A stretch of 64,000 nucleotides of DNA, taken from IMG/VR virus record IMGVR_UViG_3300026432_000013, positions 1 to 64,000 of that record. One strand, given 5' to 3'. Numbering within the stretch: position 1 is the first letter of the stretch; every line of letters begins with the position of its first letter. The position numbers and the translations under genes are program-made. Positions 1-64,000 of the stretch are shown here, one piece after another. The notes below the pieces were generated by a model. That model was not told the DNA's origin. It saw only the letters and a program-made list of their open reading frames with translations, and made no database searches. This DNA is from a virus (Duplodnaviria > Caudoviricetes).

Positions 1-25
1 CTTAAGAGTAGTCTTTTTTAAGCGG

Positions 26-223
26 TTACGCTTTTCGTTGGTAAGTCTTGTCTAGCTCGACTAACAACTTAGCCATGTCAATGTCAGTAGGAACGATTTT
101 AGCAGGTGTGCCACCTAAACCTAAAGCGGTTTTCACACTAGGTACATCAATCTCGTTACCCATGATTTTGACTTGCTTTCCTAAACCAGGAATATACTTA
201 GAACCAGGATATGGTTTTGGCAT
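26..223 (-). CDS. Hypothetical protein, 65 aa
   Basis: Strong SD AAGGAGG upstream; no motif recognised. Confidence 0.8.
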   Translation of the reverse strand: MPKPYPGSKYIPGLGKQVKIMGNEIDVPSVKTALGLGGTPAKIVPTDIDMAKLLVELDKTYQRKA

Positions 224-288
224 GAGAATACCTCCTTATTTGTAATCAAGTATAAAATTCATATCCTGAATGGACAGCTCATATCATA

Positions 289-310
289 GAAAAAGACCCA
301 CTAGGGGTCT
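289..310 (-). terminator. Intrinsic terminator
   Basis: AGACCC-N5-GGGTCT hairpin plus U-tract on minus strand at the stop of 309..620. Confidence 0.7.
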
Positions 311-620
311 ATTTCTTAACTAACTGTAACAGATACTCTTCAGCAGTGAATACTTCAAAAGTGCTACCTAAAGCCTGCTCAATGTCATGTACAGCTATAG
401 GTGGGATGTTGTTCTTAATCAAATGACCACTAGTACCATTAAAGTTCTGTAACAGAGTTCCGTCTATTGTGTGCCCTGCTTGGTTAGTGTCCTTATATTG
501 AATGTGCTCAGTAACTAAATATGTAGCACCAAACCCACCATTCTCAACAATAATACTACCAGCCTCAATCCTTACATCAGATGGCGCAACTTCAGGTTTA
601 ACTACTTGCATATCATCCAC
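309..620 (-). CDS. Hypothetical protein, paralog of 697..1011
   Basis: Shared GxIIVxN...DIExxLGSxFxxxTxEEYxLxLVxK pattern. Confidence 0.8.
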   Translation of the reverse strand: MDDMQVVKPEVAPSDVRIEAGSIIVENGGFGATYLVTEHIQYKDTNQAGHTIDGTLLQNFNGTSGHLIKNNIPPIAVHDIEQALGSTFEVFTAEEYLLQLVKK

Positions 621-696
621 TCCTCAATTAGTATCGTCCAGCAATTATTAATTTCCTTTATATGGAAAAAGTCTCATACCAAAAGAAAAAGCACTC

Positions 697-1011
697 CTAA
701 GAGCGCTTTTGTCTTTTCTTTGCTACTAAGTCTAGCATATATTCTTCCGTTGTGTACAGTGTGAAGTCACTACCTAGAGTACATTCAATATCTCCATAGG
801 TCAGCATTTCGCAAGGTTCAGAATAGTTCCTAGCTATAGAGTAATAACTATCTCCAGCCAGACTCATCAGATATGGGGTATCTTGGTCATCAGGATTTAC
901 TGCTAACAGGTATACTCGTTCAGATTCATTATCAACTATAATAGTTCCAACCCTCTCTGGTAGAGGGGTAGCTCGTTCTATTTTCTTTACAACTGGGATT
1001 CTTATTTCCAT
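697..1011 (-). CDS. Hypothetical protein, paralog of 309..620
   Basis: Same shared pattern; SD upstream. Confidence 0.8.
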   Translation of the reverse strand: MEIRIPVVKKIERATPLPERVGTIIVDNESERVYLLAVNPDDQDTPYLMSLAGDSYYSIARNYSEPCEMLTYGDIECTLGSDFTLYTTEEYMLDLVAKKRQKRS

Positions 1012-1235
1012 TTTGTCTCATCTCCTTTTACTGGTTTCCAGTCTCCTTTATTGTCTATAATCATCATGACTGGTTTCTTGCTCTCATCATTATAGAAGTC
1101 CTCTGCGAAGTATGCAGCCACTACCATCAAGATAGACCCAAAGCAGTAACCCCACCCTCCTTGAGTGAATAGGTAGATTGCTCCACCCATCATACCAAGA
1201 ATGGTAAATAACAGTGTTAGCCTGGCTATTAACAT
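1002..1235 (-). CDS. Small membrane protein (2 TM)
   Basis: Two hydrophobic segments; operon-packed. Confidence 0.75.
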   Translation of the reverse strand: MLIARLTLLFTILGMMGGAIYLFTQGGWGYCFGSILMVVAAYFAEDFYNDESKKPVMMIIDNKGDWKPVKGDETKWK

Positions 1236-1588
1236 TATCCTTCCACCCTTTCTGTCTTAGAACGTAGATACTTCTCCACTTCAGCCCACGTATTTACTAA
1301 TTTCTCCTGCAACTCCATAGGCAATTCACGGATACCTACATCATGAGTAGTCAGTGCAGAACGGTAACGCCTAGCTTCACCGAATAATCGGTAAGATTCG
1401 TCAATATTCTTACTATGCTGCTGTATCTTGATAAACCCCTCTAAACTGTCCACCTGTACAGGTGGCTTTGGGTTTGTGTCATGATAGTATTGTGCTTCCA
1501 TGTGAGATGAAAACTTTAGGGTAATGCCTATCATCTGGAAAGCATTATTTGGGTCTACATGAAACTTCTCACTTAGAAAGGGCTTCAT
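1235..1588 (-). CDS. Hypothetical protein
   Basis: Operon-packed ORF; no motif recognised. Confidence 0.75.
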   Translation of the reverse strand: MKPFLSEKFHVDPNNAFQMIGITLKFSSHMEAQYYHDTNPKPPVQVDSLEGFIKIQQHSKNIDESYRLFGEARRYRSALTTHDVGIRELPMELQEKLVNTWAEVEKYLRSKTERVEG

Positions 1589-1890
1589 GCTCCTGTCACC
1601 TCACTAACTCGAATCTCAACCCAACCCTTATAAGAGTTGTTACAATCTTCCTCAGTATGATATACCACCCGAACAACCCGATAGGTCTTTTCCTCTCCAG
1701 TTCCTTCTCGACTAAATTTCTTATAAGTTAATAGCTCACCTTCTCTTGGTACGAAGGCTAGAGGATTAGTCCAATCATAGTGCTTATTATTATCCCTTGT
1801 AGACCTGTGCCTTCTCTCCCCATCACTATGCTTGTTCAGTAGCTCTCCATCGACAGTAACCAATTCCATTGGCATTGTTCTCATTACCAT
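1585..1890 (-). CDS. Hypothetical protein
   Basis: Operon-packed ORF with SD. Confidence 0.75.
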   Translation of the reverse strand: MVMRTMPMELVTVDGELLNKHSDGERRHRSTRDNNKHYDWTNPLAFVPREGELLTYKKFSREGTGEEKTYRVVRVVYHTEEDCNNSYKGWVEIRVSEVTGA

Positions 1891-1896
1891 CCACTC

Positions 1897-2196
1897 CTAT
1901 CTTTTTAGTACTAATATAAATCCAACCACCATCATACCGCTCCAAGGTAGTGCAAGAATCATGAGGTAGTAGTTCCCAAGTATAGCCGCTAAACACATCC
2001 CCAGCAACCCAACCAGTATACCAACTGTTGCCAGGAATGTAGAAGGGTAGGCTAAATCCTCATTCTTCAGCACATACAGAGCGAAGATACAGTTAATAAT
2101 GATAACTAAAGTTATAACTGCCATGTTGTCTGTGAAGTATGTCATACCTATGCAGATAGTTAACATTAGGGCAAATATTACTTGTCCAATCTTCAT
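1897..2196 (-). CDS. Membrane protein (3-4 TM)
   Basis: Start reassigned to MKIGQ after SD AAGGAG; hydrophobic helices. Confidence 0.75.
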   Translation of the reverse strand: MKIGQVIFALMLTICIGMTYFTDNMAVITLVIIINCIFALYVLKNEDLAYPSTFLATVGILVGLLGMCLAAILGNYYLMILALPWSGMMVVGFILVLKR

Positions 2197-2197
2197 G

Positions 2198-2401
2198 TTA
2201 TTCTCCTTTCTTCTTAACACACATATCGTAGCTAAGTTCGATGTCTTTCATAGTCTGTTCCTTGCCTTGCTCAATACCTGCCTTAACGCCTTTCTCATAA
2301 CCTTTATCATAGAGGGAATCCAAGAGTGCCCATGTTCCTGTACTAGCAAGTATGCAACATATTACCCCAGCAAATGCAGACCAGAAAGCTTGTTTATTCA
2401 T
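2198..2401 (-). CDS. Small membrane-anchored protein
   Basis: N-terminal TM; operon-packed. Confidence 0.75.
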   Translation of the reverse strand: MNKQAFWSAFAGVICCILASTGTWALLDSLYDKGYEKGVKAGIEQGKEQTMKDIELSYDMCVKKKGE

Positions 2402-2699
2402 CCCCTACACCCCTTCTCTTCTTATGGACTTGCTTAGTCAGTGCTAGACTGCCACAAATGCCCAGTATCTCATGGTCAGGCATCTCTTCACACTTACGAA
2501 TGAAATAGTTAAGGTCAAAGTCGGCATTTAGTAGCACTGGGGTACCTTTGCCTTGCTCTACGGGTTGCCCATGCTCGAACTTCTCACCTTTAATGAATAC
2601 CCCTTCATGCTCTCTAGAGTACACTAATTCATGACCATCCATCTTCACGGTAATATTACCATACATTAGAGCTTCTAACACCTTTACGGCTTTTTTCAT
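2394..2699 (-). CDS. Hypothetical protein
   Basis: Start reassigned to MKKAV after SD AAGGAGG. Confidence 0.75.
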   Translation of the reverse strand: MKKAVKVLEALMYGNITVKMDGHELVYSREHEGVFIKGEKFEHGQPVEQGKGTPVLLNADFDLNYFIRKCEEMPDHEILGICGSLALTKQVHKKRRGVGDE

Positions 2700-2812
2700 G
2701 CTTCTTCCTCCTTCTTTTAGCTTTAATCCACTTGTACCCATCATAACATAGTAGAGCAACCACAATTAGTACACATAGTAGAATTATTGTTATGGAACCT
2801 ATGGTTAGAATA

Positions 2813-3058
2813 CTATTCACTCTTCTTTTCCTCCTTCTCTACCATAGACTGTGCCTGACGCACATACATTTCCATGTCACTAGCCCAGTAGTGTCTTCTT
2901 TGAGTACGGACTGCATGTTCGATTGCCACAAGACCTTTTAATACTGCTACTCTAAACTCTTTCTCTGTCATATTCCTAACCTCCCTCGGTTTACTAGGCT
3001 TTCTGTCCTCACCATTATCCCCAACATTACCAAAGAATGGCATCATAATCCTACTCAC
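2813..3058 (-). CDS. Hypothetical protein
   Basis: Operon-packed ORF. Confidence 0.7.
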   Translation of the reverse strand: MSRIMMPFFGNVGDNGEDRKPSKPREVRNMTEKEFRVAVLKGLVAIEHAVRTQRRHYWASDMEMYVRQAQSMVEKEEKKSE

Positions 3059-3299
3059 CTTTCATCAATCCTTTGCACTTAGCAGGTTGTACTAAATCAG
3101 GAGTAATATAACCATCATCAGTTATTAAGTATCTGCAAGTTGTTTCCTTGTCTTCTAGCTTAATTGTTCTGTATGGGGACTCCTCATATTGACCAATAGG
3201 TTTAAATCCTTGTGGGGTCTCCTTATACTCAGGAGGTTTAGGTGGGTCACAAGCCCCCAGTACCATTACACAACCTACCAACAACAATGTCTTCTTCAT
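3051..3299 (-). CDS. Putative lipoprotein
   Basis: MKK plus hydrophobic core plus lipobox LGAC. Confidence 0.7.
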   Translation of the reverse strand: MKKTLLLVGCVMVLGACDPPKPPEYKETPQGFKPIGQYEESPYRTIKLEDKETTCRYLITDDGYITPDLVQPAKCKGLMKGE

Positions 3300-3601
3300 A
3301 CATCAATCACACCTTTCTTAATGATTTCCGTGCTCTCTACTACATAATAGCTTGTCTCTGCTGTACTACGACGAGTAAACTTCATTTCCATACCAGATTC
3401 AGTACCTTTAACATGTACTGTTATCATGCCATCACGTCTATCTGACACATCCAGTACCTCGAACATCTCCCACTTTCTTAGCTTAATTAAGGGTATCCCA
3501 AACAGTTTAACCCACTTTCTTTCACCAGTAGTGCAGAACATGAAATACCCTGGTTTTAAGTGCCAATACAGGCAAGGGTGTGCACCCTTATACTTACTCA
3601 T
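3296..3601 (-). CDS. Hypothetical protein
   Basis: SD AAGGAGG; operon-packed. Confidence 0.75.
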   Translation of the reverse strand: MSKYKGAHPCLYWHLKPGYFMFCTTGERKWVKLFGIPLIKLRKWEMFEVLDVSDRRDGMITVHVKGTESGMEMKFTRRSTAETSYYVVESTEIIKKGVIDV

Positions 3602-3613
3602 TATTTTTCCTCC

Positions 3614-3706
3614 TTACGACATAGTCCATAGTATTGTGCAGATAATTATGATTGAGAGTATCATGCACACTTCCTCTAGCAGACCTTCTGGTTTGTCATG
3701 CTTCAT
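3614..3706 (-). CDS. 30-aa membrane peptide (not in ORF track)
   Basis: MKHDKPEGLLEEVCMILSIIIICTILWTMS; SD GGGGAG; fills gap between neighbours. Confidence 0.55.
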   Translation of the reverse strand: MKHDKPEGLLEEVCMILSIIIICTILWTMS

Positions 3707-3764
3707 CGTCTCCCCCTCCCTTCACATTAAAAGAAGGAGAGAACCAAAAGTCCTCTCCCTCGTA

Positions 3765-4148
3765 TCATTTGGGTCTGATTGTTAGTACTACGTTCTCTAA
3801 AGCTCTAAAGTGGTCGCTACTGCCACCTTCCACACAGGTGTCTAAGCAACAATCCCCCTCTAGAACGTGCTTGCCATGAGCACTAACCAGCTTAAAGCTG
3901 ACTGTCTCAGCTTGCATAAAGCAGTCCATTACTGGAGTAGGGACGACCATTCTCTTAATCTTCAGGTTGCAAGTACCTCTGTATAGGGACGTTATCTGTG
4001 TCTCTATCTGGTGAGGAACTGCCACACCTGCTATCCATAGGTGAGTCTCTGGTGTTATCTCCGTGTCCACTCTGAATTCTGTCATGAATGATAAGTCTAC
4101 TTCTTGATTAGCCATTATATATTCATCTCCAAATAAGTTTTTTGCCAA
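3765..4148 (-). CDS. Hypothetical protein, tandem paralog array member
   Basis: HLWIAGVAVPH motif. Confidence 0.7.
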   Translation of the reverse strand: MAKNLFGDEYIMANQEVDLSFMTEFRVDTEITPETHLWIAGVAVPHQIETQITSLYRGTCNLKIKRMVVPTPVMDCFMQAETVSFKLVSAHGKHVLEGDCCLDTCVEGGSSDHFRALENVVLTIRPK

Positions 4149-4480
4149 GGTCTTAGATAAGGCACAATACGGAATCGTGCTTGTCGTAGATGAACCTTAT
4201 CACCATCACGTTCTACAGAGGTCGCAGCACAGTACTCCGTAAAGCCTTGGTGTAGGGTGTATGGAGTCATACCCACACCATGTGTATGGTGTATAAGGGC
4301 AAAGTGTAATTTGTCCTTTAGCTTATCATAGATATCAGCAGGTAGGGTAATGTAGTGAGTGAAGATATCCCAACTATCCCCATTGACTCTTTCCATGTAG
4401 AAAGGCTTGCCCAGTACTAAATCCTTCTTTTGTGCATGTGGTATATCTACTCCATCAATTGTTAGTGTGGTTATTTCCAT
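4115..4480 (-). CDS. Hypothetical protein, tandem paralog array member
   Basis: TLTIDGVDIPH motif. Confidence 0.8.
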   Translation of the reverse strand: MEITTLTIDGVDIPHAQKKDLVLGKPFYMERVNGDSWDIFTHYITLPADIYDKLKDKLHFALIHHTHGVGMTPYTLHQGFTEYCAATSVERDGDKVHLRQARFRIVPYLRPWQKTYLEMNI

Positions 4481-4818
4481 TAGAGTGCCTCCTCTATTCT
4501 AAATACAGCTTTACTCAGATGAATACTACCCTCTGTGGGATTGTGGCTACTCTCACAATTGATACGTCTAAGCATTCCTTGTGTAGTAATAGCCCCAGTA
4601 GTAGCTCCAAAGTTATAGTGTCGAATTAGCTTAAATGGTAATCCCTCTGCCTGTCTCTCATAGATGTAGGTAGGGATGGTTATATGGTCATTAAATACCT
4701 TAGCCCCACCATCTCCTACAAATTGTACATGAAATACCTTGCCACTTATCAGCATCTCTTCAGCTACGTGGGGAATGTCTAACCCATCAATCGTTAGTAC
4801 ACTGTGAGTTACGTGCAT
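4480..4818 (-). CDS. Hypothetical protein, tandem paralog array member
   Basis: VLTIDGLDIPH motif; start reassigned to MHVTH. Confidence 0.8.
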   Translation of the reverse strand: MHVTHSVLTIDGLDIPHVAEEMLISGKVFHVQFVGDGGAKVFNDHITIPTYIYERQAEGLPFKLIRHYNFGATTGAITTQGMLRRINCESSHNPTEGSIHLSKAVFRIEEAL

Positions 4819-5168
4819 TACTCCACCACCCAACTAGGGTTTACTCTAAGGGTAACTCCACCTATAGTATCCATGTGGTCTAGTGTGTGCCTTGAGTAGT
4901 AGCTAACAGAAGCTAACTTACCGCTAAATGCTCTGTTTGCTATGGAAGAGACTCCTCTACTGCCCTCGGTGACCACTTTCTTAGTATGTGTAGCAGCTAT
5001 CTTCGCCTTACTTCCTTGTAACTGTTTCCAGTCTTCTTCAGGCAATGTCATAGACTTGACATGGATGATAGCCCCTCCATTTGGTGCCATTTCCAGCCTT
5101 AATCCCTCGTGGTCTATCTCCACATCATTAATGTGAAGTGTACTCTTGTCAGTAACAGTAATTCCCAT
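4818..5168 (-). CDS. Hypothetical protein, tandem paralog array member
   Basis: TLHINDVEIDH motif; start reassigned to MGITV after SD AGGAG. Confidence 0.8.
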   Translation of the reverse strand: MGITVTDKSTLHINDVEIDHEGLRLEMAPNGGAIIHVKSMTLPEEDWKQLQGSKAKIAATHTKKVVTEGSRGVSSIANRAFSGKLASVSYYSRHTLDHMDTIGGVTLRVNPSWVVE

Positions 5169-5179
5169 ATTAACTCCTC

Positions 5180-5530
5180 CTAATATAAATGTAATGTAAA
5201 TGATACGTTGTTCAAAACCAACATATCTAGGTCTACCCATTTCTCAGTGTAGCTACTAATGGCTATTCTACCTTCAAACCTAGAAAAGTGCTTCTCAGGT
5301 TCTTCACCAGCATAAGGTGAAGGCTCATATCCCATGTCTACGTCTAGGCATCCATCAGCCCATACGTGATTAGTCAGTACTCCCATAAGCTCCTTTGGAA
5401 AGTACAATCGGTATACTTGGAAATACACTGTCTTATTACGCACTTGAATCTTCATGTCTCCAGGTATAACTATCGGAATGATTATACCGTTGATGTATAG
5501 GGTGTGCTCTGGTGGTTGAATCGTATGCAT
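5180..5530 (-). CDS. Hypothetical protein, tandem paralog array member
   Basis: TLYINGIIIP motif; SD GGGAGG. Confidence 0.8.
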   Translation of the reverse strand: MHTIQPPEHTLYINGIIIPIVIPGDMKIQVRNKTVYFQVYRLYFPKELMGVLTNHVWADGCLDVDMGYEPSPYAGEEPEKHFSRFEGRIAISSYTEKWVDLDMLVLNNVSFTLHLY

Positions 5531-5610
5531 GTTCTCTTCCCTCCTTACTAAAAAGAATGCAAAAGAAAAAAGTTTTCTTTTATACGAAAAAGGAGGTGAC
5601 GTACTTTTTT

Positions 5611-5842
5611 ATAGGGGAGAAATAAGGGGGTGGGGGTTGTAGAAAAGGGGTAGGGGGTGTATTTGGGGAGTGTCGGGGGGATATGGGAAGAACAGGGGGA
5701 GATAGGGGATTGCAAAAGTTTAGATGTGGCGTGTAGAGTGGTCGGGTTGGGGCTGGTGTGAGACTCCAAAAGGAAACGGGACTCCTACCTACGCCAAAAA
5801 AGAAAACTTTAGGGGGTGGGGGGTTTGGTAATAGGGGGGTGG
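5611..5842 (+). repeat. Strand-asymmetric G-tract array
   Basis: G3-G6 runs start at 5614, 5626, 5632, 5647, 5653, 5665, 5675, 5685, 5695, 5705; second cluster 5812-5839. Confidence 0.85.
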
Positions 5843-5845
5843 TGC

Positions 5846-6010
5846 CTACCCACCCCGTACCTCTGGATTCACTGGCTTCACTCCAGCACTAGGGTGTAGC
5901 CAGCTGTCATCTCTTATTGTCTTGCCATCCTTAGTCTTGATTAACCCCTCTTTGCCCTCATGCTTATGCACAGGCTTAACACTCTTGAACTGTCTCAGTT
6001 TATCACTCAT
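5846..6010 (-). CDS. 54-aa protein (not in ORF track)
   Basis: ATGA overlap with the upstream stop; MSDKLRQFKSVKPVHKHEGKEGLIKTKDGKTIRDDSWLHP...; shares KxGKT...WxxP motif with the upstream protein. Confidence 0.65.
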   Translation of the reverse strand: MSDKLRQFKSVKPVHKHEGKEGLIKTKDGKTIRDDSWLHPSAGVKPVNPEVRGG

Positions 6011-7902
6011 CCTGGTAATCCCCTTCCTCCTCGCATTAACATAACCTGTTCATATGTGGATAGACCAGACATACTTGGTAGTTCGTCATCCTCATCAATG
6101 CCGTCTAAGTCCTCTAAGTCTTCATAGTTTAAATCCTCTTGCCCTGTGTCAGCTAGGTAGTCATCAACCTTGTTATCACGTATATTCTCTTGGTGCGCCT
6201 TGCCATCAAGGTTGATATGCTTCTCAGCTTCCCATGAGGACTTACTAGTGAGCATGAATGCCTTGCCTAAGTGGGCTTCACCCTTGAGGTCATGGAAGTT
6301 ATGAGGTGTTAGGTCATACCTGTAACCGTCATCCAGTTCAGCAAACTCCCAAGCATGCTCTAGCTCATCAACACTGTCATACCCACAGGCGTTCATTACT
6401 TTATTCGCATCCCAGCCGTTATTCTCTATGAAGCTCCATAGCTCTGTCCTAGCATTCTCTAGCTCGTAGGAGTCAGCAAAGTCAAAGCCTTTACTCTTGT
6501 CAGCCCAGGCATAAGCACCTATGGTAATGTTAGCATATATGCTTATCTTCACTTTGTTTCCCTTGGATATATGCTTCCACATTTGCTCAGTACGCTCATA
6601 TAGGTTGCCTGCAATACCTATGTTCTGGTAGTCATCCTCCACATCCAGCAGTTCATTATGAACAAGTAGTGTGCCATCCCAGTCACGCCCAACCTTACGT
6701 ATGACACGACCAGCACTGAAGCCATCCTTAGATTTAAGCTTTAGAGTCATATTCCAGTCCACATGGTATCTACCCTTCCCAAAGTCAGACACATCAGGTA
6801 TGACTGATTCTATATGAGCGGTATACTTGCCATCAGGAGAGCTGAACACATGCTCTATAGCAGAAGGAGATAGGTCACCAAACACATCCTTAGCTGACGC
6901 TATAGCAGCGTCTAGGCTACTGTTAAGCCCATGCTTTGTTGCACTCTCGTGTTGGTCATGCAGGTTGCGGTACGTGTCTTTGTCTTGTAACATGTCAGCT
7001 ACTGTATCCTCGTCCATGTTCTCTAACTCATCAAAATCTATATGCTTGGTGATTGCTTCCTTTTTGTTCTTCCCTTTCATCTCTTTCTCTGTTGCTTCCC
7101 TACGCCACTCCCACATATTAGCAATCTTCTCATCATGGTCATACTCACGTGGGTTGTAGTCCTCTGGTGTGCCATATGCAGGCTTCTCATCCTTAGGCTC
7201 TATCACATGCTCTAGTTTTGGCTCTTCTTTAGGTTGCTCTAGCTCTTGCTTATCTGGGTCTGGCTCCATACTCTTAACAGCATTGTACTGTGGGCTGTCC
7301 TCACCATATGTCATCTTGGTTAGCTCTTTGGCTCTCTCCATATCAGCACCATTCATGCCCATAGTAGCCCAACCAATGTCCATTGTAGAGCCTTCATCAA
7401 GCGTCTGTAAGAATGAGCTAGGCAGTTGTTCTGTTAGCTCACCCATACGCTCAGCTTCTAACTCTGTATGCCCAGCATCATTAATCATAGCAGTATGCTG
7501 GAAAAAGTCACCATCATGGATAGCTAAGTACCTGTTAGCACCATGCTTGATGTGGTTATCTATGAACTGTCCACCCATAGCTGACTCCTTAGTCTCAGGT
7601 AGATACACTGGTTGCTTGCTATGCAACTTGTCTTTCAGTGCTCTCTCACTATGAATCCCTTGTGCAGCTAGTGATTGCTTATACTGTGGGTGCTCATTGA
7701 TACCATGTCTCATTGCCTCTTTCAAGTGGTCTTCATTATGAATTGCCCTCATACCGTGACCAGTACTGGCATCCCATGGATTCACCCATTGCATACGGAA
7801 GAACGTCTTACCATTCTTCCCCTTAACCATTACACGCTTACGTGTCAGCTTACCAGTGTTGAGTGTGTGCATCCCTTTGCTTATGTTTATATACAGTTCC
7901 AT
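6007..7902 (-). CDS. Putative internal head protein with C-terminal GNAT acetyltransferase-like domain
   Basis: Start reassigned to MELYI just after the terL stop; GNAT motif A-like VEDDYQNIGIAGNLY and ANITIGAYAW..GF; acidic linker. Confidence 0.55.
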   Translation of the reverse strand: MELYINISKGMHTLNTGKLTRKRVMVKGKNGKTFFRMQWVNPWDASTGHGMRAIHNEDHLKEAMRHGINEHPQYKQSLAAQGIHSERALKDKLHSKQPVYLPETKESAMGGQFIDNHIKHGANRYLAIHDGDFFQHTAMINDAGHTELEAERMGELTEQLPSSFLQTLDEGSTMDIGWATMGMNGADMERAKELTKMTYGEDSPQYNAVKSMEPDPDKQELEQPKEEPKLEHVIEPKDEKPAYGTPEDYNPREYDHDEKIANMWEWRREATEKEMKGKNKKEAITKHIDFDELENMDEDTVADMLQDKDTYRNLHDQHESATKHGLNSSLDAAIASAKDVFGDLSPSAIEHVFSSPDGKYTAHIESVIPDVSDFGKGRYHVDWNMTLKLKSKDGFSAGRVIRKVGRDWDGTLLVHNELLDVEDDYQNIGIAGNLYERTEQMWKHISKGNKVKISIYANITIGAYAWADKSKGFDFADSYELENARTELWSFIENNGWDANKVMNACGYDSVDELEHAWEFAELDDGYRYDLTPHNFHDLKGEAHLGKAFMLTSKSSWEAEKHINLDGKAHQENIRDNKVDDYLADTGQEDLNYEDLEDLDGIDEDDELPSMSGLSTYEQVMLMRGGRGLPG

Positions 7903-7906
7903 ATCA

Positions 7907-9583
7907 TCACATCCTATCGTATCCAAATGTTCCACCACCAGAAGGCATGAAGTCATAATCAAGGTTAGTACTAGGCTCATGTAGAGCAAGTATTCTGTCA
8001 AGAGCTATATACGCATATGTCAATGAACAAGCCAAGTGGTCATCCCCTACACGTGTTACCCTTTCATACACTTCTCCATCTTCCTCTTCCATTATGGTTC
8101 TCACGTTCTTTAAATGTTTAGTCAACATATCCAGCTTCTCACACTGACCAAACATACCTATCGACCTTGCTTTCAGGTTGTATAGAGTACGCTTCATCTT
8201 AGTAGTCTTGTCAACCCTTACACGTCTACCTTTGTCATTCCATGCATCCACAAGAGGTATTGAAGTCCTTGGTGTATCCCAGTCACACGCATATACCCTA
8301 CCAGGGAACTGTTGCATTAAGTAACTGTTACGGTCAGCACCAAAACCATTATCGGCAACAATAACATCAGGGTCAAATGGCTTGAGTAAGGCTGTGAATA
8401 TGTTAACGCTCTCTAGAGGTTTGTTAGGGTTATCAGCTACCCAATGCAGGTCTAGTAGGTCTACACGGTTGTCATGAGTAAGCCCTAGCACTACCATCCA
8501 GTTGAAGTAACCCCAGTCTACTCCAGCTACAATCTTCTGATACTTTGAATAATCCCTGTAACCTATTGGCTCCTCATACTTCTTACATGCAAGTATGTCT
8601 TGGTCAGTGATAAGCAAGCCTTCAGACGCATAAGGTATACCAATAACGTAGTTATAGAACAATTGCTTAATCTTATACTGGAATTGGTTACGCATTATCT
8701 CATCAGCGTTAATCCATACAGCATCTAACTGACTGATGTGGTAGCCACGTATCTCATGCACATCTGGGTGCTTTGCTACATACTCACCTTGATGCCAACG
8801 ATTAAGGGCTTGCTTACACTTACTACAGATGAACATGAACGTTCCATCCTGTATCTGTTCCCTTACTATATCAATACCATTCTCCTTGACCTGTAGTATG
8901 TTATCCTCAACAGTAAGAAATTGCCAATGCCCACACTTCTCACACTTGTGATGATAAAAGCGCTGGTCACTCTTCTGGAATAGTAAATCCACCCCACGAC
9001 CAGGTATAGTAGGGGTACTCCAACGTCTCATTAGACCATAAGCAGATGACTTCATAGACTCACGGAAGGCTAGCTCTACTCCATCTTTCATACGGTCATA
9101 CTCATCTAGACCTAACATATCAATATCGGTACCCTCACCTAGTGCGCTTCCCCATGCTGAACGTAGGAACAACACCGACTGATTAGTAAGCTTTTTAAGA
9201 CGAACGTTGTTCATCTTAGGGTCAAGACGACTAGACAAGTAAGCTGATTCAGTGAAGATAGGTGTTATACGAGTGTTACTAAAATCCTCCATTTGCTCTT
9301 TACGTGGGAACGTATACATGGCTTTGGTATTTGGATGAGTATCCAAGAACCATGTGAACTCTGTGATAGCCATCTCTGACAGACCTAACTGACGGGACTT
9401 ACGTACTACCTTATCAGGATGCTGGTCATTAAGGATGTCTATCTGCCAAGGTCTATGTTTGATTGCATTCTTCGTACTATGGAATGTAAGGGGGTTTCCC
9501 TTGATGAATCTATGTCTTAATGCGTATAGAGATGGTGTCTTGTTTATCAGCATCTCTTGCAGTTGAGCTTTACTTATTTGCAT
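7907..9583 (-). CDS. terL: Terminase large subunit (GpA/Herelleviridae-like)
   Basis: Walker A-like VRKSRQLGLSE, Walker B LGLDEYD, STPT coupling motif, CxxC zinc ribbon, RNase H-like GVDWG. Confidence 0.93.
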   Translation of the reverse strand: MQISKAQLQEMLINKTPSLYALRHRFIKGNPLTFHSTKNAIKHRPWQIDILNDQHPDKVVRKSRQLGLSEMAITEFTWFLDTHPNTKAMYTFPRKEQMEDFSNTRITPIFTESAYLSSRLDPKMNNVRLKKLTNQSVLFLRSAWGSALGEGTDIDMLGLDEYDRMKDGVELAFRESMKSSAYGLMRRWSTPTIPGRGVDLLFQKSDQRFYHHKCEKCGHWQFLTVEDNILQVKENGIDIVREQIQDGTFMFICSKCKQALNRWHQGEYVAKHPDVHEIRGYHISQLDAVWINADEIMRNQFQYKIKQLFYNYVIGIPYASEGLLITDQDILACKKYEEPIGYRDYSKYQKIVAGVDWGYFNWMVVLGLTHDNRVDLLDLHWVADNPNKPLESVNIFTALLKPFDPDVIVADNGFGADRNSYLMQQFPGRVYACDWDTPRTSIPLVDAWNDKGRRVRVDKTTKMKRTLYNLKARSIGMFGQCEKLDMLTKHLKNVRTIMEEEDGEVYERVTRVGDDHLACSLTYAYIALDRILALHEPSTNLDYDFMPSGGGTFGYDRM

Positions 9584-9613
9584 CTTTCTCCCTCCTTAAT
9601 AGATAAAGGGGGT

Positions 9614-10003
9614 CTACACCCCCTTCTTAGCCACCGACATATCGGCATCGTCATTAGCCTTGTTAAGCTCCTTCATCATATCAGCAAGTAAGCCACTGAT
9701 AGCAGGGTCTTCAAGGTCAATAAGTTCAGCCACCTTATTAATCTTAACCTCATCTAGGTCACTAAGCTGTTCAGTACGCTCAGTCACATCACCCATAAGA
9801 AGTAGGTCTAGCTTAATAATCTCAGCTAACTCTTTAGCGTTCCTAATCCCTTCTACCTTGCCTTGAGCCAAGTCTTCAAAATAGGTATCAATCAGGTTTC
9901 TGACTGTCATCCTATGCTCTTGCTTAGACTCCTCTACACTCTCAGGTAAGGTAGCTTTGCGGAAGGACGCTGATAAGCTTGATACCAGTGTTGGACGTTT
10001 CAT
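9614..10003 (-). CDS. Putative terminase small subunit
   Basis: Directly upstream of terL; helical GKVEGI..KLDLLLMGDVTER pattern recalled from SPO1/Twort-like TerS. Confidence 0.55.
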   Translation of the reverse strand: MKRPTLVSSLSASFRKATLPESVEESKQEHRMTVRNLIDTYFEDLAQGKVEGIRNAKELAEIIKLDLLLMGDVTERTEQLSDLDEVKINKVAELIDLEDPAISGLLADMMKELNKANDDADMSVAKKGV

Positions 10004-10031
10004 GGTATCCCTCCTTTCTTTGAAAAAATAC

Positions 10032-10060
10032 AAAAAAGACGTGTATCAATGATACACGCC
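10032..10060 (-). terminator. Intrinsic terminator
   Basis: GCGTGTATC/GATACACGT hairpin plus U-tract. Confidence 0.7.
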
Positions 10061-10079
10061 TGTTATACCAGTTATTCTA

Positions 10080-10625
10080 TTAGTCTCCATCTTCCTCATC
10101 ATCTTCTTCAGTATGCCCTAGCCAGAACATGCCTAGCTCCATGTCATCATCATACTCTACATCTAAATCCCCAAAGCCTGGTACAGAGTAAATGCCTGTT
10201 GGCTCAAGCCCTACCATCTCTAAGGTCTCTGGGTTGAACTTAACCATATCAGGGTCTACACCCTCTTTCACCTGATAGTCACGTACAGCCAACAACAATT
10301 GCTCGTTCATCTGTTTAATAGCTAGGTCTGGGTCTGTCTTATTGAGGTGATTACGAACAGCCTTATCATTAGCTTCCTTAGTACTCTTACCAAGGAAGTC
10401 ATCCATATACATTACCTGTACGTCTGGGTTATTCTTCAACAAGCCTGTTAGGAAGTCTCCAGTTGGAGTACCATCTCCACCACTAGCTTCAAACAATGTA
10501 CAAAGTTCTGGGTCATCGTAGTCCACTGGGATATTCTTAGCCTTCATCTCCTCGAATACATCAATGAACTTACACACCTTTTCATGTATGCAATCCTTAC
10601 AACTCTCTAACGTATAGCCTGCCAT
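10080..10625 (-). CDS. Hypothetical protein with Cys-rich N-terminus
   Basis: CKDCIHEKVC..C; acidic; SD AGGAG. Confidence 0.8.
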   Translation of the reverse strand: MAGYTLESCKDCIHEKVCKFIDVFEEMKAKNIPVDYDDPELCTLFEASGGDGTPTGDFLTGLLKNNPDVQVMYMDDFLGKSTKEANDKAVRNHLNKTDPDLAIKQMNEQLLLAVRDYQVKEGVDPDMVKFNPETLEMVGLEPTGIYSVPGFGDLDVEYDDDMELGMFWLGHTEEDDEEDGD

Positions 10626-10636
10626 TGTATCTCCTC

Positions 10637-11764
10637 CTAGTTCGTTTTAGATTTACGGAATAGCTTATTACGTTCAGCTTCATACTCTTTCTTATGACTA
10701 GCAAGAGTCTTGTCTGATAGGTCTAGAGATGCAGTAATCTCTTTCTTATGAGCCTTGATAGCCTCTAACTTAGCTAATAGTAATGCTTCCTCATCTTCTA
10801 GCAAGTCTAGGGATGACTTAGCACTCTCATGCTCATTAGCATTGTCTACCTGAAGTTGTTTGTAATACTCAAAGGCATTCTTCAACTCTTCTACCTGTTG
10901 TATTACAATGTTACGGTTGATATGCTTGGCAAAGCCAAAGTCCTCTTCATAGTAAGTAATGATTCTACCGTCAGCTTTACCCCAAAGGTAAACAAAGTTA
11001 TCAGCATCAAAGTAGTACGCAATACCTTCCTCATCTTCAAACAGTAGCTCTGTAGTAGGAGCATTGAACGCTTCTAGAATCATTGGCTTGATTTCAGATA
11101 CATTCTGTAGGAAATGCTTTTGAGCCTTCTCTAACGATGTAACATGTAGTAATAGCTTACGTTGTACGAACCTACCACCAGCATGAACTGTTACACTGTT
11201 ATCTTGCTTAGGCTCTATTACCTCTAGCTCTTTAGGTTCATATGCTACCACATGACCATCAGGGGTTACTATACCTTTAGGCTTCACCTCTTCAGCTTTA
11301 GGCTTCTCTATAGCATAGATAGGGTACAATCTAGTAACCTCTAGCTTTACCTCATCTTGCCACAAATGCTTACTGAAGGTATTCTCCATTGCTGGAAGAT
11401 ACATATCCAAATCAGCTCTAGTTAACTCTCTATCATTCCTACCATCTCTACGAAGTCTTAGGGTTTCACCTGGTATTAGACACTTTAACTCTAGAGCTGT
11501 CTCACCTCCAGGTCTAACATGACGTACAACGTACCAATCATCCCACAACCTCTCTACATTAGTAGCTAGCTTCATAGTTCTTAGAGCCTTATCCATTAAC
11601 TCAGCCATTTGCTCTTTAGCTTTAGTTAGCTCCCATTTAATAGCCTTCTCAGCCTCTTTGAATTCTGATACACCAGTTATCTCTTTCAACAACTCCTTAT
11701 GGCTACAGATTTCTAAGTATTTGCTTCTCAATTTTTGTACCAATTCGTTACTGAACACTCCCAT
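10637..11764 (-). CDS. Hypothetical coiled-coil protein
   Basis: Long ORF with heptad-rich termini; start reassigned to MGVFS. Confidence 0.8.
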   Translation of the reverse strand: MGVFSNELVQKLRSKYLEICSHKELLKEITGVSEFKEAEKAIKWELTKAKEQMAELMDKALRTMKLATNVERLWDDWYVVRHVRPGGETALELKCLIPGETLRLRRDGRNDRELTRADLDMYLPAMENTFSKHLWQDEVKLEVTRLYPIYAIEKPKAEEVKPKGIVTPDGHVVAYEPKELEVIEPKQDNSVTVHAGGRFVQRKLLLHVTSLEKAQKHFLQNVSEIKPMILEAFNAPTTELLFEDEEGIAYYFDADNFVYLWGKADGRIITYYEEDFGFAKHINRNIVIQQVEELKNAFEYYKQLQVDNANEHESAKSSLDLLEDEEALLLAKLEAIKAHKKEITASLDLSDKTLASHKKEYEAERNKLFRKSKTN

Positions 11765-11940
11765 GCTCACAACCCCCTTTGCTCTAAAAGAAGGGAACAA
11801 GTCCCAAATCTTCTCCTTCCTACAAAACTGTTAGAAGGTGCTCCATCATCCTATAACATGTCTCTTGCAGGTGGGACGTTCCTATGGCTCGCTAGCTTTT
11901 TTCTTTACGTACTTCGTACGTAATTTAAAGCTTTTAAGTA

Positions 11941-12020
11941 TTTATTTTTTAATTTAAAAAAGAGTATATTTAAAGTCTCTTTTAAGTATTTATATCTTTA
12001 AACTCTTATAAAAAATTTAA
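11941..12020 (+). repeat. AT-rich imperfect palindrome, copy 1 (inverted copy at 52900-52975)
   Basis: AAAAAGAGTATATTTAAAGTCTCTTTTAA versus AAAAAGAGTATTTAAAAGTTCTCTTTAA. Confidence 0.65.
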
Positions 12021-12213
12021 GTGCGAAAGCCTACACTACGTACGATGAAAACGAGACCATAGATGAAACAGAGAGAGAAAACATACAGTACCAAAATGTG
12101 TACAGTTGATATTTGTAGGAGTTGAAGGCACAAAAAGAAAAAGAGGAAGGAAGATGAACATAGGTAAAAGATGAACCTTATAGAGAATTAGCAGTTATTA
12201 TATCTATTTAGTA

Positions 12214-12273
12214 CGAAAGGTTGGTGGTGGGGTAATTGGTGGTGAAGAGAGTATCTGATATACGAACGTCGAT
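12214..12273 (+). repeat. ~100-bp polar repeat, 5' half copy
   Basis: CGAAAGGTTGGTGGTGGGGTAATTGGTGGTGAAGAG...CGAAC. Confidence 0.75.
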
Positions 12274-12285
12274 TACTATCTAAGA

Positions 12286-12600
12286 CTGCCCCACGGGTTC
12301 TGGGGACGCTAGGCGTCCTAGTGCTGCCCCACGGACTGCTGGAATGCCTAGGCACTAGTGCTGCCTCTGCTGTATCAGGCAGTGCATAAGCCCTGTCCTG
12401 CGCCACGCAAATGCTTGATGTTAATAGCCCGTGTATATCGTATTATTCGTATATTAAGAGTATGCTGCCCCAAGGATATCGTGTTATTGTGATATAGTCC
12501 GTATATATCGTATTATTCGTATATTGAGAGTATGTGTTTTAGTATATTGTGTTTTGTGTATATATTAAGTGTGTAATATGCATATATCGTATTATTAGTA
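12286..12600 (+). repeat. Short direct-repeat complex
   Basis: CTGCCCCA x3 (12286, 12324, 12465), CTAGTGCTGCC x2, TATATCGTATTATT x3 plus variants (12434, 12475, 12504, 12543, 12583). Confidence 0.8.
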
Positions 12601-12666
12601 TACTAAAAGGGAAATATATAAGAAAGAGAGAATATTAAAACATTATTATATATTTATATTAAAGAT

Positions 12667-12756
12667 AAGGGTTGTGGTGGGGGAACTGGTGGTGAAGCGA
12701 TACCTCGCTCTTCTTTATATGAAGCAAGATTCTAGCTAACCCTCATAGAAACGTAC
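12667..12756 (+). repeat. ~100-bp polar repeat copy
   Basis: GGGTTGTGGTGGGGGAACTGGTGGTGAAG...GATTCTAGCTAACCCTCATAGAAA. Confidence 0.75.
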
Positions 12757-12789
12757 AGGGCTAGGTTATAACCCCACTCTAGGTAGGGA

Positions 12790-12825
12790 AACGTCCTTGA
12801 CTTTTACCCCAGTTCGTGGTAAACT
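12790..12825 (+). promoter_or_regulatory. SigA-type early promoter, AACGTCC class
   Basis: AACGTCC-TTGACT-N17(CGTG)-TAAACT. Confidence 0.85.
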
Positions 12826-12921
12826 TAGTTCAAGAGGAAGAGGGCACCACACCAGAGCAACACACGGACGGTACCCACGACCTACACAAAAAACTCAAGA
12901 GCGAAAAGGAGACTGATTAAG

Positions 12922-13326
12922 ATGGCTAAAAAACAACAAAAGGTAGACGCAGTGAAACACGTAGAGGAAAACGGCTTCCCAGAGGTAGGGCACTTCACAG
13001 AGAAGAAAGACCTACAGAAGTTCTACAAACAACTTGATGATGTAGTACTAGGGGAGTGGATTGCTATCGAAGGACTAGAGTTCAAACCTTGTGAGGACAG
13101 TGAGGCTATCAACCGCATGCGGATGTGTATGGCTATCCTTTACCTACACTTCCCTAAACAACCTTCTGCTAAGAAGAAAGCTAAGTACGCAGACTACACT
13201 ATGGAACAGCTTATGAAGATGTGCCTAGACAACGACGTAGCAGTAGAGTACACTGAGAGTGAACAAATCATGCGTATGAGAACTATCATGGCGCTACGTG
13301 CAGCAGGTCACATCGAGAAAGCTTAG
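12922..13326 (+). CDS. Tandem helix-extended-helix-like nucleic acid-binding protein, paralog family
   Basis: Two copies of an RMRxxMA-ending helical unit; KKKAKY linker; four other members in window. Confidence 0.8.
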   Translation: MAKKQQKVDAVKHVEENGFPEVGHFTEKKDLQKFYKQLDDVVLGEWIAIEGLEFKPCEDSEAINRMRMCMAILYLHFPKQPSAKKKAKYADYTMEQLMKMCLDNDVAVEYTESEQIMRMRTIMALRAAGHIEKA

Positions 13327-13395
13327 GGTTGCTAGGCTACCCCCTACGGGGGGTATCCCATGGAGCTAGTAAGCTACCTAGACTAAAGGAGTGGT
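13327..13395 (+). ncRNA. Structured intercistronic RNA element, copy A
   Basis: CTAG, UACG hairpin, TGGA hairpin with bulged A, CTAG, SD; covaries across copies. Confidence 0.75.
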
Positions 13396-13399
13396 TAGT

Positions 13400-13570
13400 G
13401 TGAACAACTTTTGGAAAGCTGTAAAGTCCCTAGAGGGTAAGACTGTGAGTAAGGTGTTAGAGGACGAGGTGAGTGGGGGTATCTGTATCAAGTGTACAGA
13501 CGGCACTAGTGTGTCAGTATCTGTGGATGCAGAGGAGCTAGACCTACAAGCAGTAGTGAACGAGGACTGA
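13400..13570 (+). CDS. 56-aa hypothetical protein (GTG start, not in ORF track)
   Basis: SD AAAGGAGTGG; VNNFWKAVKSLEGKTV... Confidence 0.7.
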   Translation: MNNFWKAVKSLEGKTVSKVLEDEVSGGICIKCTDGTSVSVSVDAEELDLQAVVNED

Positions 13571-13574
13571 GTGT

Positions 13575-13641
13575 CTGCTAGTGCACACCCTACGGGGTGT
13601 GTATCCTGGAGCTACTTAGCTACCTAGACAAAAGGAGTGGT
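13575..13641 (+). ncRNA. Structured intercistronic RNA element, copy B
   Basis: Same architecture as copy A. Confidence 0.75.
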
Positions 13642-13966
13642 AAGTGTGGGTAAAACTAAAACGTACGTACCTGAGTGGGTTATTCTGGAGGAGAACTCAC
13701 CTAGTGAGATGCACTATTTCCGTATGGTAGGCAGTGATGCACGTGAGTACGAGGGCACTGAGAGTATCTGGGTGGTTATCCTAGACCAAGTGCAGGAGGG
13801 AGAGTTCTGTGCCTCTATCGTGGCAGTGAACGACTCGTTAGTGGGCAGTGTAGTACCCCTGATGAGTACTGGAGTAGTGAGTGAGCAGAGTGCTAGGAAC
13901 AACCTAGAGTACTTGATGCGGTACGCTCGTAAGGGTATCGTGAGTGTAGGAGGTGGTCTACTATGA
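13637..13966 (+). CDS. Hypothetical protein
   Basis: SD AAAGGAGTGG; true start likely GTG at 13646. Confidence 0.75.
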   Translation: MVSVGKTKTYVPEWVILEENSPSEMHYFRMVGSDAREYEGTESIWVVILDQVQEGEFCASIVAVNDSLVGSVVPLMSTGVVSEQSARNNLEYLMRYARKGIVSVGGGLL

Positions 13967-14118
13967 AGACCGCAAGAACGATTAAGCGTGTGCTAGTGGT
14001 AACGGGAGCGTGTACGCTCCTTTACCTAGCATGTAACCTAGTGTATACTGCATGCACATGGACGTATCCAGGAGTAGACAAGCAGTTAGAAGCATATCAA
14101 GACACCTACAGTAAGTAG
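13963..14118 (+). CDS. 51-aa membrane-anchored peptide (not in ORF track)
   Basis: ATGA overlap; SD AGGAGG; TM segment; followed by a terminator. Confidence 0.65.
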   Translation: MKTARTIKRVLVVTGACTLLYLACNLVYTACTWTYPGVDKQLEAYQDTYSK

Positions 14119-14130
14119 GTGTCTATTTTT
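14101..14130 (+). terminator. Intrinsic terminator
   Basis: GACACCTAC/GTAGGTGTC hairpin plus T-tract. Confidence 0.75.
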
Positions 14131-14357
14131 GTGCGTTTGTGGGTGTAGGGCATCTTTTAGCCCGTTTTGGGGCTTTTGTGAGTGCAAAGGCTTTCGGGTT
14201 CAAACCTGCTTCAGAGAGAAATTTGGGTAGAAAACTAGTAGCTCAAAAATCCTGTTTGGTGTGTTGTTCGGTTGTGAATTTCGTTTCAAAATCAGTCAGA
14301 ACCATTTGTATATGAAAGAGAGAGAAGAGAGAAATTTGAGTATAAAAGATATATGAG

Positions 14358-14460
14358 CGAAGGGTTGTTGTTGGGTATATTGGTGGGGAGAAAGTAATTG
14401 ATAAGCGAACTCCGATTGCTTTATTTGAAAGGATTTTCTAGGTAACCCCCATAGAAAGCC
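14358..14460 (+). repeat. ~100-bp polar repeat copy
   Basis: CGAAGGGTTGTTGTTGGG...CGAAC..GATTGCTTTA...GATTTTCTAGGTAACCCCCATAGAAA. Confidence 0.8.
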
Positions 14461-14497
14461 CAACAGGGCTAAGGATACCGTCCATCCTATACCCGTG

Positions 14498-14533
14498 AAC
14501 GTCCTTGAGTATTCCGCCCACCCGTGATATAAT
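14498..14533 (+). promoter_or_regulatory. SigA-type early promoter, AACGTCC class
   Basis: AACGTCC-TTGAGT-N17(CGTG)-TATAAT. Confidence 0.85.
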
Positions 14534-14601
14534 TTATTCAAGGGGGGGCGGGGTTACCGCCCACTACCAAAATCGCCCACGAGGGCTAGGAGGAATATGA
14601 T

Positions 14602-15009
14602 ATGAGTAAAAAAGTGAATATCAACGGTAAAGTAGACGCTATGGAATGGATTACTACGAATAATGGGTATCCTGAGGTAGGTATCTTCGAGGATAAGAAA
14701 TGGCTACAAAAATTCTATAAGCAACTTCCTGTAGAGGTATTAGAGGATTGGTGTAGCGTAGAAGGATTGGAGTATAAGCCTAATGATAATGAACAGATTC
14801 ATAGAATGAGAGTATGTATGGCTATCCTATACTTCCACTATCCTAAGGAGCCATCTACTAAGAAGAAAGCTAAATATGCAGACTATACTATGGAGGCACT
14901 TATGACACTATGCCTAGATAATGATATAGCTGTAGAATATACAGATAGTGAGCAGATTATGAGAATGCGTACTATTATGGCACTACGTGCAGCTGGTAAG
15001 ATTCAGTAA
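14602..15009 (+). CDS. Tandem helix-extended-helix-like protein, paralog family
   Basis: Close paralog of 12922..13326 (e.g. KKKAKYADYTME...SEQIMRMRTIMALRAAG). Confidence 0.85.
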   Translation: MSKKVNINGKVDAMEWITTNNGYPEVGIFEDKKWLQKFYKQLPVEVLEDWCSVEGLEYKPNDNEQIHRMRVCMAILYFHYPKEPSTKKKAKYADYTMEALMTLCLDNDIAVEYTDSEQIMRMRTIMALRAAGKIQ

Positions 15010-15078
15010 GTTGCTAGTACTCCCTCTACGGAGGGGGTATCATGGAACCTATTGGTTACCTAGTATAGAAGGAGTGGT
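15010..15078 (+). ncRNA. Structured intercistronic RNA element, copy C
   Basis: Compensatory AACC/GGTT in hairpin 2. Confidence 0.75.
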
Positions 15079-15082
15079 AAGT

Positions 15083-15331
15083 ATGTGTGAAGTATTTGTA
15101 CCTATTAGTGAGTCCGATAGAGAGTGGCTACGTGAGTATCTGCGTGAGGTGTGTGTGATACATGATACCGTTACTGAGTACCGTGTATTATATACTCCAG
15201 GTGTAGGCACTGAGATAGAGTTGTATGGGTGTGTAGATGCAGAATCCTTCTACGTGAGTGATATAGACGGTGTAGAGTATTGGAGTAGATATCTGCGTGA
15301 GAAGGGCTTCCCTAGATATATGTATGAGTAA
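15083..15331 (+). CDS. Hypothetical protein
   Basis: Start reassigned to MCEVF after SD AAGGAGTGG. Confidence 0.75.
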   Translation: MCEVFVPISESDREWLREYLREVCVIHDTVTEYRVLYTPGVGTEIELYGCVDAESFYVSDIDGVEYWSRYLREKGFPRYMYE

Positions 15332-15337
15332 GTGTGT

Positions 15338-15369
15338 AACCCTAGTACCGTGTGTACTAGGGTTTTTCT
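15338..15369 (+). terminator. Intrinsic terminator
   Basis: AACCCTAGTAC/GTACTAGGGTT hairpin plus T-tract. Confidence 0.75.
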
Positions 15370-15495
15370 ATGCCCTTTTCTGCTTCTATGTGAGTTGTAT
15401 ATCAACTCTGTAAGTCGATTTCTCTCAAAGGTGAAAGGGTTCAAAGATTGAAGCAGGAGAAATTCGAGTAAGTGAGTGTTAGAACTTTCAATAGG

Positions 15496-15599
15496 CGAAA
15501 GGTTGGTGGAGGGGATGAATGGTGGGAAGAGTTTCTGATGAGCGAACCGAATTGCTTTAATAGGAAGTGAGTTTGTAGGTACTCCCCATAGAAACGAGC
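15496..15599 (+). repeat. ~100-bp polar repeat copy
   Basis: CGAAAGGTTGGTGGAGGGG...CGAAC..ATTGCTTTAA...GGTACTCCCCATAGAAA. Confidence 0.8.
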
Positions 15600-15643
15600 A
15601 TAAGAACACCCTACATACGTTTGTGTATGTAGGGTGTATATAG

Positions 15644-15865
15644 TCATAAGTACTTATCATCCTCTGTATACCAGCCAGTATCAAAGTGGTAGCCTACCCG
15701 TTTGGGTATGGTGTGGTTAGCTATCTCCTCTAGAGTGAGTGCTACTATAGCATCTATATCCTCCTGGCTACAGTCTGATGCGTATATATTCTCGTTCTCT
15801 ATAGCCTTGTTTATCTCTGCTACTACCTGCTCCTGTATAAGCTTTCTTAGGGTATCCTGCTTCAT
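15644..15865 (-). CDS. Hypothetical protein
   Basis: Probable paralog of 15867..16097. Confidence 0.7.
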   Translation of the reverse strand: MKQDTLRKLIQEQVVAEINKAIENENIYASDCSQEDIDAIVALTLEEIANHTIPKRVGYHFDTGWYTEDDKYL

Positions 15866-15866
15866 A

Positions 15867-16097
15867 CTAGCAGTCCTCCTCTATATCGAATCTATTATTT
15901 ACATTAGGTGTAATGATAGCTTCATGCAAGTCTCCTAGGATATTATCTGCTATAGCATTAATGTCACTATAGGTATAACCTACAGTGTCGTATCCTATCT
16001 TTTCCATACTAGCATTATGCGCTTCTATATTTAGCTTAATCTCATTACATAGCCATGTTCTTACTACTGTTGGTATATCTTTATATGGTTGACTCAT
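15867..16097 (-). CDS. Hypothetical protein
   Basis: SD AAAAGGAG; EI..IE..N...DI.AI...L pattern. Confidence 0.75.
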   Translation of the reverse strand: MSQPYKDIPTVVRTWLCNEIKLNIEAHNASMEKIGYDTVGYTYSDINAIADNILGDLHEAIITPNVNNRFDIEEDC

Positions 16098-16102
16098 ATT
16101 AA

Positions 16103-16169
16103 CTCTCTCCTTTTATCTGTGAGTATAGGTATTCCAGAGATAGCCCTGCGTACAAGGCTACCTAGCAAT
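16103..16169 (-). ncRNA. Structured intercistronic RNA element, degenerate copy F
   Basis: TTGCTAG, TACG hairpin, TGGA, SD; hairpin 2 eroded. Confidence 0.55.
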
Positions 16170-16171
16170 CT

Positions 16172-16468
16172 CTATACGTGAGTAGTGCATCCTAGGAACA
16201 CTTTAGTTGGTAAGTACAGGATAGTATTAGGGTCGTCTACATATACAAAGCGTACCCAGACACTGTCCCTAGGGTTAGTATACTCTACTTGAGCGAATAG
16301 TGCTTGGAAGTCCTCTGGTACCTCTCTGTACCTAGAGATGCCTAGCACCTTAACCGCTCCCTGCTCCATATCTTGTAGCCCATTAGCGAATGTAGGGTAT
16401 AAATTCCACCAGCTATCTGGCTTTACCTCTATAGTGATGTGTGCATCTGCATTACCTAATTCGTGCAT
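16172..16468 (-). CDS. Hypothetical protein
   Basis: WVxFxYxD...YxP..F shared with 17641..17958. Confidence 0.75.
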   Translation of the reverse strand: MHELGNADAHITIEVKPDSWWNLYPTFANGLQDMEQGAVKVLGISRYREVPEDFQALFAQVEYTNPRDSVWVRFVYVDDPNTILYLPTKVFLGCTTHV

Positions 16469-16508
16469 ATTAACCTCTCCCTTATATGTAATACTAGGGG
16501 CTATGCCC

Positions 16509-16883
16509 CTAGCTGATATAGTATACCTGAACCTCTACTCCGTTGGCTAGGGTACGCTGGTAGCAGCCTATGTGGACTACTACACAGTCCTCTAGCCCAC
16601 AGTGGCACTCTATCTGCTTCTCTAGGTGCTCCATACTAACGCACCCTGTCATCCAGTTCTCCTCTACCTCACTATGGTCTAGAGTATCTGCATAGTGGTG
16701 CAGGTAGTGTGCCGTGGTTAGGATAGTATCCTCATCTCTATTTTTACTATCCAGAATATGGTACTCTCTGTCATACTGGATAGTAGTTACCTCTGCTTCT
16801 AGCCCATCGTTGAGCCTAATAGCCTTTACTGCCTCATCTACGTGTCCTACAGGAATATCGTGGCTACCGTATACAATAATCAT
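16509..16883 (-). CDS. Hypothetical protein
   Basis: Operon-packed ORF. Confidence 0.75.
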   Translation of the reverse strand: MIIVYGSHDIPVGHVDEAVKAIRLNDGLEAEVTTIQYDREYHILDSKNRDEDTILTTAHYLHHYADTLDHSEVEENWMTGCVSMEHLEKQIECHCGLEDCVVVHIGCYQRTLANGVEVQVYYIS

Positions 16884-17068
16884 TGCATATCCTCCCCTAT
16901 CATAATGTCTTCCTTACAGCTAGGGCAGATATGGATAGTACCAGGCTCCTGTAGAGCGATACTAGATATCATATCCATTGTATACGTTTCCCCTAGGAAC
17001 GCCTCAGCAGTTGCCTTATCCCAATCCTCTACACTACTCTCTACTCCACAGTGTACACATTCTACCAT
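16880..17068 (-). CDS. Small zinc-ribbon protein
   Basis: CVHC...CPSC. Confidence 0.75.
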   Translation of the reverse strand: MVECVHCGVESSVEDWDKATAEAFLGETYTMDMISSIALQEPGTIHICPSCKEDIMIGEDMQ

Positions 17069-17118
17069 TACTATCTCCTCCTAGTCTCTAGTAGGAGCAC
17101 CCCTGCTCCCTTGAAGAA

Positions 17119-17154
17119 ATTATACCACGGAGCAGGGGAAAGTTCAAGGACGTT
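17119..17154 (-). promoter_or_regulatory. SigA-type early promoter, AACGTCC class
   Basis: AACGTCC-TTGAAC-N17(CGTG)-TATAAT. Confidence 0.85.
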
Positions 17155-17167
17155 CCCCTACCCTAGA

Positions 17168-17566
17168 CTATCTAGGATTTCTCACATAAGGGTTATCTAT
17201 AAACAATAGGTAGATATCTTTATCATTCTGCTTACGTATGATAGCTCTATTATCATCTCCCATACGTTCTACCTTATTAACTTCCCATACACTATACTCC
17301 TCATACAGACGCTTACCAGAGATATCCTTACCCTGCCATACATCCTCTTGTAGCATAGCCCCTGTAGGTATCACTACGTTTATAAGGTCTTCTACCCAGT
17401 CGTCTGGATATGTCTCAGGTAGAGCCAATAGGTTAAACTGCTCCCCATCCTCTACAAACTTAGTTAGACCCATACCCATAGCACGCTTTACAAACTCTGC
17501 TACCTCTGTAGCTGTAGCACGCTCGCTATATAAGTACGCTACTGGTGTCATTTTCTTACTTAACAT
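17168..17566 (-). CDS. Hypothetical protein
   Basis: SD AAAGGAGTGG; start reassigned to MLSKK. Confidence 0.75.
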   Translation of the reverse strand: MLSKKMTPVAYLYSERATATEVAEFVKRAMGMGLTKFVEDGEQFNLLALPETYPDDWVEDLINVVIPTGAMLQEDVWQGKDISGKRLYEEYSVWEVNKVERMGDDNRAIIRKQNDKDIYLLFIDNPYVRNPR

Positions 17567-17570
17567 ATAT

Positions 17571-17640
17571 ACCACTCCTTTTTATCTAGGTAGCTATTTA
17601 GCTCCATAAGGAAGGCGATAGTATCGCCTGCCCTAGCAAC
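17571..17640 (-). ncRNA. Structured intercistronic RNA element, copy D
   Basis: Same architecture; different loop in hairpin 1. Confidence 0.7.
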
Positions 17641-17958
17641 CTATAGCTGACTCATATGGTCTGCAAACTCGTCTACAGGGAAGTACTCATAGTGGTCATC
17701 GTCCTCACGCTGCTTAGGGTCTGTATACTGGAACGCTACCCACTGCCAGTTTTGTACATCACTAGGGTCGTCTTGGAACTGCTCCCATGCATACAGGTCG
17801 ACATACTTAGGTAGCTGAGATGTAGGTACAATCTTCATAATCTCTACCTCACCACTATCTAGCCCTAGGTATCCGTAGCTAGTATTGATACGGCACACCT
17901 TACCTATCTTAATAGTTCTTTCTACATTCACCGTAATAGATGTTAATCTAGTACCCAT
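17641..17958 (-). CDS. Hypothetical protein
   Basis: Start reassigned to MGTRL after SD AAAGGAG. Confidence 0.75.
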   Translation of the reverse strand: MGTRLTSITVNVERTIKIGKVCRINTSYGYLGLDSGEVEIMKIVPTSQLPKYVDLYAWEQFQDDPSDVQNWQWVAFQYTDPKQREDDDHYEYFPVDEFADHMSQL

Positions 17959-18018
17959 GTCTATCTCTCCTTTTATCCTCGATATTCGTTTGGTGGGTTG
18001 CCCCGCCTCCGTACTCAA

Positions 18019-18054
18019 ATTATCCCACGGACGGAGGAAAATCTCAAGGACGTT
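18019..18054 (-). promoter_or_regulatory. SigA-type early promoter, AACGTCC class
   Basis: AACGTCC-TTGAGA-N17(CGTG)-GATAAT. Confidence 0.8.
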
Positions 18055-18101
18055 GGCTACTGGTATCCTAGTTACGGGGTGTCCCTATAGCGTGGGAGTA
18101 T

Positions 18102-18140
18102 TTTATTTGAAGTGATTTTCTACCTACCCTCCATAGAGAT
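18102..18140 (+). repeat. Polar repeat, 3' half copy
   Basis: TTTATTTGAAGTGATTTTCTACCTACCCTCCATAGA. Confidence 0.6.
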
Positions 18141-18176
18141 GTCTAGGCATAAAAATAGCCCCTATTAGGGGCGGTA

Positions 18177-18518
18177 TTAGTCTAGGTTATAGGTACCAGG
18201 TCTACAGAAGTAGTACCATGCTTCATAGTAATAGGATAGGTTATCATGGGTACGATTCATTAAGGCTAGCCCTGTAAAGTGATGCTGATAGAAGTCTAGC
18301 CACTCACTATGGTAGTGCTCTAGGCAGTCTAGTAATATCTTAGCGCTATCTTTAGTTAGCATATCCTGTACATTAAACTCATCTAGTATATTAGTACACT
18401 CAGCCATAGTAATAGAGTGACTACAGTGCTCACGCTTAATATCATTGATACGCTCTTGTATAAATCCAATAGTCCATTCCATTACTTCTTCTCTAGTATA
18501 TAATTCTTTCTTAGCCAT
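18177..18518 (-). CDS. Hypothetical protein
   Basis: SD AAGGGAG; terminator downstream at 18151-18172. Confidence 0.75.
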   Translation of the reverse strand: MAKKELYTREEVMEWTIGFIQERINDIKREHCSHSITMAECTNILDEFNVQDMLTKDSAKILLDCLEHYHSEWLDFYQHHFTGLALMNRTHDNLSYYYEAWYYFCRPGTYNLD

Positions 18519-18538
18519 TTATATCCGCTCCCTTAGTA

Positions 18539-18742
18539 TTAGAATTCACTACTATGCTTATATCCATTACCTCTTTGTATTACCTTGTATGCGCTCTTAT
18601 CATATATGTTATCCCCTGTATAGGTAGCTAATGCGTAATCAGTGAGTGCCATATTCTTTATAAACCGTCTCATAGCAGACATAGACTGGTATGTCTTATG
18701 ACCCTTTAACCCATCTTGTGAGTACTCTACGTTTAGTGGCAT
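18539..18742 (-). CDS. Hypothetical protein
   Basis: Operon-packed ORF. Confidence 0.7.
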   Translation of the reverse strand: MPLNVEYSQDGLKGHKTYQSMSAMRRFIKNMALTDYALATYTGDNIYDKSAYKVIQRGNGYKHSSEF

Positions 18743-19063
18743 CTATGCCACCACCAGTACGTGTAGGAACTCTACATCAATATATTGTTCCTTAGACACT
18801 GTTACCGTAATACCATGAGTACACACTATGCAGGATGTAGTAGTAAGTGGCAGGTCATCTAGAGCAGGTATCTCATTCATATGATCAGCATGTGCCCACA
18901 TAGTAGTGGCATGCTCATTAGATATTGAAGCAGGTGCTAGGTACATATCACCCTCTATATTGTGCCACTCTGCTTCCTGTATACCTAGCCTTAGGGCTAG
19001 TTCGTCCATTACCTCAGTAGGTATAAGCGTGTTATTAACAAGTACCTTAGTCATATTATGCAC
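18743..19063 (-). CDS. Hypothetical protein
   Basis: Operon-packed ORF. Confidence 0.7.
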   Translation of the reverse strand: MHNMTKVLVNNTLIPTEVMDELALRLGIQEAEWHNIEGDMYLAPASISNEHATTMWAHADHMNEIPALDDLPLTTTSCIVCTHGITVTVSKEQYIDVEFLHVLVVA

Positions 19064-19331
19064 CCCACTTTATGATATGTTTGATAGTACCTGTAGTCTG
19101 GTTATCTATTTCCGCTGCATATACTCCAGTACCAAAGTCTAAGCCTTGGTCTACCTGCTCCTTAACAGTGCTCCAGCCTGTAGCAGTCTTAGTAACCTTA
19201 TTCCACACACCATCGAAAGTATTAGGGCACTTAGGGTCATCGCTATCTACCAACCTACCCTCTTTATCTACAATCACACTATCTCCATCAGTGAATAGTA
19301 TACAGTAATCTTGGCTATACATATTAACCAC
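19056..19331 (-). CDS. Hypothetical protein
   Basis: SD AAAGGAGTGG; true start likely near 19322. Confidence 0.75.
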   Translation of the reverse strand: MVNMYSQDYCILFTDGDSVIVDKEGRLVDSDDPKCPNTFDGVWNKVTKTATGWSTVKEQVDQGLDFGTGVYAAEIDNQTTGTIKHIIKWGA

Positions 19332-19396
19332 TCCTTTTATCTAGGTAACATATAATGTTCCAGTGCTACAGCCCCCGTAGGGGCTATGCTAGCAAC
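19327..19396 (-). ncRNA. Structured intercistronic RNA element, copy E
   Basis: Compensatory AACAT/ATGTT in hairpin 2; cUACGg loop. Confidence 0.75.
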
Positions 19397-19398
19397 AC

Positions 19399-20229
19399 CT
19401 ATGCTAAGATACCAGCTTGCTTTAGAGCCATGATAGTGTACATGCGTAGGATGTTCTCATTACCCTTACCATCTCTTACCTCGATATCGTTATCGATAGC
19501 CATCTCTAGTAGCTCTTCTGTAGTAAGGTGACCATACTTAGCTTTCTTCTTACTACCAGACTTCTTAGGGAAGTGGTGGTTACTGATAGCCATGCACGCT
19601 CTCATACGATTGATACCAGGGTTATCGTTAGTCTTCCACTCTAAGCCTTCAATATCAGCCCACTCTGTAATCTGCTCCATAGATAGGCGCTTGTAGAACT
19701 TCTTAATATCCTCTACAGATTCAAAGTGTCCTACTTCAGGGTACTCAATCTCCTGACCTGCTAGGTCTTCCTTAACCTTAGGAGCTTTAGCCTTAGGCTC
19801 TGGCTGTTTTAGTTTCTTAGCCATAGCTCTCCAGTCAGCTACCTCTTCTTTAGGCTCTTCTTCTACAGGAGCAGGTACTTCCTCTTCAGTATGTACCTCT
19901 GGCTCAGTACCATCTCCTAAGTCTTCCTCTTCTAGTTCTGGCTCAATACCGTCACTACCATCGTTTACTCCTACCTCCTGCTCTTCCTCTACCTGCTCTA
20001 GCTTACCGCTCTCTGGAGCGTCTCCTACCATAACGATTTCTAGCTTACCTTCCTCTACTGCTGCTTCTACTAGAGTGTCGTTACCTGCTTCTTCTACTAC
20101 ATCCTCGATAACCTCTACGCCTTCGTACTCACCAGCTAAAATACCTTTCTTAGTAACCTTTACTCCTAAGATTGCTCCTACTTCCTTAACTGTTGTTACT
20201 GTTTCCTCACCGTTTACTAGATATGCCAT
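19399..20229 (-). CDS. Long member of the tandem helix-extended-helix-like family (N-domain, acidic linker, two repeats)
   Basis: Start reassigned to MAYLV after SD AAAGGAG; C-terminus matches 12922/14602; N-terminus resembles 62531..63223. Confidence 0.85.
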   Translation of the reverse strand: MAYLVNGEETVTTVKEVGAILGVKVTKKGILAGEYEGVEVIEDVVEEAGNDTLVEAAVEEGKLEIVMVGDAPESGKLEQVEEEQEVGVNDGSDGIEPELEEEDLGDGTEPEVHTEEEVPAPVEEEPKEEVADWRAMAKKLKQPEPKAKAPKVKEDLAGQEIEYPEVGHFESVEDIKKFYKRLSMEQITEWADIEGLEWKTNDNPGINRMRACMAISNHHFPKKSGSKKKAKYGHLTTEELLEMAIDNDIEVRDGKGNENILRMYTIMALKQAGILA

Positions 20230-20298
20230 AATTATCGTCTCCTTTATTCTCTGATAGTCGGAAGGTGCTCTGCTGTAGTGCCCCTCTCGCTTGAACAA

Positions 20299-20334
20299 AT
20301 TATGTCATGACTGTTCGAGGAAGTCAAGGACGTT
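20299..20334 (-). promoter_or_regulatory. SigA-type early promoter, AACGTCC class
   Basis: AACGTCC-TTGACT-N17(CATG)-CATAAT. Confidence 0.8.
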
Positions 20335-20470
20335 TTGTTACTCTAGCCTACTCTACTTGCTGACCCTATACGGATTTGGTGTGCTACCAATGTAACCTAC
20401 TTAGCCCCACCAAGAAAAAATAAAAAAGGAAGAGATGCGGTTTCGCTATCTCTTCCCTAGTTCTTTTCCC

Positions 20471-20510
20471 TTATTGGAATTGATTTTCTACCTAACCCCC
20501 ATAGAAACCC
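20471..20510 (+). repeat. Polar repeat, 3' half copy
   Basis: TTATTGGAATTGATTTTCTACCTAACCCCCATAGAAA. Confidence 0.65.
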
Positions 20511-20767
20511 TACGAATGTGGGTTATGCGGTGGGGCTACCATGTCTCTAATGTTAATATAGTGCTCTACCTCTGTAGCTGTAGTACCCTCTGCTGCATGG
20601 TTGTGCTGTACACATAGTGGGCAGGTAGGTAGCTCATCCTTATAGTGAGCTAGGAACGACCCATGCAGGTCACAGGGATGTAGCTTCATACCCTTTGGTA
20701 GATACCTTACTACACCTTCCATACCAATCTGGTTAATAGACTTTTGTATATTATTAATAGTACTCAT
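20510..20767 (-). CDS. Small Cys/His metal-binding protein
   Basis: CDLHG...CPLC; start reassigned to MSTIN after SD AGGAGG. Confidence 0.7.
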   Translation of the reverse strand: MSTINNIQKSINQIGMEGVVRYLPKGMKLHPCDLHGSFLAHYKDELPTCPLCVQHNHAAEGTTATEVEHYINIRDMVAPPHNPHS

Positions 20768-20836
20768 TGTTATCCCTCCTAATACAAATAAAAATAGAGT
20801 ATGGCTTGTCATTCTTGTACCATACTCTAAGCTATA

Positions 20837-21013
20837 CTACTTATATAGATCCATATCCATCTGCTTACCTAGTGGTTGTGAGCTATCCACCTTACTGAAT
20901 AGGTCATCCTTGTGTACTCTTCCTAGTACTCTGTTTCCCACTCGTAGCTCCACTATATCACCTTTACGTACCTTCTCTAGTTTCTCTCTATCCTTATCAT
21001 CTCGTGTATACAT
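20837..21013 (-). CDS. 58-aa hypothetical protein (not in ORF track)
   Basis: SD AAGGAGG; MYTRDDKDREKLEKVRKGDIVEL... Confidence 0.7.
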   Translation of the reverse strand: MYTRDDKDREKLEKVRKGDIVELRVGNRVLGRVHKDDLFSKVDSSQPLGKQMDMDLYK

Positions 21014-21027
21014 GTGTAAGTACCTCC

Positions 21028-21741
21028 TTAGAATTGGCTATCTGATACTACTATTGTATCCTTGTCATCTCCATACTGCTCATCTACAGTCTTCTCATAT
21101 TCCTCTAGTAGTTCTGGTGCATAGTTCTCATAGTATCCACGCTCTGCATCTAGTATTGCCTGTTCTAGTTCAGCATGCTTATCTTCTGGTAAGTATTTCA
21201 TAACCACTTCTATGATAGCTTGGAACTTAGCTTGCTCTACTGCTCTCAGCTGGTCTAGACCGTAGCTAGTGAGTGCCCCATGATTACCACCAGTTAATTT
21301 ATGCTTTAGCTCTATAGCCTTCATAGCATCTTGTAGTTTAACTGTTGGGGAAGTGTATAAACTGTTCATACCAATCTGTATGATACCGTCTAGTACTTCT
21401 AACTCACTCTTAACCATGTGCTTAGTATTTTGCAAAGCTATGGTGTTAAGTACTATAGGTTTACGCTTTGGCATCCCAATACCTAGCATTCTCTCCACCG
21501 TTATCTGCTTTGTGATAGCTTCCTGTAGCATCTCTTTATATTCGTATAGTTTTGGGTGAGATATATTAAAGCCTCTCTCCTTACACCAGTCAGATACCTT
21601 ATGAGGGGATACCCCTGTAAGCAGCATCTCATTAACCTCATCCCCATGTTCCCACTTTACTAGGCGCTCTAGCTTATGGTGTCTAGTTTCTAGCATTTCT
21701 GTGGATAGCTCTTCAATAGTGAGCTTCTTTCTATTCGTCAT
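21028..21741 (-). CDS. HTH-containing helical protein (DUF3486/phage TerS-like)
   Basis: KLERL..EVNEMLLTGVSPHKVSDWCKERGFNISHPKLYEY pattern. Confidence 0.45.
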   Translation of the reverse strand: MTNRKKLTIEELSTEMLETRHHKLERLVKWEHGDEVNEMLLTGVSPHKVSDWCKERGFNISHPKLYEYKEMLQEAITKQITVERMLGIGMPKRKPIVLNTIALQNTKHMVKSELEVLDGIIQIGMNSLYTSPTVKLQDAMKAIELKHKLTGGNHGALTSYGLDQLRAVEQAKFQAIIEVVMKYLPEDKHAELEQAILDAERGYYENYAPELLEEYEKTVDEQYGDDKDTIVVSDSQF

Positions 21742-22043
21742 AGTAGACTACCTCCAATGTTGTTGGGTGTAGGTATGGGTCTAATGCCATACTCTTCTGG
21801 TTTAAAATACTGTTGCTTAAGACAGTGTTCACACACATATCCTCTATCCTGTATCTCCGCTGTATTTAGATGTGTGAGTTTAGGTATTAACTTAAACCCT
21901 GCCGTATTAGTGCATACAATGCACGTAGGGGCAGTGCCTTGTTGTATACTGTTGAATTGTTTATCTATATAATCTCTGTCTGCTCCGTATGATGGGTCAG
22001 TACCTATCAGAGGTTTACTGATACTAAAGTTATCCTGTGACAT
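21738..22043 (-). CDS. Zinc-ribbon hypothetical protein
   Basis: CIVC...CEHC; start uncertain. Confidence 0.65.
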   Translation of the reverse strand: MSQDNFSISKPLIGTDPSYGADRDYIDKQFNSIQQGTAPTCIVCTNTAGFKLIPKLTHLNTAEIQDRGYVCEHCLKQQYFKPEEYGIRPIPTPNNIGGSLL

Positions 22044-22410
22044 ATGGTTGTGGCACTCTCCTTTAGTAGTTTTATTGATGGTTGATGCCATATCTTGGCT
22101 GTGTGTAAGTAGCAATTTGTAAGATAAGCAAAGTGAGTTGGAGTAGAAAAATTAGGTATGGTGCGCCTATAGGGGGCGGTACGGGTCACCCAAACGGGTG
22201 TTTGTGTACTGTATCACCAGTCATTCATACTATACCTGCTCATCTACATTAATAGAACTGTGATTCCCTATCTATTCTCCACACAGTATAACTTTGTGTT
22301 CGTGAGTGAGTACACTGGTACTCCCAGTTACTCTTTGTATGCTCCTATGCATACTTTCCCCACCCACACTATCCTGCCACCAAGTGTCAACTAGGGTTAC
22401 GCTACAGGTA

Positions 22411-22490
22411 TCCGCTGGTACCTCCCTACTCCGCTTTGCATCCGTATGGCTCCGCTGACACCTCCGCTATGCTCCGTTGACATGCTCGGT
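22411..22490 (-). repeat. Phased CGGAG/AGCGG array
   Basis: TCCG-like units on + at about 22411, 22422, 22430, 22441, 22451, 22463, 22473, 22485. Confidence 0.75.
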
Positions 22491-22669
22491 AGCCCCTGTT
22501 GCCAGTTGTGTGAGATAGTGCTTATCTCAGCACCCCTTTGGGGCACATGCCCTAAATATCGTTTCTACTCAAATGATTCTCATAAATCCTATAGGATTCA
22601 TCTCCTTAGTTTATTGATTTAGAAATAGGAGATTGAGAATGTTTGTGAGTGTAACGATATAAAGGCATA

Positions 22670-22885
22670 CAAAAAAGAGAGTCCTTATATAAAAGAACTC
22701 TCTTCCTTGCATAGCAACTATAAAGGAGATGTACGCTTGATAGCAAGCTCTCCATGTGTGAAAACCCTAGTAAAACTAAGGTTTTCTAGCTCCGTTCTGG
22801 ATGCTTGCTATCACAGTAAAGTGTGTGTCAGTGAGTACTGAACTAAACTTTACTTTTAATAACTGCTTCCTAACTGACGGTTACA
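22670..22885 (-). ncRNA. Candidate ~215-nt small RNA
   Basis: Promoter-like TTGAAT-N16-TATAGT upstream, multiple hairpins, intrinsic terminator, no ORF with an SD. Confidence 0.45.
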
Positions 22886-23051
22886 CATATAAACTATAGA
22901 CAATTCAGTACATAATTCAAATGACAGAAAGTCATACCAAATAAAACGATTCTGGACACCATAACTTTTACACCGAAATACATCTGTGTATGGTTACCAT
23001 TTCTATACATAAAGAAAAGGCAGGAACACTCTAGAAAGAGTAGCCCTGCCT

Positions 23052-23987
23052 TTAGGATTCGTAAGGTGTCCAGTTGCCTGCCATATCTTGTCCATAGATA
23101 TTTATCTTGTTGATACCTTCTAATAGTTGGTCAGAATAGTATAGGTCAGTGGTAATGACTTCATTAGCAGTCTTGCTTGTACCTGTACTCAATAGTACAC
23201 CCAATCCTTGCCCCATACCACCAGCTCTAAACTCATACTTCTGTACATCCTTATCGAACTTGAATGTAATCGTAGCCTTGTCTACACCTAACTTCTTACT
23301 CACAGTAGTCCTTGTTATGTTAGTGATAGTCACTAATGGTGCAGGATTGGTGAGTCCTATATCAGAGGAACTGTTATAGTTCTCTAATATTTGTGCAGGA
23401 GTAAGTGCTTTGTTGTACATTCTAGCTGCATGTATCTTACCATCGAACTGTTGACTAGCAGTACCACTAAGGAATGATGCACCAATGTACAGATTGTAGT
23501 TGTTCTTAGCGTAGTTACCCAAACCAGCCAGAGTACCAATCTTAACACCATTCATGTATACATCGCCTGCTCCACCAGTGTTGACTATTGCTAGCTGAGT
23601 CTTACCATCCATAACCACCTCAGCATTATACTGAACAGGTCTAGTAATAGCTCCCAGTGCATTCAATTGAGTACCTGACTTAGCTAAGGCTAGCATTTCA
23701 AACCCTACACCGAACATAATCATTGTCATCTTAGATGTATCCTCTGGTCTCCTAAGAGAAAATACTATCTCCATAGTAGACTGCCCTGTAGATAAGTTAA
23801 TGCCTGGTACAGTAATATATCTAGGTGCTATGTTAACCACGCCATCCCCCTCGATGACTAGGTTACCCCCTGTAGGAATCCCATCTAATGTTCCTACTGT
23901 AGCAGGAGCGATGTTCTTCCATAGAGTAGGGGTACAATCTTTCTGTGCATTCCAATATCCAATTAACCCATCTGTTATTATGCCCAT
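23052..23987 (-). CDS. Virion accessory protein, LamG/ConA-like plus Ig-like domain
   Basis: FDGKIHAARMYNKALTPAQILENY LamG signature; C-terminal QDMAGNW Ig-like end. Confidence 0.75.
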   Translation of the reverse strand: MGIITDGLIGYWNAQKDCTPTLWKNIAPATVGTLDGIPTGGNLVIEGDGVVNIAPRYITVPGINLSTGQSTMEIVFSLRRPEDTSKMTMIMFGVGFEMLALAKSGTQLNALGAITRPVQYNAEVVMDGKTQLAIVNTGGAGDVYMNGVKIGTLAGLGNYAKNNYNLYIGASFLSGTASQQFDGKIHAARMYNKALTPAQILENYNSSSDIGLTNPAPLVTITNITRTTVSKKLGVDKATITFKFDKDVQKYEFRAGGMGQGLGVLLSTGTSKTANEVITTDLYYSDQLLEGINKINIYGQDMAGNWTPYES

Positions 23988-23991
23988 ATGC

Positions 23992-24306
23992 TCACCAACG
24001 TCCTAAGAACTTAGTGTCGAACTGCTTACGCTTTAAGTTTGGATACCCTCCTGTTTCACTATACCATTCATATGTGATCATTTGAGCCTTCTCTGGTAAT
24101 ATATAGTCATGATAATATGCACCCTCTATTCTCTGTGTTTTAGGTACATCGAACTCTTCTATTACCTTCTCTGTCTTAGTGTCCATGATACGGAACTTCA
24201 CCATATCTGGCTCTACTATTTTGTTATTGTGGTCTCTAAATCTACACCAGAACCGTTGTGTATTACCTGTCTGGTAGACTATAGCTCCCTCGTTCTTCTG
24301 TAACAT
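23992..24306 (-). CDS. Putative virion adaptor, Ig-like beta protein
   Basis: GNTQRFWCRFRD...GAYYHDY; within structural-type operon. Confidence 0.55.
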   Translation of the reverse strand: MLQKNEGAIVYQTGNTQRFWCRFRDHNNKIVEPDMVKFRIMDTKTEKVIEEFDVPKTQRIEGAYYHDYILPEKAQMITYEWYSETGGYPNLKRKQFDTKFLGRW

Positions 24307-24307
24307 A

Positions 24308-24760
24308 TTACCACCCTCCTTCTTCTAGGGTAATCTTAGGTGTCACCCATACTTCCATTTCAACGATAGGCATCACACCTGTCTCTAGTTCAGTCAATGC
24401 TTGGTTACCCAACTCTAATTCTTGCTTATTAGCTAGAGCTGATGTACGTAGGTTTATTACTGATATAAATTCCTCTGACATATTGTCCACAACATCCTTT
24501 ACCGTACAATAGATTCTACATGTACCCAGAGCCACACCAAGGAAGTTAGTTCTGTAAGTAATAGTGTCGTACTCCAATGTGCCAATGAGTGGATGACGAA
24601 TACCAAGGCTATCTTCTAGATATAGACCTTGGTATTCAGCCAATTCTTCACTAGCTTTCACTATAATTTCAGTATTAACTCCATAGATAGGTTGTCTAGG
24701 ATGGATAAGTTCAATAGTTGGAGGTGTTGTATCTACAGTTATAGTGAAAAAGTTACCCAT
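24308..24760 (-). CDS. Ig-like domain virion protein
   Basis: MGNFFTITVDTTPP; KDVVDN; paralog of 24763..25440. Confidence 0.7.
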   Translation of the reverse strand: MGNFFTITVDTTPPTIELIHPRQPIYGVNTEIIVKASEELAEYQGLYLEDSLGIRHPLIGTLEYDTITYRTNFLGVALGTCRIYCTVKDVVDNMSEEFISVINLRTSALANKQELELGNQALTELETGVMPIVEMEVWVTPKITLEEGGW

Positions 24761-24762
24761 AA

Positions 24763-25440
24763 TTATGCACTCCAGTTCCCTGCGGCATCCTTAACAAATA
24801 CTTTGATACCTTTCTGTCCATCCCCAGAGCTAGCTACTAGTAAGTCATTTGTCTTAATAGTAACGTTGATAGGCACTGAAGAAGTATCGAATGTTCCTGT
24901 GCCAGAAGTATTAACAGAACCGTTAGTTGTAGGGATAGTAGTACCTGTGTTCTGTGCTGATGATGCATTAGCCACTACCTTAACTGCATACTCAGTAAAT
25001 GGCTTGTCAGCAGAGAATGTAAATGTGTATCCATCTTTAGTAGCTTTCTTAGATACACGTACATCAGAAGCAACTGTAGTAACGTTAGGTAATGTTGCAC
25101 TTAACTTAATACTATCGGAAGCTACTGCTGATTCATTGAGTACATCGTCTCGAATCTTAATATTGATAGTCTTATCTGCATCACCAGGTGTTAGCTTAAT
25201 CTGTTTCGTAAGTGTGTAGGAAATCCAGTTAGACGCTACCTCTGTATCCTGAATATCAGAATCATTAGCCTTGTCTACATCTCCCCAAATCTTCATTTGG
25301 TATCCAACTGTACTAGCATCTGTTGTTCCTATAGCAACGTTTACAAGTTGTTTAGTAGTATATTGTGCTCCACTCTCTATGCTAGCTGTAGGGTTAGCTG
25401 GACCAACAGTATCGACAGTAATATAGAAAAAGTTAGCCAT
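24763..25440 (-). CDS. Ig-like domain virion (decoration/fibre) protein
   Basis: MANFFYITVDTVGP; two beta-sandwich repeats ending KDAAGNWS. Confidence 0.75.
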   Translation of the reverse strand: MANFFYITVDTVGPANPTASIESGAQYTTKQLVNVAIGTTDASTVGYQMKIWGDVDKANDSDIQDTEVASNWISYTLTKQIKLTPGDADKTINIKIRDDVLNESAVASDSIKLSATLPNVTTVASDVRVSKKATKDGYTFTFSADKPFTEYAVKVVANASSAQNTGTTIPTTNGSVNTSGTGTFDTSSVPINVTIKTNDLLVASSGDGQKGIKVFVKDAAGNWSA

Positions 25441-25441
25441 T

Positions 25442-25591
25442 CTATTCTACCTCCTTGATATTATCAGACACTACTCTGCTACCATCCTCAAGCTGTATTA
25501 CATACTTGCCATTCTCACTGGCAACTAGGACTCCTGTGACTCTTACTCCGTCTACTATAGCTTCTACTACTCTCTTCTGTCCTTCCATCAT
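25442..25591 (-). CDS. 49-aa hypothetical protein
   Basis: Start reassigned to MMEGQ after SD AGGAGG. Confidence 0.75.
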   Translation of the reverse strand: MMEGQKRVVEAIVDGVRVTGVLVASENGKYVIQLEDGSRVVSDNIKEVE

Positions 25592-25669
25592 GCACCTCCT
25601 AATGTTACCAACTATAAAGAAATATATGAAGTTTGGATACAATTTCAAACAAGAGAAATCGTTATCAAA

Positions 25670-25750
25670 TCTAATAGGAAAGTTCTCGGAAAGGCAAACG
25701 GATTCGGGGGAAGTTCCCAATAGGAGAATGATTGGGAACTTCATTAGAAA
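25670..25750. repeat. Nested inverted repeats
   Basis: Perfect AAGTTCCCAAT-N9-ATTGGGAACTT (25711-25741) with a looser outer arm. Confidence 0.7.
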
Positions 25751-25808
25751 GTTTTGTAGGAGGGGAAAGGAGACGGAGGACAAAAAGAAAAGGACTCCCG
25801 TAGGAGTC

Positions 25809-26222
25809 CTAGTATGGTAGTATACTGTTCTTAAATCCACGTTCACTTTCAGGGGTTCTAGCAATGTAGAATGTGTGGTTAGAGTTATAGAACCTCTCAT
25901 TAGGGTTATCTACTAGTTTCCCATACCATTCATCTAGCATGCCATCACGGAAACCAAAGTTAGCCATATTGTCTTCTAGTTCCTCTGCAAAGAAGGCTGC
26001 TACTCTAATCTCTCTACCATTTCTCCCTACCTTATAGACAGAATACTCTGGTTTCATTATCTTAGGGTCACTTAACGGTGCGAAGCGTACAACGAATGCC
26101 TTACCAAAACGCTCCATGCATAACTCCCTTACCTCACCATTATGTATACGAATGAATCGCACTTCACAGTTATCATTAAGCATCTTCTGTATAGCCTCAT
26201 CGTTATTTGTTGATGCCAACAT
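25809..26222 (-). CDS. Hypothetical protein
   Basis: Operon-packed; terminator at 25783-25809. Confidence 0.75.
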   Translation of the reverse strand: MLASTNNDEAIQKMLNDNCEVRFIRIHNGEVRELCMERFGKAFVVRFAPLSDPKIMKPEYSVYKVGRNGREIRVAAFFAEELEDNMANFGFRDGMLDEWYGKLVDNPNERFYNSNHTFYIARTPESERGFKNSILPY

Positions 26223-26487
26223 TGCTATCCGCCCTTCCCATAATGGATTCTATGTGACCACACTCATCGCACTTGTAGTTAGCTTTCATGAATACTAGCT
26301 CTGTACTAGTGTCTACCCTCTCCCAATCACTTACACGAGTCATACGTTCATGTTCACACTCCATATATAGTTCCTTCTCTAGAGTGGATAGTTCCTTAGA
26401 CATCTCTGTCTCATTCTTCTTAGTCTCTTCTATCATGTGTCGTAACTCAAGTACCCTCTTTAACTTAGCATCTTTAACTGTATTCAT
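26203..26487 (-). CDS. Coiled-coil plus zinc-ribbon protein
   Basis: CEH...CDECGH. Confidence 0.75.
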   Translation of the reverse strand: MNTVKDAKLKRVLELRHMIEETKKNETEMSKELSTLEKELYMECEHERMTRVSDWERVDTSTELVFMKANYKCDECGHIESIMGRADSNVGINK

Positions 26488-26502
26488 AAAGCTTGTCCCC
26501 CT

Positions 26503-26763
26503 TTATTTTATGAGCCTAGTAGTAACCATCTCAGTGACATCAACCACTAGAGTAGTATCAATAATATCTCTATCGGACTTCCTCTGCTCCCAATCAGGAG
26601 TAATACTAACTACCTTCTGGTCTTTACCATCCTTAAACTTTAGTACAACCTCATCAAAATTACCACTATTGTCATCATGTATAATTATCTCTGCATCTAC
26701 TAACTCTAGACCTTTAATCATGTTTAGCAAATTAGCAAACTTTCTAGAAGATACTACTACCAT
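26503..26763 (-). CDS. Hypothetical protein
   Basis: Operon-packed ORF. Confidence 0.75.
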   Translation of the reverse strand: MVVVSSRKFANLLNMIKGLELVDAEIIIHDDNSGNFDEVVLKFKDGKDQKVVSITPDWEQRKSDRDIIDTTLVVDVTEMVTTRLIK

Positions 26764-27185
26764 TAGTTAATCACCTCTTCCACGTCTACTACCTGTACTC
26801 CTGGTGCAAACTCGCTATTGGCTTGTACCACCATATAAACCTCTGCTTTCAACACTGGTTCTAGGTTCATTAAGGCTAACACCAGTTCCCTAGAGAATAT
26901 CTCAGCATGTACGATTATAACATCAGGTACTGCTCCAAATACAGGGATCATACCCTTTACTACTGCCATCTCTGGGTTACTGGAGGTATCTGGTCTAATG
27001 GAGGTGACCATGAAGTTATCTTTATGCTCTGATAACTCACGTTTAGCAGCTCCAAAGCGCTCCCCTAGTTCATCTGCTAGGCTTGTCACAATCAAAGTAG
27101 CCTTACCCTCAACTGCCTTCTCCTTAGCGATATCAATTACCCTCTGGCTCTTACCAGACGCCACCTTACCAATGATTAGTTTCAT
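26763..27185 (-). CDS. Small P-loop NTPase-like protein
   Basis: LIIGKVASGKS Walker A at the N-terminus. Confidence 0.55.
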   Translation of the reverse strand: MKLIIGKVASGKSQRVIDIAKEKAVEGKATLIVTSLADELGERFGAAKRELSEHKDNFMVTSIRPDTSSNPEMAVVKGMIPVFGAVPDVIIVHAEIFSRELVLALMNLEPVLKAEVYMVVQANSEFAPGVQVVDVEEVIN

Positions 27186-27186
27186 A

Positions 27187-27489
27187 TTATTTCTCTCCCT
27201 CTTGTAGTTTTTTCATATATAGCTTATAAATCTTAGATACTTTAGATACACTAGACCCGCTAGAAAACCCTACGATTCGTACTGCTGGGTTGTGAGCATG
27301 TTCTAAATTCTCGTTGTATGTATTGCGTAGAAAGTTAAGTCTTGCAGTAAAGTTTTCCTTAGGGTCAATAATAAGCTGTGGTGCTGGGTGCTCTGGCATC
27401 ACCACTAATAGAGACATCCATTCTGCTCCCTCTAACATTGCTGAACGTATACACACAATCAAGTCTTCTTTACTATTTTCTAGTTTCAT
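27187..27489 (-). CDS. Conserved-looking phage hypothetical protein
   Basis: Operon-packed ORF. Confidence 0.75.
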   Translation of the reverse strand: MKLENSKEDLIVCIRSAMLEGAEWMSLLVVMPEHPAPQLIIDPKENFTARLNFLRNTYNENLEHAHNPAVRIVGFSSGSSVSKVSKIYKLYMKKLQEGEK

Positions 27490-27676
27490 CTAATCCCCTC
27501 CAGAGTTCATTATGCTCCTTTATCTGTCTAGCCTGTTCTCTGATGATATCTTCTTGCCTTCTTACCTGTATTTCTAGTTCTCTTATTCTACCTCGGTGTT
27601 CCTTGATAATCTTGTCCTTATGCCTATTATCTTGCTTGACTCTACCATATGCAATGCCTACTCCCCTACTATTCAT
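27473..27676 (-). CDS. Coiled-coil hypothetical protein
   Basis: SD GGGGAGAGG. Confidence 0.7.
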   Translation of the reverse strand: MNSRGVGIAYGRVKQDNRHKDKIIKEHRGRIRELEIQVRRQEDIIREQARQIKEHNELWRGLDETRK

Positions 27677-27753
27677 ATTCCTCTCCCCTTTTAACTCAGA
27701 GCCTTAGACTCTCTATAATACTCACCCCCTAAGGGGCAAGCATCTAACAAAGT

Positions 27754-28014
27754 CTACTTCTTCTCCATACCACGTATCACATTAATCTCTAATGCTATCC
27801 ACAATAAACCAAAAGTGACTACTACTGCTACATGTCGTATCATTTGCATAATTGACTCACTAGACAATTGGGTAGCCTGCATAGCAGACTGTGCATCTTC
27901 TACCCTGGTGTTATAAATATCAATCATATCTTTCACATTACCCAAGTAGATAAATAACATCAGTATAGATGCTGCTCGTATTGCCCATGGAATATACTTG
28001 ATGAAGCCTTTCAT
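27754..28014 (-). CDS. Membrane protein (2 TM)
   Basis: Hydrophobic segments. Confidence 0.75.
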   Translation of the reverse strand: MKGFIKYIPWAIRAASILMLFIYLGNVKDMIDIYNTRVEDAQSAMQATQLSSESIMQMIRHVAVVVTFGLLWIALEINVIRGMEKK

Positions 28015-28016
28015 AA

Positions 28017-28208
28017 CTATACCCCCATAAGTTTTGTCTGGTCATTCAACTGGTTGCGAAGGGTATAGAGGTTAGCTTTAGCTTGTTGTTTGGCTTGGTC
28101 ATCTTTAGACTGCATAGCATCAAATAAAGCCTGTAACTGGTAATCAATATCTATCTTAATCACATTCAACTTTACTACAGCTTCTCTTCTCCCTTTCATA
28201 GAACACAC
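28017..28208 (-). CDS. Small helical hypothetical protein
   Basis: SD AAGGAG. Confidence 0.7.
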   Translation of the reverse strand: MCSMKGRREAVVKLNVIKIDIDYQLQALFDAMQSKDDQAKQQAKANLYTLRNQLNDQTKLMGV

Positions 28209-28277
28209 TCCTTTTTATATTAGACTATGTGTGGTCTCTTGATGTTAGAACCAAATATTGTGTATCCTCACCAGTTG

Positions 28278-28469
28278 TCAAACATCTCTACTGCTCCACT
28301 TCTTGACTACTAAACTCTCCAACGTACTCTCATGCTCTGACCTAGTAATATTACGAAACACTTTGTTCTGTACTCGCTTCAGCAAAGTCTTATAGCCGTG
28401 CTTATTCTTCCTCATGGCTTCACTTACTTCTAGCTGAAAAGCTATCAAAGTGTCCTTACGCTTCCCCAC
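28278..28469 (-). CDS. Basic hypothetical protein
   Basis: GTG start after SD AAGGGGGTG. Confidence 0.6.
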   Translation of the reverse strand: MGKRKDTLIAFQLEVSEAMRKNKHGYKTLLKRVQNKVFRNITRSEHESTLESLVVKKWSSRDV

Positions 28470-28491
28470 AGGTCTCACCCCCTTTAGGGGA

Positions 28492-28614
28492 CTAGCTATT
28501 GAATAATCTACGGAATAGTGAGAAAGGAGACAGGACGGGGTTACGTCCTGACTTCTCATAGTAGTGATAGTTACGTAATGCTCTAGCTAATCCACCCATA
28601 ATATTGTTATCCAT
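28492..28614 (-). CDS. 40-aa hypothetical peptide (not in ORF track)
   Basis: SD AGGAGG; MDNNIMGGLARALRNYHYYEK... Confidence 0.6.
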   Translation of the reverse strand: MDNNIMGGLARALRNYHYYEKSGRNPVLSPFSLFRRLFNS

Positions 28615-28626
28615 AATAATTTCCTC

Positions 28627-28881
28627 CTACTCCAACGTATCTTTACGTTTATCTATGCAACTGTTACAGGCAACCTTACCTGCATTGTCTACTTCCTTAC
28701 CACAATACTTGCACTCTTCAGGTAAGTCATCGTGCATCCACTTATCTGAACCATTCTCATCTAAGCCTTCTCTAACTTGCTTAATTGTACCCTCTTCGTA
28801 GTTGACTTCTAATACTAGTCTACCCTTTACAGGAATACCCCTCATTCTACGAAAATGCATAATCATTTGGTCAGCCATCAC
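28627..28881 (-). CDS. Zinc-finger hypothetical protein
   Basis: CKYC...CNSC. Confidence 0.75.
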   Translation of the reverse strand: MMADQMIMHFRRMRGIPVKGRLVLEVNYEEGTIKQVREGLDENGSDKWMHDDLPEECKYCGKEVDNAGKVACNSCIDKRKDTLE

Positions 28882-28883
28882 AG

Positions 28884-29183
28884 TTACCTCCTTAGTAGGT
28901 TCTCTTGACTACGAGCATATTCCACTAACGCTGGATACTTTCTATAAAAGTCAGATACAAACTTGATAGCTGACTCCCCATCTGGTAAACCTGTAGCCTT
29001 TAATACTGTTTCTATCTCACTAGCTAACATCTGGTCAAAAAGGTCACCCTTAACTGGTACTGATGCTACTCCCTTACGACTACTCTTAGCTGTAAACTCA
29101 ATCACGTTTGTCATACAGACACTCTCCTTTGGATTAATAAAACGAGGACGATTAAATTGTTCTCTTCTCGGTATTAACGTCAA
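28884..29183 (-). CDS. Hypothetical protein
   Basis: True start likely MTNVI near 29114. Confidence 0.7.
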   Translation of the reverse strand: MTLIPRREQFNRPRFINPKESVCMTNVIEFTAKSSRKGVASVPVKGDLFDQMLASEIETVLKATGLPDGESAIKFVSDFYRKYPALVEYARSQENLLRR

Positions 29184-29532
29184 CTATTACGTCACCTAGA
29201 CACTCATAATAACTTTTCAATAGCTCTACAGAAATTTCTACGTCCCTTACGCATCCACATTTGACAACCTCTTCTGTATCAGGAAGTATCTCATCAGTTA
29301 GTTTTATAAGGTAATGACCTTCAGGCATCTCTATAACATTAAGCCACTTAGGGGCTTCATACTTTCCAGGTTTAAGGTCAACCCATTCCCAGTTATCATG
29401 GATAGGGGTACCGATGTTCTTCCAGTACCCGTGCTCTGTCCACTTACGCTTACGATGATCATACTGCTTACGTAAATCTCGCTCATAAGCCTTCCCACCC
29501 AACCGTCTAAAGAAATCTCCAAAGAGACCCAT
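29152..29532 (-). CDS. Hypothetical protein
   Basis: SD AGGAGG. Confidence 0.75.
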   Translation of the reverse strand: MGLFGDFFRRLGGKAYERDLRKQYDHRKRKWTEHGYWKNIGTPIHDNWEWVDLKPGKYEAPKWLNVIEMPEGHYLIKLTDEILPDTEEVVKCGCVRDVEISVELLKSYYECLGDVIVDVNTEKRTI

Positions 29533-29551
29533 AGACCCCCACCTCCTATGT

Positions 29552-29956
29552 TTATAGTACTGTAGTCTTGAATGTTACAGAAGGCTTCTTAATCTTAAAC
29601 TCATCACACATCTTTCTAGATAGCTTCTTCTCTTTGATAAATCCCTCTACCATATCCTTGTTGACTACAATCTCCTTACACTGACGTGCCAACCCAGCAG
29701 GGATAGCAGTTAGTAATGAAGGGTCATACGTAGTGTACAAAGCATTCTGCACTACTCTCTCACCCTCTTGTAGCTCAACTCCACCACCATTAGTACCTGA
29801 TATAGCGTACACCTGACGTGCTTCCATTTCATCTTCTATAAGACCACGTAATCTTTTCAATTCTTTCTCTAGAGTTTTAGATGCCTCATATATCTTTAGA
29901 TATTGGTCTACATGTGCCTGCATTTGTTTAGTGATAATACGTTGTTTTACTGCCAT
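29552..29956 (-). CDS. Coiled-coil hypothetical protein
   Basis: SD AAAGGAG; promoter TTGACT-N17-CAAAAT at about 30070-30100. Confidence 0.75.
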   Translation of the reverse strand: MAVKQRIITKQMQAHVDQYLKIYEASKTLEKELKRLRGLIEDEMEARQVYAISGTNGGGVELQEGERVVQNALYTTYDPSLLTAIPAGLARQCKEIVVNKDMVEGFIKEKKLSRKMCDEFKIKKPSVTFKTTVL

Positions 29957-30114
29957 TATAACCAGCTCCTTTTATCTTTGGTATCTTTTGAAGTTAGTTT
30001 GCCCGAAGAACGGAATCTCCATCCTTAGCTACTCCGTAGAGTGAACCAACCAACTCAACTTGATGACTTCATTTTGAAGGAAACCACCCCAGAAGTCAAA
30101 CAAATGAAAAGGAA

Positions 30115-30867
30115 CTAGGCTGAAGTACCTAGTTCCTTATTGATTTCCGCTATTGTTCTCCCAAGAGGGGCGTTTATAACTACATCAGCTATATGGTCTA
30201 GCTGTGTCTCGTCATTATTAATGATTACTAAGCTTCCACCATTCTTCTTAGTGTAGGCAGGTAGAATAGCTGCTGGGGTTACCTGTAGGGAAGAACCCAT
30301 TACAATAGTAAGGTCAGCATTCTGCACCGCAGATAATGATAAGGCTAAAGTGTTCTGGGATAACTGCTCGTTAAATAGAACGATGTTAGGTCTAAGAAGT
30401 CCACCACAATGAGGACATCTGATGTTATGCAGGTAATAAGAACTAGGAGTACTCTTTTTACATGCAGAGCAGAAGCAACTAGCTAAATCACCATGCAACA
30501 TATGCACAGGAATCTTAGCAGTATTGACTTGGCTATGATATCCATCAACATTCTGGGTGATAATGTGATGTACCAGTCCTTGCTCAGCCCAGTCATTAAT
30601 ACACATATAAGACTCATCAGGCTCATTACTTAACACTTGACCAATTCTCTCTCTATAGTACTCAGTAAATTCAAAGGTGCTATCCCACAACCCTCTAGTA
30701 GTAGCTAATTCTTGAATACGTCTGTTTTTGTAGAGACCGCTAGAGCTTCTAAAATCCTGTAGCCCGCATTCGGTTGAAAGTCCAGCCCCACTCAACACCA
30801 CCGTCTTCTTGCTCCCCTTTAGCAACTCACTAACCTTCTTGATAGTCTCCTCATATACCTTGTTCAT
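30115..30867 (-). CDS. Sir2/CobB-family NAD-dependent deacylase
   Basis: SGAGLSTECGLQDFRS, ITQNVDG, HG..CSAC..CPHC, RPNIVLF, GSSLQV. Confidence 0.92.
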   Translation of the reverse strand: MNKVYEETIKKVSELLKGSKKTVVLSGAGLSTECGLQDFRSSSGLYKNRRIQELATTRGLWDSTFEFTEYYRERIGQVLSNEPDESYMCINDWAEQGLVHHIITQNVDGYHSQVNTAKIPVHMLHGDLASCFCSACKKSTPSSYYLHNIRCPHCGGLLRPNIVLFNEQLSQNTLALSLSAVQNADLTIVMGSSLQVTPAAILPAYTKKNGGSLVIINNDETQLDHIADVVINAPLGRTIAEINKELGTSA

Positions 30868-31068
30868 CTGAACCTCTCCTTTTTCTCGGTTGTCTTTTCT
30901 ACCAAACTATATCTAGTTCTGCTTCTAGCTTCTTACATGCATGACACAAGCCATCTTCCACCTCATCAGGCTGGGTATCACTAAACTTTGGTGAGGAAGT
31001 GTATGGATGATAACAATTAGTACACTTAACTAACGTATACCCCTCTTCTAAGAAAGCAAGAGGGGGAA

Positions 31069-33102
31069 TTACTCCCCCACTATACCTCTCATCATAGCCT
31101 CTTCTTGCTCTCTAATATGTTGATATACTCGGCTATCATACTCTTCATTAACTGCTTTGGCACTAAAGGCACTCATGCCTAGCTCTTTAGCAAAGCGACT
31201 CACCATACAACGTCTACCATTATAAGATTGTAGGCAAGAGATATATACTTCACTCTCTGCTCTTGTAATACCAACATATAACAATCTACGCTCTTCCTCA
31301 ATAGCCAAAGGCTTACCATCATTTTCTGACTCTACTGCTCTAAAGTGAGGCAATACTCCTTCAGACACACCCACACAGAATGCTACAGGGAACTCAAGAC
31401 CCTTACTCTTATGGATAGTCATTAGCTGAACACCGTCAATACTATGTTTAGCTTGAGAAGTCATCATCTCAATATAGCCTAGGAAGTCCTCAACGTTCTC
31501 ATAACGGTCTAACACGTACTTTAATGTCTCAATATTCTCTAGACGGTTACTTTCTTCCTCATCGTCCTCACCTAGGATATACTCACGGTACCCAGCATTG
31601 TCTAATAAATGATTTACTAAATCAGTAGGAGTACTATCCTTACGTAGAAGCTCTTGTAGTTCTCTCACTACTGCTGTAAAGCTTAGAATACCATTAGTTT
31701 CATAACCTTTAAGAGATAACTTACCAGAAGTAATAGCTTCCCAATGTGAGCCATCATATGACTTAACCTTCTCAAAGAACACTTTACCTAGATAACGACT
31801 TGGAACGTTATACACACGCTTGAACGCTGTATCTGCATGAGGGTCAATAGCCAGTTTAAGGTAAGATACAATGTCCTTAATCTCCTTACGCTCATAGAAG
31901 GAAATACCTCCATGGATAACATATGGTAGACCTGACATGATTAGCTCATCTTCTAGAGCACGAGATTGAGAATTAGTACGGTAAAGGATAGCAATGTCCT
32001 TATGACCTCTACCTTTCTTCTCTATCTGAATCTTGATATCATCTACTACCTGTTTAGCTTCCTCTGTCTCATCTCTGAATACAGATAATGCTGTACAATC
32101 ACTGTTATCTTGCTTATGTGCTTTAAGCGTTTTCTTGATACGCTTAGTGTTATGTTTAATCAGATTGTTAGCAATCTGTAGAATAGCTGGGTTACTACGG
32201 TAGTTGTCTTCTAATGCAATGGACTGTACATTCTTGTATGAAGAGCTAAACTCTATAAACTGTTCTGGTTTAGCACCACGGAAACCGTACATAGACTGGT
32301 CGTCATCACCTACGATAAATAAGTTATTCTCTGGATAAGCTAGCATGCTCATTAGCTCATACTGTAATGAGTTGCTATCTTGTGCTTCATCCACTAGTAT
32401 GTATTTGTAGATGTCTTGGTACTTTTTAAGTACTTCTGGGTGCTCCTTAAACAGCTTCCATAGAAGGTATAGCATGTCGTCACCATCAATCTTATCTTGG
32501 CTCTGCTTAGTAATCTCATAGCGTCTGAAGAACTCGATATAGCAATCCATTCTAGTACCCTTACCACTATTCTCTTCTTCAAAGTCTTGGTAGTTCTGAC
32601 CATTATTCTTAGTCAATCCTACTACCTTCAGTAATCCTGGGATAGGCATGTCTCTTAGCTCTTCTTTGATACTGAACTCAATTGTTCTATCCATCATGAT
32701 AGCCTTGACTATACTCTCAGCAAAGTACTTTTGAGAGTTACCCATTAGTACTCCATCCTTCTTCTTAAATGCCCACATTCTAGAGTCACCTAACGCTTCA
32801 TACTCTTTCTTCAAGATGCGGTAACCAATAGAGTGTGTAGTACCAATTGTTAACTGCATTAGCTTCATCTGGGGGATAAGCTTAGACAGACGCTCTTCCA
32901 TCTCTTCACTAGCCTTCTTAGTGAATGTTGTCATCATGATATGCTTAGGCTTGATTTTAAGGTCAGTAATCATGTGTGCTACACGGTGTGTTAGAACACG
33001 AGTCTTACCACTACCTGCTACTGCATTGATTTGTACACGACCTTCTACTGCTAATACTGCTGTTTCTTGGCTTGGGTTTAACCCATCAATAAATTTACTC
33101 AC
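31069..33102 (-). CDS. UvrD/PcrA SF1 helicase
   Basis: AVAGSGKT, VDEAQD, VGDDDQS..FRGA, NYRS, TIHKSKGLEF, EERRLLYVGITRA. Confidence 0.95.
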   Translation of the reverse strand: MSKFIDGLNPSQETAVLAVEGRVQINAVAGSGKTRVLTHRVAHMITDLKIKPKHIMMTTFTKKASEEMEERLSKLIPQMKLMQLTIGTTHSIGYRILKKEYEALGDSRMWAFKKKDGVLMGNSQKYFAESIVKAIMMDRTIEFSIKEELRDMPIPGLLKVVGLTKNNGQNYQDFEEENSGKGTRMDCYIEFFRRYEITKQSQDKIDGDDMLYLLWKLFKEHPEVLKKYQDIYKYILVDEAQDSNSLQYELMSMLAYPENNLFIVGDDDQSMYGFRGAKPEQFIEFSSSYKNVQSIALEDNYRSNPAILQIANNLIKHNTKRIKKTLKAHKQDNSDCTALSVFRDETEEAKQVVDDIKIQIEKKGRGHKDIAILYRTNSQSRALEDELIMSGLPYVIHGGISFYERKEIKDIVSYLKLAIDPHADTAFKRVYNVPSRYLGKVFFEKVKSYDGSHWEAITSGKLSLKGYETNGILSFTAVVRELQELLRKDSTPTDLVNHLLDNAGYREYILGEDDEEESNRLENIETLKYVLDRYENVEDFLGYIEMMTSQAKHSIDGVQLMTIHKSKGLEFPVAFCVGVSEGVLPHFRAVESENDGKPLAIEEERRLLYVGITRAESEVYISCLQSYNGRRCMVSRFAKELGMSAFSAKAVNEEYDSRVYQHIREQEEAMMRGIVGE

Positions 33103-33161
33103 TAGTACCCTCTCCTTTTAGCTCTGGTCTAGAGGAAGGAGGTTCTCCCTCTCACAAGACC

Positions 33162-33197
33162 ATTTTCTCACGACTGGAAACAGAAATCAAGGACGTT
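33162..33197 (-). promoter_or_regulatory. AACGTCC-class promoter upstream of the helicase
   Basis: AACGTCC-TTGATT-N17(CGTG)-GAAAAT. Confidence 0.7.
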
Positions 33198-33813
33198 CCG
33201 TAGGCTCAAGCTCTACAGTGTCAGGAACAAGCTGAACTATCCCTTTAACCATCCACTCCTGTATTAGGTCAGAAGTAGTTGCCATCTTCCTATGTTTTAC
33301 GTAGTCCCCTTGAGGATGTATAGAATATATCATACCCTCTATAACTATATCACCTTCCCTATTCGCATTTACTACACAGTACTTATTGTCTGGTTTAAGG
33401 AAGAACTCATTAGTTACAGGTACGGGAACACCAACTTCAAACACAGTTAGGTACTTGACCTCAGCTATCTGCTCCGTAGTAGTTAACTCCTTCAGCTCTA
33501 TCTTACGGATATAATTAGACAGACAACGATTGTTTATACAGAAGTAGTATACAGGGACACCAATGTTCTTCCAGTCACCATTACCTAACAATCCACCCCT
33601 ACTCGTGCCTCCTACATGGAGGTTGCCCACTATTTCTAGGTAGCTCTCCTGATGAGTAAGGTGCTGACAGTTACACTCATGACAGTTAACAAACTCCACT
33701 ATCTCATCATTATACTGAATGACCTCTAGCTCCCCTGTAGATTTAAGTACAGCCTTTCTAGGCTTGTTTTGCATCTTCAACCCTGTTAACTCTTCAGTAT
33801 TATTAGTTCCCAT
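33187..33813 (-). CDS. Zinc-binding hypothetical protein
   Basis: CHEC..H...FC....C, shared with 34170..34424. Confidence 0.75.
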   Translation of the reverse strand: MGTNNTEELTGLKMQNKPRKAVLKSTGELEVIQYNDEIVEFVNCHECNCQHLTHQESYLEIVGNLHVGGTSRGGLLGNGDWKNIGVPVYYFCINNRCLSNYIRKIELKELTTTEQIAEVKYLTVFEVGVPVPVTNEFFLKPDNKYCVVNANREGDIVIEGMIYSIHPQGDYVKHRKMATTSDLIQEWMVKGIVQLVPDTVELEPTERP

Positions 33814-33826
33814 TGTTTACATCCTC

Positions 33827-34192
33827 CTATATAATTCCTATTATATTTTTCATTTCTTCCTCAGACCAGTGGAACGTACCTTCTGATACCTCTCCTTGTA
33901 TGCCACAAGGGGTGTCAAACACCCAGTGTACATCTTCAAAGTACACTCCATAGATAGTTTCATCTTCTCTTATGATTGCCTCTTTTATTGTTCCTAGAGT
34001 ACCTTGTGGTAGGAAAGAACCAAGGTCATCTACATAGTGCTCTTTAGCAACTGCAATTTTCGTACCTATTATTCTGATACATTTCACCTGATATATAGGT
34101 TCAGTCTCTGGTTCTATAGATACCTGCCACGGTCTCTCCCCTATTTCTCTTACCTCTTTCTTCTTAGCTTTATCGAATGCCATTGTCTGCAT
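33827..34192 (-). CDS. SH3-like hypothetical protein
   Basis: LPQGTLGTI...YGVYF. Confidence 0.7.
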   Translation of the reverse strand: MQTMAFDKAKKKEVREIGERPWQVSIEPETEPIYQVKCIRIIGTKIAVAKEHYVDDLGSFLPQGTLGTIKEAIIREDETIYGVYFEDVHWVFDTPCGIQGEVSEGTFHWSEEEMKNIIGII

Positions 34193-34424
34193 CCTCCTTC
34201 TTAGCTTTGATATGTTTCATAAGACAATCCTTGTCAGCACAAAAGTTAGCTGAAGGTAGTTCTTCATGATCACATTTACCAGAGCAGTTGGCATCCAGTA
34301 CCTCCTGATTACCTTGATAGATATACCCCTGAACCTGGATATAAGTGGTTCTATCTGCTTCATGCCTCTCTTTACATTGCCAGCATCTAACTACACCCTT
34401 CATCAATAACCCCTCCAGTACCAA
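34170..34424 (-). CDS. Zinc-binding hypothetical protein
   Basis: CWQC..H...FC....C. Confidence 0.7.
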   Translation of the reverse strand: MVLEGLLMKGVVRCWQCKERHEADRTTYIQVQGYIYQGNQEVLDANCSGKCDHEELPSANFCADKDCLMKHIKAKKEDADNGIR

Positions 34425-34834
34425 ACTTGGACTTGTGTAAAGTAGCCTAGTTGAGTATTAGACTTCTTATAAGAACGTCCACCAGAGAATGGGTGGTTAG
34501 TGAACTCCCATAGCTCTCTTTCAGCTTCCTTAAATTCCTCACTATCCTCTTTCCATCTCAGCTCTAATCCTAACCATCTCTTATCCTTAATTACTTCCCT
34601 TGGTAGATTATCTGTTAGTTGTGAACCACACTCACTACAGTAGTTACCCTTTCTCTCTTTATTACATCTTCTACACCCCTTAACATGGTCATAGGTAACT
34701 GTTTGGAATCTAGCAAAGATTTCCTTACCCTCCATTAGCTTCTGGAATGCTTTCTCTGTTGTTAGCTTAATTAATTTCTCTCCCTTATCTAAGTCCCCAT
34801 TACTTATAGTTACATTTCTGTGATTCAGTCCCAT
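34403..34834 (-). CDS. Double zinc-ribbon hypothetical protein
   Basis: CRRC...CSECG. Confidence 0.75.
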   Translation of the reverse strand: MGLNHRNVTISNGDLDKGEKLIKLTTEKAFQKLMEGKEIFARFQTVTYDHVKGCRRCNKERKGNYCSECGSQLTDNLPREVIKDKRWLGLELRWKEDSEEFKEAERELWEFTNHPFSGGRSYKKSNTQLGYFTQVQVWYWRGY

Positions 34835-34845
34835 TTTATGTCCTC

Positions 34846-35193
34846 CTAGAAATCGTTATAGATTTTATGTGGTATACCTGCCTGCCCCATCTTCATAAGC
34901 ATGTCATTAGTACCTTTACTGTTCAGCTTACTTCTGAACCCTAGACCATATTCAGGCTTACCCTCATGCAACATCTGGCTATTACGGTATAAGCCCTCAC
35001 GCTTATCGCCTTTCCACTCAGCCTTATATACTTCTACTTTAAACCCTAAGTATCTGGCTACTATGTCTACTATTTTGTCTAGTCCTTTAGCACCACCATG
35101 TATGATAACAGAGTCTACTGGTAATTCCAGTAGAGCATCTATTACCATGTCAACGTTCTTGAAGTCTCTACTCCCCGTGCATAGAACTCTCAT
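34846..35193 (-). CDS. SLOG-superfamily (DUF2493/YspA-like) protein
   Basis: VLCTGSRDF, IIHGGAKGLD, RNSQML, KGT..M. Confidence 0.85.
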   Translation of the reverse strand: MRVLCTGSRDFKNVDMVIDALLELPVDSVIIHGGAKGLDKIVDIVARYLGFKVEVYKAEWKGDKREGLYRNSQMLHEGKPEYGLGFRSKLNSKGTNDMLMKMGQAGIPHKIYNDF

Positions 35194-35450
35194 GGTGTTT
35201 GTATCATCCTAATACCCAAGTGCCCCATTCTCTCTTCTGTAAGGATGTAAGGTACCTCTTCTTCTGCCCTATCCCCATCCATGAGAACTAAGGCAAAGTA
35301 TACTGTGTAGTGTCTTCCTCCTCCATTGTCTAGAGAAACAGTTTCCACTATTCCTGTAGTACCTTCTGGAATAACAGCACTACCAAAATTTATCTCTTTA
35401 GTACACAACATTACAGAACCTGGCTTAAACATTACGTACATCTCAGGCAT
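35190..35450 (-). CDS. SH3-like hypothetical protein
   Basis: IPEGTTGIV...YTVYF. Confidence 0.7.
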   Translation of the reverse strand: MPEMYVMFKPGSVMLCTKEINFGSAVIPEGTTGIVETVSLDNGGGRHYTVYFALVLMDGDRAEEEVPYILTEERMGHLGIRMIQTP

Positions 35451-36120
35451 TGTTTGCTACCTCCTTACGCTTACGTGAATCACGTATTCTGATTGCCATA
35501 TTCTTTAAAGCTTCAAACTGCTTATCTGATAGGGAGTTACCCTCATTCCACTGTTTCTGTAGGCTTTGGAAGAAACTATTCTCTCCATGCCCAGCACTAT
35601 GTATAATACTTGCTGCATATCGAATTGAAGGCTCTTGCTTTCTGCGTTTACTCTCTACCTCTTGTGGGTCTGGTACATATGGTTTCTTCCTAAGACTGTC
35701 TAGACCTTCTACAAAGTTCTTACTGAACTCTTTATCCTTCATCTTCTCTTCACCATGTACAATATACCCTACGCACACACTACCCAAGTCCAAATATACA
35801 CCTGTTTTAATGTTCTTGCATAAGTATCTGTATCTAATTTGCTGGTGTTGGCAGTACTCACATGTAGTTTTATTACCTTTACCGTTGTCTTTTACCTTAC
35901 CAGTGAATACCCACTCTTTTCTAAGTTGTTCTCTAAAGTGGTTATCCTGTCCATCCTCAAGATACTCATCCAAAACCTTAGCATCTTCTCTAGTGATTGA
36001 TAAGACTGCTCTCTTACCTTCCTTACGTAGACATTCTGTGTACTCATACAGTTCCTCGCTGTCCTGTAGACAGTCACTAAGCAAAAGTATTCTCCACTCA
36101 CCTACTGATAATTTAGTCAT
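35443..36120 (-). CDS. Zinc-binding hypothetical protein
   Basis: CEYC..IRY...GSVC. Confidence 0.8.
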   Translation of the reverse strand: MTKLSVGEWRILLLSDCLQDSEELYEYTECLRKEGKRAVLSITREDAKVLDEYLEDGQDNHFREQLRKEWVFTGKVKDNGKGNKTTCEYCQHQQIRYRYLCKNIKTGVYLDLGSVCVGYIVHGEEKMKDKEFSKNFVEGLDSLRKKPYVPDPQEVESKRRKQEPSIRYAASIIHSAGHGENSFFQSLQKQWNEGNSLSDKQFEALKNMAIRIRDSRKRKEVANNA

Positions 36121-36262
36121 ATCTCTACACCTCTCCTTTTAGACTCAATGTACTTCCTGACTTCCATGAGTCAATTTTCACACGGAACAGAGAGAAAAGC
36201 AAATCAATCCTCTTACAATAAATAAAAAAGGAGACAACATCAAAGTTGTCTCCCTACAGTGT

Positions 36263-36628
36263 CTACGCCTTATACTGTTCCTTGCTCTTGTAGTAATTTT
36301 CCATGTCTTCCTTAGCTTTGTTTAACATATGTCGTTTGAAGTCTACTCTACGTTTGATACGCGTCTTCTGACTATGCTTGTTTGTAGCTTTATACTTGCC
36401 CTCCCAAAATGCTAGTTCCTTCTCTCTTACAGCCACCTCACTCTCAGGAGTAATGCCCATTATGTCATAGATACTAAAGGTTGGCATGAAGCTACTAACC
36501 TTTACTTCTCCTACCCAGTTTACAGGAGATTGTGCCACCCCTGCTTTATTCTCTCTAGATGAGCTAAGACGACCTGTTCTAACACCTGTAGTATTAATGT
36601 ACGCTTCCATCTTTAACATCCCCTCCAC
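36263..36628 (-). CDS. Hypothetical protein with PolA-like TGRLSS peptide
   Basis: TGVRTGRLSSSREN near the N-terminus; basic C-terminus. Confidence 0.7.
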   Translation of the reverse strand: MEGMLKMEAYINTTGVRTGRLSSSRENKAGVAQSPVNWVGEVKVSSFMPTFSIYDIMGITPESEVAVREKELAFWEGKYKATNKHSQKTRIKRRVDFKRHMLNKAKEDMENYYKSKEQYKA

Positions 36629-36932
36629 TAGCTATTGCCATCATCATTTGTAATACCTGCTTAGTCTGTCTTTCCTCACCATCAGGTATAGGTGCAGCAC
36701 CACAACCCTTCTCATCAAACAGTGCCATTGTAATACCATTGCTACTATGATCTACTAAGAATACATGGCTAACTCCATCCTTGTAAACCAATAGGTGAGA
36801 TAGAATTACTGTACCCTCTGGCTTGCCTGCATTAGCAGATACATCCATGTTAAGACTACCAACCTTTACTCCTGGTAGTAAAAACTTGTCTATAGCAAGA
36901 AACAACTCAATATCCATGTGAAACTCATTCAT
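36594..36932 (-). CDS. Hypothetical protein
   Basis: Operon-packed ORF. Confidence 0.75.
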   Translation of the reverse strand: MNEFHMDIELFLAIDKFLLPGVKVGSLNMDVSANAGKPEGTVILSHLLVYKDGVSHVFLVDHSSNGITMALFDEKGCGAAPIPDGEERQTKQVLQMMMAIASGGDVKDGSVH

Positions 36933-36944
36933 TTTCCATTCCCC

Positions 36945-37256
36945 CTACATAAAGTCTGATTGTCTGTGACCCACTTCAGCCACCTTACTAAGCTTACCTT
37001 GTTCCTCTGCTAAGTACTCTTCTACATATTTTCTTGCTGTTGCTAGGTGACTGTAGTGTAAGAAGCCATCAATTTGTTCTATGTCATCTTCATACTCAGT
37101 AAGGTCATTGTCCTCCAGTACCTTTCTGATAGCTGAATGTCTCATTTCCCAACAGAAACTAGGCTCTCCACCAGATACAAACATCTCTGGTTTCTCTTGT
37201 GCCCACTCTTCTAATATCTTTACCGCTTCATCTTTTACCTCACCGTTGGTCATCAT
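36945..37256 (-). CDS. Hypothetical protein
   Basis: SD GGAGG. Confidence 0.75.
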   Translation of the reverse strand: MMTNGEVKDEAVKILEEWAQEKPEMFVSGGEPSFCWEMRHSAIRKVLEDNDLTEYEDDIEQIDGFLHYSHLATARKYVEEYLAEEQGKLSKVAEVGHRQSDFM

Positions 37257-37258
37257 AA

Positions 37259-37480
37259 CTATCCCTCCATATGTTCGATTATATTAAGTGCCATCTTGTG
37301 GTCACTTTTAAGTTCTTTACACTGAATAGCTCCATACATGAAATCTAGTATCAGTTGTGCCTCATCTGGATGAAGTACTAACATTACATCCTCTTTAGTA
37401 AGGGCTGAAGCCCCCTTAGGGACTTTACTCAGCCTTGCTAATTTTGCCCTACGCTTCAGTTCCTCTAACTCTGCCGACAT
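37259..37480 (-). CDS. Hypothetical protein
   Basis: SD AAGGAGG. Confidence 0.75.
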   Translation of the reverse strand: MSAELEELKRRAKLARLSKVPKGASALTKEDVMLVLHPDEAQLILDFMYGAIQCKELKSDHKMALNIIEHMEG

Positions 37481-37676
37481 GTGTAGCCTCCTTCCTAAGA
37501 CTGATGTAGAGGTTACTACTCATTACCAGAGTTCCTCTACGACCTTCTATAGACTCTATATCTGCTTCTGTTATTCTCTTGAAGTGCTCTACATCTACTA
37601 GGAATACTGTAGTTCCTGTTCTGACCTCTACCTGACGTAGCCTAAGGTCAGCGATGTAGTTAATCTTTATGTTCAC
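37449..37676 (-). CDS. Hypothetical protein
   Basis: Operon-packed ORF. Confidence 0.7.
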   Translation of the reverse strand: MNIKINYIADLRLRQVEVRTGTTVFLVDVEHFKRITEADIESIEGRRGTLVMSSNLYISLRKEATHVGRVRGTEA

Positions 37677-37679
37677 TAG

Positions 37680-37943
37680 CTATTCCTCCCTACCCTGCTG
37701 AAGGGAGTCAACGGTACCCCTCATAGCTATCATTCTAATCTTGTTGTTAATGTCAGCGTCTAGCTTGATTAAGCACTGAACACACAGAACTATCGTGGTT
37801 GTAGTATTAGTTCTACCTACATATATCTTGTAGGCTTCTGTCAAACCCCTGTCTAAACAGTTGTTACAACTACATTCCCCTACTATTCTGTTAATACGCA
37901 CGAATATCACCTCTCCTTTATGCTTGGTGTGTCCCTCGACCAC
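37680..37943 (-). CDS. Cys-rich hypothetical protein
   Basis: CSCNNC...CVQC; promoter TTGACT-N17-AAAAAT at about 37950-37980. Confidence 0.7.
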   Translation of the reverse strand: MVEGHTKHKGEVIFVRINRIVGECSCNNCLDRGLTEAYKIYVGRTNTTTTIVLCVQCLIKLDADINNKIRMIAMRGTVDSLQQGREE

Positions 37944-38008
37944 ATCCTTATTTTTTCCGAATCCTCGAAAAAAGTCAAACCAGTAGACCTATACAAGAAA
38001 AGACTACC

Positions 38009-38671
38009 CTAAAGGGTAGCCTTGACGTGTTCTTTCATAATAGTCTCCATTACATAGTGAGCTGATTCCTTGCTATCAACTATATTGATATTTGTAACAT
38101 CAATCTCAACTTTAGGACTGTAGAAGTAGGTTCTGTACCAGACTTCATACGCTTGATTTAGCTTCTCCCAATAGGAACGCTCTACGTTCAACTCCGATTT
38201 CCTATTTCTTTTTTGAATTCGGTTGATACACTCATCAGTGGAGCATTTTAGGTAAACCATAAGTGCTGGTGGCTCAGTTAGGGCACGGAATGTATGGAAT
38301 ATGTTGATGTAGTCATTCATATTACGTTCCGTCATAATGCCATCTTGAGTCATCATGGAAGCAAATATTAAGTTTCCATACATGCTCATATCCATAATGT
38401 GATCATCTAAGCGTTGTGCATGTAAGGCTTGCTTAAAGCGTTCATGCAACAGGAATACCTGCATTGCATATCCATGTTTCTCAGGGTCTTTATAATAATC
38501 AGTTAAGTAGGGGTTACTCTTAACTGGCTCTCGGAATAATGTCATTCCTGTATATGTTGCCAACATCTCAGCTAAAGTACTCTTTCCTGCTCCTACACTA
38601 CCCTGAATTACAATGCCTTTACTCATCCGATGATTCCTCCCTGTTGATAGTGACAGTAATGGTTGTGTCAT
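38009..38671 (-). CDS. Deoxynucleoside kinase-family protein
   Basis: IQGSVGAGKST, EPV..NPYL..YY, Q..LL..RF, RIQKRNRKSE. Confidence 0.9.
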   Translation of the reverse strand: MTQPLLSLSTGRNHRMSKGIVIQGSVGAGKSTLAEMLATYTGMTLFREPVKSNPYLTDYYKDPEKHGYAMQVFLLHERFKQALHAQRLDDHIMDMSMYGNLIFASMMTQDGIMTERNMNDYINIFHTFRALTEPPALMVYLKCSTDECINRIQKRNRKSELNVERSYWEKLNQAYEVWYRTYFYSPKVEIDVTNINIVDSKESAHYVMETIMKEHVKATL

Positions 38672-38915
38672 TGTTCACTTGGATATTTACTGGAATCTTC
38701 ATACGTTTGGCAAGAGTACTTATAGCCTTGGACAGCCTTATAGACATGAGGGATACACTTCTGCTCTTAGTGATAGGCTTCTTTGCTCCTCTATTCATCT
38801 TAGTACATAATTTACATTTACGTACTCTCCCATCTGAGGACTTAGAGTCTCTATGGAACTCATCATAGTCTAGCCATTTCTCACAAGCCGTACATCTCTT
38901 TTTTGCTTCTGCCAT
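38619..38915 (-). CDS. Zinc-finger protein
   Basis: KRCTAC...F....DG...CKLC. Confidence 0.75.
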   Translation of the reverse strand: MAEAKKRCTACEKWLDYDEFHRDSKSSDGRVRKCKLCTKMNRGAKKPITKSRSVSLMSIRLSKAISTLAKRMKIPVNIQVNNDTTITVTINREESSDE

Positions 38916-39261
38916 ACTGTACCACTCCTTCCAGTAGTTCTTTTAAATATTCATCGCTGCAATACTCCACACCATATTTCACTCTGAACATACGTTCCTG
39001 CTTTGCTCTATCAGGGTCTACCTTGATCCTAGAAATCTTACCAAAGTTGCTCTTAATCATGCTAGCAAGCTCATCCCCAGCCTTATCAGGGTCAGATAAT
39101 ATGAAAGTAGGAAGCCTCATGTCTAAGGCTTCCTGAATCTGCTCTCTGATACGGTTATTAAATTTTGTCCCATTCGTTACTATGGTTTGCACATCTTTTG
39201 GACTGTAGACTCTACGAATTGCGTCATGGTCACTAAAACCTTCAACGATAACCGCTATCAT
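38881..39261 (-). CDS. Stand-alone Toprim domain protein (RNase M5-like)
   Basis: VIVEGFSD, ILSDPDKAGD, GVE. Confidence 0.85.
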   Translation of the reverse strand: MIAVIVEGFSDHDAIRRVYSPKDVQTIVTNGTKFNNRIREQIQEALDMRLPTFILSDPDKAGDELASMIKSNFGKISRIKVDPDRAKQERMFRVKYGVEYCSDEYLKELLEGVVQYGRSKKEMYGL

Positions 39262-39262
39262 C

Positions 39263-39664
39263 TTATACCCTCCTTGTCACCAATAAAATTGAGCCATTCT
39301 CTTTGGGTAGCCATCTAACAGAATCCACCCAGCCCATTCCAAGCAACGTCTGTGTCACAACCTTATGGAATCTATCATTTTTAGGGTGTTCGTCTGGATA
39401 AAATGGGAAGATGTTAGCATTCATCTTAACAAGGGTATATACCTGTATAAAGTTTCTACTAACCTCAAGGAAGTGTGGTTTAGGCTCTGAACCACACGTT
39501 ACTAGGCACTTCTCTACAAGGTTCATAAACATAATAGCATCATGGTCTTTAAGTTGTCCAGCATTACTGTAGGTTATTCCAAATTTAGCTATCTCCTGCT
39601 CAAGTTTCTTAGCCTGGAGTGTCATAGCTTCTTCATGTTTCTTCATTTGATACTCATTAGTCAT
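39263..39664 (-). CDS. Hypothetical protein
   Basis: Operon-packed ORF. Confidence 0.75.
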   Translation of the reverse strand: MTNEYQMKKHEEAMTLQAKKLEQEIAKFGITYSNAGQLKDHDAIMFMNLVEKCLVTCGSEPKPHFLEVSRNFIQVYTLVKMNANIFPFYPDEHPKNDRFHKVVTQTLLGMGWVDSVRWLPKENGSILLVTRRV

Positions 39665-40220
39665 ATAAGTCCTCTCCCCACCACTCTATTAGTCTTGCAT
39701 ACTCTTTGTCAAACTTCTGTATCAAGAAGTACAGCCTAGCATGTAGTCTATTGGAAGGTACCCCTTCTTCCTCGGCTAACTGCTGAATAGTCTTCTGGTC
39801 TATCAGCAATCCAATCATAAGATTTCGATGTTTCTCTCCTAGCTGAATGTCTGGGTCAATACTATGAAGGTCAACTATACGCTGAAGTAACTCTGCATAT
39901 TGGGTATCCTCCACTACTATACCGTTATCATCATTGCTGTATGTCTCACGATTTATGTTCTTATGGTACTTGTTTACCCAGTGGAAGATACGTAAATCAA
40001 GCATCTTCTTAATATAGTAGGGGAAGTCAACCCCCCGATGGGGGTTGTATTCCGTTACTAAGCTTAAGAATGTACGGTCTATTTCAGCAGACAACTCTTC
40101 CCTATCTGTGTTGTTAGCCATCTGGTCTTTGAACTTATTGTATATCTTTCTTCTAAGTGGCTCATACTTATTATAGAGATATACAGGTTCAAAATGAGTA
40201 GGAGGTGTCATATCGTTCAT
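39657..40220 (-). CDS. Sigma-70-family RNA polymerase sigma factor
   Basis: Region 2-like LYNKYEPL..EYNPHRGVDFPYY; region 4 HTH TIQQLAEEEGV. Confidence 0.75.
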   Translation of the reverse strand: MNDMTPPTHFEPVYLYNKYEPLRRKIYNKFKDQMANNTDREELSAEIDRTFLSLVTEYNPHRGVDFPYYIKKMLDLRIFHWVNKYHKNINRETYSNDDNGIVVEDTQYAELLQRIVDLHSIDPDIQLGEKHRNLMIGLLIDQKTIQQLAEEEGVPSNRLHARLYFLIQKFDKEYARLIEWWGEDLYD

Positions 40221-40525
40221 TCTACGTCACTAATCCTTTCTTCCCCACTAAAGATACCGTTCCAGCATATGCAAGTAAAGACTTCAGCAGTATAGTCCAT
40301 CCCAAAGCACTGGTAACTAACTCGTAGGTATCTCTCATGAGCTTCTACTATCGTGATAACACGTACTTCTTTGGTAGACCCACTAGTGTACAGCCCACGT
40401 CTACCCTCTAGAGCCTTGTATTCTTCTCTTAACTTCTTGTGTTGCTCATCTACAGCACCAGCTACAGGAGAGCTATCTATTAGCTTGTTACTTCTATATT
40501 GCAGTGCTTTGAGAAATTCCTTCAT
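40217..40525 (-). CDS. Hypothetical protein
   Basis: SD AGGAGG. Confidence 0.75.
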   Translation of the reverse strand: MKEFLKALQYRSNKLIDSSPVAGAVDEQHKKLREEYKALEGRRGLYTSGSTKEVRVITIVEAHERYLRVSYQCFGMDYTAEVFTCICWNGIFSGEERISDVE

Positions 40526-40540
40526 ATATACTCAATCCTC

Positions 40541-41824
40541 CTAGTCTTTGTCAGGACGGAATCTTATAAACACTGGGAAGCGTAGAGACTTCTTACCTGT
40601 CTTGCTATTGGTAGTTTCCTCTCGGTATTCCACTTCAATAGTCTGATTTATAAGTTCGTCACGTTTAACCCACAATTCATCTCGTAGCTCATGAGATACA
40701 CCCTCACCTACATTAACAGTATTGTCTTTGTAAGCAACTACCAGAGCACCCAGAGTGCCTTCAAACATGGTACCTTCCCTACCTTCAGTAGTTCCAACGA
40801 TAGGAAGGTCAATTCTCTTAACCCCTACTATCTTCTGCATGTCATAACATTTTTTACATTTATAAGTAGCATCAAGGTCTTTCAGCATAGTACCCTCATA
40901 TCCTAATGCTACGTTTCTACGATGAATTTCAAATACTGCCTGTTGTGACTCTTCACTATCCTCGAAGTGCCCTTCAGGTCTTACATACTCAATAAACCAT
41001 AGTGGAAGGTCTTGGATATAGTGATGGTCTAAGTACTCCATGTGATCAATACGCTCTTCATAGATAGTCTTGCTCTCACCTGCTTCAAACTCTTCTATAG
41101 TTAAGCAGTCGAACATATGAAGAATACCTTCTTTGCTGTCAGTCTTCTTAAAGGCTGATTTTTGTACATCAGAGAACTTACCAGATGGTGCCATAATCTC
41201 TCCATCATATACATACCCTCTTGGTAGTTTAGCAACATCTTGCTCAATTGCATCATATCCAGTAATGATTTTACCATTTCTAGATTTAAGTTCTACTCTA
41301 CCGTCATGATGATGAAAAGCATTGCATCTATACCCATCAAACTTAGGATTAGTTGTATATCTCTTTGGATACTTCTTCAATGCCTTAGCTAGAGCACAAG
41401 TATGAGTTTCAATAAACCCTGGGAATACCTTGTTAATACTCTTAGCAGTAATACCAATCTTAAAGTCTTTCTGGATAGACTTCATATACCACTCTGCTTC
41501 TTTAGAGCCACATGTGGACATCAATCCATCTAAGGCTTCTAATGCAGCATTACCTGTCAGGTCTCTGCTAGCTAGTAGATTAGTAAGGAGGAGGTATTTA
41601 TCATAATTGTATTGAAGGTCATCGTTGAATTCAATACTTAAAGGCTTAGTTTTAGACTTTTTCTTGATACCAAATATCATCTCTGGGTCATAAGTTCTTA
41701 GTAGGATTTCTTTAAACACGGGGTTACCCTCACCCTGTCTCAGGTAATCCTCTTTAGCCGTTCTTGATGTAGTTCCCCCTATAGCTTGCAACAATTCGAA
41801 TGCATGTACAATCTGTTTAGTCAT
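40541..41824 (-). CDS. ATP-dependent DNA ligase
   Basis: KFDGYR adenylation motif, YDGEI, YEGTMLK, OB-fold GTLGAL, SLRFPVFIRFRPDK. Confidence 0.93.
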   Translation of the reverse strand: MTKQIVHAFELLQAIGGTTSRTAKEDYLRQGEGNPVFKEILLRTYDPEMIFGIKKKSKTKPLSIEFNDDLQYNYDKYLLLTNLLASRDLTGNAALEALDGLMSTCGSKEAEWYMKSIQKDFKIGITAKSINKVFPGFIETHTCALAKALKKYPKRYTTNPKFDGYRCNAFHHHDGRVELKSRNGKIITGYDAIEQDVAKLPRGYVYDGEIMAPSGKFSDVQKSAFKKTDSKEGILHMFDCLTIEEFEAGESKTIYEERIDHMEYLDHHYIQDLPLWFIEYVRPEGHFEDSEESQQAVFEIHRRNVALGYEGTMLKDLDATYKCKKCYDMQKIVGVKRIDLPIVGTTEGREGTMFEGTLGALVVAYKDNTVNVGEGVSHELRDELWVKRDELINQTIEVEYREETTNSKTGKKSLRFPVFIRFRPDKD

Positions 41825-41922
41825 TTAGATAAATCTCTCCTTTCAAGGTCTCTGAAATAAAAGAAGGGGAGTTCTCAGAGTTTTCCCTTTATTTGTCATA
41901 TGGCATAAAATAAGAGGTCTCT

Positions 41923-42159
41923 CTACAGAGACCCCTCTTTTTTCTCTAGTCGATATACCAGAATGAAACTGGTTACCCAACCTAGTATCTTTATACTCCA
42001 AATAGTTATGTCTGGAGGATGTGTGGCGTAGTATTCATCTAGGTCTAGAATACCCCACCATACCACTCCTACTAGAATGATTCCTGCTAACTGGAATACA
42101 TAGCTGAATAGCCAGCACATCCATACCTGCCTTATGGTGTTCTGTATTCTCATTCCCAT
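41923..42159 (-). CDS. Small membrane protein
   Basis: Two TM segments. Confidence 0.7.
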   Translation of the reverse strand: MGMRIQNTIRQVWMCWLFSYVFQLAGIILVGVVWWGILDLDEYYATHPPDITIWSIKILGWVTSFILVYRLEKKEGSL

Positions 42160-42581
42160 TTGTGTTCTGCTACATGCACTTGGATATGAGGGTTATGACC
42201 AGGTATTATGTGGTCATATAGAGCCTTAAACCCAATAGTCTCAGCTAAGGTTGTGTACTTAACTGGAAATTTCCTTAACGCCCATGCAGGGAAGTGGGAC
42301 TCTTTAAAGTGTTGCCACCATGTAGCAGGTACTTGGAAGGTAACTGTCTTCTCAAACTCTTTAGCAGGGACTCTCCTTGATATACCCATCACATAGCTAC
42401 TAGCCAACCCATTAATTGCTCTTTCTATAAAGACATCAAAGTCTCCCATATGAGGCTCATAGCTTACATGCTGGGCGATAGTTTCTCGTATACAGTTTAT
42501 GATAACTGTCTTGTGTTCAACCCTGTCTAGTTGCCTCCACATATCACCATTGGCTCTATCATGCCACATATTACTCATCAT
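42150..42581 (-). CDS. Hypothetical protein
   Basis: Operon-packed ORF. Confidence 0.75.
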   Translation of the reverse strand: MMSNMWHDRANGDMWRQLDRVEHKTVIINCIRETIAQHVSYEPHMGDFDVFIERAINGLASSYVMGISRRVPAKEFEKTVTFQVPATWWQHFKESHFPAWALRKFPVKYTTLAETIGFKALYDHIIPGHNPHIQVHVAEHKWE

Positions 42582-43503
42582 CCTCCTCTAGTGCTCGGAA
42601 TACCATAGTAAACGCTAGGTACTCTGCTAGGATAGCAGCAAACTGGTTACGCATCAGCCAGTTCTTGAAGTAGTTTGTATCGAACTCAATAGGATCATTT
42701 AGAGCCTTATCTAGCTCATGTCTAATGCTTGTGTAGTCAAAGAATTTAAGGTTCATAATCTTGTTATTAACACCTAGACGCTTTAAGTTCTCAGGCTCAA
42801 AGATACGTGCATTAACCTTAGACTTCATTAATGCTTTCTTCACGTCACCAGTAGCAGCTAGGATGTGGTCAATGTGACCATATTTATCCATCAGTGCTTT
42901 AGCTTTCTTCTCACCTATACCATGAATACCAATGATATTATCTGAAGTATCCCCCACTAACGCTCGGTAACCAAGGTATGCTTCACGTGTTACTCCAGTC
43001 TCTTCATAGAAGTCACTGATACCGATTACTCTATCCTTGTAAGGAGTATACACTGATACACGCTCATTGATGAGCTGTAGCATATCCTTATCACTTGAGA
43101 CAATCATAACATTGTCTTGAGTAAGCTCACAGAATGCATAAATTAAGTCATCGGCTTCATGACCATCTAACTTAATACTACGTATATTGATCTTAGGAAG
43201 CATAGTGTTAAGCTCATTTAATTGAGCAAATAGCCCATCGAACTTAGCTTTCTCTTCAGGGTCGTCACCATAACTACGATTTGCCTTATATTCGGGATAT
43301 AATTCCTTACGCCATTCTGCTTTTCCACCATCGAAACACACCAAACATTTAGTAGTTTCTGGGAAGCGTTCCAGATATATCTTAATGGATTTAAGGACAC
43401 CCTGCATTACACCTGTAGGCTTGCCATCCTTTGTCTCTAGTTGTCCTTGCGGAGTATGGAAAGCACGGTAACCTATATTATTCCCATCAATTAGTAGTAA
43501 CAT
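42571..43503 (-). CDS. 5'-3' exonuclease / flap endonuclease (PolI N-terminal/RNase H-like)
   Basis: LIDGNN, FDGG, YKANR, EADD, SSDKDMLQL, GDTSDNI.GI.GIGEK. Confidence 0.95.
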   Translation of the reverse strand: MLLLIDGNNIGYRAFHTPQGQLETKDGKPTGVMQGVLKSIKIYLERFPETTKCLVCFDGGKAEWRKELYPEYKANRSYGDDPEEKAKFDGLFAQLNELNTMLPKINIRSIKLDGHEADDLIYAFCELTQDNVMIVSSDKDMLQLINERVSVYTPYKDRVIGISDFYEETGVTREAYLGYRALVGDTSDNIIGIHGIGEKKAKALMDKYGHIDHILAATGDVKKALMKSKVNARIFEPENLKRLGVNNKIMNLKFFDYTSIRHELDKALNDPIEFDTNYFKNWLMRNQFAAILAEYLAFTMVFRALEEDDE

Positions 43504-43515
43504 CTTGTTTCCTCC

Positions 43516-44010
43516 TTATAATGCTCTTCTGTATTTTTTACGGTATTCTTTCGCAGGTAGTAAGTCTACAATCTCATCTACCTTGTAGTTCTCTTCTAAG
43601 TCCATTCTAGCATGTTGCTCAGTGACAGCATACAAGTTGATAGGGTATTCCTCTCCATCCTTCTTGCATAGAGCAATGAACTTATCTCTGTTACTTCTGA
43701 TAGCCTTAGCCTGTTCCGCATACTTTTCAATAGCAGGAATGCCCTTAGGTATTGCAGGCTTAGGTCTAACATAAGACTTACGTATATAAACTATGTGAGC
43801 GTTCTTATCCCACCTAAGGGATACACTACCATCATGAGCCTGCTTACACAGTGCTCTAATTTTATCCCTCACCCATACCAAACGTAGACCATGCTGTTCA
43901 ATTATATAGGTGTAGTCATATTCACCTTTCGTCTCAAGGGCTTTAAGAATTTCATCATTCCAATGGGGTTGCCACTTTCTCTTGCGTCCTGCTTCTGCCA
44001 TCTCAATCAC
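43516..44010 (-). CDS. Hypothetical protein
   Basis: Operon-packed ORF. Confidence 0.75.
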   Translation of the reverse strand: MIEMAEAGRKRKWQPHWNDEILKALETKGEYDYTYIIEQHGLRLVWVRDKIRALCKQAHDGSVSLRWDKNAHIVYIRKSYVRPKPAIPKGIPAIEKYAEQAKAIRSNRDKFIALCKKDGEEYPINLYAVTEQHARMDLEENYKVDEIVDLLPAKEYRKKYRRAL

Positions 44011-44056
44011 CTCACAAAAAATAAAAGAAAGGAGTCAGAAATCGACTCCTTAGGGT

Positions 44057-44902
44057 TTATTGACCTGTCAAACCTTGTAAATTTTGTATCATAGCACTCG
44101 CCTTGCCTTTTGTAATGACAATCTCACCATCTTTTACTAAAGTCACCCCATCGTATGGATGAGAAACTCCCTTGTTCATAGCTGTAACAAGTAGCTTCTT
44201 AATAAAGCCAATCTGACCTGTAGTAGCAGGTTCACTTACCCATGCAGGAGCGTTATTTTCATCCTTTTTCTTATAGTTAGACTGTGCTTCTCTAGGTGTC
44301 ACATCTACTTCAATGCAGTTTCTACTAGCTAGGTAGTCACACATGTGGACATGTAGTTGAGCTTTAGTTTTAGGAATGTCCATAATTTCATTACCTTCTT
44401 TATCTGTATTCCAGATGCCCATATGTGTCTCAATCATATTACAGATTAAGCTCCATTTATCTTCCATATCTTTAACACGCAGTGTAGTATCCATATCACA
44501 AGTGAATCCATAACCTTTAGTAGGGTGAAGTGCTTCACGTACTAATAATGGATGCTCGGCTACAGTATGAGTACCATCTGTACCTTGCTTTAGGCAGTCA
44601 TGTAGTAGTACAGCAACACGAATCATATCTTTCTCTACTGGTGTAAAGGGAGAGTATAATTTATGGTCTAATAACTCCTCAGAGATACGGAATACACCTT
44701 TTACATGACGTACTAAGCCAGCCAGACCTAAGCTACTTTTTGGATGGTACTTACCACTTGCTGATGCTGGTACATACCAGAAGTAATCAGGTGCTTTATT
44801 TAAGCCATGTACTGCTAAGTGACGGCACACTTCATCTTCAATACAACCTAGTTCATATTTAAATTCATGGCTAACATCTACAGCTTGTTTAATCTCTTTC
44901 AT
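44057..44902 (-). CDS. HD-domain phosphohydrolase
   Basis: KYHP...GLVRH, LLHDCLK, H.G.W, DYLASR; start reassigned to MKEIK. Confidence 0.85.
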   Translation of the reverse strand: MKEIKQAVDVSHEFKYELGCIEDEVCRHLAVHGLNKAPDYFWYVPASASGKYHPKSSLGLAGLVRHVKGVFRISEELLDHKLYSPFTPVEKDMIRVAVLLHDCLKQGTDGTHTVAEHPLLVREALHPTKGYGFTCDMDTTLRVKDMEDKWSLICNMIETHMGIWNTDKEGNEIMDIPKTKAQLHVHMCDYLASRNCIEVDVTPREAQSNYKKKDENNAPAWVSEPATTGQIGFIKKLLVTAMNKGVSHPYDGVTLVKDGEIVITKGKASAMIQNLQGLTGQ

Positions 44903-44970
44903 AAGTATATATCCCCTTTTCAAAAGTATTAGCAGGTGGTTGCCCACCTGCTTAATGTCCTAAGTATGCC

Positions 44971-45906
44971 TTACTTACGTTTTCTACGTGCTGCTAGTTT
45001 TGCTGCAATCTCAGCAGATAGGTCGTCTCCATCCCCATCGCTAGACTCTTCAGATTCAGAGTTTTCCTCTTCCTCTTCCTTCTCTTCTTTTTTCAGCTTA
45101 GTTTTGGTAGAGTCCTTTTTAGGCTTCTCTTCCTCTTCCTGCTCTTCTTCCTTCTCTTCACCCTCTTCAGGCTCTTCACCATTAAGAATAGCATCAATCT
45201 CATCATAGCTCTTAGCCTTAGCTAATGGGTTTAAGTCGTGTGCCTCTTCTTCCCAGTTATCAAAGCCAATAACAGACTCTTTACGCACAGTCTTAACATC
45301 ATACTTAGTGTTATAACCTGTACCAGACTTAGTAATGATTACATCTAAGCCCTCTTCCTCATCGGTAATATCACCGTACTCTGGATCAATGATAAGAGCA
45401 AGTAACGCCTTATAGATGCCGATACCAGAACCAAACACTTTGATAGGTGTTTCCTCTTCATCATCAGCGTTAAACCATTTCTCCTTACCATCTACTTCCT
45501 TCTTCTCAAATGAATCTAGGTCATCGGCACGGTCAATAGCGTTGTAGTATACACGTGTCTTCTTGTTAAGCTCTTTAGCCATCTTATCGTACTTGTCATC
45601 TTTCTTCTTAGATAGCTTACGGAACTCAGCAACAACGTCACATACTGGACAAGGCTTGTTATCTCCATGAGTTTTAGGGCACACTACCATTGTACCACGT
45701 TTATTCTCTTCAGTCTTATTCACACCAAAGTGTACGAATACCTCTTTAGCAAATACTCCATCACCTTTAGGTGGTAAGATACGGATAACATTACGCCCAT
45801 CTTTAAGGTTAAGCCAGCTAATTCCACCGCCAGAACCATTACCTCCGCTATTGCTATTTAACTCTGTTAATCTTGCTGCTAGTGCCGATACGTCTAATTT
45901 TGCCAT
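44971..45906 (-). CDS. Single-stranded DNA-binding protein (gp32/SPO1-like)
   Basis: LKDGRNVIRILPP, VHF, CP..CPVC, KSGTG..TKY, long acidic tail. Confidence 0.8.
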   Translation of the reverse strand: MAKLDVSALAARLTELNSNSGGNGSGGGISWLNLKDGRNVIRILPPKGDGVFAKEVFVHFGVNKTEENKRGTMVVCPKTHGDNKPCPVCDVVAEFRKLSKKKDDKYDKMAKELNKKTRVYYNAIDRADDLDSFEKKEVDGKEKWFNADDEEETPIKVFGSGIGIYKALLALIIDPEYGDITDEEEGLDVIITKSGTGYNTKYDVKTVRKESVIGFDNWEEEAHDLNPLAKAKSYDEIDAILNGEEPEEGEEKEEEQEEEEKPKKDSTKTKLKKEEKEEEEENSESEESSDGDGDDLSAEIAAKLAARRKRK

Positions 45907-45944
45907 TATAATTTTCCTCCTTGGGGCTAGTTACGGTCAATGAC

Positions 45945-46316
45945 CTAAATTACGCCCATTAAATGTGTGATATTTTGGTTATAACTTTTCAACACTTTAC
46001 GCTTGTCACTACTACGTAACAATAGCTTCAATGTTGATTCTCTATGATTAAACGCTTCAAGAGTAGACTGTAAAGTATCTCTGTGCTCTACTGCTCTCTC
46101 GTAACGCTCACCACCAATGCTTAGGTCTTGCAGGTACTGTACATGATTCTCAGCTACATCATACAGGGTCTTCCACCACGCATACTTACTAGGGTGGCTT
46201 AGGACTTCTTTAAGAACATTAGAGCTATCTATAGCCAGTTCCCTCTGTAAATCCGCTGTGTACATTTTACCTTTTGGTAAGGCGATTCTTATAATCTTAC
46301 GTGACATACTCATCAT
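45945..46316 (-). CDS. Putative UvsY-like recombination mediator
   Basis: LAID..N..E...HPSKYAWW helical pattern; next to SSB. Confidence 0.45.
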   Translation of the reverse strand: MMSMSRKIIRIALPKGKMYTADLQRELAIDSSNVLKEVLSHPSKYAWWKTLYDVAENHVQYLQDLSIGGERYERAVEHRDTLQSTLEAFNHRESTLKLLLRSSDKRKVLKSYNQNITHLMGVI

Positions 46317-46477
46317 ACCTTTCTGTCTTGAACGCCTTCACAATTATTAAAGCAAGGCACACAATTTTTTCTCCACCATCTCTTAGTATCGTGGGGTTCA
46401 ACAACCTGTTCGACATAAAAAAAGGTCAAGAAACGGGAATCGTCTCCTGACCTATAAACAAAATGAAAAGCCCCCTA

Positions 46478-46780
46478 TCAATGAGGGAGCTTTTCTTCTT
46501 CTACTATTCTATTTAAATACAACTTGATACACGCCTTGTCAAAGGAGGTAACCTGTCGTTCATCAATCATTTTATCTAATTCTTCATTTATCTGCTCTAG
46601 TCTAAGATTACAATCGACCATCCTAGATGCCATTGTGACTGCTGCTAAGTACTGTCGGTAAGGAGTGCCAAGTCTGGTAATTTCTATAGGCTCGTCAGAT
46701 AATTTTAGTCCTAGTTGCCTAGCCAAGGCAACCCAGTCAACCTTATCAAAATCTACATTATTAGGCATGTGTTCTAGCAT
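46478..46780 (-). CDS. Hypothetical protein, 100 aa
   Basis: SD AAAAGGAG; terminator downstream. Confidence 0.8.
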   Translation of the reverse strand: MLEHMPNNVDFDKVDWVALARQLGLKLSDEPIEITRLGTPYRQYLAAVTMASRMVDCNLRLEQINEELDKMIDERQVTSFDKACIKLYLNRIVEEEKLPH

Positions 46781-46917
46781 GTCTTTGTCTCTCCTTTTAG
46801 TATGATTTTATCTACTTCAAAGCCCCTACTAATCCAATCTAGAACGTATTTCTCCGTGCATGTGATTACTACCCCATTAGATTTATTAACCATTTCGTAA
46901 GTTTTAGTCTTGGTCAT
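46774..46917 (-). CDS. 47-aa hypothetical protein (not in ORF track)
   Basis: SD GGGAGG; MTKTKTYEMVNKSNGVVITCTEKYVLDWISRGFEV...; overlaps the next start. Confidence 0.7.
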   Translation of the reverse strand: MTKTKTYEMVNKSNGVVITCTEKYVLDWISRGFEVDKIILKGETKTC

Positions 46918-47026
46918 ATTGATTTCCTCCCTCAAATTGAGTTTTGCAAAATTTTATCCTCAAGTCGAGTGGAAGATTCTTCCGTGAGATACAGAACTAG
47001 TTTCCTATACAAAAAAGAAGAAGGCT

Positions 47027-49804
47027 CTAACAAGCCTTCTCCCAGTAATCTAATGCAAATTTTGGTATTGGTGTACCGTTTTCTTCAGCTTTCTTATACT
47101 CTTTCTCTGCCTTAGCCTTTTTATCAGCTAACTCTTTCTGTAGGTAACCGTCCACTCCGTGCTCTTCAATATCCTCAATAGAACACTCGAACGAGTGACC
47201 GTAGTTGTATCCAATCTCCATCTCAGACAGGATTGGCACATCACCTAGGAAATTGTAGAACTCATTGTATTCAGCTAAGTTCTCCATAACATGCTTAACT
47301 TTCTTAGCTACTTCTACTACCTCATCCTTTGGACAGTCAAATACTATACTATCATGAACCGTGATTACGATACGGCTCTTATAGTCAGACTCCTGTAGCC
47401 ACTCATTAATCTTGATAAGAGACATAAGGGTACAGTCTGAACCTGTTGACTGTATAGGTGCGTTAACCGCTTGGCGTTCTGCCTCATTCGCAATAGAGCG
47501 GTCTGTAGAATCTAAACCTTCTAGATGACGAATACGGTTAGTAAGAGTCTTAACGAACTTGTTCTTCTTAGCAAATTTCTTAATACGTTTAACCCAACGC
47601 TCTACGTCTGGGAAGCGTTTGAAGTAGTTATCAATGAATTTCTGACACTCTTCTACAGACATATTAATACCTTCCGCACGTAAGTCTTCAGACAGTCCCT
47701 TAGGAGACTCTTGGTATACGATACCGAACTGAATCTTCTTAGCAGCAGTACGTTGGTCTTTAGTGACTTCATCTACAGTTACACCGAATGCACCTGCGGC
47801 TACCTCTTTATGTAAATCGGCACCAGAACGATACAGTCGGATAAGCTCTTTATCCCCAGTCATAACTGCTAGGATACGTAACTCTAGCTGGGAGTAGTCA
47901 AACTGTACTATAACGCCATTGTCACCAAAGCGAGATACAAACAGTGTCTTTATCTCATTATGATACTGGAACAACATCGCACTATTCACTTTACGAGGTA
48001 ACTGTTGCATGTTAGGTTCATTACTACTTAAACGCCCTGTAACTGTTCCGTGTAGGTTGTAGTTACCATGAACAAGTCCTCTAGCATCTATGTGTAGAAT
48101 TAACTTTCCAATGAAGTTACTGTACAGATGGGCAACCTTACGGTACTCCATCATAAGCTCTACCATAGGGTGTTGATTTCTCATGTATTTCAATGAGTCA
48201 TCATTAGTACTAGGTTTGCCCTTATCAGTGAGGACAACCGTTTCCAGTCCCATTATATCAAAGAATAAGTGCTGTAACTGTGGGGGTGAACTAAAACTAA
48301 ACTTGTCACCACCCTTGCTAGGGTCATACTTCTTATACTTTTCAAACTTCTCTTGTTGCTCTGCTGTACGTTGGGCTTTCTTAATGCCTCCAATGGCTAC
48401 ACGTTCTAACCATCTTTCATGTCGTTCCCTCTCAATACTAACTATTTCAGGGTACTCTCTTAGCTTGCTTTCTAGTCTATCAATCTCAGCTTCATATCTT
48501 TCTTTGTAGATACTAAGTAAGTCTACATCTACTTTAGCCCCTGTATGCTCAATGTCCATCAGGGCATATAAGCCAGGTACCATGAGATTATCCCATAGCC
48601 ATTTCTTCTCTTTGTCCTCTTCAACAAGTGGCTTGTATTTGTTGAGTAGTCTATAGGTTACATCACAGTCAGCCGCTAAATAGACTTTAAGGGTATCCCA
48701 AGGTATCATGTCGTAGTTACCTTCATCATCACCCTTAGGTAAGAATGGGTCTAACTCGTCATCATATCCACCCATGTCAGTTTCTAGCCATGCTAACTGT
48801 TTCAAGTCATGGGTACCTTTTTCCTCTGTTACTGCAAGGTAGTGCATTAACATGGTATCCCATTTCATCTCAGTAAAGTATACATCTATCTGTTGCAATA
48901 ACCACTTCATCTCGAACTTACTGTTGTGTGCAACAAACTTTAGCTTACAGTCTTCAATTAAGAAGCGTATAAATTTAATTATTGTTCCAATCTGATTACC
49001 TGTGAAAGGGGTTTCCCTATGATATAACGGAATGGCACAACCATAGCCAGCTCTATCAGAGAATCCTATAGCTGATATTTTAACTATCTCACTCTCAGGG
49101 AACATAGCTCTCTTAGTCTTGGACATAACTGTCTTATCCAAGTAGGGGTTACTCTTTACACCCTCCAAATCGACTACTACTTCATAGCCATCAGGTAAAG
49201 CCATTAACCTCTTAAGCTCATTGATAGCTGTATCGTAGTCTTCACAGTATAATCTCTCCTGCTCATATGCCAATATGTCAGAAGGAAGCACACCCTCTAG
49301 GATTGATTGTAGATTAATGATGTCCTTAGAAAAGAACTCCATATACTTTGGTTGCTTTAAAACCATATTAGGATGTATCATAGGGAAGAACTTGTAACCA
49401 TCCTTCTCAATAAGTCTTCCACGTTGCTTAGTTATTGCAGTAAGACCCGTTAAAGCCCATAAAGACATATTACCTGTCGGTATAATAATCTCTGGTTCTA
49501 CTGCATCAATCTCTGCCCACAGATAGTCCATACATGCCTTAACTTCATCCTTTAGGGGTAGTCTATCCTCTGGTGTTGAGCACTTAACTACCGCAGTATA
49601 GTAGATGTCATCAGAGTCTATACCTACTTCCTCTAATGCTGACTGTAATAGCTTACCTGCTTTACCACTGAAGTACTTACCCTTCTTATTTTCATGTTCA
49701 TATGGGTTCTCCTGAATCACCATAATACGTGCCTTTTTCTTACCATGCCCCATCTGTAAGACCTTTGGACAGGTCTCAGAAAGCCTACATGCAGTACACT
49801 TCAT
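47027..49804 (-). CDS. polA: Family A DNA polymerase, SPO1-type (UDG-like N-domain, 3'-5' exonuclease, polymerase)
   Basis: DLEG, AHNSKFE, DCD exonuclease motifs; TVTGRLSS; DYSQLELR; AKKIQFGIVY; TVHDS; start reassigned to MKCTAC. Confidence 0.95.
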   Translation of the reverse strand: MKCTACRLSETCPKVLQMGHGKKKARIMVIQENPYEHENKKGKYFSGKAGKLLQSALEEVGIDSDDIYYTAVVKCSTPEDRLPLKDEVKACMDYLWAEIDAVEPEIIIPTGNMSLWALTGLTAITKQRGRLIEKDGYKFFPMIHPNMVLKQPKYMEFFSKDIINLQSILEGVLPSDILAYEQERLYCEDYDTAINELKRLMALPDGYEVVVDLEGVKSNPYLDKTVMSKTKRAMFPESEIVKISAIGFSDRAGYGCAIPLYHRETPFTGNQIGTIIKFIRFLIEDCKLKFVAHNSKFEMKWLLQQIDVYFTEMKWDTMLMHYLAVTEEKGTHDLKQLAWLETDMGGYDDELDPFLPKGDDEGNYDMIPWDTLKVYLAADCDVTYRLLNKYKPLVEEDKEKKWLWDNLMVPGLYALMDIEHTGAKVDVDLLSIYKERYEAEIDRLESKLREYPEIVSIERERHERWLERVAIGGIKKAQRTAEQQEKFEKYKKYDPSKGGDKFSFSSPPQLQHLFFDIMGLETVVLTDKGKPSTNDDSLKYMRNQHPMVELMMEYRKVAHLYSNFIGKLILHIDARGLVHGNYNLHGTVTGRLSSNEPNMQQLPRKVNSAMLFQYHNEIKTLFVSRFGDNGVIVQFDYSQLELRILAVMTGDKELIRLYRSGADLHKEVAAGAFGVTVDEVTKDQRTAAKKIQFGIVYQESPKGLSEDLRAEGINMSVEECQKFIDNYFKRFPDVERWVKRIKKFAKKNKFVKTLTNRIRHLEGLDSTDRSIANEAERQAVNAPIQSTGSDCTLMSLIKINEWLQESDYKSRIVITVHDSIVFDCPKDEVVEVAKKVKHVMENLAEYNEFYNFLGDVPILSEMEIGYNYGHSFECSIEDIEEHGVDGYLQKELADKKAKAEKEYKKAEENGTPIPKFALDYWEKAC

Positions 49805-49972
49805 CGAATCAACTCCTTCAAAACTAATAAAAAGAGGGATTCCAAAAATCCTCTCGTACAATAGAAAAAGACTCTAGGGAGCGAATCCTAGAGTCTTTTG
49901 AACACTTTCAGAAGTATGTGTGAACGATACCGTTCAGATATATGCAGCTATATAATAGAGATCAGTATTAGA

Positions 49973-50281
49973 CTACTCTGCTTTAGGAGCAAAGTCTTCT
50001 ACTTTTAAGCCTTTTACAGCTTTCTTTAAATCTTCACCAGCTTTGATACGAACGCCTACAGTAGCAGCGATTTCCATTGGCTCTTTCTTAATAGGGTCAA
50101 AACCTTTACGTGGTGCACGGTATGCAGGCTCTACTCCCCAGAAACCAGTTAATTGTAACTTTTCACCTTTTTGTAGAGTTTCTACAGTGATTTCTTTAAG
50201 CGCAGTAAACACTTTGTTTACATCCACTTGAGTTAATCCAGTACGTACAGAGATAGCTTTTACAGTTTCTTGTTTATTCAT
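49973..50281 (-). CDS. HU-family DNA-binding protein, SPO1 TF1-like
   Basis: LTGF, RKGFDP (Phe where HU has Arg), C-terminal extension GLKVEDFA as in TF1 GLKYEDFAK. Confidence 0.9.
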   Translation of the reverse strand: MNKQETVKAISVRTGLTQVDVNKVFTALKEITVETLQKGEKLQLTGFWGVEPAYRAPRKGFDPIKKEPMEIAATVGVRIKAGEDLKKAVKGLKVEDFAPKAE

Positions 50282-50450
50282 TTTAAATTCCTCCTAAGGA
50301 TACTTGTTATAGTAAAAGTCAAAGTATTGAAAGTCTCATGGTAACCGCCAGTGAGCTTCTCCCCTTGTGACCCTTCTGACTTAAAAAAACCGTCTCACAA
50401 AATCTTTTCTCCCCTGATAGGGGAGAGTGTTTATCATTATCTCCCCAGTA

Positions 50451-51146
50451 CTATTGCTCTAGGAAGAGCATCTTGTCTTTTGAGTAATCTGGAACATTTT
50501 TATCCACCCATATTTTGAATACATTAGGGAAGTTGTCTCTAACATACGTCATATACAGGATTCCATAATTCGTAAGGTCAGCTATAGCATCAATCTTGCT
50601 CTCCCCTACCTGCTCAGTAGTCAATCTACCCGTTCTTAACCCCTCTTCAAGAAGGTTTAGGGTACTAACTGCACCCTCTATCTCATCGTTGGTCATCTTA
50701 TCTAGGCGGTCATATTTGCGGTCAATGTTTGCCATGATACCACGTATTTCCCCTTTGCCTTTCCAAGATGAGCCATAGTACTTCTCTTTGTCATACTGGA
50801 TTGCCATTAACAACGTCACAATCTCAGGTAGCTTACTATTATCTGGTTGGCTTGGTAACCCTTCCATCCACCTAGTCATCTTCTGTGCAATGGCTTCAAT
50901 ATCCATATTAGCAGGTGGGATAGGTGCAGTAGTTAAGCGTTCAACAGTCTCTACTAAAGTAATACTATTGATATGAAGCCACTCTGACTCATACGCTCCT
51001 GCTCCTACCTTAAATCTCACTGACCCTCCATTAGCTATAGTGGATGAAGCGTTATCCGAATTAAGAATAGCTATGTCTACAATCTCAAAATGTGCCAATG
51101 AATTTCCTGCTACGTACACCTTGTCTCCAATTTTAGGGAAGAACAT
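50451..51146 (-). CDS. Nucleotide-modification-associated (DUF1599/MazG-like) domain protein
   Basis: K...YGSSW......I.RKYDRL...D...DL.NY.IL. Confidence 0.7.
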   Translation of the reverse strand: MFFPKIGDKVYVAGNSLAHFEIVDIAILNSDNASSTIANGGSVRFKVGAGAYESEWLHINSITLVETVERLTTAPIPPANMDIEAIAQKMTRWMEGLPSQPDNSKLPEIVTLLMAIQYDKEKYYGSSWKGKGEIRGIMANIDRKYDRLDKMTNDEIEGAVSTLNLLEEGLRTGRLTTEQVGESKIDAIADLTNYGILYMTYVRDNFPNVFKIWVDKNVPDYSKDKMLFLEQ

Positions 51147-51150
51147 ACAA

Positions 51151-51531
51151 TCACTCTCCATATATGTGTTTTTCGATTGCTAACCAATCGACTTTATATC
51201 CAATTGACTTATCGTCAATATAAATATCAGCACCAACTTTTCTAGCTACATTTGGTTCATATATTGCATTCACTTCAGGTAGTTGGTCATTTACAGCACA
51301 CCAGATATGACCTAACTCATTTGCTTTTAGGAACGCTAACGCCTCATCTAGGGGTGCTCCAGTACGACAAGTCCATAGAATTAAACGAACACCATCTTCA
51401 TATAATCTCTCTAGTACTCGTTTACACTCTGGCTGTAATACTAGCTTATGCCCCATGTCAGGTTCTGTGCTAATCGTTCCATCAAAATCTACTGCCAATA
51501 TAATCTCTCCGTCTAATAGTGCTTTACCCAT
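51151..51531 (-). CDS. HAD-superfamily phosphatase
   Basis: LAVDFDGT, LWTCR, ADIYIDD. Confidence 0.9.
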   Translation of the reverse strand: MGKALLDGEIILAVDFDGTISTEPDMGHKLVLQPECKRVLERLYEDGVRLILWTCRTGAPLDEALAFLKANELGHIWCAVNDQLPEVNAIYEPNVARKVGADIYIDDKSIGYKVDWLAIEKHIYGE

Positions 51532-51626
51532 TAAAACACTCCCTCTCCAAAAAAAAAAATAGCGAACAGGTCAACCGCCCGTTCGCCTTAAAAAAAGAGG
51601 AAGTGTCCCAACTTCTCTCTCCTGCA

Positions 51627-52799
51627 CTATCCGTTCGTGCGTTCGATGTAAAGAACCTTGTCGTAATCCCAGCCCTCGTATAACATCTTGAAGTCTGACA
51701 AGTCCTTATATTTAGGATACAAGAATCGTAGACAAGACAGTTTCCAAGAGCAGGCAGGCATATTATCTAGTGCCGCACACACGATATGCCAGCTACGACC
51801 TTCCTTATGCGCTCTATATGCAAACATTGCAGAAAATGCCATTCGTAGGTAATCATCAGGGATAGAGTTAATGTGGTTTATTACATCCACATACCATTCT
51901 CCAGCATATGAAGTTGGGTCATCGAACCTAGGATTAATGTCAGTAAAGAATTCATCTAGGTGGTCATGGAATGAATCAAAATCACTAGACATTCTAGGCT
52001 CATTGCTGAATGTGAATTGTTGTACTTGTGGTACTTCACGTCCAACTAAAGTAGTAGAAGTCAATCCATAAGCATTCAACACTTTATCAGTCTCTTTTGC
52101 ACCATAGTCATCAAGATAGATATGAAGAGAGTCAGTAATCTGATTGTATGTTCCCATAGGAATACCTAACCAGCTTGACATACACTCTAAAACAGTAGCA
52201 AATTGACAAAGGTTGGCACCAAAGGTACCCCAATGCAGGTCGTTACTACGGTTCATTACTGATAAATCTAGTTTACCTTTACGTATCTTGAAAGTCAAGA
52301 GAAGGTTACATGGTCTATCTTTTGTCTCATTGCGTGCATGGTCAAAGATAGGATTATAAATCACTGCTACTGCTTGGCGTGTGTCAGGGTCAGCTTTAAG
52401 CTTCTCATACACATCGTATAACTGGTCAAAAGGATTCATGATAAAGCCATTCGCATCACTCTTGTTCCAGTGACGTAGACGCTCACCATATGGAGCATTA
52501 AAGAATTCACCGTCATCAGAGAACTGTTCCATGCTAGCATTATAATCCAGTAACCATTTCACATCACTTCTACCACCCATAATCCACGCTGTAGATTCAG
52601 CTAGTTGGAAGAATGGATTTACTACTCGTCCTAACAAGAATGTTAAACGGTTAGCAGGTTCAGTAAACTCTAAGATTACGGGTCGAATCTCCTTTACCGC
52701 TTTCCCACGTGGTTTTACTACATCACCTTCTAAACATAGAGTGAACAATGCATCCATGTACATTTGGGATGGGTTATTGCCTGTAAATATCTCAGCCAT
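51627..52799 (-). CDS. Thymidylate synthase-fold enzyme, probable dUMP hydroxymethylase
   Basis: TRQAV, RPC catalytic Cys, NRSNDLHWGTFGAN, SLHIY; start reassigned to MAEIF. Confidence 0.8.
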   Translation of the reverse strand: MAEIFTGNNPSQMYMDALFTLCLEGDVVKPRGKAVKEIRPVILEFTEPANRLTFLLGRVVNPFFQLAESTAWIMGGRSDVKWLLDYNASMEQFSDDGEFFNAPYGERLRHWNKSDANGFIMNPFDQLYDVYEKLKADPDTRQAVAVIYNPIFDHARNETKDRPCNLLLTFKIRKGKLDLSVMNRSNDLHWGTFGANLCQFATVLECMSSWLGIPMGTYNQITDSLHIYLDDYGAKETDKVLNAYGLTSTTLVGREVPQVQQFTFSNEPRMSSDFDSFHDHLDEFFTDINPRFDDPTSYAGEWYVDVINHINSIPDDYLRMAFSAMFAYRAHKEGRSWHIVCAALDNMPACSWKLSCLRFLYPKYKDLSDFKMLYEGWDYDKVLYIERTNG

Positions 52800-52899
52800 A
52801 TAAAATTCCTCCTTTGAGTGAGTTCGCTTAATTAAAGCGTTCAAACTCAAAGTTGTCTCCCTCTGTATGGAAAACCTAGCCCCTTTACTTACTAAAAAT

Positions 52900-52975
52900 T
52901 TAAAAGTATACTTAAAATTCTTAAAAATTTAAAGAGAACTTTTAAATACTCTTTTTAATAAAAAAGACAAAAAAT
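52900..52975 (-). repeat. AT-rich imperfect palindrome, copy 2
   Basis: Inverted homolog of 11941-12020. Confidence 0.65.
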
Positions 52976-53003
52976 AAAAAGAGTACCCAAAGGGTACTCT
53001 TTT
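52972..53003. terminator. Bidirectional intrinsic terminator
   Basis: AAAAGAGTACCC-AAA-GGGTACTCTTTT. Confidence 0.75.
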
Positions 53004-53012
53004 AAGCGTTGC

Positions 53013-53327
53013 TTACTGGTAGCGACTGTTGTTATCAGTGTACCCACCAGATGTCTTCTTGCCAGTTGTGTGTAGGTTACGAATAACGTCACCTTGCTCT
53101 AACTGGTGAATCATTTCCTCATAGAACTTAACCGCAGCACGAGCATTAGGTAATGTCTCATCTACTAGTAATGGTGCACCTGCAACAGGAGCTAAGTACA
53201 CATCTACTAGAGCTACAGTTACCTTGTTAGCCACATCGTCTAACTCAACCTTAACACTGTCAGTTCCGTAGCGCTTTTGTTGTTCTACATAAGCATTTAC
53301 ATCATGGATATATTTATTAATAGCCAT
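53013..53327 (-). CDS. Hypothetical protein
   Basis: SD GGAGG; monocistronic. Confidence 0.8.
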   Translation of the reverse strand: MAINKYIHDVNAYVEQQKRYGTDSVKVELDDVANKVTVALVDVYLAPVAGAPLLVDETLPNARAAVKFYEEMIHQLEQGDVIRNLHTTGKKTSGGYTDNNSRYQ

Positions 53328-53556
53328 TTCTACACCTCCAAAATAACTTGTCTAAATAAATTATCATGAAGGAGACTATGGTATAATACACAGTAAAAGA
53401 GAGACACAAGGTAGCCACAGAACTAGGGAATCAGCTATAAGGTCATGAACGAGGTAGGCTACATTTCCTTACACTATTCACTATGCCAGTCTGTAGTGCG
53501 TTGCTCTCTCTTCCTTTTTCTTTTTTCCCTCCCCTCCGTGGGGATTCCTTGATGCC

Positions 53557-53658
53557 TTACCCAAATACTTCCACTGCCGCTTTTATGAAATAGAGTACTA
53601 TAAGCCCTCTTATTGAAAAGTCAAAGATGCGTTCACCTAGTGCTTTCTTCTCTTCCAT
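53557..53658 (-). CDS. 33-aa membrane peptide (not in ORF track)
   Basis: MEEKKALGERIFDFSIRGLIVLYFIKAAVEVFG; SD AGGGGGTG. Confidence 0.5.
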   Translation of the reverse strand: MEEKKALGERIFDFSIRGLIVLYFIKAAVEVFG

Positions 53659-53964
53659 TGATAGCCACCCCCTGAACTTAGATTTCCCCAACCCATCACA
53701 GGAATATTCTTCCGTATTAACAGGAAGCAATGGCATTGGACTCGTCCCTAGTAATGTGACAAGCTAGACCAACGTAAAGTTAAAGCAAACCCGAAACGAC
53801 CCCCCGAAACGAGTCACCGTCACTTTTGAGTAACGGGGGGTGCATGCTAGTACACTCTTTGATTCTCTAGGTGTCCCAATCCCCACCAAAAGCGAAACAT
53901 TTTTTCTTACTCTGGGGTGTCTCCGCACTGGGTTGCGAAAATCATGAGTATGGAGGAGATTAGA

Positions 53965-54441
53965 ATGACGCAACTTGTAGTTAAATGTAACCACAATCAG
54001 GTGAGCAAACCTAAGAAGTCTGAAGTAATTAAGTGGGATTTCATAGAACCTCAGTATGAAAATAGATCACGACATACTGGAGAACTAGAGCAGGGTAGAA
54101 AGTCACTGGTTAGATGGTTCGGTGAGATGATATTACCTACAGCAATCGTTACACGCCTAGGAATGAGAGCTACACATGCATTTGCAGCTACTCAGAATGC
54201 CAACGACCTACGCAGAGGATTCATGGATATAGTTGACATATTCACTGCAATAGCAGAGCCAATACTTTGGTTCTACGCTCTGATAGGGTTTATCATGATG
54301 GCAACAGGTAAGAGTAAGGATGCTGGATGGAACAGAATTAAGAACGTAGGATATGCTTACATTGGAATCTCAATGTTACCTACTATGTTCCAGATGCTAC
54401 GTTGGATTTCCAATATCATCAGATCATCTATATCTTTCTAG
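53965..54441 (+). CDS. Membrane protein with VirB2/TrbC pilin-like two-helix C-terminus
   Basis: Start reassigned after SD GGAGGAG; EPILWFYALIGFIMM-G-K..GWNRIKNVGYAYIGISMLP. Confidence 0.55.
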   Translation: MTQLVVKCNHNQVSKPKKSEVIKWDFIEPQYENRSRHTGELEQGRKSLVRWFGEMILPTAIVTRLGMRATHAFAATQNANDLRRGFMDIVDIFTAIAEPILWFYALIGFIMMATGKSKDAGWNRIKNVGYAYIGISMLPTMFQMLRWISNIIRSSISF

Positions 54442-54453
54442 GAGGAATCAGAT

Positions 54454-55491
54454 ATGAGTAGAGCAATTACATCTGTAGACTTGGGGTTCATGTACACAAA
54501 TGCTATCATCAATGGTAAGCCAGCTGTAATCAAGTCGGTTGTAGGTGTTGGAAGAGATAGAAAGCTAAAGGAATTCAATAAGAGTGTAGCAGACTCCTTT
54601 GAAGTAGACCAAAAGCACGATGACATTGAGTATAGAAATGCAGACGGCACACACTTTGTATCAGACTTGGCAATATCTCAATCTAGAATCGTTAAACACT
54701 CCCTAACTGGTGACCGCTTTGATAGTGAGGTTACAAAAATACTACTAGGAACTGTTCTCGGTCTAGGTATGGGTGGTGGGTCGGTGGAAACTAACTTTGT
54801 ATCAGGGTTACCAGTTAGTCACTTTGACCAGTATAAGGAAGCTATTAAGAGCCTGTTTATGGATAACAAGCATGAGTACCATCTAGAGTCTTCAGGTATC
54901 AAAATCAATGGCTCAGTTAAGGGTAAGAAAGGATTATTCGTACCACAACCGTTTGGGGCTTTAATGGACAGAATACTGGATGATAAAGGTGAGATATCAG
55001 ACACTAACTTAGCTAAGTCGAGGGTAGCAGTAGTTGATATAGGGTTTGGAACTACAGACATCTACGTGTGTGAGGTCTTCAATAACATTGAGCATCTGAC
55101 TACTAGCTTCAGCGTTGCTATGAACTCTGTAAACCAAGTCGTCTCAGATAATATATTAGACCACACAGGAGTAAACTTCCCACTGTATAAGGCTGAACAT
55201 GTAGTTCAAAGCAGAGTACTGAAGTCTGGAACTAAGATATACGACATGGCTCCAACTATTGATTGGGCATGTGAGAACGTAGCTTATGACATCACTAATA
55301 GACTGCATAACTTTTGGAAGGATGAAATAAACTTCCTAGACAAGATAATATTTGCTGGTGGTGGAGGGGTTTCACTGTACCCTCATATGAAAGACCACTT
55401 CCCAAACCCAGAACTAGCTAAGAGCGGTCAGTTTGCAGTAGCTAAAGGGTATCACAAGTGGGGTGTGAGAAATCTGATTAGGGGTGTATGA
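54454..55491 (+). CDS. parM: ParM/StbA-family actin-like ATPase
   Basis: VDLGF..T phosphate 1, PQPFGA, VVDIGFGTTD phosphate 2, FAGGGG, QFAVAKGY. Confidence 0.88.
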   Translation: MSRAITSVDLGFMYTNAIINGKPAVIKSVVGVGRDRKLKEFNKSVADSFEVDQKHDDIEYRNADGTHFVSDLAISQSRIVKHSLTGDRFDSEVTKILLGTVLGLGMGGGSVETNFVSGLPVSHFDQYKEAIKSLFMDNKHEYHLESSGIKINGSVKGKKGLFVPQPFGALMDRILDDKGEISDTNLAKSRVAVVDIGFGTTDIYVCEVFNNIEHLTTSFSVAMNSVNQVVSDNILDHTGVNFPLYKAEHVVQSRVLKSGTKIYDMAPTIDWACENVAYDITNRLHNFWKDEINFLDKIIFAGGGGVSLYPHMKDHFPNPELAKSGQFAVAKGYHKWGVRNLIRGV

Positions 55492-55873
55492 TATGGCTGA
55501 TAAACAGTATACATTCAGAACAACTAAGTCTACAGAGTGGCTGGAAGACCATCTAAATGATATGAAGGATAGAAGCGGTTTTATCAGGGAGTGTGTATTA
55601 TTTGCAGTAGAGCATGACCCAAAGCTGGCACAGAGGTTATATGATAACATCACCTCAGAGATAATGTCACAGACTCCTATCAAATCACATCAGAGACCAG
55701 AAAACCCTAGCAAACCCAAGAAAAAAGTATCACATCAGAAGCCTCAGCTCCCAGTGTCAGATAAGAAGCCTGCACCTCAGATAAAAGAATCCAAGCCAAA
55801 GATACTTGTACAGCAGGACAAAGAGATAGACCTAGACAAGGCTTTGAGTGCAAATACTAAACAATTTCAATAG
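55484..55873 (+). CDS. ParR-like ribbon-helix-helix adaptor
   Basis: YTFRT..EWL...L....RSGFIRECV; flexible tail; coupled to parM. Confidence 0.65.
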   Translation: MYDMADKQYTFRTTKSTEWLEDHLNDMKDRSGFIRECVLFAVEHDPKLAQRLYDNITSEIMSQTPIKSHQRPENPSKPKKKVSHQKPQLPVSDKKPAPQIKESKPKILVQQDKEIDLDKALSANTKQFQ

Positions 55874-55884
55874 GAGGGATTTAC

Positions 55885-56019
55885 ATGGAGAAGAAACCAG
55901 TAAGCAATAAAGTGCTATACGTTGTGGGTGCAGGATTAGTTACAGCAGGTATGGTAACTATCAAGGTGTTGACATGGTCAGTTAACAAGGCAGTAGAAGT
56001 ACTCTTGGAGGTACAATAA
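55885..56019 (+). CDS. 44-aa membrane peptide (not in ORF track)
   Basis: SD AGGAGGG; TM VLYVVGAGLVTAGMVTI. Confidence 0.7.
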   Translation: MEKKPVSNKVLYVVGAGLVTAGMVTIKVLTWSVNKAVEVLLEVQ

Positions 56020-56020
56020 C

Positions 56021-56164
56021 ATGTTCTGGGTTAGGTTGGTTGGAAGTATATGTAAGTCGCTCTTGATAATGGGAGCTATTGAATATATAGCTCCTGGATT
56101 CTCATATCAAGTGGCTTACAAAACTGTAAAGGTGATAATGGGTATGTGGATGGGAGGACACTAA
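56021..56164 (+). CDS. 47-aa hydrophobic peptide (not in ORF track)
   Basis: SD GGAGG; abuts neighbours. Confidence 0.65.
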   Translation: MFWVRLVGSICKSLLIMGAIEYIAPGFSYQVAYKTVKVIMGMWMGGH

Positions 56165-56165
56165 T

Positions 56166-56366
56166 ATGAATGTACGCAAGATGGCATACTCTTGTATCTA
56201 TGTAGTTATCTCGTTAGCTGTACCAGAGTTATCTGGAAATGGTCTCAAGTTCATCGGTGGTATAATGGGTGGGATATTTGATGCAACGTTTGAATCTATC
56301 GGTGAGAAGGCTAGGGAAGAAATGATGTATGTGTTACCAGAATTTATGCAAGGATGGTTTAAATAG
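56166..56366 (+). CDS. 66-aa membrane peptide
   Basis: SD GGAGG; hydrophobic N-half. Confidence 0.7.
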   Translation: MNVRKMAYSCIYVVISLAVPELSGNGLKFIGGIMGGIFDATFESIGEKAREEMMYVLPEFMQGWFK

Positions 56367-56377
56367 GAGGGGTTAAG

Positions 56378-59119
56378 ATGAATGCACAACCAGAGGTTAA
56401 TATTGTTAATCCAACTACTAAGGAGAAGATACGTTTAGTAGAGAAAGAGGAAATACAGTATGTGACACTGGAGGTTATTCCTAGTAAGATGACGTCTAAT
56501 GCAGGAGTTAGGTGGCTTATAACAGAGTTTGCAACACTGTTCACTCCACTAAACAGACGTATCAACTTTGCAGGTGGTAGACTGGTCTACACTCCAGAGA
56601 TGAATATATGGTGGGAAGTAATAATACACAAAGGTCAGGTGAAGTTCTATCTGGTTATACCTGATAAAGACCACTTAAAGGATGCACTTACTAGGCAGAT
56701 AAGAAGATGCTGGAAACGTTCTACAGTAAGGGAGGTGAAAGACCCTCTGCCTAATCTTCATATGGACAATACTAGTGTCACCAAGATGTCCTTACAGAAT
56801 CATCCAGCGCTATCCTTGGATGTAGAGAACCCTAAGTATACTCCATTGGACTCTATCTTGACGACTACTAACTATCTCAAGGATGAGGATTATGCGATAC
56901 TCCAACTAGGGATGAGACCATTAGGGGAGTCTTGGAATGAGACTATGGTTGGAATCAGCGAAGATATCAAGGAAAAGAACACCATTCCTAAGAAAAAAGG
57001 TACGATGTTTACATCAAAAAACGTCTTGGTGGGCTTGGCTAACGTTGTGGGTCTTGTTCTTGAAGAACTTATGAACATAGTAGGTGATTTCCTCATACCT
57101 GGCTGGGAGATGAATAGTGAGTTCAGAGACTCACTAAAGAGAAAGGCACATGAGGGACGTTCTAAATCATCATTACGTAAGAAGTATAGTGAAGGATTCA
57201 AGATTAACTTTAATGCAGTAGCTGTATCCGAGGATGAAGATAGACGTAGAGCTATCACAAGAAGCCTTACAGCAGGTTTCCACCCTCTAGAAGGGGATAA
57301 TAAGATAGTGACGAAAGAAGTAGAGGGTAGAGACAAGGTGAAAGCCCTCAAGAATATTAGAGACCGTAAGATGGTTGTTAAGATGAATGGAGATGAGCTA
57401 TGCTCCCTAGAATTAGCTAAGATAATACAGGTACCAGACCAAGTGTTACAGTTAGAACACCAAGGAGAGTTAGACACTGTTCAACATAGAAGTTTAGCAG
57501 ATATACCTAAGGAGATATTTGAAGATGACGGTAAGGGTATACCGTTTGCGACATATGAAGACACAGATGGTGAAACTAAGACAGTATACTTCGCAGGAGA
57601 CAACCCTAACCTACTGTGTATGTCACGTGTGGTAATAGGAGAGCCAGGTAGTGGTAAGTCCACATTTGCAGCTAGCTTTGCACTAGATGCACTGGAGAAA
57701 GGTTATGGGTCTATGGTAGTAGATGCAGCAGATGGTAAATTGGCACAGAGGATACTGAATCTAGTTCCACCAGATAAGAGGGATAAGGTAAAGATAATAG
57801 ACTTGCTAAATTCAGAGAACCCTGTAGGGTTGGGCTGGAATGAAATATTCAGAGGTAGAAATACTGACGTTATTGAGGATTTAATTACTGAAGAGATTCT
57901 GTCATACGTTGAGCTTGTAGCAGGTACAGAACTAAGCATGACATCTAGAATCTGGGTTGAGAATGCTGTACGTGCAGTGTACACTACTCCAGATGCAACG
58001 TTACAGGATATAGAGAATATGTTGAGTAATGCAGAATATCGTGCTAGTGTTATTCCTCATATTGATGACCCAGAGTTGCGTAGTGACTGGGAATACTTCC
58101 ATGAGAAGATGTCTAAAGAGGACAGAAAAGCTATATATGAGCAAGCATTCAGACGTCTAGCAGTTGTAATGCGTAAGAAGGCTCTAAAGAGTTTCATACT
58201 TCAGAAGCCTAAAAAGGATGAGAATGGTGAATATCTAGTAGACTTCAGAAAGTGGATGGATGAAGGCTGTCTAGTATTAGTCAAGGCTAATGAAACACTA
58301 GGTGAAGAGAATCAGACCGCACTAGTATCATTCCTAATATCTAAGTTTAATTTGGCTATCATTAGTAGGGAAGATATTGAGGAGGAGGATGACCGTAAGC
58401 CATGCTTCATAGTACTAGATGAACCAGACCACTATATCAAAGGTAGTGAACGCTGGAGAAGTATGTTAACTCGTTATAGAAAGTATCGTTGTGGCTTAAC
58501 ATTTATGTTCCATGGATGGGAGCAGTTAAAAAAGGCGGATAGAGAGTTACCTAAGATGATACGTAAGGCTGGTCCACACTATGTTATATTCCAAACAGAT
58601 AGAGATAACTTGAAAGAACTGGAGTCTGTTATTCAACCAGAATTTAGCGTAGACCAAATATCAAAGGGTATGCCTAAGCACCATGCAATCGTCAAGCTAA
58701 AGATGTACAATAAGAAGGGTGAAGCTACTCCACCATTTATGGTTAAGGCTATTAACGAGCCTGAAAAGAGATACAAGAAATATGACAATAATGACTTATA
58801 CGATATAAATGCAAGGCTTATGGGAAGACCAAAACAGGAAGTGCTGAATGAGTTGTTCAGATACAAGAACAATGCCGAGTTCTCTGTCGAACTAGTAGAT
58901 GGAGAGGACAAAAAAGGCAAAACCCCACCAAAAAACACCCCTATTGAAATTGATGAAGATGAGCGTAGAGAACAACATGAAGAGGAACTGCGTACACTAG
59001 AGAAAGATGCTGGTGCACTAGTAACTAAGCTATTAGAGGATGGTGATGAGGAAGGTGCAGAGGAAATAATGGAATTACTAGAGGAAGTATTATCAGATGA
59101 TGGATTGGAGGAAGGTTGA
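56378..59119 (+). CDS. VirD4/VirB4/HerA-like (type IV coupling) ATPase
   Basis: Walker A GEPGSGKS, VVDAADG, Walker B FIVLDE, RKYR..L..MFH. Confidence 0.85.
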   Translation: MNAQPEVNIVNPTTKEKIRLVEKEEIQYVTLEVIPSKMTSNAGVRWLITEFATLFTPLNRRINFAGGRLVYTPEMNIWWEVIIHKGQVKFYLVIPDKDHLKDALTRQIRRCWKRSTVREVKDPLPNLHMDNTSVTKMSLQNHPALSLDVENPKYTPLDSILTTTNYLKDEDYAILQLGMRPLGESWNETMVGISEDIKEKNTIPKKKGTMFTSKNVLVGLANVVGLVLEELMNIVGDFLIPGWEMNSEFRDSLKRKAHEGRSKSSLRKKYSEGFKINFNAVAVSEDEDRRRAITRSLTAGFHPLEGDNKIVTKEVEGRDKVKALKNIRDRKMVVKMNGDELCSLELAKIIQVPDQVLQLEHQGELDTVQHRSLADIPKEIFEDDGKGIPFATYEDTDGETKTVYFAGDNPNLLCMSRVVIGEPGSGKSTFAASFALDALEKGYGSMVVDAADGKLAQRILNLVPPDKRDKVKIIDLLNSENPVGLGWNEIFRGRNTDVIEDLITEEILSYVELVAGTELSMTSRIWVENAVRAVYTTPDATLQDIENMLSNAEYRASVIPHIDDPELRSDWEYFHEKMSKEDRKAIYEQAFRRLAVVMRKKALKSFILQKPKKDENGEYLVDFRKWMDEGCLVLVKANETLGEENQTALVSFLISKFNLAIISREDIEEEDDRKPCFIVLDEPDHYIKGSERWRSMLTRYRKYRCGLTFMFHGWEQLKKADRELPKMIRKAGPHYVIFQTDRDNLKELESVIQPEFSVDQISKGMPKHHAIVKLKMYNKKGEATPPFMVKAINEPEKRYKKYDNNDLYDINARLMGRPKQEVLNELFRYKNNAEFSVELVDGEDKKGKTPPKNTPIEIDEDERREQHEEELRTLEKDAGALVTKLLEDGDEEGAEEIMELLEEVLSDDGLEEG

Positions 59120-59945
59120 TATGAAGGGTATCTATAAACGTCCAGAGGTGAAGCAGATAACTAGAGAGTGGGTTTATAATAACTGCAACAACATTACAGA
59201 GAGGGACATGGGGTTGCTAAGGTTACTGGCTGATAAGAGGGTGCTAAAGAGAGACCAGATACAACGTCTTTACCCAGAATTTGCTAGTACTGAGAGGCTT
59301 AACAATAGGCTGAAGATACTGTTCAACAAGCATGTGATAGATAGAATAGTTCCCCCTGTACCTTTGGGTCAGGGGAGTGCTCAACAGCACATATGTATTG
59401 ACAGGGCAGGAATAATATTACTGGATATGGAACGATACAGTAAGCCAATCAAGTATGACTCTAATGGTCAGCGAATACTAGTAGACGGGTTTCACCACAG
59501 AGTTGCCATTAACGAATGTGAATGCTTGATAAGGGAAATTCTTAGAGACCTAGAGGGAGAGATGATATATTATGAGACGGAAGAGAAGTGCCACTTTAAT
59601 GACAGTTTCATTAAGCCCGACATTGTTTGTGTATTTAAGTGTAAGGGTAAAGGATATGGATTCTGCATTGAGGTCGACATGGGTACGGAGAGGCTACCAG
59701 TTATCAAGAACAAGATTGACAATTACAAAGATTACTACGTGTCCAAACAGTGGGCTAAGAAAGAATGGGCTAAAGTATTCAAAAATCCTACGTTTCCACG
59801 TGTTCTATTGTTAACAAGGGATAAGTTCACTAAAAGGGTTAATGACATGAGACACTATACCCACGGCTCGATGGTTAGATTCTTGAGTGGCACACAGGAG
59901 GACTTCACAAGCATACTAAATTCAATATTAAAAGGTAGCCTGTAA
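59097..59945 (+). CDS. Replication-relaxation (Replic_Relax) family protein
   Basis: TERD..LL..L wHTH, HH, KPD, IEVDMGTE, KI..Y PD-(D/E)xK core. Confidence 0.85.
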   Translation: MMDWRKVDMKGIYKRPEVKQITREWVYNNCNNITERDMGLLRLLADKRVLKRDQIQRLYPEFASTERLNNRLKILFNKHVIDRIVPPVPLGQGSAQQHICIDRAGIILLDMERYSKPIKYDSNGQRILVDGFHHRVAINECECLIREILRDLEGEMIYYETEEKCHFNDSFIKPDIVCVFKCKGKGYGFCIEVDMGTERLPVIKNKIDNYKDYYVSKQWAKKEWAKVFKNPTFPRVLLLTRDKFTKRVNDMRHYTHGSMVRFLSGTQEDFTSILNSILKGSL

Positions 59946-59959
59946 TGGGCTACCTTTTT
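59930..59959. terminator. Bidirectional terminator at gene convergence
   Basis: AAAAGGTAGCC-N6-GGCTACCTTTTT. Confidence 0.8.
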
Positions 59960-59960
59960 G

Positions 59961-60809
59961 TTATGCATATAGTAGTCTCCCACATTTTCCACAAGTAGTT
60001 GGCTCTTGATTATCATAAGATATACCAAATGGTGGTTCTTCTGTGTGATACTCGGTAACGTTATGGTCTGGAAGGTCTATGATATTTACTCGTCTTCCCT
60101 TAACAAACGTATCCAACTTGGACAGTATCTCTGCTTTACATCTAGGCTGATAGATTTCATGTTCGTCCAGTAAGTAGTACTTCTGGATATGCTCCATGAA
60201 CTTAGGGTTAATCATCTGCCATCGGTCTACCATTGCCTCTAGGAATTCAATAGTGAATGCTGGGAAGTCTACTGTAATAGAGGATACCAGATTCTTATTC
60301 ATTTCCACTAGTTGTAATAAGTCTAATGGCTTCATTATGTGAGGGAAGTAGTCTACGTGACACGACACGAAAACCTTCCACGCTTTTGCTATGAACATCA
60401 TCTCCCTGATGTCTTTCATCTCGGAGGACTCCACCTGTACCAACTTCCGTGCAGAGTCATCTAGGGAATTAATAACAACCCTCAAAGTTGAGCGGTTCTG
60501 TTCGCCCATCTTCTTAACAAGGTAGGTAGGTATCGCCTTCCCTGTCTTTAGAATCACTGGTGTATTGTTATCAAGCACTAAGTTAATCTTCTCTTCCCAG
60601 TTCGTCACTAGGTGAGTAAAGTATATAGGGTTAGGTAGATCCAACAGTAAGTAGTCTTTAAGGTCACCTAGAGACATTCTATCTCCGCACACCGCATATG
60701 CGTGGTCATTGTGCTTAATGATTTTTTGATTATAGCAGTTACAAAAAGATACAGATATAGGACTTCTATTTACGGAGATAGGAGTCCTGATTATTTCATT
60801 GTTATTCAT
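59961..60809 (-). CDS. Hypothetical protein, possible degenerate SplB-like radical SAM barrel
   Basis: FCNCY, ILKT, INSLDD..RKL pattern; no complete CxxxCxxC. Confidence 0.4.
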   Translation of the reverse strand: MNNNEIIRTPISVNRSPISVSFCNCYNQKIIKHNDHAYAVCGDRMSLGDLKDYLLLDLPNPIYFTHLVTNWEEKINLVLDNNTPVILKTGKAIPTYLVKKMGEQNRSTLRVVINSLDDSARKLVQVESSEMKDIREMMFIAKAWKVFVSCHVDYFPHIMKPLDLLQLVEMNKNLVSSITVDFPAFTIEFLEAMVDRWQMINPKFMEHIQKYYLLDEHEIYQPRCKAEILSKLDTFVKGRRVNIIDLPDHNVTEYHTEEPPFGISYDNQEPTTCGKCGRLLYA

Positions 60810-60868
60810 ATGTCTTACCTCCTGAAACTTAATGAAAGGGTGTACCCTGCTTGGCACACCCTTTTATA

Positions 60869-61351
60869 TTACTGGTACGATTTCTTAAGATTCATAATCA
60901 GACGCATACGTGTGATAGAATCATTAGCGTAGTCTTTCCATTCTACATTACGCTCTGTTGCTAAGTCCTTCAGTGCCTCAAAGCTCATAGGCTTGAAGTC
61001 TGGCATATCTGCCGAATACTGGACAGGGTCTTTCTTCTTAGCTTCTGTTTTAGGTTTAGCAGGTGTACTAGCAGGTTTTTTCGGTGCTGGCTTGTCCGAC
61101 TTTGTTGCAGGCTTAGTTGTTGCTTTAGTCTCCTTAGGAGTTTCCACTACAACCTTCTTCTCTTTCTTACGTGGTGTTGGGATATTAGCTCCCTCCATAC
61201 GTGCCTTACACTGACCTCTTACATCACACTTCTGACATTCAGGTACACTCTCATCATGTGCAATACCAAAACAAGTACTTTCTTGTAACGCTTCTAATAA
61301 TTTTGAGTCTATATTTCCAAAGAAACTCATAACTACATTTCCCCCATTCAC
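60869..61351 (-). CDS. Cys-rich N-domain, Lys/Pro linker, single helix-extended-helix-like repeat
   Basis: CFG...CQKC...C; SFEALKDLATERNVEWK...ITRMRLIMNL. Confidence 0.75.
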   Translation of the reverse strand: MNGGNVVMSFFGNIDSKLLEALQESTCFGIAHDESVPECQKCDVRGQCKARMEGANIPTPRKKEKKVVVETPKETKATTKPATKSDKPAPKKPASTPAKPKTEAKKKDPVQYSADMPDFKPMSFEALKDLATERNVEWKDYANDSITRMRLIMNLKKSYQ

Positions 61352-61410
61352 ATGTAATCACTTATAAAAGAAGTGATTTATTTGATTTTTTCTCCTAAAC
61401 TGCTATCTCT

Positions 61411-62058
61411 CTAGTACTGTAATGCCAACGGTGCTTTCTCCCTAATCTCTTGCATTACGTTGTCATACTGCTTACCTGTTAACCCTAAAGCTCGTTGTAT
61501 ATGTTTCATTCTAACTGTTGTGTCCTTAGGGATGTTAATACGTTTGCCCTGTGATTTAAGCATGTTCTTACGTGCAGTATCAGCCCATACCTGGAATAGT
61601 GTTGCTTCACTAGGCTCAATAAGTTCTTCTAGGAACTCTCTTGATATCTCACTTAGCATATCCTTTAGCTTCTCCATGCCATTATCTCGGTACATTCTTT
61701 CTACTACATCATAGCCTTTGCTGTCTTCTATGTTTGTAAACGCATCTTCTAAGTCTATGTAGGTAAACTTGCTCCCTCCACCTTTGTTGTCCATTTGTCT
61801 GTATAGAGACTTACGGAAGATAGGAGCAAATTCGTCCATGTCTTTATTCTCACCCACGCACCACTTATCCCAGCAATCATACAACTTAATCATACCTTCT
61901 TGATACAAATCCTCTGCCGATAACATACCGTCCAATGTACTGTTCTGTGCTTTTTGTCTTGCTGCATACTTCACTAAGTTGTTGAACTGCTTGACTACTG
62001 CGTCCCAAGATAATTTAAGTGCTTCACCGTTTCTACATAGCTCGTTAGACATATTCAA
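61411..62058 (-). CDS. Phage sigma-factor-like protein (SPO1/Twort late type)
   Basis: FNNLVKYAA..AEDLYQEGMIKL region 2; C-terminal HTH. Confidence 0.75.
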   Translation of the reverse strand: MNMSNELCRNGEALKLSWDAVVKQFNNLVKYAARQKAQNSTLDGMLSAEDLYQEGMIKLYDCWDKWCVGENKDMDEFAPIFRKSLYRQMDNKGGGSKFTYIDLEDAFTNIEDSKGYDVVERMYRDNGMEKLKDMLSEISREFLEELIEPSEATLFQVWADTARKNMLKSQGKRINIPKDTTVRMKHIQRALGLTGKQYDNVMQEIREKAPLALQY

Positions 62059-62079
62059 TTTTCCCCCAATTAGATATAA

Positions 62080-62358
62080 TTACTTCACGTTAATAATACG
62101 TTTGCCAACATCTTGTAAAGCTTTCCCCATCATTAGGGCTTGGCGACCTGTCATCATAAATCCCTTACCAGGTACCCACTCACCGTCCCTACTCTCTCTC
62201 CACCACTTTTGAGCTGAAATACGAATGCCTAAGTTTTCATCCCTAACCATTAGTACTCTCAACTTCTGTGTGCTGGAGATAGGGATTGACAAACAATCCT
62301 CTAGAATCTCAGCCTTTAACTCAGGTTTGTACTCTTGTACCTTCTTGTTGTTTTCCAT
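62080..62358 (-). CDS. PC4/YdbC-like ssDNA-binding protein
   Basis: LRV...ISAQKWW....EWVPGKGF. Confidence 0.6.
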   Translation of the reverse strand: MENNKKVQEYKPELKAEILEDCLSIPISSTQKLRVLMVRDENLGIRISAQKWWRESRDGEWVPGKGFMMTGRQALMMGKALQDVGKRIINVK

Positions 62359-62530
62359 AATACCCTCTCCTTTTGGCTCTGGCTAACTGCCACTCGTTGG
62401 TGGCGTTGAATTCATTTTTGCAATTTTGACACCTTTTGTCAATCTCTCTTTCCTAGGGGTGGGGGAGACCCGATGTTCCTAGCTCAAGAGTAATAAAAAA
62501 GAAGAGGGGAAAACCCTCCCCTCTCCTGAC

Positions 62531-63223
62531 CTATTTAGGTAATTTACCTGCTTTCTTTAGAGCCATTATTGCGTTCATACGGTCAATTGGATTATTGTTA
62601 GTCTTCTTCACGTCTAGTTTATTAGCAGCTACCATTTTGAATAAATCCTCTGTAGACAGGTCACCATATTTGGCTTTCTTTTTCTTACCCTCTTTAGGCT
62701 TAAACATCTCTGGGAAGAAGAAGCGTTGCATAGCCATTGAGATTCTCATACGATGGATATTAGCATGTTCTGTTTCTGTCCACGTTAGACCTAGTGCCTT
62801 AGCAAAGTACTCTACCGTTTGAGTATCAATGTCTTTATACCAATCCTTAAACTCCTTCAGTGCCTTAAATTCTGGTATAGCTTCTAAGATTTCCTCTTTA
62901 GTGTTGACAATATCCTCGGTTCTTACATAGTTTATTGGTTGTGGCTCATCATCCTCTTCCTCTACCGTTCCTACTTCCTCTTCCACTTCCTTAGCAATAG
63001 CTTCATCCGTCTTAGCTTTAAAGTTATCCCATTGCTCATCTTCAGTCTCAGCCTTGATACCATCACCCACCATCTCTGTATTTACTAGTTTTACCTTACC
63101 TTCTAGTGCGCCACCCTCTTGAATATCACGTTTTAACACCTTTGGTACATTTAGTACTGCTGCTACAGCCTTTAAGTCTGGCACGTATTGTCCTTCTACC
63201 TCATACATTTGTTGATTAGTCAT
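62531..63223 (-). CDS. Long member of the tandem helix-extended-helix-like family
   Basis: IHRMRISMA, KKKKAKYGDL, IDRMNAIMALKKAG; N-domain resembles 19399..20229. Confidence 0.85.
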   Translation of the reverse strand: MTNQQMYEVEGQYVPDLKAVAAVLNVPKVLKRDIQEGGALEGKVKLVNTEMVGDGIKAETEDEQWDNFKAKTDEAIAKEVEEEVGTVEEEDDEPQPINYVRTEDIVNTKEEILEAIPEFKALKEFKDWYKDIDTQTVEYFAKALGLTWTETEHANIHRMRISMAMQRFFFPEMFKPKEGKKKKAKYGDLSTEDLFKMVAANKLDVKKTNNNPIDRMNAIMALKKAGKLPK

Positions 63224-63376
63224 CCTTCAACATCTCCTTTATACTCAATTTGGTTTTGGTTGATTGCTCAACTCTTGATTTCATTTTTCCCGTCCTCTCA
63301 GAAAAAATAAAGAGACAAGCCAGTAGGAAAAGTAACCCATTTTCCCTATCAAGCTTGTCTCATCTTATCGAATAGG

Positions 63377-63907
63377 TCACAGACTGTAAGCCTTGATGAC
63401 GTCTTCCTTAGAAACATTGGCGATTAATTTATCCAACTCACAGATAACTCTTGCTTCTAATCCTTCTTTGTGTACCACGAAATTATTGAATGCGTTAAGC
63501 TCAAGTATACCATCGGTAATAGCATCAAAGTCAGCTCTAGTCATCATCACATAGTCCGTATCAAAGTTCTTGCTGAAGATAACCATAGGCTTCTTATCTA
63601 TTTTTGCAGCATCCCTAATACATTGTGTCCACCATTCTTCCATCTCACCAGTATTCTTTAGGAACTGCTCTAAAGACCATCCCTCACGCTTCTTACACTC
63701 AATAGTAAAAGGAAATATTGAGTCAGGTGGTGTTACAATATCACCAGTAACTCGGTTATCCTTTTTCCACTGTAATCCACCACTAGCAGGAGTGCGTTGG
63801 AACTGTTCACCCCACCAAGAGCCTAGAGCCTTAGCAATCTTACGCTCATACTCTGCACCCTTGTTTTTACTATTAATACCCTTGCCACCTGTCTTAGCCA
63901 TTTTCAA
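63377..63907 (-). CDS. Holliday junction resolvase (Hjc-like PD-(D/E)xK)
   Basis: KGAEYER, RTPASGG, GDIV, IECKK. Confidence 0.88.
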   Translation of the reverse strand: MKMAKTGGKGINSKNKGAEYERKIAKALGSWWGEQFQRTPASGGLQWKKDNRVTGDIVTPPDSIFPFTIECKKREGWSLEQFLKNTGEMEEWWTQCIRDAAKIDKKPMVIFSKNFDTDYVMMTRADFDAITDGILELNAFNNFVVHKEGLEARVICELDKLIANVSKEDVIKAYSL

Positions 63908-64000
63908 AACCCCCTTAAATTATACCCTTCTTAAACAAAGAAAATAGAGAGAGGATATCCTCTCTCTAATCTATGTTAACCCTTACGGGGTAGGTATTTT

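Follow-up and report, generated by a model that had tools for sequence, protein, structure and literature searches.

In the 12–21 kb region of a viral sequence, the same order of parts recurs three times: a promoter with the flank AACGTCC, a gene for one of three paralogous proteins, a structured RNA, and an unrelated cargo gene. The question raised by this locus is whether each paralog acts on the RNA behind its own gene and so governs the cargo, as a sequence-only reading had proposed, or whether the order reflects a known way of building early phage operons. We addressed it in the window, the 64,000 nt stretch IMGVR_UViG_3300026432_000013:1-64000 (Table 1). The second answer is the one that we favor: the recurring “cassette” is most probably the ordinary early host-takeover operon layout of an SPO1-like Bacillus phage, with no private protein–RNA switch. 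That layout is likely to consist of a host-type promoter, a gp44/gp51-family regulator gene, and a hairpin of the type that is cut by host RNase III in SP82/SPO1.

Table 1. Features of the early region of the window
Feature	Coordinates	Strand	Remarks
gp51-like paralog A, 134 aa	12922..13326	+	PF26856 / phrog_9647
gp51-like paralog B, 135 aa	14602..15009	+	70% identical to A; internal tandem repeat
gp44 orthologue, 276 aa	19399..20229	-	N-terminal domain like PDB 6L6V, acidic linker, C-terminal gp51-type domain
Early sigma-A-type promoter	12790..12825	+	AACGTCC, TTGACT, 17 nt, TG-extended TAAACT; upstream of paralog A
Early promoter	14498..14533	+	AACGTCC, TTGAGT, 17 nt, TG-extended TATAAT; upstream of paralog B
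Early promoter	20299..20334	-	AACGTCC, TTGACT, 17 nt, TG-extended CATAAT; upstream of gp44 orthologue
Early AACGTCC promoter	18019..18054	-	heads non-paralog gene 17641-17958
Early AACGTCC promoter	17119..17154	-	heads non-paralog operon (17068-16880 and onward)
RS1, RNase III-type hairpin with conserved ribosome-binding region	13320..13404	+	behind paralog A; stop codon in outer stem
RS2	13564..13650	+	behind non-paralog 56-aa gene 13400-13570
RS3	15003..15087	+	behind paralog B
RS4	19318..19405	-	behind gp44 orthologue
RS5	17562..17647	-	behind non-paralog gene 17641-17958, ahead of gene 17168-17566
RS6	16093..16178	-	behind non-paralog gene 16172-16468, ahead of gene 15867-16097
Cargo gene X, 56 aa, no family	13400..13570	+	absent from Shanette-type relatives
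Cargo gene Y, phrog_32370	13646..13966	+	slot filled by unrelated genes in CP-51
Last gene of operon A, conserved	13963..14118	+	96% identical to CP-51 gp184
Cargo gene, phrog_30634	15083..15331	+	behind RS3
Cargo gene, phrog_38070	19056..19322	-	missing from CP-51 (deletion from start codon to start codon)
Intrinsic terminator	14100-14124	+	overlaps end of gene 13963..14118
Terminator	15338-15364	+	behind cargo gene 15083..15331
Polar repeat, 5′ half only	12212..12278	+	no promoter directly behind
Polar repeat copy	12663..12759	+	ends 31 nt before AACGTCC of promoter 12790
Polar repeat, full copy	14356..14464	+	ends 34 nt before AACGTCC of promoter 14498
Polar repeat copy	15495..15601	+	where + and - operons converge; no promoter behind
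Polar repeat, 3′ half	18094..18147	+	40 nt upstream of promoter 18054, inverted relative to that promoter
Polar repeat, 3′ half	20464..20515	+	overlaps stop codon of minus-strand gene 20510-20812; ~130 nt upstream of promoter 20334, inverted

Identity and layout of the region

Judged by its sequence matches, the source phage is a CP-51-like Bacillus phage (Spounavirinae), and the 12–21 kb region is the counterpart of the SPO1 “host-takeover module” (genes 37-60, including genes 44, 50, and 51, with early promoters PE1-PE12). By blastn, the region matched CP-51, JL, and Shanette within their terminal repeat, as well as SPO1 gene 51, and its gene order is syntenic with the SPO1 module. Both modules comprise divergent blocks of short early operons closed by terminators; their promoters combine TTGAC with a TG-extended −10 and carry a conserved flank 5′ to the −35, and both hold gp44 and gp51 homologues, the gene for gp44 here being an orthologue. 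The window differs in having two gp51 copies rather than one, no gene 50, and a promoter flank of AACGTCC instead of the A-rich AAAAAGT of SPO1. In addition, gp44 and gp51 here head polycistronic operons in which an RS site precedes the cargo, and there is a strand-polar upstream repeat that SPO1 lacks. The sequence-only reading knew of no description of such an arrangement; this was wrong, as annotation of the SPO1 module already covers its early promoters, its RNase III sites, and genes 44 and 51.

The threefold recurrence was recovered with all of its named parts in place, and members of the gp44/gp51 family do head three operons of the region. The recurrence is not exclusive, however, since further copies of the RNA and further promoters lie outside the paralog units. 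Nor are units 1 and 2 independent of one another, as they form a tandem duplication with 76% identity over 205 nt. Each paralog is preceded by a promoter of the AACGTCC-TTGA..TGnTATAAT type, but two of the five AACGTCC promoters of the region head non-paralog operons, and an additional AACGTCC copy is found at 33197(-). The AACGTCC flank is lineage-specific. Ordinary terminators were detected by a terminator scan at the operon ends 14100, 15338, and 18158.

The paralogous proteins

The proteins described earlier as “HeH-like” paralogs are, by sequence, two homologues of SPO1 gp51 and an orthologue of gp44 (Pfam PF26856). The two gp51-like paralogs match phrog_9647 (E = 1e-72 and 5e-76) and are 50-58% identical to SPO1 gp51; among 268 homologues, PF26856 (Phage_SPO1_gp51) was found on all of the matches listed, at least 120 in number. 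The long paralog matches phrog_12391 over its full length, and its N-terminus matches PDB 6L6V, the N-terminal domain of SPO1 E3/gp44 (E = 4.5e-4). It aligns to SPO1 gp44 in its N-terminal and C-terminal parts, which are separated by an acidic linker, so that the three-part build of gp44 (E3), with an Xis-like N-terminal domain, an acidic middle, and a C-terminal region, is present in 19399-20229. The SPO1 gp44/gp51 family shuts down early and host transcription, and gp44 binds RNA polymerase. A role in transcription shutoff is documented for gp44, gp50, and gp51 (PMC8208478, PMC13401047).

HeH, SAP, and LEM domains are defined by a helix-extended-helix motif of ~35-45 residues, which would here occur in tandem. 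Such a tandem HeH-like build is plausible: paralog B has an internal repeat (E = 6e-7) and a confident, all-helical AF2 model (pLDDT 91). A Foldseek search with this model gave no match at E below 1, and VIA-align returned weak matches only (Z 3-4.4), yet SAP/LEM domains recurred among them and were covered almost fully, as with Ku70 SAP (Z 4.4, rmsd 2.6, 50 aligned), emerin LEM (Z 4.2, rmsd 1.8, 41 aligned), PIAS1, SF3B2, and CDNF-C. Atlas leads pointed to SAP, Rho_N, and Ish1.

The intercistronic RNA element

The 76-kb record has six copies of the RNA element and no more (RS1 to RS6), all within 13.3-19.4 kb and all between genes of early operons. Three follow paralogs, where the element runs from the stop codon up to the start codon of the next gene, and the other three follow unrelated genes. 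Each is an irregular hairpin of ~55-60 nt whose outer stem holds the upstream stop codon and whose inner stem (10-12 bp) is GC-rich with a stable tetraloop. Two loop strands, GUUGCUAG and AUGGAGC, are conserved and are identical in the copies behind paralogs and in RS5, which lies behind an unrelated gene; in RS6 the 5′ motif is kept and the 3′ motif has diverged. The Shine-Dalgarno region directly follows the hairpin and is mostly unpaired when longer stretches are folded; in four to five copies, ~30 nt are nearly identical through the Shine-Dalgarno sequence to the start codon.

The long hairpin is present in the MFE and centroid folds of all six copies (z-scores −2.3 to −4.5). Cognate 5′ and 3′ halves pair better than non-cognate ones in both the inner stem (−11.9 vs. 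−6.1 kcal/mol) and the outer stem (−6.7 vs. −4.5 kcal/mol), with a permutation p < 1e-4.

Kinship with RNase III sites and proposed mechanism

A covariance model, R1, was built from four RS copies of the window and applied to the SPO1 record AF031901, in which the RNase III sites are annotations. It matched four of the six “RNAse III site” entries, namely RS-A (39.9 bits), RS-D (34.5), RS-C (28.4), and RS-B (22.7), the annotated spans of which fold into the architecture of the window copies; SPO1 RS-E and RS-F were not matched by R1. Panganiban and Whiteley are said to have mapped only three SP82 sites experimentally, in 1983. The SP82 targets of Bs-RNase III are stems with an internal loop, each cut once on its downstream side (PMC1935012), and the SP82 sites are recognised RNase III targets (Panganiban & Whiteley, 1983; Mitra & Bechhofer, 1994; both cited in PMC4838370).

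The window copies share several features with these sites: both are intercistronic in sigma-A early operons of the terminal-repeat host-takeover region, both have the same two conserved strands on either side of a GC-rich inner hairpin and an outer stem that closes an irregular hairpin of 50-60 nt, and in both a strong Shine-Dalgarno sequence comes right after the hairpin. The host here belongs to the B. cereus group, however, the copies are more uniform with a frequent UACG tetraloop, the conserved ribosome-site tail is longer, and the sites are putative. Half of the copies here also lie behind gp44/gp51-family genes, which is not so in SPO1. The element belongs to the Bacillus RNase III processing-site family of SP82/SPO1. 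The early transcript of phage T7 also has RNase III sites (R0.3 to R1.3), irregular hairpins between cistrons that have internal loops, are cut a single time, and leave 3′ hairpins on the upstream messages; these resemble the RS copies by analogy only, with no sequence relationship and with a different enzyme and host.

By analogy with SP82/SPO1, we infer that the hairpins of this B. cereus-group phage are cut by host RNase III, with an effect on expression. The strong TG-extended promoters would have short early operons transcribed by the sigma-A RNA polymerase of the host, and RNase III would then make a single cut on the 3′ side of each RS hairpin. The upstream cistron would keep a protective 3′ hairpin, and the downstream cistron would be freed with a short leader and an accessible ribosome-binding site, so that stability and yield could differ among cistrons of one operon. 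Processing was among the roles that the sequence-only reading had offered for the RNA; it is supported as one option, but host RNase III, and not the leader protein, would do the cutting. The loop strands, conserved across phages of different hosts, could have a reader other than RNase III. As for the recurrence itself, the order of promoter, paralog, hairpin, and cargo probably arose by duplication of an operon unit, as in the tandem units 1 and 2, after which downstream genes would have been exchanged by recombination at the repeated hairpin/ribosome-site joints.

Gene exchange at the hairpin joints

Such exchange is visible in comparison with six relatives: of 19 breakpoint clusters, 5 are no more than 15 nt away from an RS boundary (~4% expected, p ~0.001). 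The order RS-X-RS-Y in the window corresponds to RS-Y in Shanette-type phages, and CP-51 carries the unrelated gp186 and gp185 in the X/Y slot, with conserved flanks on either side. The earlier suggestion of shuffling like that of the PeSL (promoter-early stem-loop) cassettes of T4-type phages (PMC2839356) thus holds up, in that indel and replacement breakpoints coincide with RNA/ribosome-site joints, and the hairpins lie at joints where related phages swap downstream genes. In both systems, short regulatory repeats between small non-essential early genes form the joints of insertion, deletion, and replacement between close relatives. A PeSL, however, combines a promoter with a terminator stem-loop, whereas the unit here is a processing-type hairpin with a ribosome-binding site, and the RS units contain neither a promoter nor a U-tract, promoters and terminators being located elsewhere.

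It might be argued that the unit is chiefly a portable recombination joint, like a PeSL, and a strong translation-initiation module, with RNA processing incidental. The clustering of breakpoints at RS boundaries, the indel between direct RS repeats, the replacement of cargo between conserved flanks, and the near-identical tract up to the start codon all favor this. We nevertheless regard it as unlikely. The stems covary and the fold is kept in SPO1, the CP-51 clade, and metagenomic lineages, and there must therefore be selection on RNA structure and not on DNA identity alone. Moreover, breakpoints at gene boundaries are common in phage mosaics anyway, and 14 of the 19 clusters lie elsewhere, for example, in promoter leaders, terminators, and start codons.

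Termination and cognate recognition

Slightly less likely still is that the hairpins serve mainly for partial termination or attenuation, giving graded expression along the operon, and are not processing sites. In the SPO1 record, the annotated terminators TL3 and TL2.7 coincide with or overlap RS-type hairpins, and the GC-rich inner stems with their tetraloops would suit such a role. However, none of the six copies has a U-tract after the hairpin, the scan that located the three ordinary terminators flagged no RS copy, and a conserved outer stem and conserved loop strands are unnecessary for intrinsic termination.

This leaves the proposal that the hairpin directly behind each gp44/gp51 gene is bound by the paralog encoded there, and that this binding controls antitermination, translation, or processing of the cargo. 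The element does follow all three paralogs of the clade (6 of 18 genes are RS-followed; hypergeometric p = 0.025, which overstates independence), its single-stranded loop motifs could be a protein-binding site, and the paralog domain resembles SAP/HeH, a nucleic acid-binding fold. Against this, the typical ligand of SAP/LEM-type folds is double-stranded DNA, and the RNA has, beyond its covarying stems, no visible paralog-specific feature. It belongs to the RNase III-site family, and it follows unrelated genes as often as paralogs, with the same loop motifs behind 13400-13570 and 17641-17958, and with the diverged 3′ motif behind 16172-16468. The sequence-only reading had held that loss of the protein–RNA adjacency in relatives would refute a switch. 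In SPO1 and SP82G, gene 50 overlaps gene 51, terminators end gene 44, and the RS sites lie between other genes; in Exiguobacterium phage vB_EalM-132, plain terminators stand behind all three family members and R1 found no match. Metagenomic relatives keep the adjacency only partially, and in one case an RS precedes a gp44-like gene. As the adjacency is not conserved, the proposal fails by that earlier standard, and we regard it as highly improbable, the least likely of these readings. Its likeness to lambda N/nut goes no further than the broad notion that an early protein acts on an RNA site within the transcript that encodes it. The RNA here is not restricted to the operon of the protein, and the linkage of protein and site is not kept in relatives. 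A weak functional link between paralog and element, such as a need to uncouple regulator mRNA from cargo, may nevertheless exist, because all three paralogs of the clade precede the element.

The upstream polar repeat

A polar repeat had also been placed ahead of each AACGTCC promoter of the three units. This is correct for units 1 and 2; in unit 3 the repeat is ~130 nt from the promoter and, because every copy is on the + strand, is inverted relative to it, and no promoter comes directly after the copies at 12212-12278 and 15495-15601. The repeat falls outside the account in terms of early operons and RNase III sites, which does not explain it. It is conserved in distant relatives.

The early region follows the SPO1 host-takeover plan

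The window belongs to a viral record of 76 kb, and its 12.6-15.4 kb segment shares 82-86% identity with the Bacillus phages CP-51, JL and Shanette; the annotated terminal repeat encloses the matching stretch in the latter two. The SPO1-like phage CP-51 has hydroxymethyluracil DNA and fixed genome ends (PMC4113786). Gene 51, in SPO1 and in phages related to it, is a ~67% match to the first of the three paralogs considered here (gp51-like A, gp51-like B and gp44-like), and a side-by-side comparison with SPO1 revealed a shared plan of the host-takeover module (SPO1 genes 37-60), namely two opposite-strand blocks of short genes. What had seemed a new "system" in the sequence-only reading is this SPO1 plan in a different phage clade, and its parts are members of known families. 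In the public records of the CP-51-like clade, all of these genes are "hypothetical" and the regulatory sites carry no annotation. A tRNA scan of the whole window found no tRNA.

Operons, hairpins (RS1-RS6, RNase III-type hairpins with a ribosome-binding region) and promoter-associated repeats
Feature	Strand	Components and positions
Operon A, 5' part	+	promoter 12790; gp51-like A 12922-13326; RS1; gene X 13400-13570; RS2
Operon A, 3' part	+	after RS2: gene Y 13646-13966; gene Z 13963-14118; terminator 14100-14124
Operon B	+	promoter 14498; gp51-like B 14602-15009; RS3; gene 15083-15331; terminator 15338-15364
gp44 operon	-	promoter 20334; gp44-like 20229-19399; RS4; gene 19322-19056; three further genes; terminator 18172-18158
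Operon with promoter 18054	-	non-paralog gene 17958-17641; RS5; gene 17566-17168
Operon with promoter 17154	-	three genes; RS6 after 16468-16172; two further genes
Polar repeat copies	+	12212-12278, 12663-12759, 14356-14464, 15495-15601, 18094-18147, 20464-20515
Promoter inverted repeats		14505-14560, 17154-17095(-), 18054-18000(-), 20334-20280(-)
Promoter-like sites outside the takeover region, AACGTCC / AACGTTC type		33162-33197(-), 35152-35190(+)

The threefold recurrence of a cassette, in which a polar repeat and an AACGTCC promoter precede a paralog followed by a hairpin and an unrelated "cargo" gene, is real, but it is only a subset of a wider plan, as hairpins and promoters also occur at non-paralog genes. 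The 76-kb record contains exactly six RS copies, all between 13.3 and 19.4 kb, with three of the six behind non-paralog genes, and two of the five AACGTCC promoters in the region head non-paralog operons. All three paralogs are among the 6 RS-followed genes of 18 (p = 0.025, a value which assumes gene independence, and that assumption fails). Units A and B are tandem duplicates of each other.

The inverted repeats at several of the promoters lie between the -35/-10 spacer and the transcript start, and their arm sequences vary from promoter to promoter (CCCCTGCTCC / GGAGCAGGGG at promoter 17154; CCTCCGT / ACGGAGG at promoter 18054). A TTCAAG box follows the -10 element in four of the five early promoters, with GAGTAC in its place at 18054.

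The paralogs are gp51/gp44-family proteins

SPO1 gp51 aligns with both short paralogs, and the long paralog aligns with gp44 over its N- and C-terminal parts; the N-terminus of the latter also matches PDB 6L6V, the solved gp44 N-terminal domain. In PHROG, the paralogs match phrog_9647 and phrog_12391, of which the second is annotated as "transcriptional regulator". Homologues numbered 268, and PF26856 (Phage_SPO1_gp51) was found in all 120 among the matches listed; a Pfam scan of 10 proteins, using a Pfam set that lacks PF26856, gave no match. Two publications describe SPO1 gp44, gp50 and gp51 as required for host shutoff and the early-to-middle switch, and attribute RNA polymerase inhibition to an acidic, DNA-mimic region of gp44 (PMC8208478, PMC13401047).

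The paralogs had been called "tandem HeH-like". An internal repeat (E 6e-7) is present in the gp51 domain, whose model is confident and all-helical (pLDDT 91) and whose structural matches, while weak (Z <= 4.9), are recurrently SAP/LEM domains covered over nearly their full length, with which other leads agree. The description is therefore reasonable, though unproven. A PDB profile search with the gp51 family returned chance-level hits only, and a Foldseek search of the domain model against the PDB found nothing at E < 1.

The gp51 domain (14602-15009) also forms the C-terminal third of the gp44-like protein (19399-19760(-)), and is predicted to be a well-folded helical tandem repeat. The NMR study of SPO1 gp44 calls the C-terminal region unstructured (PMC8208478). 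A by-product of our analysis is a confident folded model for this domain, which gp44, the RNA-polymerase inhibitor, carries at its C-terminal end.

In three metagenomic relatives (L015, L016 and L018), there are three or four PF26856 paralogs per takeover region, and most of them head an operon. Operons led by gp51 have therefore multiplied widely, in contrast to SPO1 itself.

The RNA element is an RNase III-type hairpin

A covariance model built from four window copies of the RNA element recovered two extra copies in the window, orthologous copies in CP-51, and six sites in SPO1. In Stewart's SPO1 record (AF031901), four hits of the model are the annotated "RNAse III site" features RS-A, RS-B, RS-C and RS-D. 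Two further RS-type hairpins, which lack an RNase III annotation, lie in the same record at 10504-10594(-), between genes 58 and 57 and coincident with terminator TL2.7, and at 4107-4190(+), within the leader of gene 44 behind PE5.

Each window copy folds into a single long irregular hairpin, and the annotated SPO1 spans fold identically. The outer stem takes in the upstream stop codon, and inward from it are a short GGUU/AGCY helix, conserved loop strands and an inner stem of 10-12 bp. Both stems covary, such that cognate halves pair far better than non-cognate ones (p < 1e-4). The single hairpin is preferred because all minimum free energy folds and the SPO1 annotation support it, and it displaced earlier models of two separate hairpins and of an RNAalifold structure that pairs with the Shine-Dalgarno region.

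Processing, one of the options that the sequence-only reading had offered, is the best-supported candidate mechanism for these hairpins, as judged by homology; the enzyme would be host RNase III. SP82 RNAs with internal loops undergo a single Bs-RNase III cut on the downstream side of the stem, according to two reports (PMC1935012, PMC4838370). None of the six window copies is followed by a U-tract. The Shine-Dalgarno sequence behind the hairpins is mostly unpaired, and its sequestration was rejected as inconsistent between copies. An Rfam search of 11.5-21.5 kb with an E threshold of 1 returned no family; Rfam lacks the SP82/SPO1 RNase III site family, for which the analysis provides a covariance model.

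Paralogs are not consistently adjacent to the hairpins in relatives

The sequence-only reading had further proposed a cognate switch in which the leader protein acts on the adjacent RNA, and had named a lack of conservation of that adjacency in related phages among the observations that would refute it. This is what the relatives show, since the adjacency is missing or partial in them, and the switch is therefore unsupported. In SPO1, gene 50 overlaps gene 51, at the end of which is a terminator, while gene 44 has terminators at its end and an RS-like hairpin before, not after, it; the SPO1 RS sites separate genes other than 44 and 51, and the same is true of SP82G. In the Exiguobacterium phage vB_EalM-132, ordinary terminators lie behind the two gp51-like genes and the gp44-like gene, and the RS model had no hit in this phage. 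In the metagenomic relatives, RS hairpins are found behind some PF26856 genes and behind other genes, and one precedes a gp44-like gene.

Cargo genes appear to be exchanged at hairpin joints

The suggestion of a shuffling unit fared better. From collinear blastn blocks between the window and six relatives, we obtained 19 breakpoint clusters, five of which lie <=15 nt from an RS boundary (~4% expected, p ~0.001). Shanette-type genomes show RS-Y in the place of RS1-X-RS2-Y in the window. CP-51 carries the unrelated gp186 and gp185, each behind an RS, in the interval flanked by the conserved gp51-A and gene Z; it has an additional RS and gp179 after 15333, and lacks the cargo gene 19056-19322 through a deletion that runs exactly from start codon to start codon. 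Cargo swapping at the hairpin joints is thus supported by genome comparison, and RS sites would serve also as joints for swapping early genes. The likeness to the PeSL cassettes of T4-type phages is in exchange behaviour at a repeat (PMC2839356); however, a PeSL cassette is a promoter-terminator unit, which the RS repeat is not.

A strand-polar DNA motif precedes early promoters

Halves of the polar repeat were detected by nhmmer at 12.2-20.5 kb only, always on the + strand and in spacers between operons. Before two + promoters, the repeat ends 31-34 nt upstream of AACGTCC, whereas near - promoters it is inverted relative to them. Its core, roughly TTTATnTGAArGnATTTyCTAnnTAnnCCCC, is conserved in distant Spounavirinae (L016, L018 and L013), and its strand there is invariably that of the gp51 genes, also within minus-strand gene blocks. 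Copies of the 3' core (L016 has eight, L018 five and the Exiguobacterium phage six weak ones) usually lie 20-71 nt upstream of a strong + promoter, which in L016 and L018 also has the CGTCC flank. The repeat is absent from SPO1 and SP82G. A further by-product of the analysis is this conserved, strand-polar DNA motif ahead of early promoters.

Several identities for the repeat were discarded. It cannot be coding, because frame-shifting indels separate its copies; as a structured RNA, 12 copies gave -0.5 kcal/mol in RNAalifold and no conserved fold; and a decayed reverse RS element was rejected, as the RS model had no hit there. Our guess is that a bending or repressing protein recognises it at the DNA level. 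As in SPO1, the phage encodes a TF1/HU-like DNA-binding protein (50012-50281(-); PF00216, E 5e-21).

We consider it quite improbable that the recurring unit is a self-regulated, duplicating early-operon module acting on DNA. Such a module would use the polar motif, which lies 31-59 nt upstream of CGTCC-flanked promoters and keeps its polarity in distant Spounavirinae, as an operator through which early transcription might be stopped by the SAP/HeH-like gp51/gp44 proteins or the TF1-like protein, and the RNase III hairpin/ribosome-site joints would permit exchange of cargo while the regulator gene ahead of it stays constant.

Directly behind the first polar half-repeat, positions 12282-12400 are GC-rich, carry short direct repeats (for instance the units CTGCCCCACGG and TAGTGCTGCC) and contain no convincing ORF. 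The gene-free divergence point of the early region (12424-12613) holds three to four AT-rich direct repeats of ~40 nt, with the core ATATATCGTATTATTCGTATATT, which look like iterons.

Follow-up and report, generated by a model that had tools for sequence, protein, structure and literature searches.

Intercistronic RNA elements in the early operons of a Bacillus phage probably belong to the RNase III site family of SPO1 and SP82

Background

The closest described systems are the Bs-RNase III processing sites of phages SP82 and SPO1, which were reportedly the subject of Panganiban and Whiteley in 1983 and of Stewart et al. in 1998. The stabilization of RNA by an SP82 sequence, studied by Hue, Cohen and Bechhofer in 1995, is said to be independent of cleavage. 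The targets in SP82 have a stem of about two helical turns with internal loops, and undergo a single cut in the downstream strand (PMC1935012). In T7, too, the early cistrons are separated by irregular hairpins containing an internal loop (R1.1 and related signals), which are cut once on the 3' side so that the upstream mRNA ends in a hairpin cap (PMC8708148, PMC1935012). They are served by another host enzyme, and E. coli RNase III failed to cleave those Bs-RNase III targets on which it was tried (PMC8708148).

PMC7509114 and PMC11805744, citing Hue, Cohen and Bechhofer 1995, describe the SP82 segment as a 5' RNA stabilizer, dependent on its RBS, that prolongs the life of the downstream RNA. 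Furthermore, RNase J1 is blocked by ribosomes at a strong SD (PMC5737220).

Results

The window, which is the whole 64-kb stretch of phage DNA that we analyzed, hosts six sense-strand copies of an RNA element, starting at 13327 (copy A, +), 13573 (B, +), 15009 (C, +), 16170 (D, -), 17641 (E, -) and 19397 (F, -), and none elsewhere. Each copy lies between an upstream stop codon and a strong SD: its start either overlaps the stop codon or falls 0 to 4 nt past it, and a gap of 8 to 9 nt separates its end from GGAG. A preliminary description of this DNA had reported six covarying copies with this placement, and all six hold in position and on the coding strand. The pattern TTGCTAG-N20-45-TGGA occurs six times in the window compared to 1.33 expected by chance, and TGGAR-N6-16-TACCTAG five times compared to 0.48.

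All copies are found inside operons bounded by five conserved early promoter-like sites and three terminator-like sites, with operon ends called by a terminator scan at 14100, 15338 and 18172. They are intercistronic, around 400 to 900 nt from the promoter-like sites, and not in leaders. The surrounding features are:

12790..12826, + strand: early promoter-like site of the operon of copies A and B, AACGTCCTTGAC-N17-TAAACT, TG-extended
12922..13326, + strand: gene upstream of copy A, SPO1 gp51 homolog (58% identity)
13387..13402, + strand: SD AGGAGUGGU and GTG start (13400) of the gene downstream of copy A
13633..13648, + strand: SD and GTG start (13646) downstream of copy B
14498..14535, + strand: early promoter-like site of the operon of copy C
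14602..15009, + strand: paralog of the gene at 12922..13326, upstream of copy C
15070..15085, + strand: SD and ATG start (15083) downstream of copy C
16095..16110, - strand: SD GGAGAGAG and ATG start (16097) downstream of copy D
17117..17154, - strand: early promoter-like site of the operon of copy D
17564..17579, - strand: SD and ATG start (17566) downstream of copy E
18017..18054, - strand: early promoter-like site of the operon of copy E
19320..19335, - strand: SD and ATG start (19322) downstream of copy F
19399..20298, - strand: paralog upstream of copy F, gp44/E3-like
20297..20334, - strand: early promoter-like site of the operon of copy F

The TTGCTA of the element was also considered as a promoter and rejected, as it lies too far from any TATNNN and a separate conserved family makes up the real early promoters.

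We built a covariance model from the window copies with the SD excluded (R1). In the 64 kb it returned exactly copies A to F (E-values from 4e-24 to 3e-7), the next match having an E-value of around 1. The loop of hairpin 1 is cUACGg in four copies, gUACGc in D and reduced to 3 nt in E. Hairpin 2 occurs as AGCU/AGCU, AACC/GGUU and AACAU/AUGUU, in each case with a bulged A. The four cUACGg loops, the hairpin 2 variants and the bulged A had been noted before and are confirmed. Copy D has no hairpin 2; this form is kept in relatives. G-U pairs are frequent in the stems of the element, and because of this we place the structure in the sense-strand RNA rather than in the DNA.

When around 14 upstream nucleotides are included, covering the last codons and the stop codon of the preceding gene, each copy folds into one irregular hairpin of 20 to 27 bp with a conserved internal loop. 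In all six window copies this long hairpin is the MFE structure and also the centroid (z from -1.7 to -4.6). It is the MFE structure, again of 20 to 27 bp, for 14 out of 15 family copies folded together with their upstream context. The predicted folds of the window copies thus share the stem length and the internal loop of the SP82 targets. The long hairpins are:

13320..13383, + strand: copy A, MFE and centroid of -28.4 kcal/mol, z -1.7; 5' arm AGCUUA-G-GGUU including the stop codon at 13324-13326; hairpins 1 and 2 present; 3' end CCUAGAC
13567..13629, + strand: copy B, after the stop codon at 13568-13570, z -3.8
15003..15065, + strand: copy C, stop codon at 15007-15009 within the 5' arm, z -4.0
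16123..16177, - strand: copy D, lower stem GUAUAG:CUAUAC, hairpin 2 absent, z -4.6
17584..17648, - strand: copy E, lower stem AGCUAU:AUAGCU, z -3.2
19339..19406, - strand: copy F, lower stem UAGCAUA:UAUGUUA, middle stem GUGUU:AACAU, z -3.7

The lower stem of the long hairpin (X:X') covaries. RNAalifold, run on a plain alignment of the flank-extended sequences, recovered hairpins 1 and 2 but missed the lower stem because the register of its pairs varies from copy to copy. We therefore assessed it with a permutation test of cognate against non-cognate arms. The upstream flank of each copy forms more stable pairing with the 3' arm of the same copy than with those of the others (-5.34 compared to -3.36 +/- 0.43 kcal/mol, 0 out of 20,000 permutations), and the compensatory pairs include CAUACUA:UAGUAUG, UAUGUA:UACAUA, AUGGU:ACCAU and UCAGC:GCUGA. 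Pairing in the middle stem exceeds that in column shuffles only marginally (93.2% and 90.7%, respectively). Hairpin 1 is 97% paired with double changes in eight out of nine pairs.

To relate the window copies to known sites, we searched with covariance models in both directions. R1 matches six sites of the SPO1 host-takeover module (E-values from 4e-13 to 9e-8), four of which overlap the misc_features 'RNAse III site RS-A, RS-B, RS-C, RS-D' of GenBank AF031901.1. RS-E and RS-F of the same annotation are unmatched by the model, and two of the SPO1 matches have no RNase III annotation, one of them overlapping 'terminator TL2.7'. SP82G has the same six sites as SPO1. The reverse model (R2) was built only from Okubovirus copies (SPO1, SP82G and phiBsKO1-1), with no sequence from the window, and its six best matches are the window copies (E-values from 7e-15 to 8e-6, with D at 0.054; next match 0.48). 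Since the models link the window copies to RS-A to RS-D in both directions, the motif is a new member of the RNase III site family annotated in SPO1 and mapped in SP82, and not a new class of RNA. The experimentally mapped SP82 sites are probably this same motif, judging by the annotation of SPO1 in GenBank.

This result changes how the element had been read at first. Its presence as a real covarying sense-strand RNA between stop codon and SD stands, as does its absence from Rfam. The suggestion that it may be an undescribed cis-regulatory family does not, and neither does its separation from the SPO1/SP82 sites, which is contradicted by the reciprocal matches and by the single long hairpin that forms with the upstream flank. 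Rfam 15 gave no match in the window at the gathering score and none at E-value ≤ 1 in 12000-20500; at the gathering score there was also none in six early loci, namely those of SPO1, CP-51 and EalM-132 and three others.

Shared with the SPO1/SP82 sites are the blocks GGUUGCUAG, (C)AUGGAGC and GCUAC, a variable GC-rich stem, the long hairpin with internal loop, the number of copies (five to seven per genome) and the location at early-operon gene junctions or leaders in the terminal redundancy. The two groups differ in the host, which is the B. cereus group for the window phage and B. subtilis for SPO1 and SP82, and in the top of hairpin 2 (mostly AGCU:AGCU and AGCC:GGCU, respectively). The SD directly follows the element in the window, whereas RS-B and RS-D of SPO1 have an extra hairpin before it. 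Unlike in SPO1/SP82, the window copies are followed by an invariant, lineage-specific CCUAGA. The RNase III-site model leaves this invariant 3' CCUAGA of the Siminovitchvirus lineage unexplained.

Searches of the complete genomes of Shanette, CP-51, JL and SP82G placed every occurrence of the motif in the early region. The Shanette and JL records include this region in an annotated 16-kb terminal repeat, and the corresponding region of the window is homologous to a section of that repeat. The sites are unannotated in the CP-51, JL and Shanette records.

If pairing of the 5' arm is prevented, hairpin 1 followed by hairpin 2 becomes the fold of every copy but D, and in these predictions the two-hairpin fold is an alternative state adopted when the 5' arm is unavailable. 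For the four copies in which the two-hairpin constraint was effective and the energies can be compared, the two folds differ by approximately 0 to 2 kcal/mol. Hairpin 2 is 98.7% paired and covaries in six flavors (AGCU, AACC, AGCC, AGUC, AACAU and AGCG). The outer CUAG/CUAG stem, already described as invariant and unproven by covariation, is indeed invariant in the Siminovitchvirus copies, and it has no 3' partner in SPO1-type copies. The C6:G75 pair is unpaired in 10 out of 41 sequences. The three-way junction that had been proposed is thus unsupported, as its outer stem is specific to one lineage.

We rejected, as a general mechanism, a model in which the 3' strand of hairpin 2 sequesters the SD until processing frees it. 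From precursor to product, the predicted unpaired probability of GGAG increases in D, E and F, decreases in A and B, and is the same in C.

Discussion

Overall, the six copies are probably host RNase III sites of the SPO1/SP82 family, acting as intercistronic processing signals of early polycistronic mRNAs in a CP-51/Shanette/JL-like (Siminovitchvirus) Bacillus phage. Within the precursor, the final codons of the upstream gene, its stop codon and GGUU would form the 5' arm of the 20 to 27 bp hairpin. From base to tip, this would consist of the lower stem X:X', the middle stem GGUU:A-R-Y-Y, a C:G pair, the conserved internal loop with UAG opposite AUG, and a GC-rich upper stem with its usual UACG cap. 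The long hairpin would be the substrate of host RNase III, which by analogy with SP82 and T7 sites may cut once, in the 3' strand, near the internal loop. We infer the cleavage, its exact position and the protective roles of the products from these analogies. Cleavage would leave the stable upper hairpin at the end of the upstream mRNA. On the downstream mRNA, which would carry a 5' monophosphate, the first nucleotides would refold into hairpin 2, located 8 to 9 nt before a very strong SD, and hairpin 2 and the SD-bound ribosome would shield this mRNA from 5'-to-3' decay. The segment also resembles the SP82 5' stabilizer, as both have an RNase III site followed by a polypurine SD-like sequence (AAAGGAG in the window). 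The stabilizing function is mapped in SP82 only, and the window copies are likened to it by their layout. The T7 signals have no sequence similarity to the window copies.

We tentatively consider that both states of the RNA are selected, the long hairpin as substrate and, after the cut, hairpin 2 as the product that protects the downstream cistron; this is possible but somewhat doubtful. Since the stop codon lies within the 5' arm, a terminating ribosome would melt this arm, and RNase III would cut only after the ribosome leaves. The 3' half would refold as hairpin 2 at the new 5' end and, with the ribosome on the SD, guard the cistron against RNase J1. GGUU may serve as a wobble-tolerant universal partner of the A-R-Y-Y strand, which the 3' strand of hairpin 2 would follow through Watson-Crick changes. 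In a search of secondary literature on the SP82/SPO1 sites, we found no description of such a substrate-fold and product-fold design for them, and no second covarying product hairpin is known at the T7 signals. If true, this two-state design would offer a compact rule for splitting an operon into separately stabilized mRNAs in Gram-positive hosts.

The covariation of hairpin 2, its formation once the 5' arm is blocked and the closeness of the two folds in energy would also fit a stand-alone two-hairpin or three-way-junction cis-regulatory RNA independent of RNase III, either a translational insulator or enhancer keeping the SD open or a binding site for a phage or host protein. A role in translation is likewise suggested by the invariant CCUAGA and by the constant spacing from the SD. 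However, copy D lacks hairpin 2 and is nonetheless kept, with its long hairpin, in at least six phages; the outer stem is partnerless in SPO1-type copies; SD accessibility shows no consistent predicted change between precursor and product; and the family carries the RNase III annotation in SPO1. We therefore regard this explanation as improbable.

Control of transcription, with hairpin 1 as an intrinsic terminator or attenuator or as a put-like RNA that modifies the polymerase for read-through, is a good deal less probable still. Hairpin 1 is stable and GC-rich with a UNCG-type loop, and one SPO1 member overlaps an annotated terminator. Yet it is followed by UAUCCCAUGG and similar sequences (UAUC/CAUGG) and not by a U-tract, so that no copy has the GC-rich hairpin plus U-tract of an intrinsic terminator, and the scan that called the three operon ends called none of the copies. 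The loose likeness to HK022 put, raised earlier, lies in two adjacent sense-strand hairpins, which in the window are the alternative fold only, the dominant predicted fold being one long hairpin. Moreover, put is a promoter-proximal leader, whereas the copies separate cistrons around 400 to 900 nt from promoter-like sites, and nothing supports a put-like antiterminator. A lower stem covarying with upstream coding sequence would have no role in any of these transcription models. A small self-cleaving ribozyme, cutting the polycistronic RNA without a host enzyme, would follow the same positional logic at early-operon gene junctions, but we give it hardly any credence: Rfam, ribozymes included, gave no match even at E-value ≤ 1 in 12000-20500, the conserved blocks are unlike known catalytic cores, and the long regular helix is typical of the substrate of a protein nuclease.

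The window copies extend the SP82/SPO1 family from B. subtilis phages (Okubovirus) to phages of the B. cereus group (Siminovitchvirus). The presence of the same sequence blocks across hosts fits the reported narrow and partly sequence-dependent specificity of Bacillus RNase III. The approximately 40 distinct natural variants that we aligned could seed the missing Rfam family and help to define the recognition determinants of the enzyme.

In IMG/VR, a loose pattern returned mostly chance matches, and a stricter one only close relatives and SPO1. A scan of bacterial genomes returned 29 scattered matches; none was confirmed by the model, so no host copy or prophage reservoir is seen at that stringency. 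The distant relatives Nachito, S4-1 and Exiguobacterium phage EalM-132 gave no match. At the equivalent junctions, EalM-132 has terminators and promoters.

Six motif copies within the early operons

We searched the 64-kb window with R1, a covariance model built from its own motif copies without the SD. The search returned A to F alone (E 4e-24 to 3e-7; next match E ~1). All six copies claimed in the preliminary description are present, each on the coding strand. Simple motif patterns are likewise enriched (5 observed versus 0.48 expected, and 6 versus 1.33 for a second pattern). The signal is genuine and has strong support.

Motif copies in the window (position, strand)
13327, +, copy A, coding strand
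13573, +, copy B, coding strand
15009, +, copy C, coding strand
16170, -, copy D, coding strand
17641, -, copy E, coding strand
19397, -, copy F, coding strand

The window derives from a relative of the Bacillus phages Shanette, JL and CP-51 (Herelleviridae, Siminovitchvirus), with ~88% identity across 12.8-20.4 kb. The terminal repeats annotated in Shanette and JL, 16 kb long and crowded with small genes of unknown function, include the counterpart of this stretch. R1 finds six copies in the complete genome of Shanette, seven in CP-51 and five in JL, and in each genome the copies are confined to the corresponding early region.

Five promoter-like sites (consensus AACGTCCTTGAc, 17-nt spacer, TG-extended -10, tATAATTT) and three terminator-like hairpins define operons that contain all six copies, mostly 3' of the first gene. 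Each long intercistronic gap (~75 nt) is occupied by a motif copy; the remaining gene junctions are overlapping or at most ~40 nt long. Three paralogs of the SPO1 gp51/gp44 (E3) family, with 58% identity to gp51, each stand at the head of an early operon, with the processing hairpin directly 3'.

Operon features in the window
12790, +, promoter-like site
14498, +, promoter-like site
17154, -, promoter-like site
18054, -, promoter-like site
20334, -, promoter-like site
14100, terminator-like hairpin, operon end
15338, terminator-like hairpin, operon end
18172, terminator-like hairpin, operon end
12922-13326, +, gp51/gp44 (E3) paralog
14602-15009, +, gp51/gp44 (E3) paralog
19399-20298, -, gp51/gp44 (E3) paralog

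The motif belongs to the RNase III site family of SPO1

R1 matches six sites in the SPO1 host-takeover module, where GenBank AF031901.1 labels RNase III sites RS-A to RS-F. Four of these annotated sites coincide with R1 matches, and RS-E (4019-4062) and RS-F (3254-3311) have no match to the model. In RS-F only a UUGUUAG block is present, together with a hairpin and a U-rich tail.

RNase III sites of SPO1 (AF031901.1) coinciding with R1 matches
RS-A, annotated 11043-11095, R1 match 11032-11089
RS-B, annotated 10750-10799, R1 match 10737-10795
RS-C, annotated 10123-10170, R1 match 10113-10167
RS-D, annotated 5415-5473, R1 match 5423-5479

The same six matches occur in SP82G, in the early region only, and five in phiBsKO1-1. 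The first Bs-RNase III sites to be mapped were reportedly those of SP82G. As a reciprocal test, R2 was built from ten Okubovirus copies only, and its best six matches in the window were exactly A to F. Since the models recover each other's sites and R1 overlaps RS-A to RS-D, the earlier claim that the motif is distinct from the SPO1/SP82 sites is wrong: it is a further member of a family already annotated in SPO1. The comparison with Rfam suggested in the same description returned no family in Rfam 15. What our analysis adds is modest, namely the flank-inclusive fold, its covariation and a two-state reading.

Two full SPO1 members carry no RNase III annotation: 10533-10588 (-), in the gene 58/57 gap and overlapping 'terminator TL2.7', and 4114-4172 (+), located 3' of PE5 in the leader of gene 44. 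After RS-D (at 5470-5515, +) and RS-B (at 10715-10750, -), SPO1 has a shared AUGAGUAAGUCC block and a third small hairpin before the SD (CCUAGG-UUGA-CCUAGG and CCUGUGA-UC-UCACAGG); the window copies lack both elements.

The upstream flank and the precursor fold

In the folding predictions the upstream flank is the decisive point. When 14 nt upstream are added, a single irregular hairpin is both MFE and centroid in all six window copies (z -1.7 to -4.6), compared with z of only -0.02 to -2.4 without the flank. This hairpin spans 20-27 bp and is the MFE structure in 14 of 15 family copies folded with upstream context, a set comprising A to F, six sites of SPO1 and three copies from relatives. 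Its lower stem, X:X', pairs the end of the upstream ORF, namely its final codons and stop codon (X), with the 'hairpin 2' loop and 3' strand (X'). The middle stem joins GGUU to an A-R-Y-Y strand and is followed by one C:G pair and a conserved internal loop in which UAG faces AUG; the upper stem is hairpin 1. The predicted precursor fold is of the published RNase III site kind, in which the stem carries an internal loop and receives a single cut in the downstream strand (PMC1935012).

The lower stem covaries. Across 16 paralogous types, the cognate X:X' duplex has a mean of -5.34 kcal/mol versus -3.36 +/- 0.43 for permuted partners, and none of 20000 permutations was as low. Compensatory sets include CAUACUA:UAGUAUG, UAUGUA:UACAUA, AUGGU:ACCAU, GUAUAG:CUAUAC and UCAGC:GCUGA.

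Among 43 distinct family members, hairpin 1 is 97.4% paired with double changes in eight of nine pairs, and hairpin 2 is 98.7% paired with double changes in three of six; the SPO1 gene 44 leader contributes a seventh-pair variant of hairpin 2, AGCG:CGCU. With the 5' arm blocked, all copies except D are predicted to refold into hairpins 1 and 2. The two hairpins originally described would therefore be a real alternative fold, and the precursor would instead adopt the long hairpin. Copy D, in a form conserved in at least six phages, lacks hairpin 2 and retains a perfect long hairpin. The suggested three-way junction is not supported, because its outer CUAG:CUAG stem does not vary in the window's lineage and lacks a 3' partner in SPO1-type copies.

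Proposed processing

With family identity, position, covariation and, by prediction, the two folds established, a mechanism may be outlined. Host RNase III would cut within the 3' strand, close to the conserved internal loop. This would leave the stable, often cUACGg-capped hairpin 1 at the end of the upstream product, and hairpin 2 together with a strong SD at the start of the downstream one. Citing papers ascribe an SD-dependent stabilising effect to an SP82 segment (PMC7509114, PMC11805744), and ribosomes are described as blocking RNase J1 (PMC5737220). As the stop codon lies within the 5' arm, we speculate that the substrate fold would be briefly blocked while a ribosome terminates there. 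In the predictions, SD masking is not a consistent feature.

Distribution and neighbouring repeats

In IMG/VR, a strict pattern finds the motif only in SPO1 and CP-51-like contigs; matches in bacterial genomes were attributed to chance. Model searches did not detect it in more distant Spounavirinae. The Exiguobacterium phage vB_EalM-132, a more distant relative that retains gp51/gp44 homologs, has intrinsic terminators and new promoters (6660-6740 and 9855-10050) at equivalent junctions instead of the processing hairpin.

A 45-nt direct repeat (core GATTTTCTAGGTAACCCCCATAGAAA) occurs in spacers between early operons, with all five copies in one orientation regardless of the direction of flanking genes.

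45-nt direct repeats in the window
12710-12754, +
14416-14460, +
15553-15597, +
18098-18142, +
20466-20510, +

The large gene-free stretch that separates the late region from the divergent early region (11800-12900) contains four copies of a 41-nt unit with a ATATCGTATTATTCGTATAT core (12424-12613), which could be protein-binding iterons, as well as a 52-nt G-rich repeat present twice (GGTGGTGGGG...GGTGGTGAAG; 12199-12250 and 12649-12700).

Follow-up and report, generated by a model that had tools for sequence, protein, structure and literature searches.

Related systems

A "DNA translocation operon" was described in the Bacillus phages 0305phi8-36 and SPO1, and 0305phi8-36 deleted for it showed no phenotype in the laboratory (Pathria et al. 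2012, PMC3357382). In that account the large ATPase was read as a coupling protein of the TraG/VirD4 type and a membrane-anchoring role was given to the actin homologue, while HHpred tied the nuclease family to CloDF13 MobC. In SPP1, gp32 is expressed early and is non-essential, and a translocon together with gp31.1 and gp31.2 was proposed (Godinho et al. 2018, PMC6316719). Both reports bear out the remark in the initial annotation that similar gene sets have been noted in Bacillus phages without a demonstrated function.

The locus analysed here lies in a phage of the CP-51/JL/Shanette type (Bacillus phage). In the CP-51 group it represents the accessory DNA translocation operon of SPO1-type Bacillus phages, an operon known since 2012. 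Nuclease, large ATPase and actin-like protein are shared with 0305phi8-36 (orf200-207) and SPO1. SPO1 carries orthologues of all eight genes (29.1 and 27.9-27.3), in identical order and at the same genomic site. In contrast to the earlier reading, we find a VirB4-type N-terminus in the ATPase, a VirB2-like g1 and a ParM with a candidate adaptor of its own, and no VirB6-like gene was seen in the phage. Newly refined are thus the VirB4-type g7, the VirB2-family g1, a movable ParM cassette and a 13-bp tandem as a recurring feature.

Organisation of the operon

The window (the whole stretch of 64,000 nt under study) contains eight + strand ORFs packed into positions 53965-59945 with intergenic gaps of -23 to +12 nt (Table 1). 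Seven of the eight are preceded by a GGAGG-type ribosome site. Flanking genes lie on the - strand, and positive GC skew in the window is restricted to 54-60 kb. ORF coordinates, opposite strand and skew thereby confirm the inverted eight-gene island that had been annotated, and gene by gene the initial reading is largely correct. Replication and nucleotide-metabolism genes form its neighbourhood.

Table 1. Positions of the operon genes and associated elements in the window.
Feature	Position	Strand	Description and basis
13-bp tandem	53790..53815		two copies, period 13, CCCGAAACGACCC / CCCGAAACGAGTC; 175 bp upstream of g1
g1	53965..54441	+	158 aa, VirB2/TrbC-type T4SS pilin-like; PF18895 and family profile
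g2	54454..55491	+	345 aa, ParM-type actin-like protein; Pfam, NCBIfam, PDB, phrog_691 partition protein
g3	55484..55873	+	126-129 aa, ParR-like adaptor candidate; alignment, pairing with ParM
g4	55885..56019	+	44 aa, single-pass membrane peptide; one hydrophobic helix, phrog_15178
g5	56021..56164	+	47 aa, single-pass membrane peptide; one hydrophobic helix, phrog_23813
g6	56166..56366	+	66 aa, small protein; phrog_15417, always immediately 5' of the ATPase gene
g7	56378..59119	+	913 aa, VirB4-like ATPase (Pfam PF26449 DUF8128); fold and motifs
g8	59097..59945	+	274-282 aa, Replic_Relax / MOB_C-type relaxase-family nuclease; PF13814, phrog_9381
Terminator	59930..59958		bidirectional, intrinsic; common to operon and convergent - strand gene

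The terminator hairpin has a stem of 12 bp (59930-59941 / 59947-59958), bordered by one run of A and one of T. A simple terminator scanner overlooked it. Its energies of -17.1 kcal/mol (+ strand) and -15.9 kcal/mol (- strand), with z-scores of -4.1 and -5.0, confirm the bidirectional terminator of the initial annotation.

Upstream of the operon, the direct repeat CCCGAAACGA is present at 53790 and 53803, as had been annotated, with no other copy in the window. It is kept in JL and S4-1, and the CP-51 copy differs by one change. A period-13 tandem stands at equal distance in the related operons L020, L023, L024 and L025, where comparison with shuffled sequences gives P 0.0005-0.02; that of SPO1 is weaker. 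Most lineages carry a two-copy 13-bp tandem 160-185 bp upstream of the operon. As part of the operon's architecture the repeat is conserved, and it is strongest where ParM is present. Neither a centromere array nor an oriT-like inverted repeat was found besides the two-copy tandem, which is a candidate for an operator/centromere or a relaxase site and may be the ParR or nick site initially suggested.

The ATPase and its membrane partners

Residues from about 23 to 373 of g7 form a VirB4-type N-terminal domain, which is followed by a P-loop domain (about 376-810) with intact Walker motifs (A, GEPGSGKST; B, FIVLDEPD); the C-terminal tail is acidic. VirB4 Pfam models gave no match to g7, which is filed under DUF8128. 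In the AF2 model (pLDDT 83.5) the C-terminal domain resembles VirB4 (4ag5, Z 26.6), TrwB (Z 25.4), DndH (Z 25.2) and HerA (Z 23.1), so that its predicted fold places it in the VirB4/VirD4/HerA class. The N-terminal domain folded alone matches TrwK/VirB4 (7o42_A) with Z 15.3 and an rmsd of 3.6 A over 245 residues, the next best match having Z 9.0. With Foldseek, the best 13 matches of this domain were all TrwK. Judged from the model, g7 is VirB4-like.

A VirD4-type coupling protein was rejected in view of the VirB4-type N-terminal domain and the lack of a membrane anchor. The "coupling ATPase" of the initial annotation hence has to be replaced, since the N-terminal domain strongly matches TrwK/VirB4 only. 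The set therefore reads as VirB2 / small peptides / VirB4 plus a MOB_C-type nuclease and not as a T4CP-relaxase pair.

The pilin-like g1 has a long leader with an A-x-A site at its end, followed by two hydrophobic helices with a short basic loop between them. Alone it matches T4SS_pilin PF18895 at 1.2e-3. Within its family PF18895 is matched by 15/32 members (best 3.7e-6) and TrbC by 3/32. On plasmid pCLK the family profile finds a gene annotated as TrbC/VirB2 (5.4e-19), and g1 is homologous to TrbC/VirB2 genes adjoining g7 homologues on C. botulinum plasmids. These matches indicate that g1 belongs to the VirB2/T4SS-pilin family.

Three membrane peptides had been proposed for g4 to g6. This applies to g4 and g5 with one clear hydrophobic helix each, but not to g6, which is weakly hydrophobic. 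Homologues of g4 are SPO1 gp27.7 and genes of L020-L025; that of g5 is SPO1 gp27.6. A gene of 60-85 aa occupies the g6 position in SPO1, L009 and L020-L025, making g6 by position only a candidate for a VirB3-like partner.

The order pilin - small membrane protein(s) - ATPase is shared with the conjugative VirB2-VirB3-VirB4 core of R388 (TrwL/TrwM/TrwK; PDB 7o42, 8rtd), and so are the two-domain ATPase fold and the pilin family. Clostridial plasmids with homologues are typed MPF_T. In contrast to conjugative T4SS, sequence identity is about 9%, the phage is virulent, and VirB6, VirB8, VirB10, VirB11 and VirD4 were not seen in it. In accordance with the initial annotation, neither an integrase nor additional T4SS parts were seen when the 76-kb contig was scanned for hydrophobicity and compared with annotated relatives, a search that is not exhaustive. 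The sole polytopic membrane protein of the contig is TerC-like. Since the phage showed neither a VirB6-, VirB8- or VirD4-like part nor a wall hydrolase, a complete channel through the Gram-positive wall is not evident. An M23 wall hydrolase is a usual component of Gram-positive T4SS, and the related module of a Tsamsa-like phage does include one.

Archaeal Ced DNA import relies on CedA, the small pilin-like CedA1/A2 and a VirB4/HerA-like ATPase, with no relaxase. Like the phage operon it combines a minimal set of small membrane/pilin-like proteins with one VirB4-class ATPase, and it moves DNA without a full T4SS. Unlike the operon it is known for import, and demonstrated homology is limited to the ATPase class (g7 against NCBIfam CedD: 0.04, P-loop only).

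Nuclease and partition cassette

The probable start of g8 is 59121. It matches PF13814 at 1.5e-18 (68 bits, cut-off 25.3), with a helix-turn-helix N-terminal region and a PD-(D/E)XK-like C-terminal domain. The signature E..PD..ExDxGxE..K is invariant in homologues from SPO1, a Tsamsa-like phage and metagenomes. Family and signature are shared with MOB_C relaxases (CloDF13 MobC, pAD1 TraX). Unlike in these, there is no known oriT and no usual partner T4CP, and nicking by g8 is putative.

For g2, matches to ALP_N (7.2e-18), MreB-like_C (3.8e-18) and NCBIfam ParM (9.8e-25) were obtained, and among solved structures C. botulinum pCBH ParM is the closest (2.5e-24; PDB 6ixw/6izr). The initial family calls for ParM, the pilin-like protein and the relaxase-like protein hence hold by profile matches. 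In g3, an N-terminal strand-helix-helix is conserved (KQYTFxTT..TEWL..RSxFIRE), and so is an acidic C-terminal motif (DLDxAL); the basic linker between them varies. The protein itself matches nothing in Pfam or PDB. Weak pointers to StbB/ParR come from the atlas (0.82) and from the L024 homologue against Pfam Plasmid_stab_B (0.035). We regard g3 as a candidate RHH-like ParM partner, i.e. a ParR-like adaptor.

Similar to the type II partition system ParMRC of R1, ParM matches its family above threshold and is followed by a small overlapping gene with a ParR-like N-terminus and conserved C-terminal tail. Unlike ParMRC, there is no ParR family match, two 13-bp copies stand in place of a many-iteron array, and the pair sits inside a transfer-type operon. 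g3 is found wherever ParM is. Since both are absent from L009, L021 and L022 and relocated as a pair in L024 (3' of the relaxase gene), ParM and g3 are an optional, movable accessory cassette. The partition motor noted for the island is confirmed as regards ParM, but it is not an integral part.

Conservation of the operon

The pilin-peptide-ATPase-nuclease core is constant in nine lineages. The site of the operon is the same in SPO1 and the CP-51 group although protein identity is 58%. All operon genes, micro-ORFs included, show dN/dS of 0.00-0.30 (g1 0.08-0.20, g5 0.03-0.30, g6 0.02-0.06), and g4 is identical in CP-51 although dS is 0.53. These values indicate purifying selection on all eight genes.

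SPP1 gp32 is a full-length g7 homologue (family profile 2e-167) preceded by small membrane proteins, to which the g1 profile gives no match. It differs by having no adjoining ParM, ParR-like or Replic_Relax gene. SPP1 and many plasmids with g7 homologues keep membrane proteins and ATPase without the nuclease, so the core activity may not be relaxase-dependent DNA transfer. The homologues in 0305phi8-36 and SPP1 are dispensable for laboratory lytic growth.

Possible function

With a probability of roughly 55%, we infer a T4SS-derived DNA-handling machine that is positioned by ParMR. By composition its core derives from a conjugative T4SS, and ParM with its candidate RHH-type adaptor has been inserted into it as an optional cassette. 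The g1 protein and the peptides would form a membrane platform docking a hexameric VirB4-like motor. g8 would bind and cut a specific DNA site, and the ATPase might push the cut DNA, or the nuclease-DNA complex, through the membrane. ParM filaments, joined via g3 to the short repeat on phage DNA, could move the genome to a transfer site at the pole or membrane. ParM/ParR of R1 are reported to boost conjugative transfer (PMC4949242). On the other side, the phage DNA has hydroxymethyluracil and fixed ends, which may not suit single-strand transfer after nicking.

The operon would most likely serve persistence or spread while lytic growth is blocked. Foremost among the candidate roles is genome delivery into the forespore, and a role in spore entrapment seems plausible. 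Spores trap the DNA of CP-51, which then stays viable for 305 days or longer (PMC4113786). SPO1 makes virospores, with its ParM suggested as a factor (PMC12991052). Among phage records with g7 homologues, 144/145 are from endospore-forming genera. Strong g7 matches (E <= 1e-40) occur in 19 of 401 sampled Bacilli genomes, 13 covering both domains and 6 mainly the ATPase part; all 19 have Spo0A compared to 335/401 overall (uncorrected p about 0.03), a weak test of a spore link that is confounded by phylogeny. Spore trapping and host range lend circumstantial support to the forespore entry, cell-to-cell spread or carrier state initially proposed.

Plasmid-like maintenance is an unlikely alternative, whereby the phage would persist as an episome in an arrested infection (carrier state, pseudolysogeny, spores after germination), with ParM and g3 segregating it, g8 as nicking replication initiator, and ATPase and membrane proteins as anchor. 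ParM/ParR are bona fide plasmid segregation parts, and g8 bears the PHROG label "replication initiation by nicking" and the Pfam name replication-relaxation. Homologues adjoin ParM and replicases on phage-plasmids of the B. cereus group, and the persistence of CP-51 DNA in spores would fit as well. However, several otherwise intact operons have no ParM and g3, hence segregation cannot be the core function. Moreover, no replication role is known for a VirB2/VirB4 pair, and the replication genes of SPO1 are known and sit outside the operon.

Less probable still is a membrane organisation of lytic replication/recombination, where filament and membrane proteins would position the DNA and the ATPase resolve or move concatemers. 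Replication of phi29, SPP1 and PRD1 depends on the MreB cytoskeleton, and in phi29 host MreB and the membrane protein p16.7 position the replicating DNA. The surrounding replication and nucleotide-metabolism genes and the SPP1 homologue, early and co-expressed with membrane proteins, are in line with this. The deletions in 0305phi8-36 and SPP1 without growth defect argue against it, and pilin and VirB4 homology indicates transport.

A conflict system, in which a HerA/VirB4-class ATPase and a PD-(D/E)XK nuclease would exclude phages/plasmids or attack host conjugative elements, we consider quite improbable. ATPase-nuclease pairs are typical of defence systems, the ATPase domain is similar to HerA, DndH and Tdp defence ATPases (Z 19-25) and to PADLOC mad8 (2.2e-11), and in one relative DndB follows the operon. 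Yet the match is confined to the generic P-loop domain, PADLOC matches none of the other operon genes, the VirB4-type N-terminus, pilin and ParMR are foreign to known defence systems, and the nuclease belongs to the family of the MOB_C relaxases. A selfish remnant of a mobilisable plasmid, carried with no benefit to the phage, would fit plasmid-type gene content, inverted orientation and laboratory dispensability but is very improbable given the locus shared by SPO1 and the CP-51 group and the strong purifying selection on all eight genes, none of which is decayed.

The operon is compact and maintained by selection

The phage genome was examined as a single 76-kb contig. Over the operon stretch it is 96.9% identical to Shanette, 96.2% to JL and 90.7% to CP-51 (Herelleviridae, Siminovitchvirus). 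Eight plus-strand ORFs (g1 to g8) follow each other with gaps or overlaps of -23 to +12 nt, seven of them with good ribosome sites. The genes flanking the operon on either side are all on the minus strand, and GC skew is positive at the operon only. ORFs, ribosome sites and skew bear out the island of eight genes opposite in strand to its neighbours that the initial annotation had described. Its bidirectional terminator is confirmed as well: a 12-bp stem at the 3’ end, with an A run on one side, a T run on the other and the g8 stop codon in the loop, folds stably on either strand (-17.1 and -15.9 kcal/mol, z -4.1 and -5.0). Compared with CP-51 and S4-1, dN/dS is 0.00-0.30 for every gene including the ORFs of 44, 47 and 66 codons, and all eight ORFs are therefore real, maintained genes.

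A sigma-70 scan yielded no more promoter sites than shuffled sequences, and no convincing instance of the SPO1 middle or late promoter consensus was seen for the operon. A sigma-G-like CATGCTA box was rejected as promoter, as it is not kept in SPO1. The CP-51 group and SPO1 share two blocks of the divergent intergenic region, TAGTAATGTGACAAGCTAG and TGCTAGTAC, within diverged surroundings. Both probably belong to a promoter or an operator. For the convergent gene behind the terminator, counterpart of SPO1 gp27.1, Pfam gave nothing at E ≤ 0.1.

Coordinates of the operon and of features discussed in the text. Positions refer to the window unless a contig or a related locus (L006, L009, L021, L024) is named.
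Feature	Position	Strand	Remark
Conserved intergenic block	53752-53770		TAGTAATGTGACAAGCTAG
Period-13 tandem	53790-53815		CCCGAAACGA at 53790 and 53803; 175 bp upstream of g1
Conserved intergenic block	53841-53851		TGCTAGTAC
Operon g1-g8	53965-59945	+	
Direct repeats within g3	55649-55771	+	ATCACATCAGA three times, a 19-mer twice
g7, ATPase	56378-59119	+	913 aa
g7 helical hairpin	56990-57160	+	residues 205-262
g7 acidic tail	58916-59119	+	residues 847-913
g8, nuclease	59097-59945	+	
Convergent gene	59961-60857	-	
TerC-family protein	63976-64728 (contig)	-	250 aa, partly past the window end
M23 peptidase, then Xer-type recombinase	L006:3937-4659		phage vB_BanS_Nate
prkA, yhbH (DUF444) and spoVR homologues	L009:320-4745		phage contig, run ERR3200804
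DndB-family gene after the module	L021:7225-8628		
AT-rich stretch before ParM cassette	L024:5254-5367		114 bp

The module is conserved in SPO1-like phages and varies in more distant ones

SPO1 has all eight genes in unchanged order and at the same site (gp29.1, 27.9, 27.8, 27.7, 27.6, 27.5, 27.4 and 27.3). We compared seven metagenomic or genomic SPO1-like loci, scoring their ORFs by profiles. Pilin, small peptide(s), ATPase and Replic_Relax nuclease were found in all seven. ParM and g3 are missing from three (L009, L021, L022), and in L024 they follow the relaxase gene as a pair. Since it can be absent or relocated, the partition pair is a movable accessory cassette. The AT-rich stretch before the relocated cassette is dense in TTAAAAA/TTTTTAA-type repeats and may serve this cassette as centromere or operator.

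Taken more widely, the module ranges over SPO1-, SPP1- and Tsamsa-like phages, phage G, phage-plasmids and clostridial plasmids. Distant full-length homologues of g7 occur also in phage G, SP-10, TP-84, D6E, 0305phi8-36 and PBC1-like phages and on plasmids of C. botulinum and the B. cereus group. SPP1, whose gp32 is such a homologue, retains the small membrane proteins and the ATPase only. Clostridial plasmids retain the pilin-like gene next to the ATPase. In Tsamsa-like phages the g7 homologue has ParM, Replic_Relax, an M23 hydrolase and a Xer recombinase in its vicinity. In one of them, vB_BanS_Nate, an M23 peptidase (3.2e-19) is part of the module, which has a Xer-type recombinase behind it and thus comes nearer to a full transfer set of Gram-positive type.

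In 0305phi8-36, the genes for relaxase, ATPase, VirB6-like and actin-like proteins were termed a “DNA translocation operon” by Pathria et al. 2012 (PMC3357382), who also pointed out the SPO1 counterpart; deletion of the operon affected neither plaque size nor yield. SPP1 gp32 is early and non-essential, and a translocon with gp31.1/31.2 was proposed (Godinho et al. 2018, PMC6316719). Both papers agree with the statement of the initial annotation that similar sets exist in Bacillus phages without a demonstrated function. Having been described in related phages, this kind of module is known but uncharacterised.

The ATPase is built like a VirB4

The full-length model of g7 (pLDDT 83.5) ends in a RecA-like P-loop domain, and Walker A (GEPGSGKST) and Walker B (FIVLDEPD) motifs are present. 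This C-terminal domain resembles VirB4 (4ag5; Z 26.6, rmsd 3.4 Å, 345 residues), TrwB/VirD4 (Z 25.4, rmsd 4.3 Å, 368 residues), DndH (Z 25.2) and HerA (Z 23.1). As VirB4, TrwB and DndH lie within ~1.5 Z, it is not discriminating by itself. Hence we folded residues 1-375 alone (pLDDT 83.7) and searched the model against 48,161 PDB representatives without Foldseek pre-filter. The top match is TrwK/VirB4 (7o42_A; Z 15.3, rmsd 3.6 Å, 245 residues aligned), with model residues 23-373 on chain residues 34-433, the VirB4 N-terminal domain. The runners-up reach Z 9.0 and 7.0. A Foldseek search with the same residues gave TrwK chains in all of the first 13 places (E ~1e-5).

At the level of family models, the precomputed Pfam assignment of g7 is DUF8128. 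Neither g7 nor 34 relatives have a Pfam match to the VirB4 models CagE_TrbE_VirB, AAA_10 and TraC, and the NCBIfam TraC model reaches 0.057 on the P-loop only. Models of coupling proteins (T4CP) are matched among distant relatives, twice by TrwB_AAD_bind (3.2e-9) and once by T4SS-DNA_transf (5.6e-7), and by neither for g7 of the window itself. No transmembrane anchor was found in g7 above the hydrophobicity threshold; the best 19-residue mean (1.54) falls on a conserved acidic helical hairpin. A VirB4-like domain of ~370 residues precedes the P-loop domain in place of a T4CP-type anchor. The initial label of a coupling ATPase is not borne out, and g7 is VirB4-like rather than a VirD4-type coupling protein, the function that the 2012 paper had likewise assumed (PMC3357382). 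According to its structural model g7 is built as a VirB4 and is predicted to work in a VirB4-like manner, forming a family of its own by sequence.

Two elements of g7 stand apart. A conserved helical hairpin (GLVxEE..GDFxIPGWE) interrupts the VirB4-like N-terminal domain; it is moderately hydrophobic and of low model confidence, and may be a membrane- or partner-binding element. The long, very acidic helical tail at the C-terminus overlaps the start of the nuclease gene. By analogy with the tails of coupling proteins, which contact relaxosome parts, one may speculate on a contact of this tail with g3, at its basic linker, or with the nuclease.

Pilin-like protein, small peptides and nuclease

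In g1, a leader carrying an A-x-A site of signal-peptidase type comes before two hydrophobic helices, which a short basic loop connects. Alone it matches T4SS_pilin (PF18895) weakly (1.2e-3, 19.3 bits, below the 26.6 cut-off). An exhaustive search for its family gave 34 representatives, of which 32 were aligned. The layout is conserved among these 32; 15 match PF18895 (best 3.7e-6) and three TrbC/VirB2. Moreover, the family profile finds the annotated TrbC/VirB2 gene of plasmid pCLK (5.4e-19), which precedes a g7 homologue. As to its sequence, g1 is a VirB2/TrbC-type T4SS pilin-like protein, in keeping with the initial annotation; a true pilin of this type would polymerise into a pilus or be handled by VirB4.

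Of the three membrane peptides claimed initially, g4 and g5 hold as single-pass peptides and g6 is only weakly hydrophobic. Word-based searches with g3 and g6 found almost no homologues, and these were collected from the genes neighbouring g7 relatives.

The claim of a relaxase-like nuclease is well founded: g8 reaches 68.0 bits with Replic_Relax (PF13814, cut-off 25.3) over profile positions 1-183 of 191, and a catalytic signature of PD-(D/E)XK type (E..PD..ExDxGxE..K) is invariant in five diverse homologues. Pathria et al. linked this phage family to the CloDF13 MobC relaxase (PMC3357382). Hence g8 is, by its sequence, a MOB_C/Replic_Relax-family nuclease, with nicking as a predicted activity. 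Within 53400-60200 no oriT-like inverted repeat except for the terminator, and no iteron array, was found.

As to T4SS context, a VirB2-like gene is present and small membrane peptides lie immediately upstream of g7. The initial annotation held the rest of a T4SS to be lacking, and indeed a hydrophobicity scan of the 76-kb contig, together with the annotation of relatives, revealed no VirB6, VirB8 or VirD4; nor was a wall hydrolase seen in this phage. The only polytopic membrane protein nearby was considered as VirB6 and rejected, as it belongs to the TerC family (3e-52 for the JL orthologue).

The partition pair and the upstream tandem

g2 passes the Pfam cut-offs of ALP_N (7e-18, 65.7 bits) and MreB-like_C (4e-18, 66.7 bits) and matches NCBIfam ParM (1e-24). 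Among solved structures, ParM of C. botulinum plasmid pCBH comes closest (2.5e-24, residues 4-337), and the nucleotide-binding motifs DLGFMYT and VVDIGFGTTD are present. The sequence thus identifies g2 as a ParM-type actin-like protein, as first annotated.

g3 gave noise only against Pfam, NCBIfam and PDB profiles, with no significant match to ParR or any other family; leads to StbB were weak and atlas leads stayed below 0.9. In its alignment, the strand-helix-helix N-terminus and a C-terminal DLDxAL motif are conserved, with a basic linker of variable sequence between them. This architecture fits a ParR adaptor (RHH DNA-binding domain plus C-terminal ParM-binding tail). Moreover, g3 accompanies ParM in every case, and this co-movement is the best evidence here for g3 as ParM adaptor. 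g3 hence fits a candidate ParR-like (RHH) adaptor. The direct repeats within g3 were not counted as an iteron array, as they simply encode the repeated SHQ(K/R)P peptides of the basic linker; a role at the DNA level found no support.

The upstream direct repeat had been noted initially as a possible ParR or nick site, and its positions are exact. No further copy exists in the window; the repeat is unchanged in JL and S4-1 and has one change in CP-51. By itself it is weak evidence. We compared the best period-13 tandem within 300 bp upstream of the pilin gene with shuffles in nine lineages. It lies 160-185 bp from the pilin start in six of the nine. P is 0.0005 in the window, 0.002 in L020, <0.0005 in L024 and 0.02 in both L023 and L025, and in these same five lineages no other period from 9 to 17 does better than 13. 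The tandem sequences vary among lineages, with TCA-N4-GACCC(C) suggested as common pattern. All five lineages with a significant tandem carry ParM and g3, whereas none of the three operons lacking the pair has one (Fisher p about 0.05, n=9; SPO1 intermediate). A candidate operator or centromere for the RHH protein is thereby favoured, rather than a nick site, although a parC with only two copies would be small.

Possible function and link to sporulation

Composition, conservation and selection of the operon and the dispensability of its homologues are firm. In the most likely mechanism, the pilin-like protein and the peptides would form a membrane platform carrying a hexameric VirB4-like motor; the MOB_C nuclease would recognise and cut phage DNA, and the motor would drive it across the membrane. 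ParM filaments, tied via g3 to the upstream repeat, would carry the genome to the pole, a destination which alone would favour forespore capture. We give about one chance in five to the operon being a dedicated virospore machine, with ParM carrying the genome poleward and the VirB2/VirB4 translocon and MOB_C nuclease letting it cross the septum or reach a neighbour. The same estimate covers jointly that these are elements of endospore-formers only, that neither a virion nor a full secretion system is needed and that the DUF8128 ATPase unites the roles of VirB4 and coupling protein. Taken together, the observation of the initial annotation stands and its interpretation in part, with the ATPase renamed.

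Against DNA transfer count the lack of any VirB6, VirB8, VirD4 or hydrolase seen, of a recognisable oriT and, in some relatives, of the nuclease. Less probably, the module might serve plasmid-like maintenance of the phage genome or organise replication at the membrane. An exclusion (defence) system is unlikely, only the P-loop domain of g7 matching PADLOC mad8. A selfish passenger is contradicted by purifying selection and synteny.

Since the 1960s it has been asked how the DNA of virulent Bacillus phages enters spores. To our knowledge phi29, which uses host Spo0J/parS, is the only worked-out case. The operon is the obvious phage-encoded candidate, a concrete one and easily deleted in SPO1. 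Should it move DNA, no smaller translocon derived from a T4SS would be known in bacteria, and it would show how a virus can spread or persist in the absence of particles. Otherwise it is still a widespread accessory module, whose DUF8128 ATPase family needs a function.

The support for a link to sporulation is circumstantial. CP-51 infects cells that are sporulating; until they germinate its DNA remains trapped, and in spores it lasts for at least 305 days (reviewed in PMC4113786). Virospores are also formed by SPO1, whose ParM (27.9) has recently been named as one factor that may contribute (PMC12991052). Endospore-forming genera are the source of 144 of 145 phage records with a g7 homologue and likewise of most plasmid matches. 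With Spo0A_C as proxy for sporulation capacity in 401 Bacilli genomes, strong g7 matches (E ≤ 1e-40) fall in Spo0A-positive genomes in 19 of 19 cases vs 84% overall (uncorrected p about 0.03, phylogenetically confounded); the share being already 84%, the test has little power. A contig-level scan of genomes yielded eight loci only. In L009 the sporulation gene homologues prkA, yhbH and spoVR adjoin the pilin-ATPase-relaxase module, and the same contig encodes DNA polymerase A and ligase.
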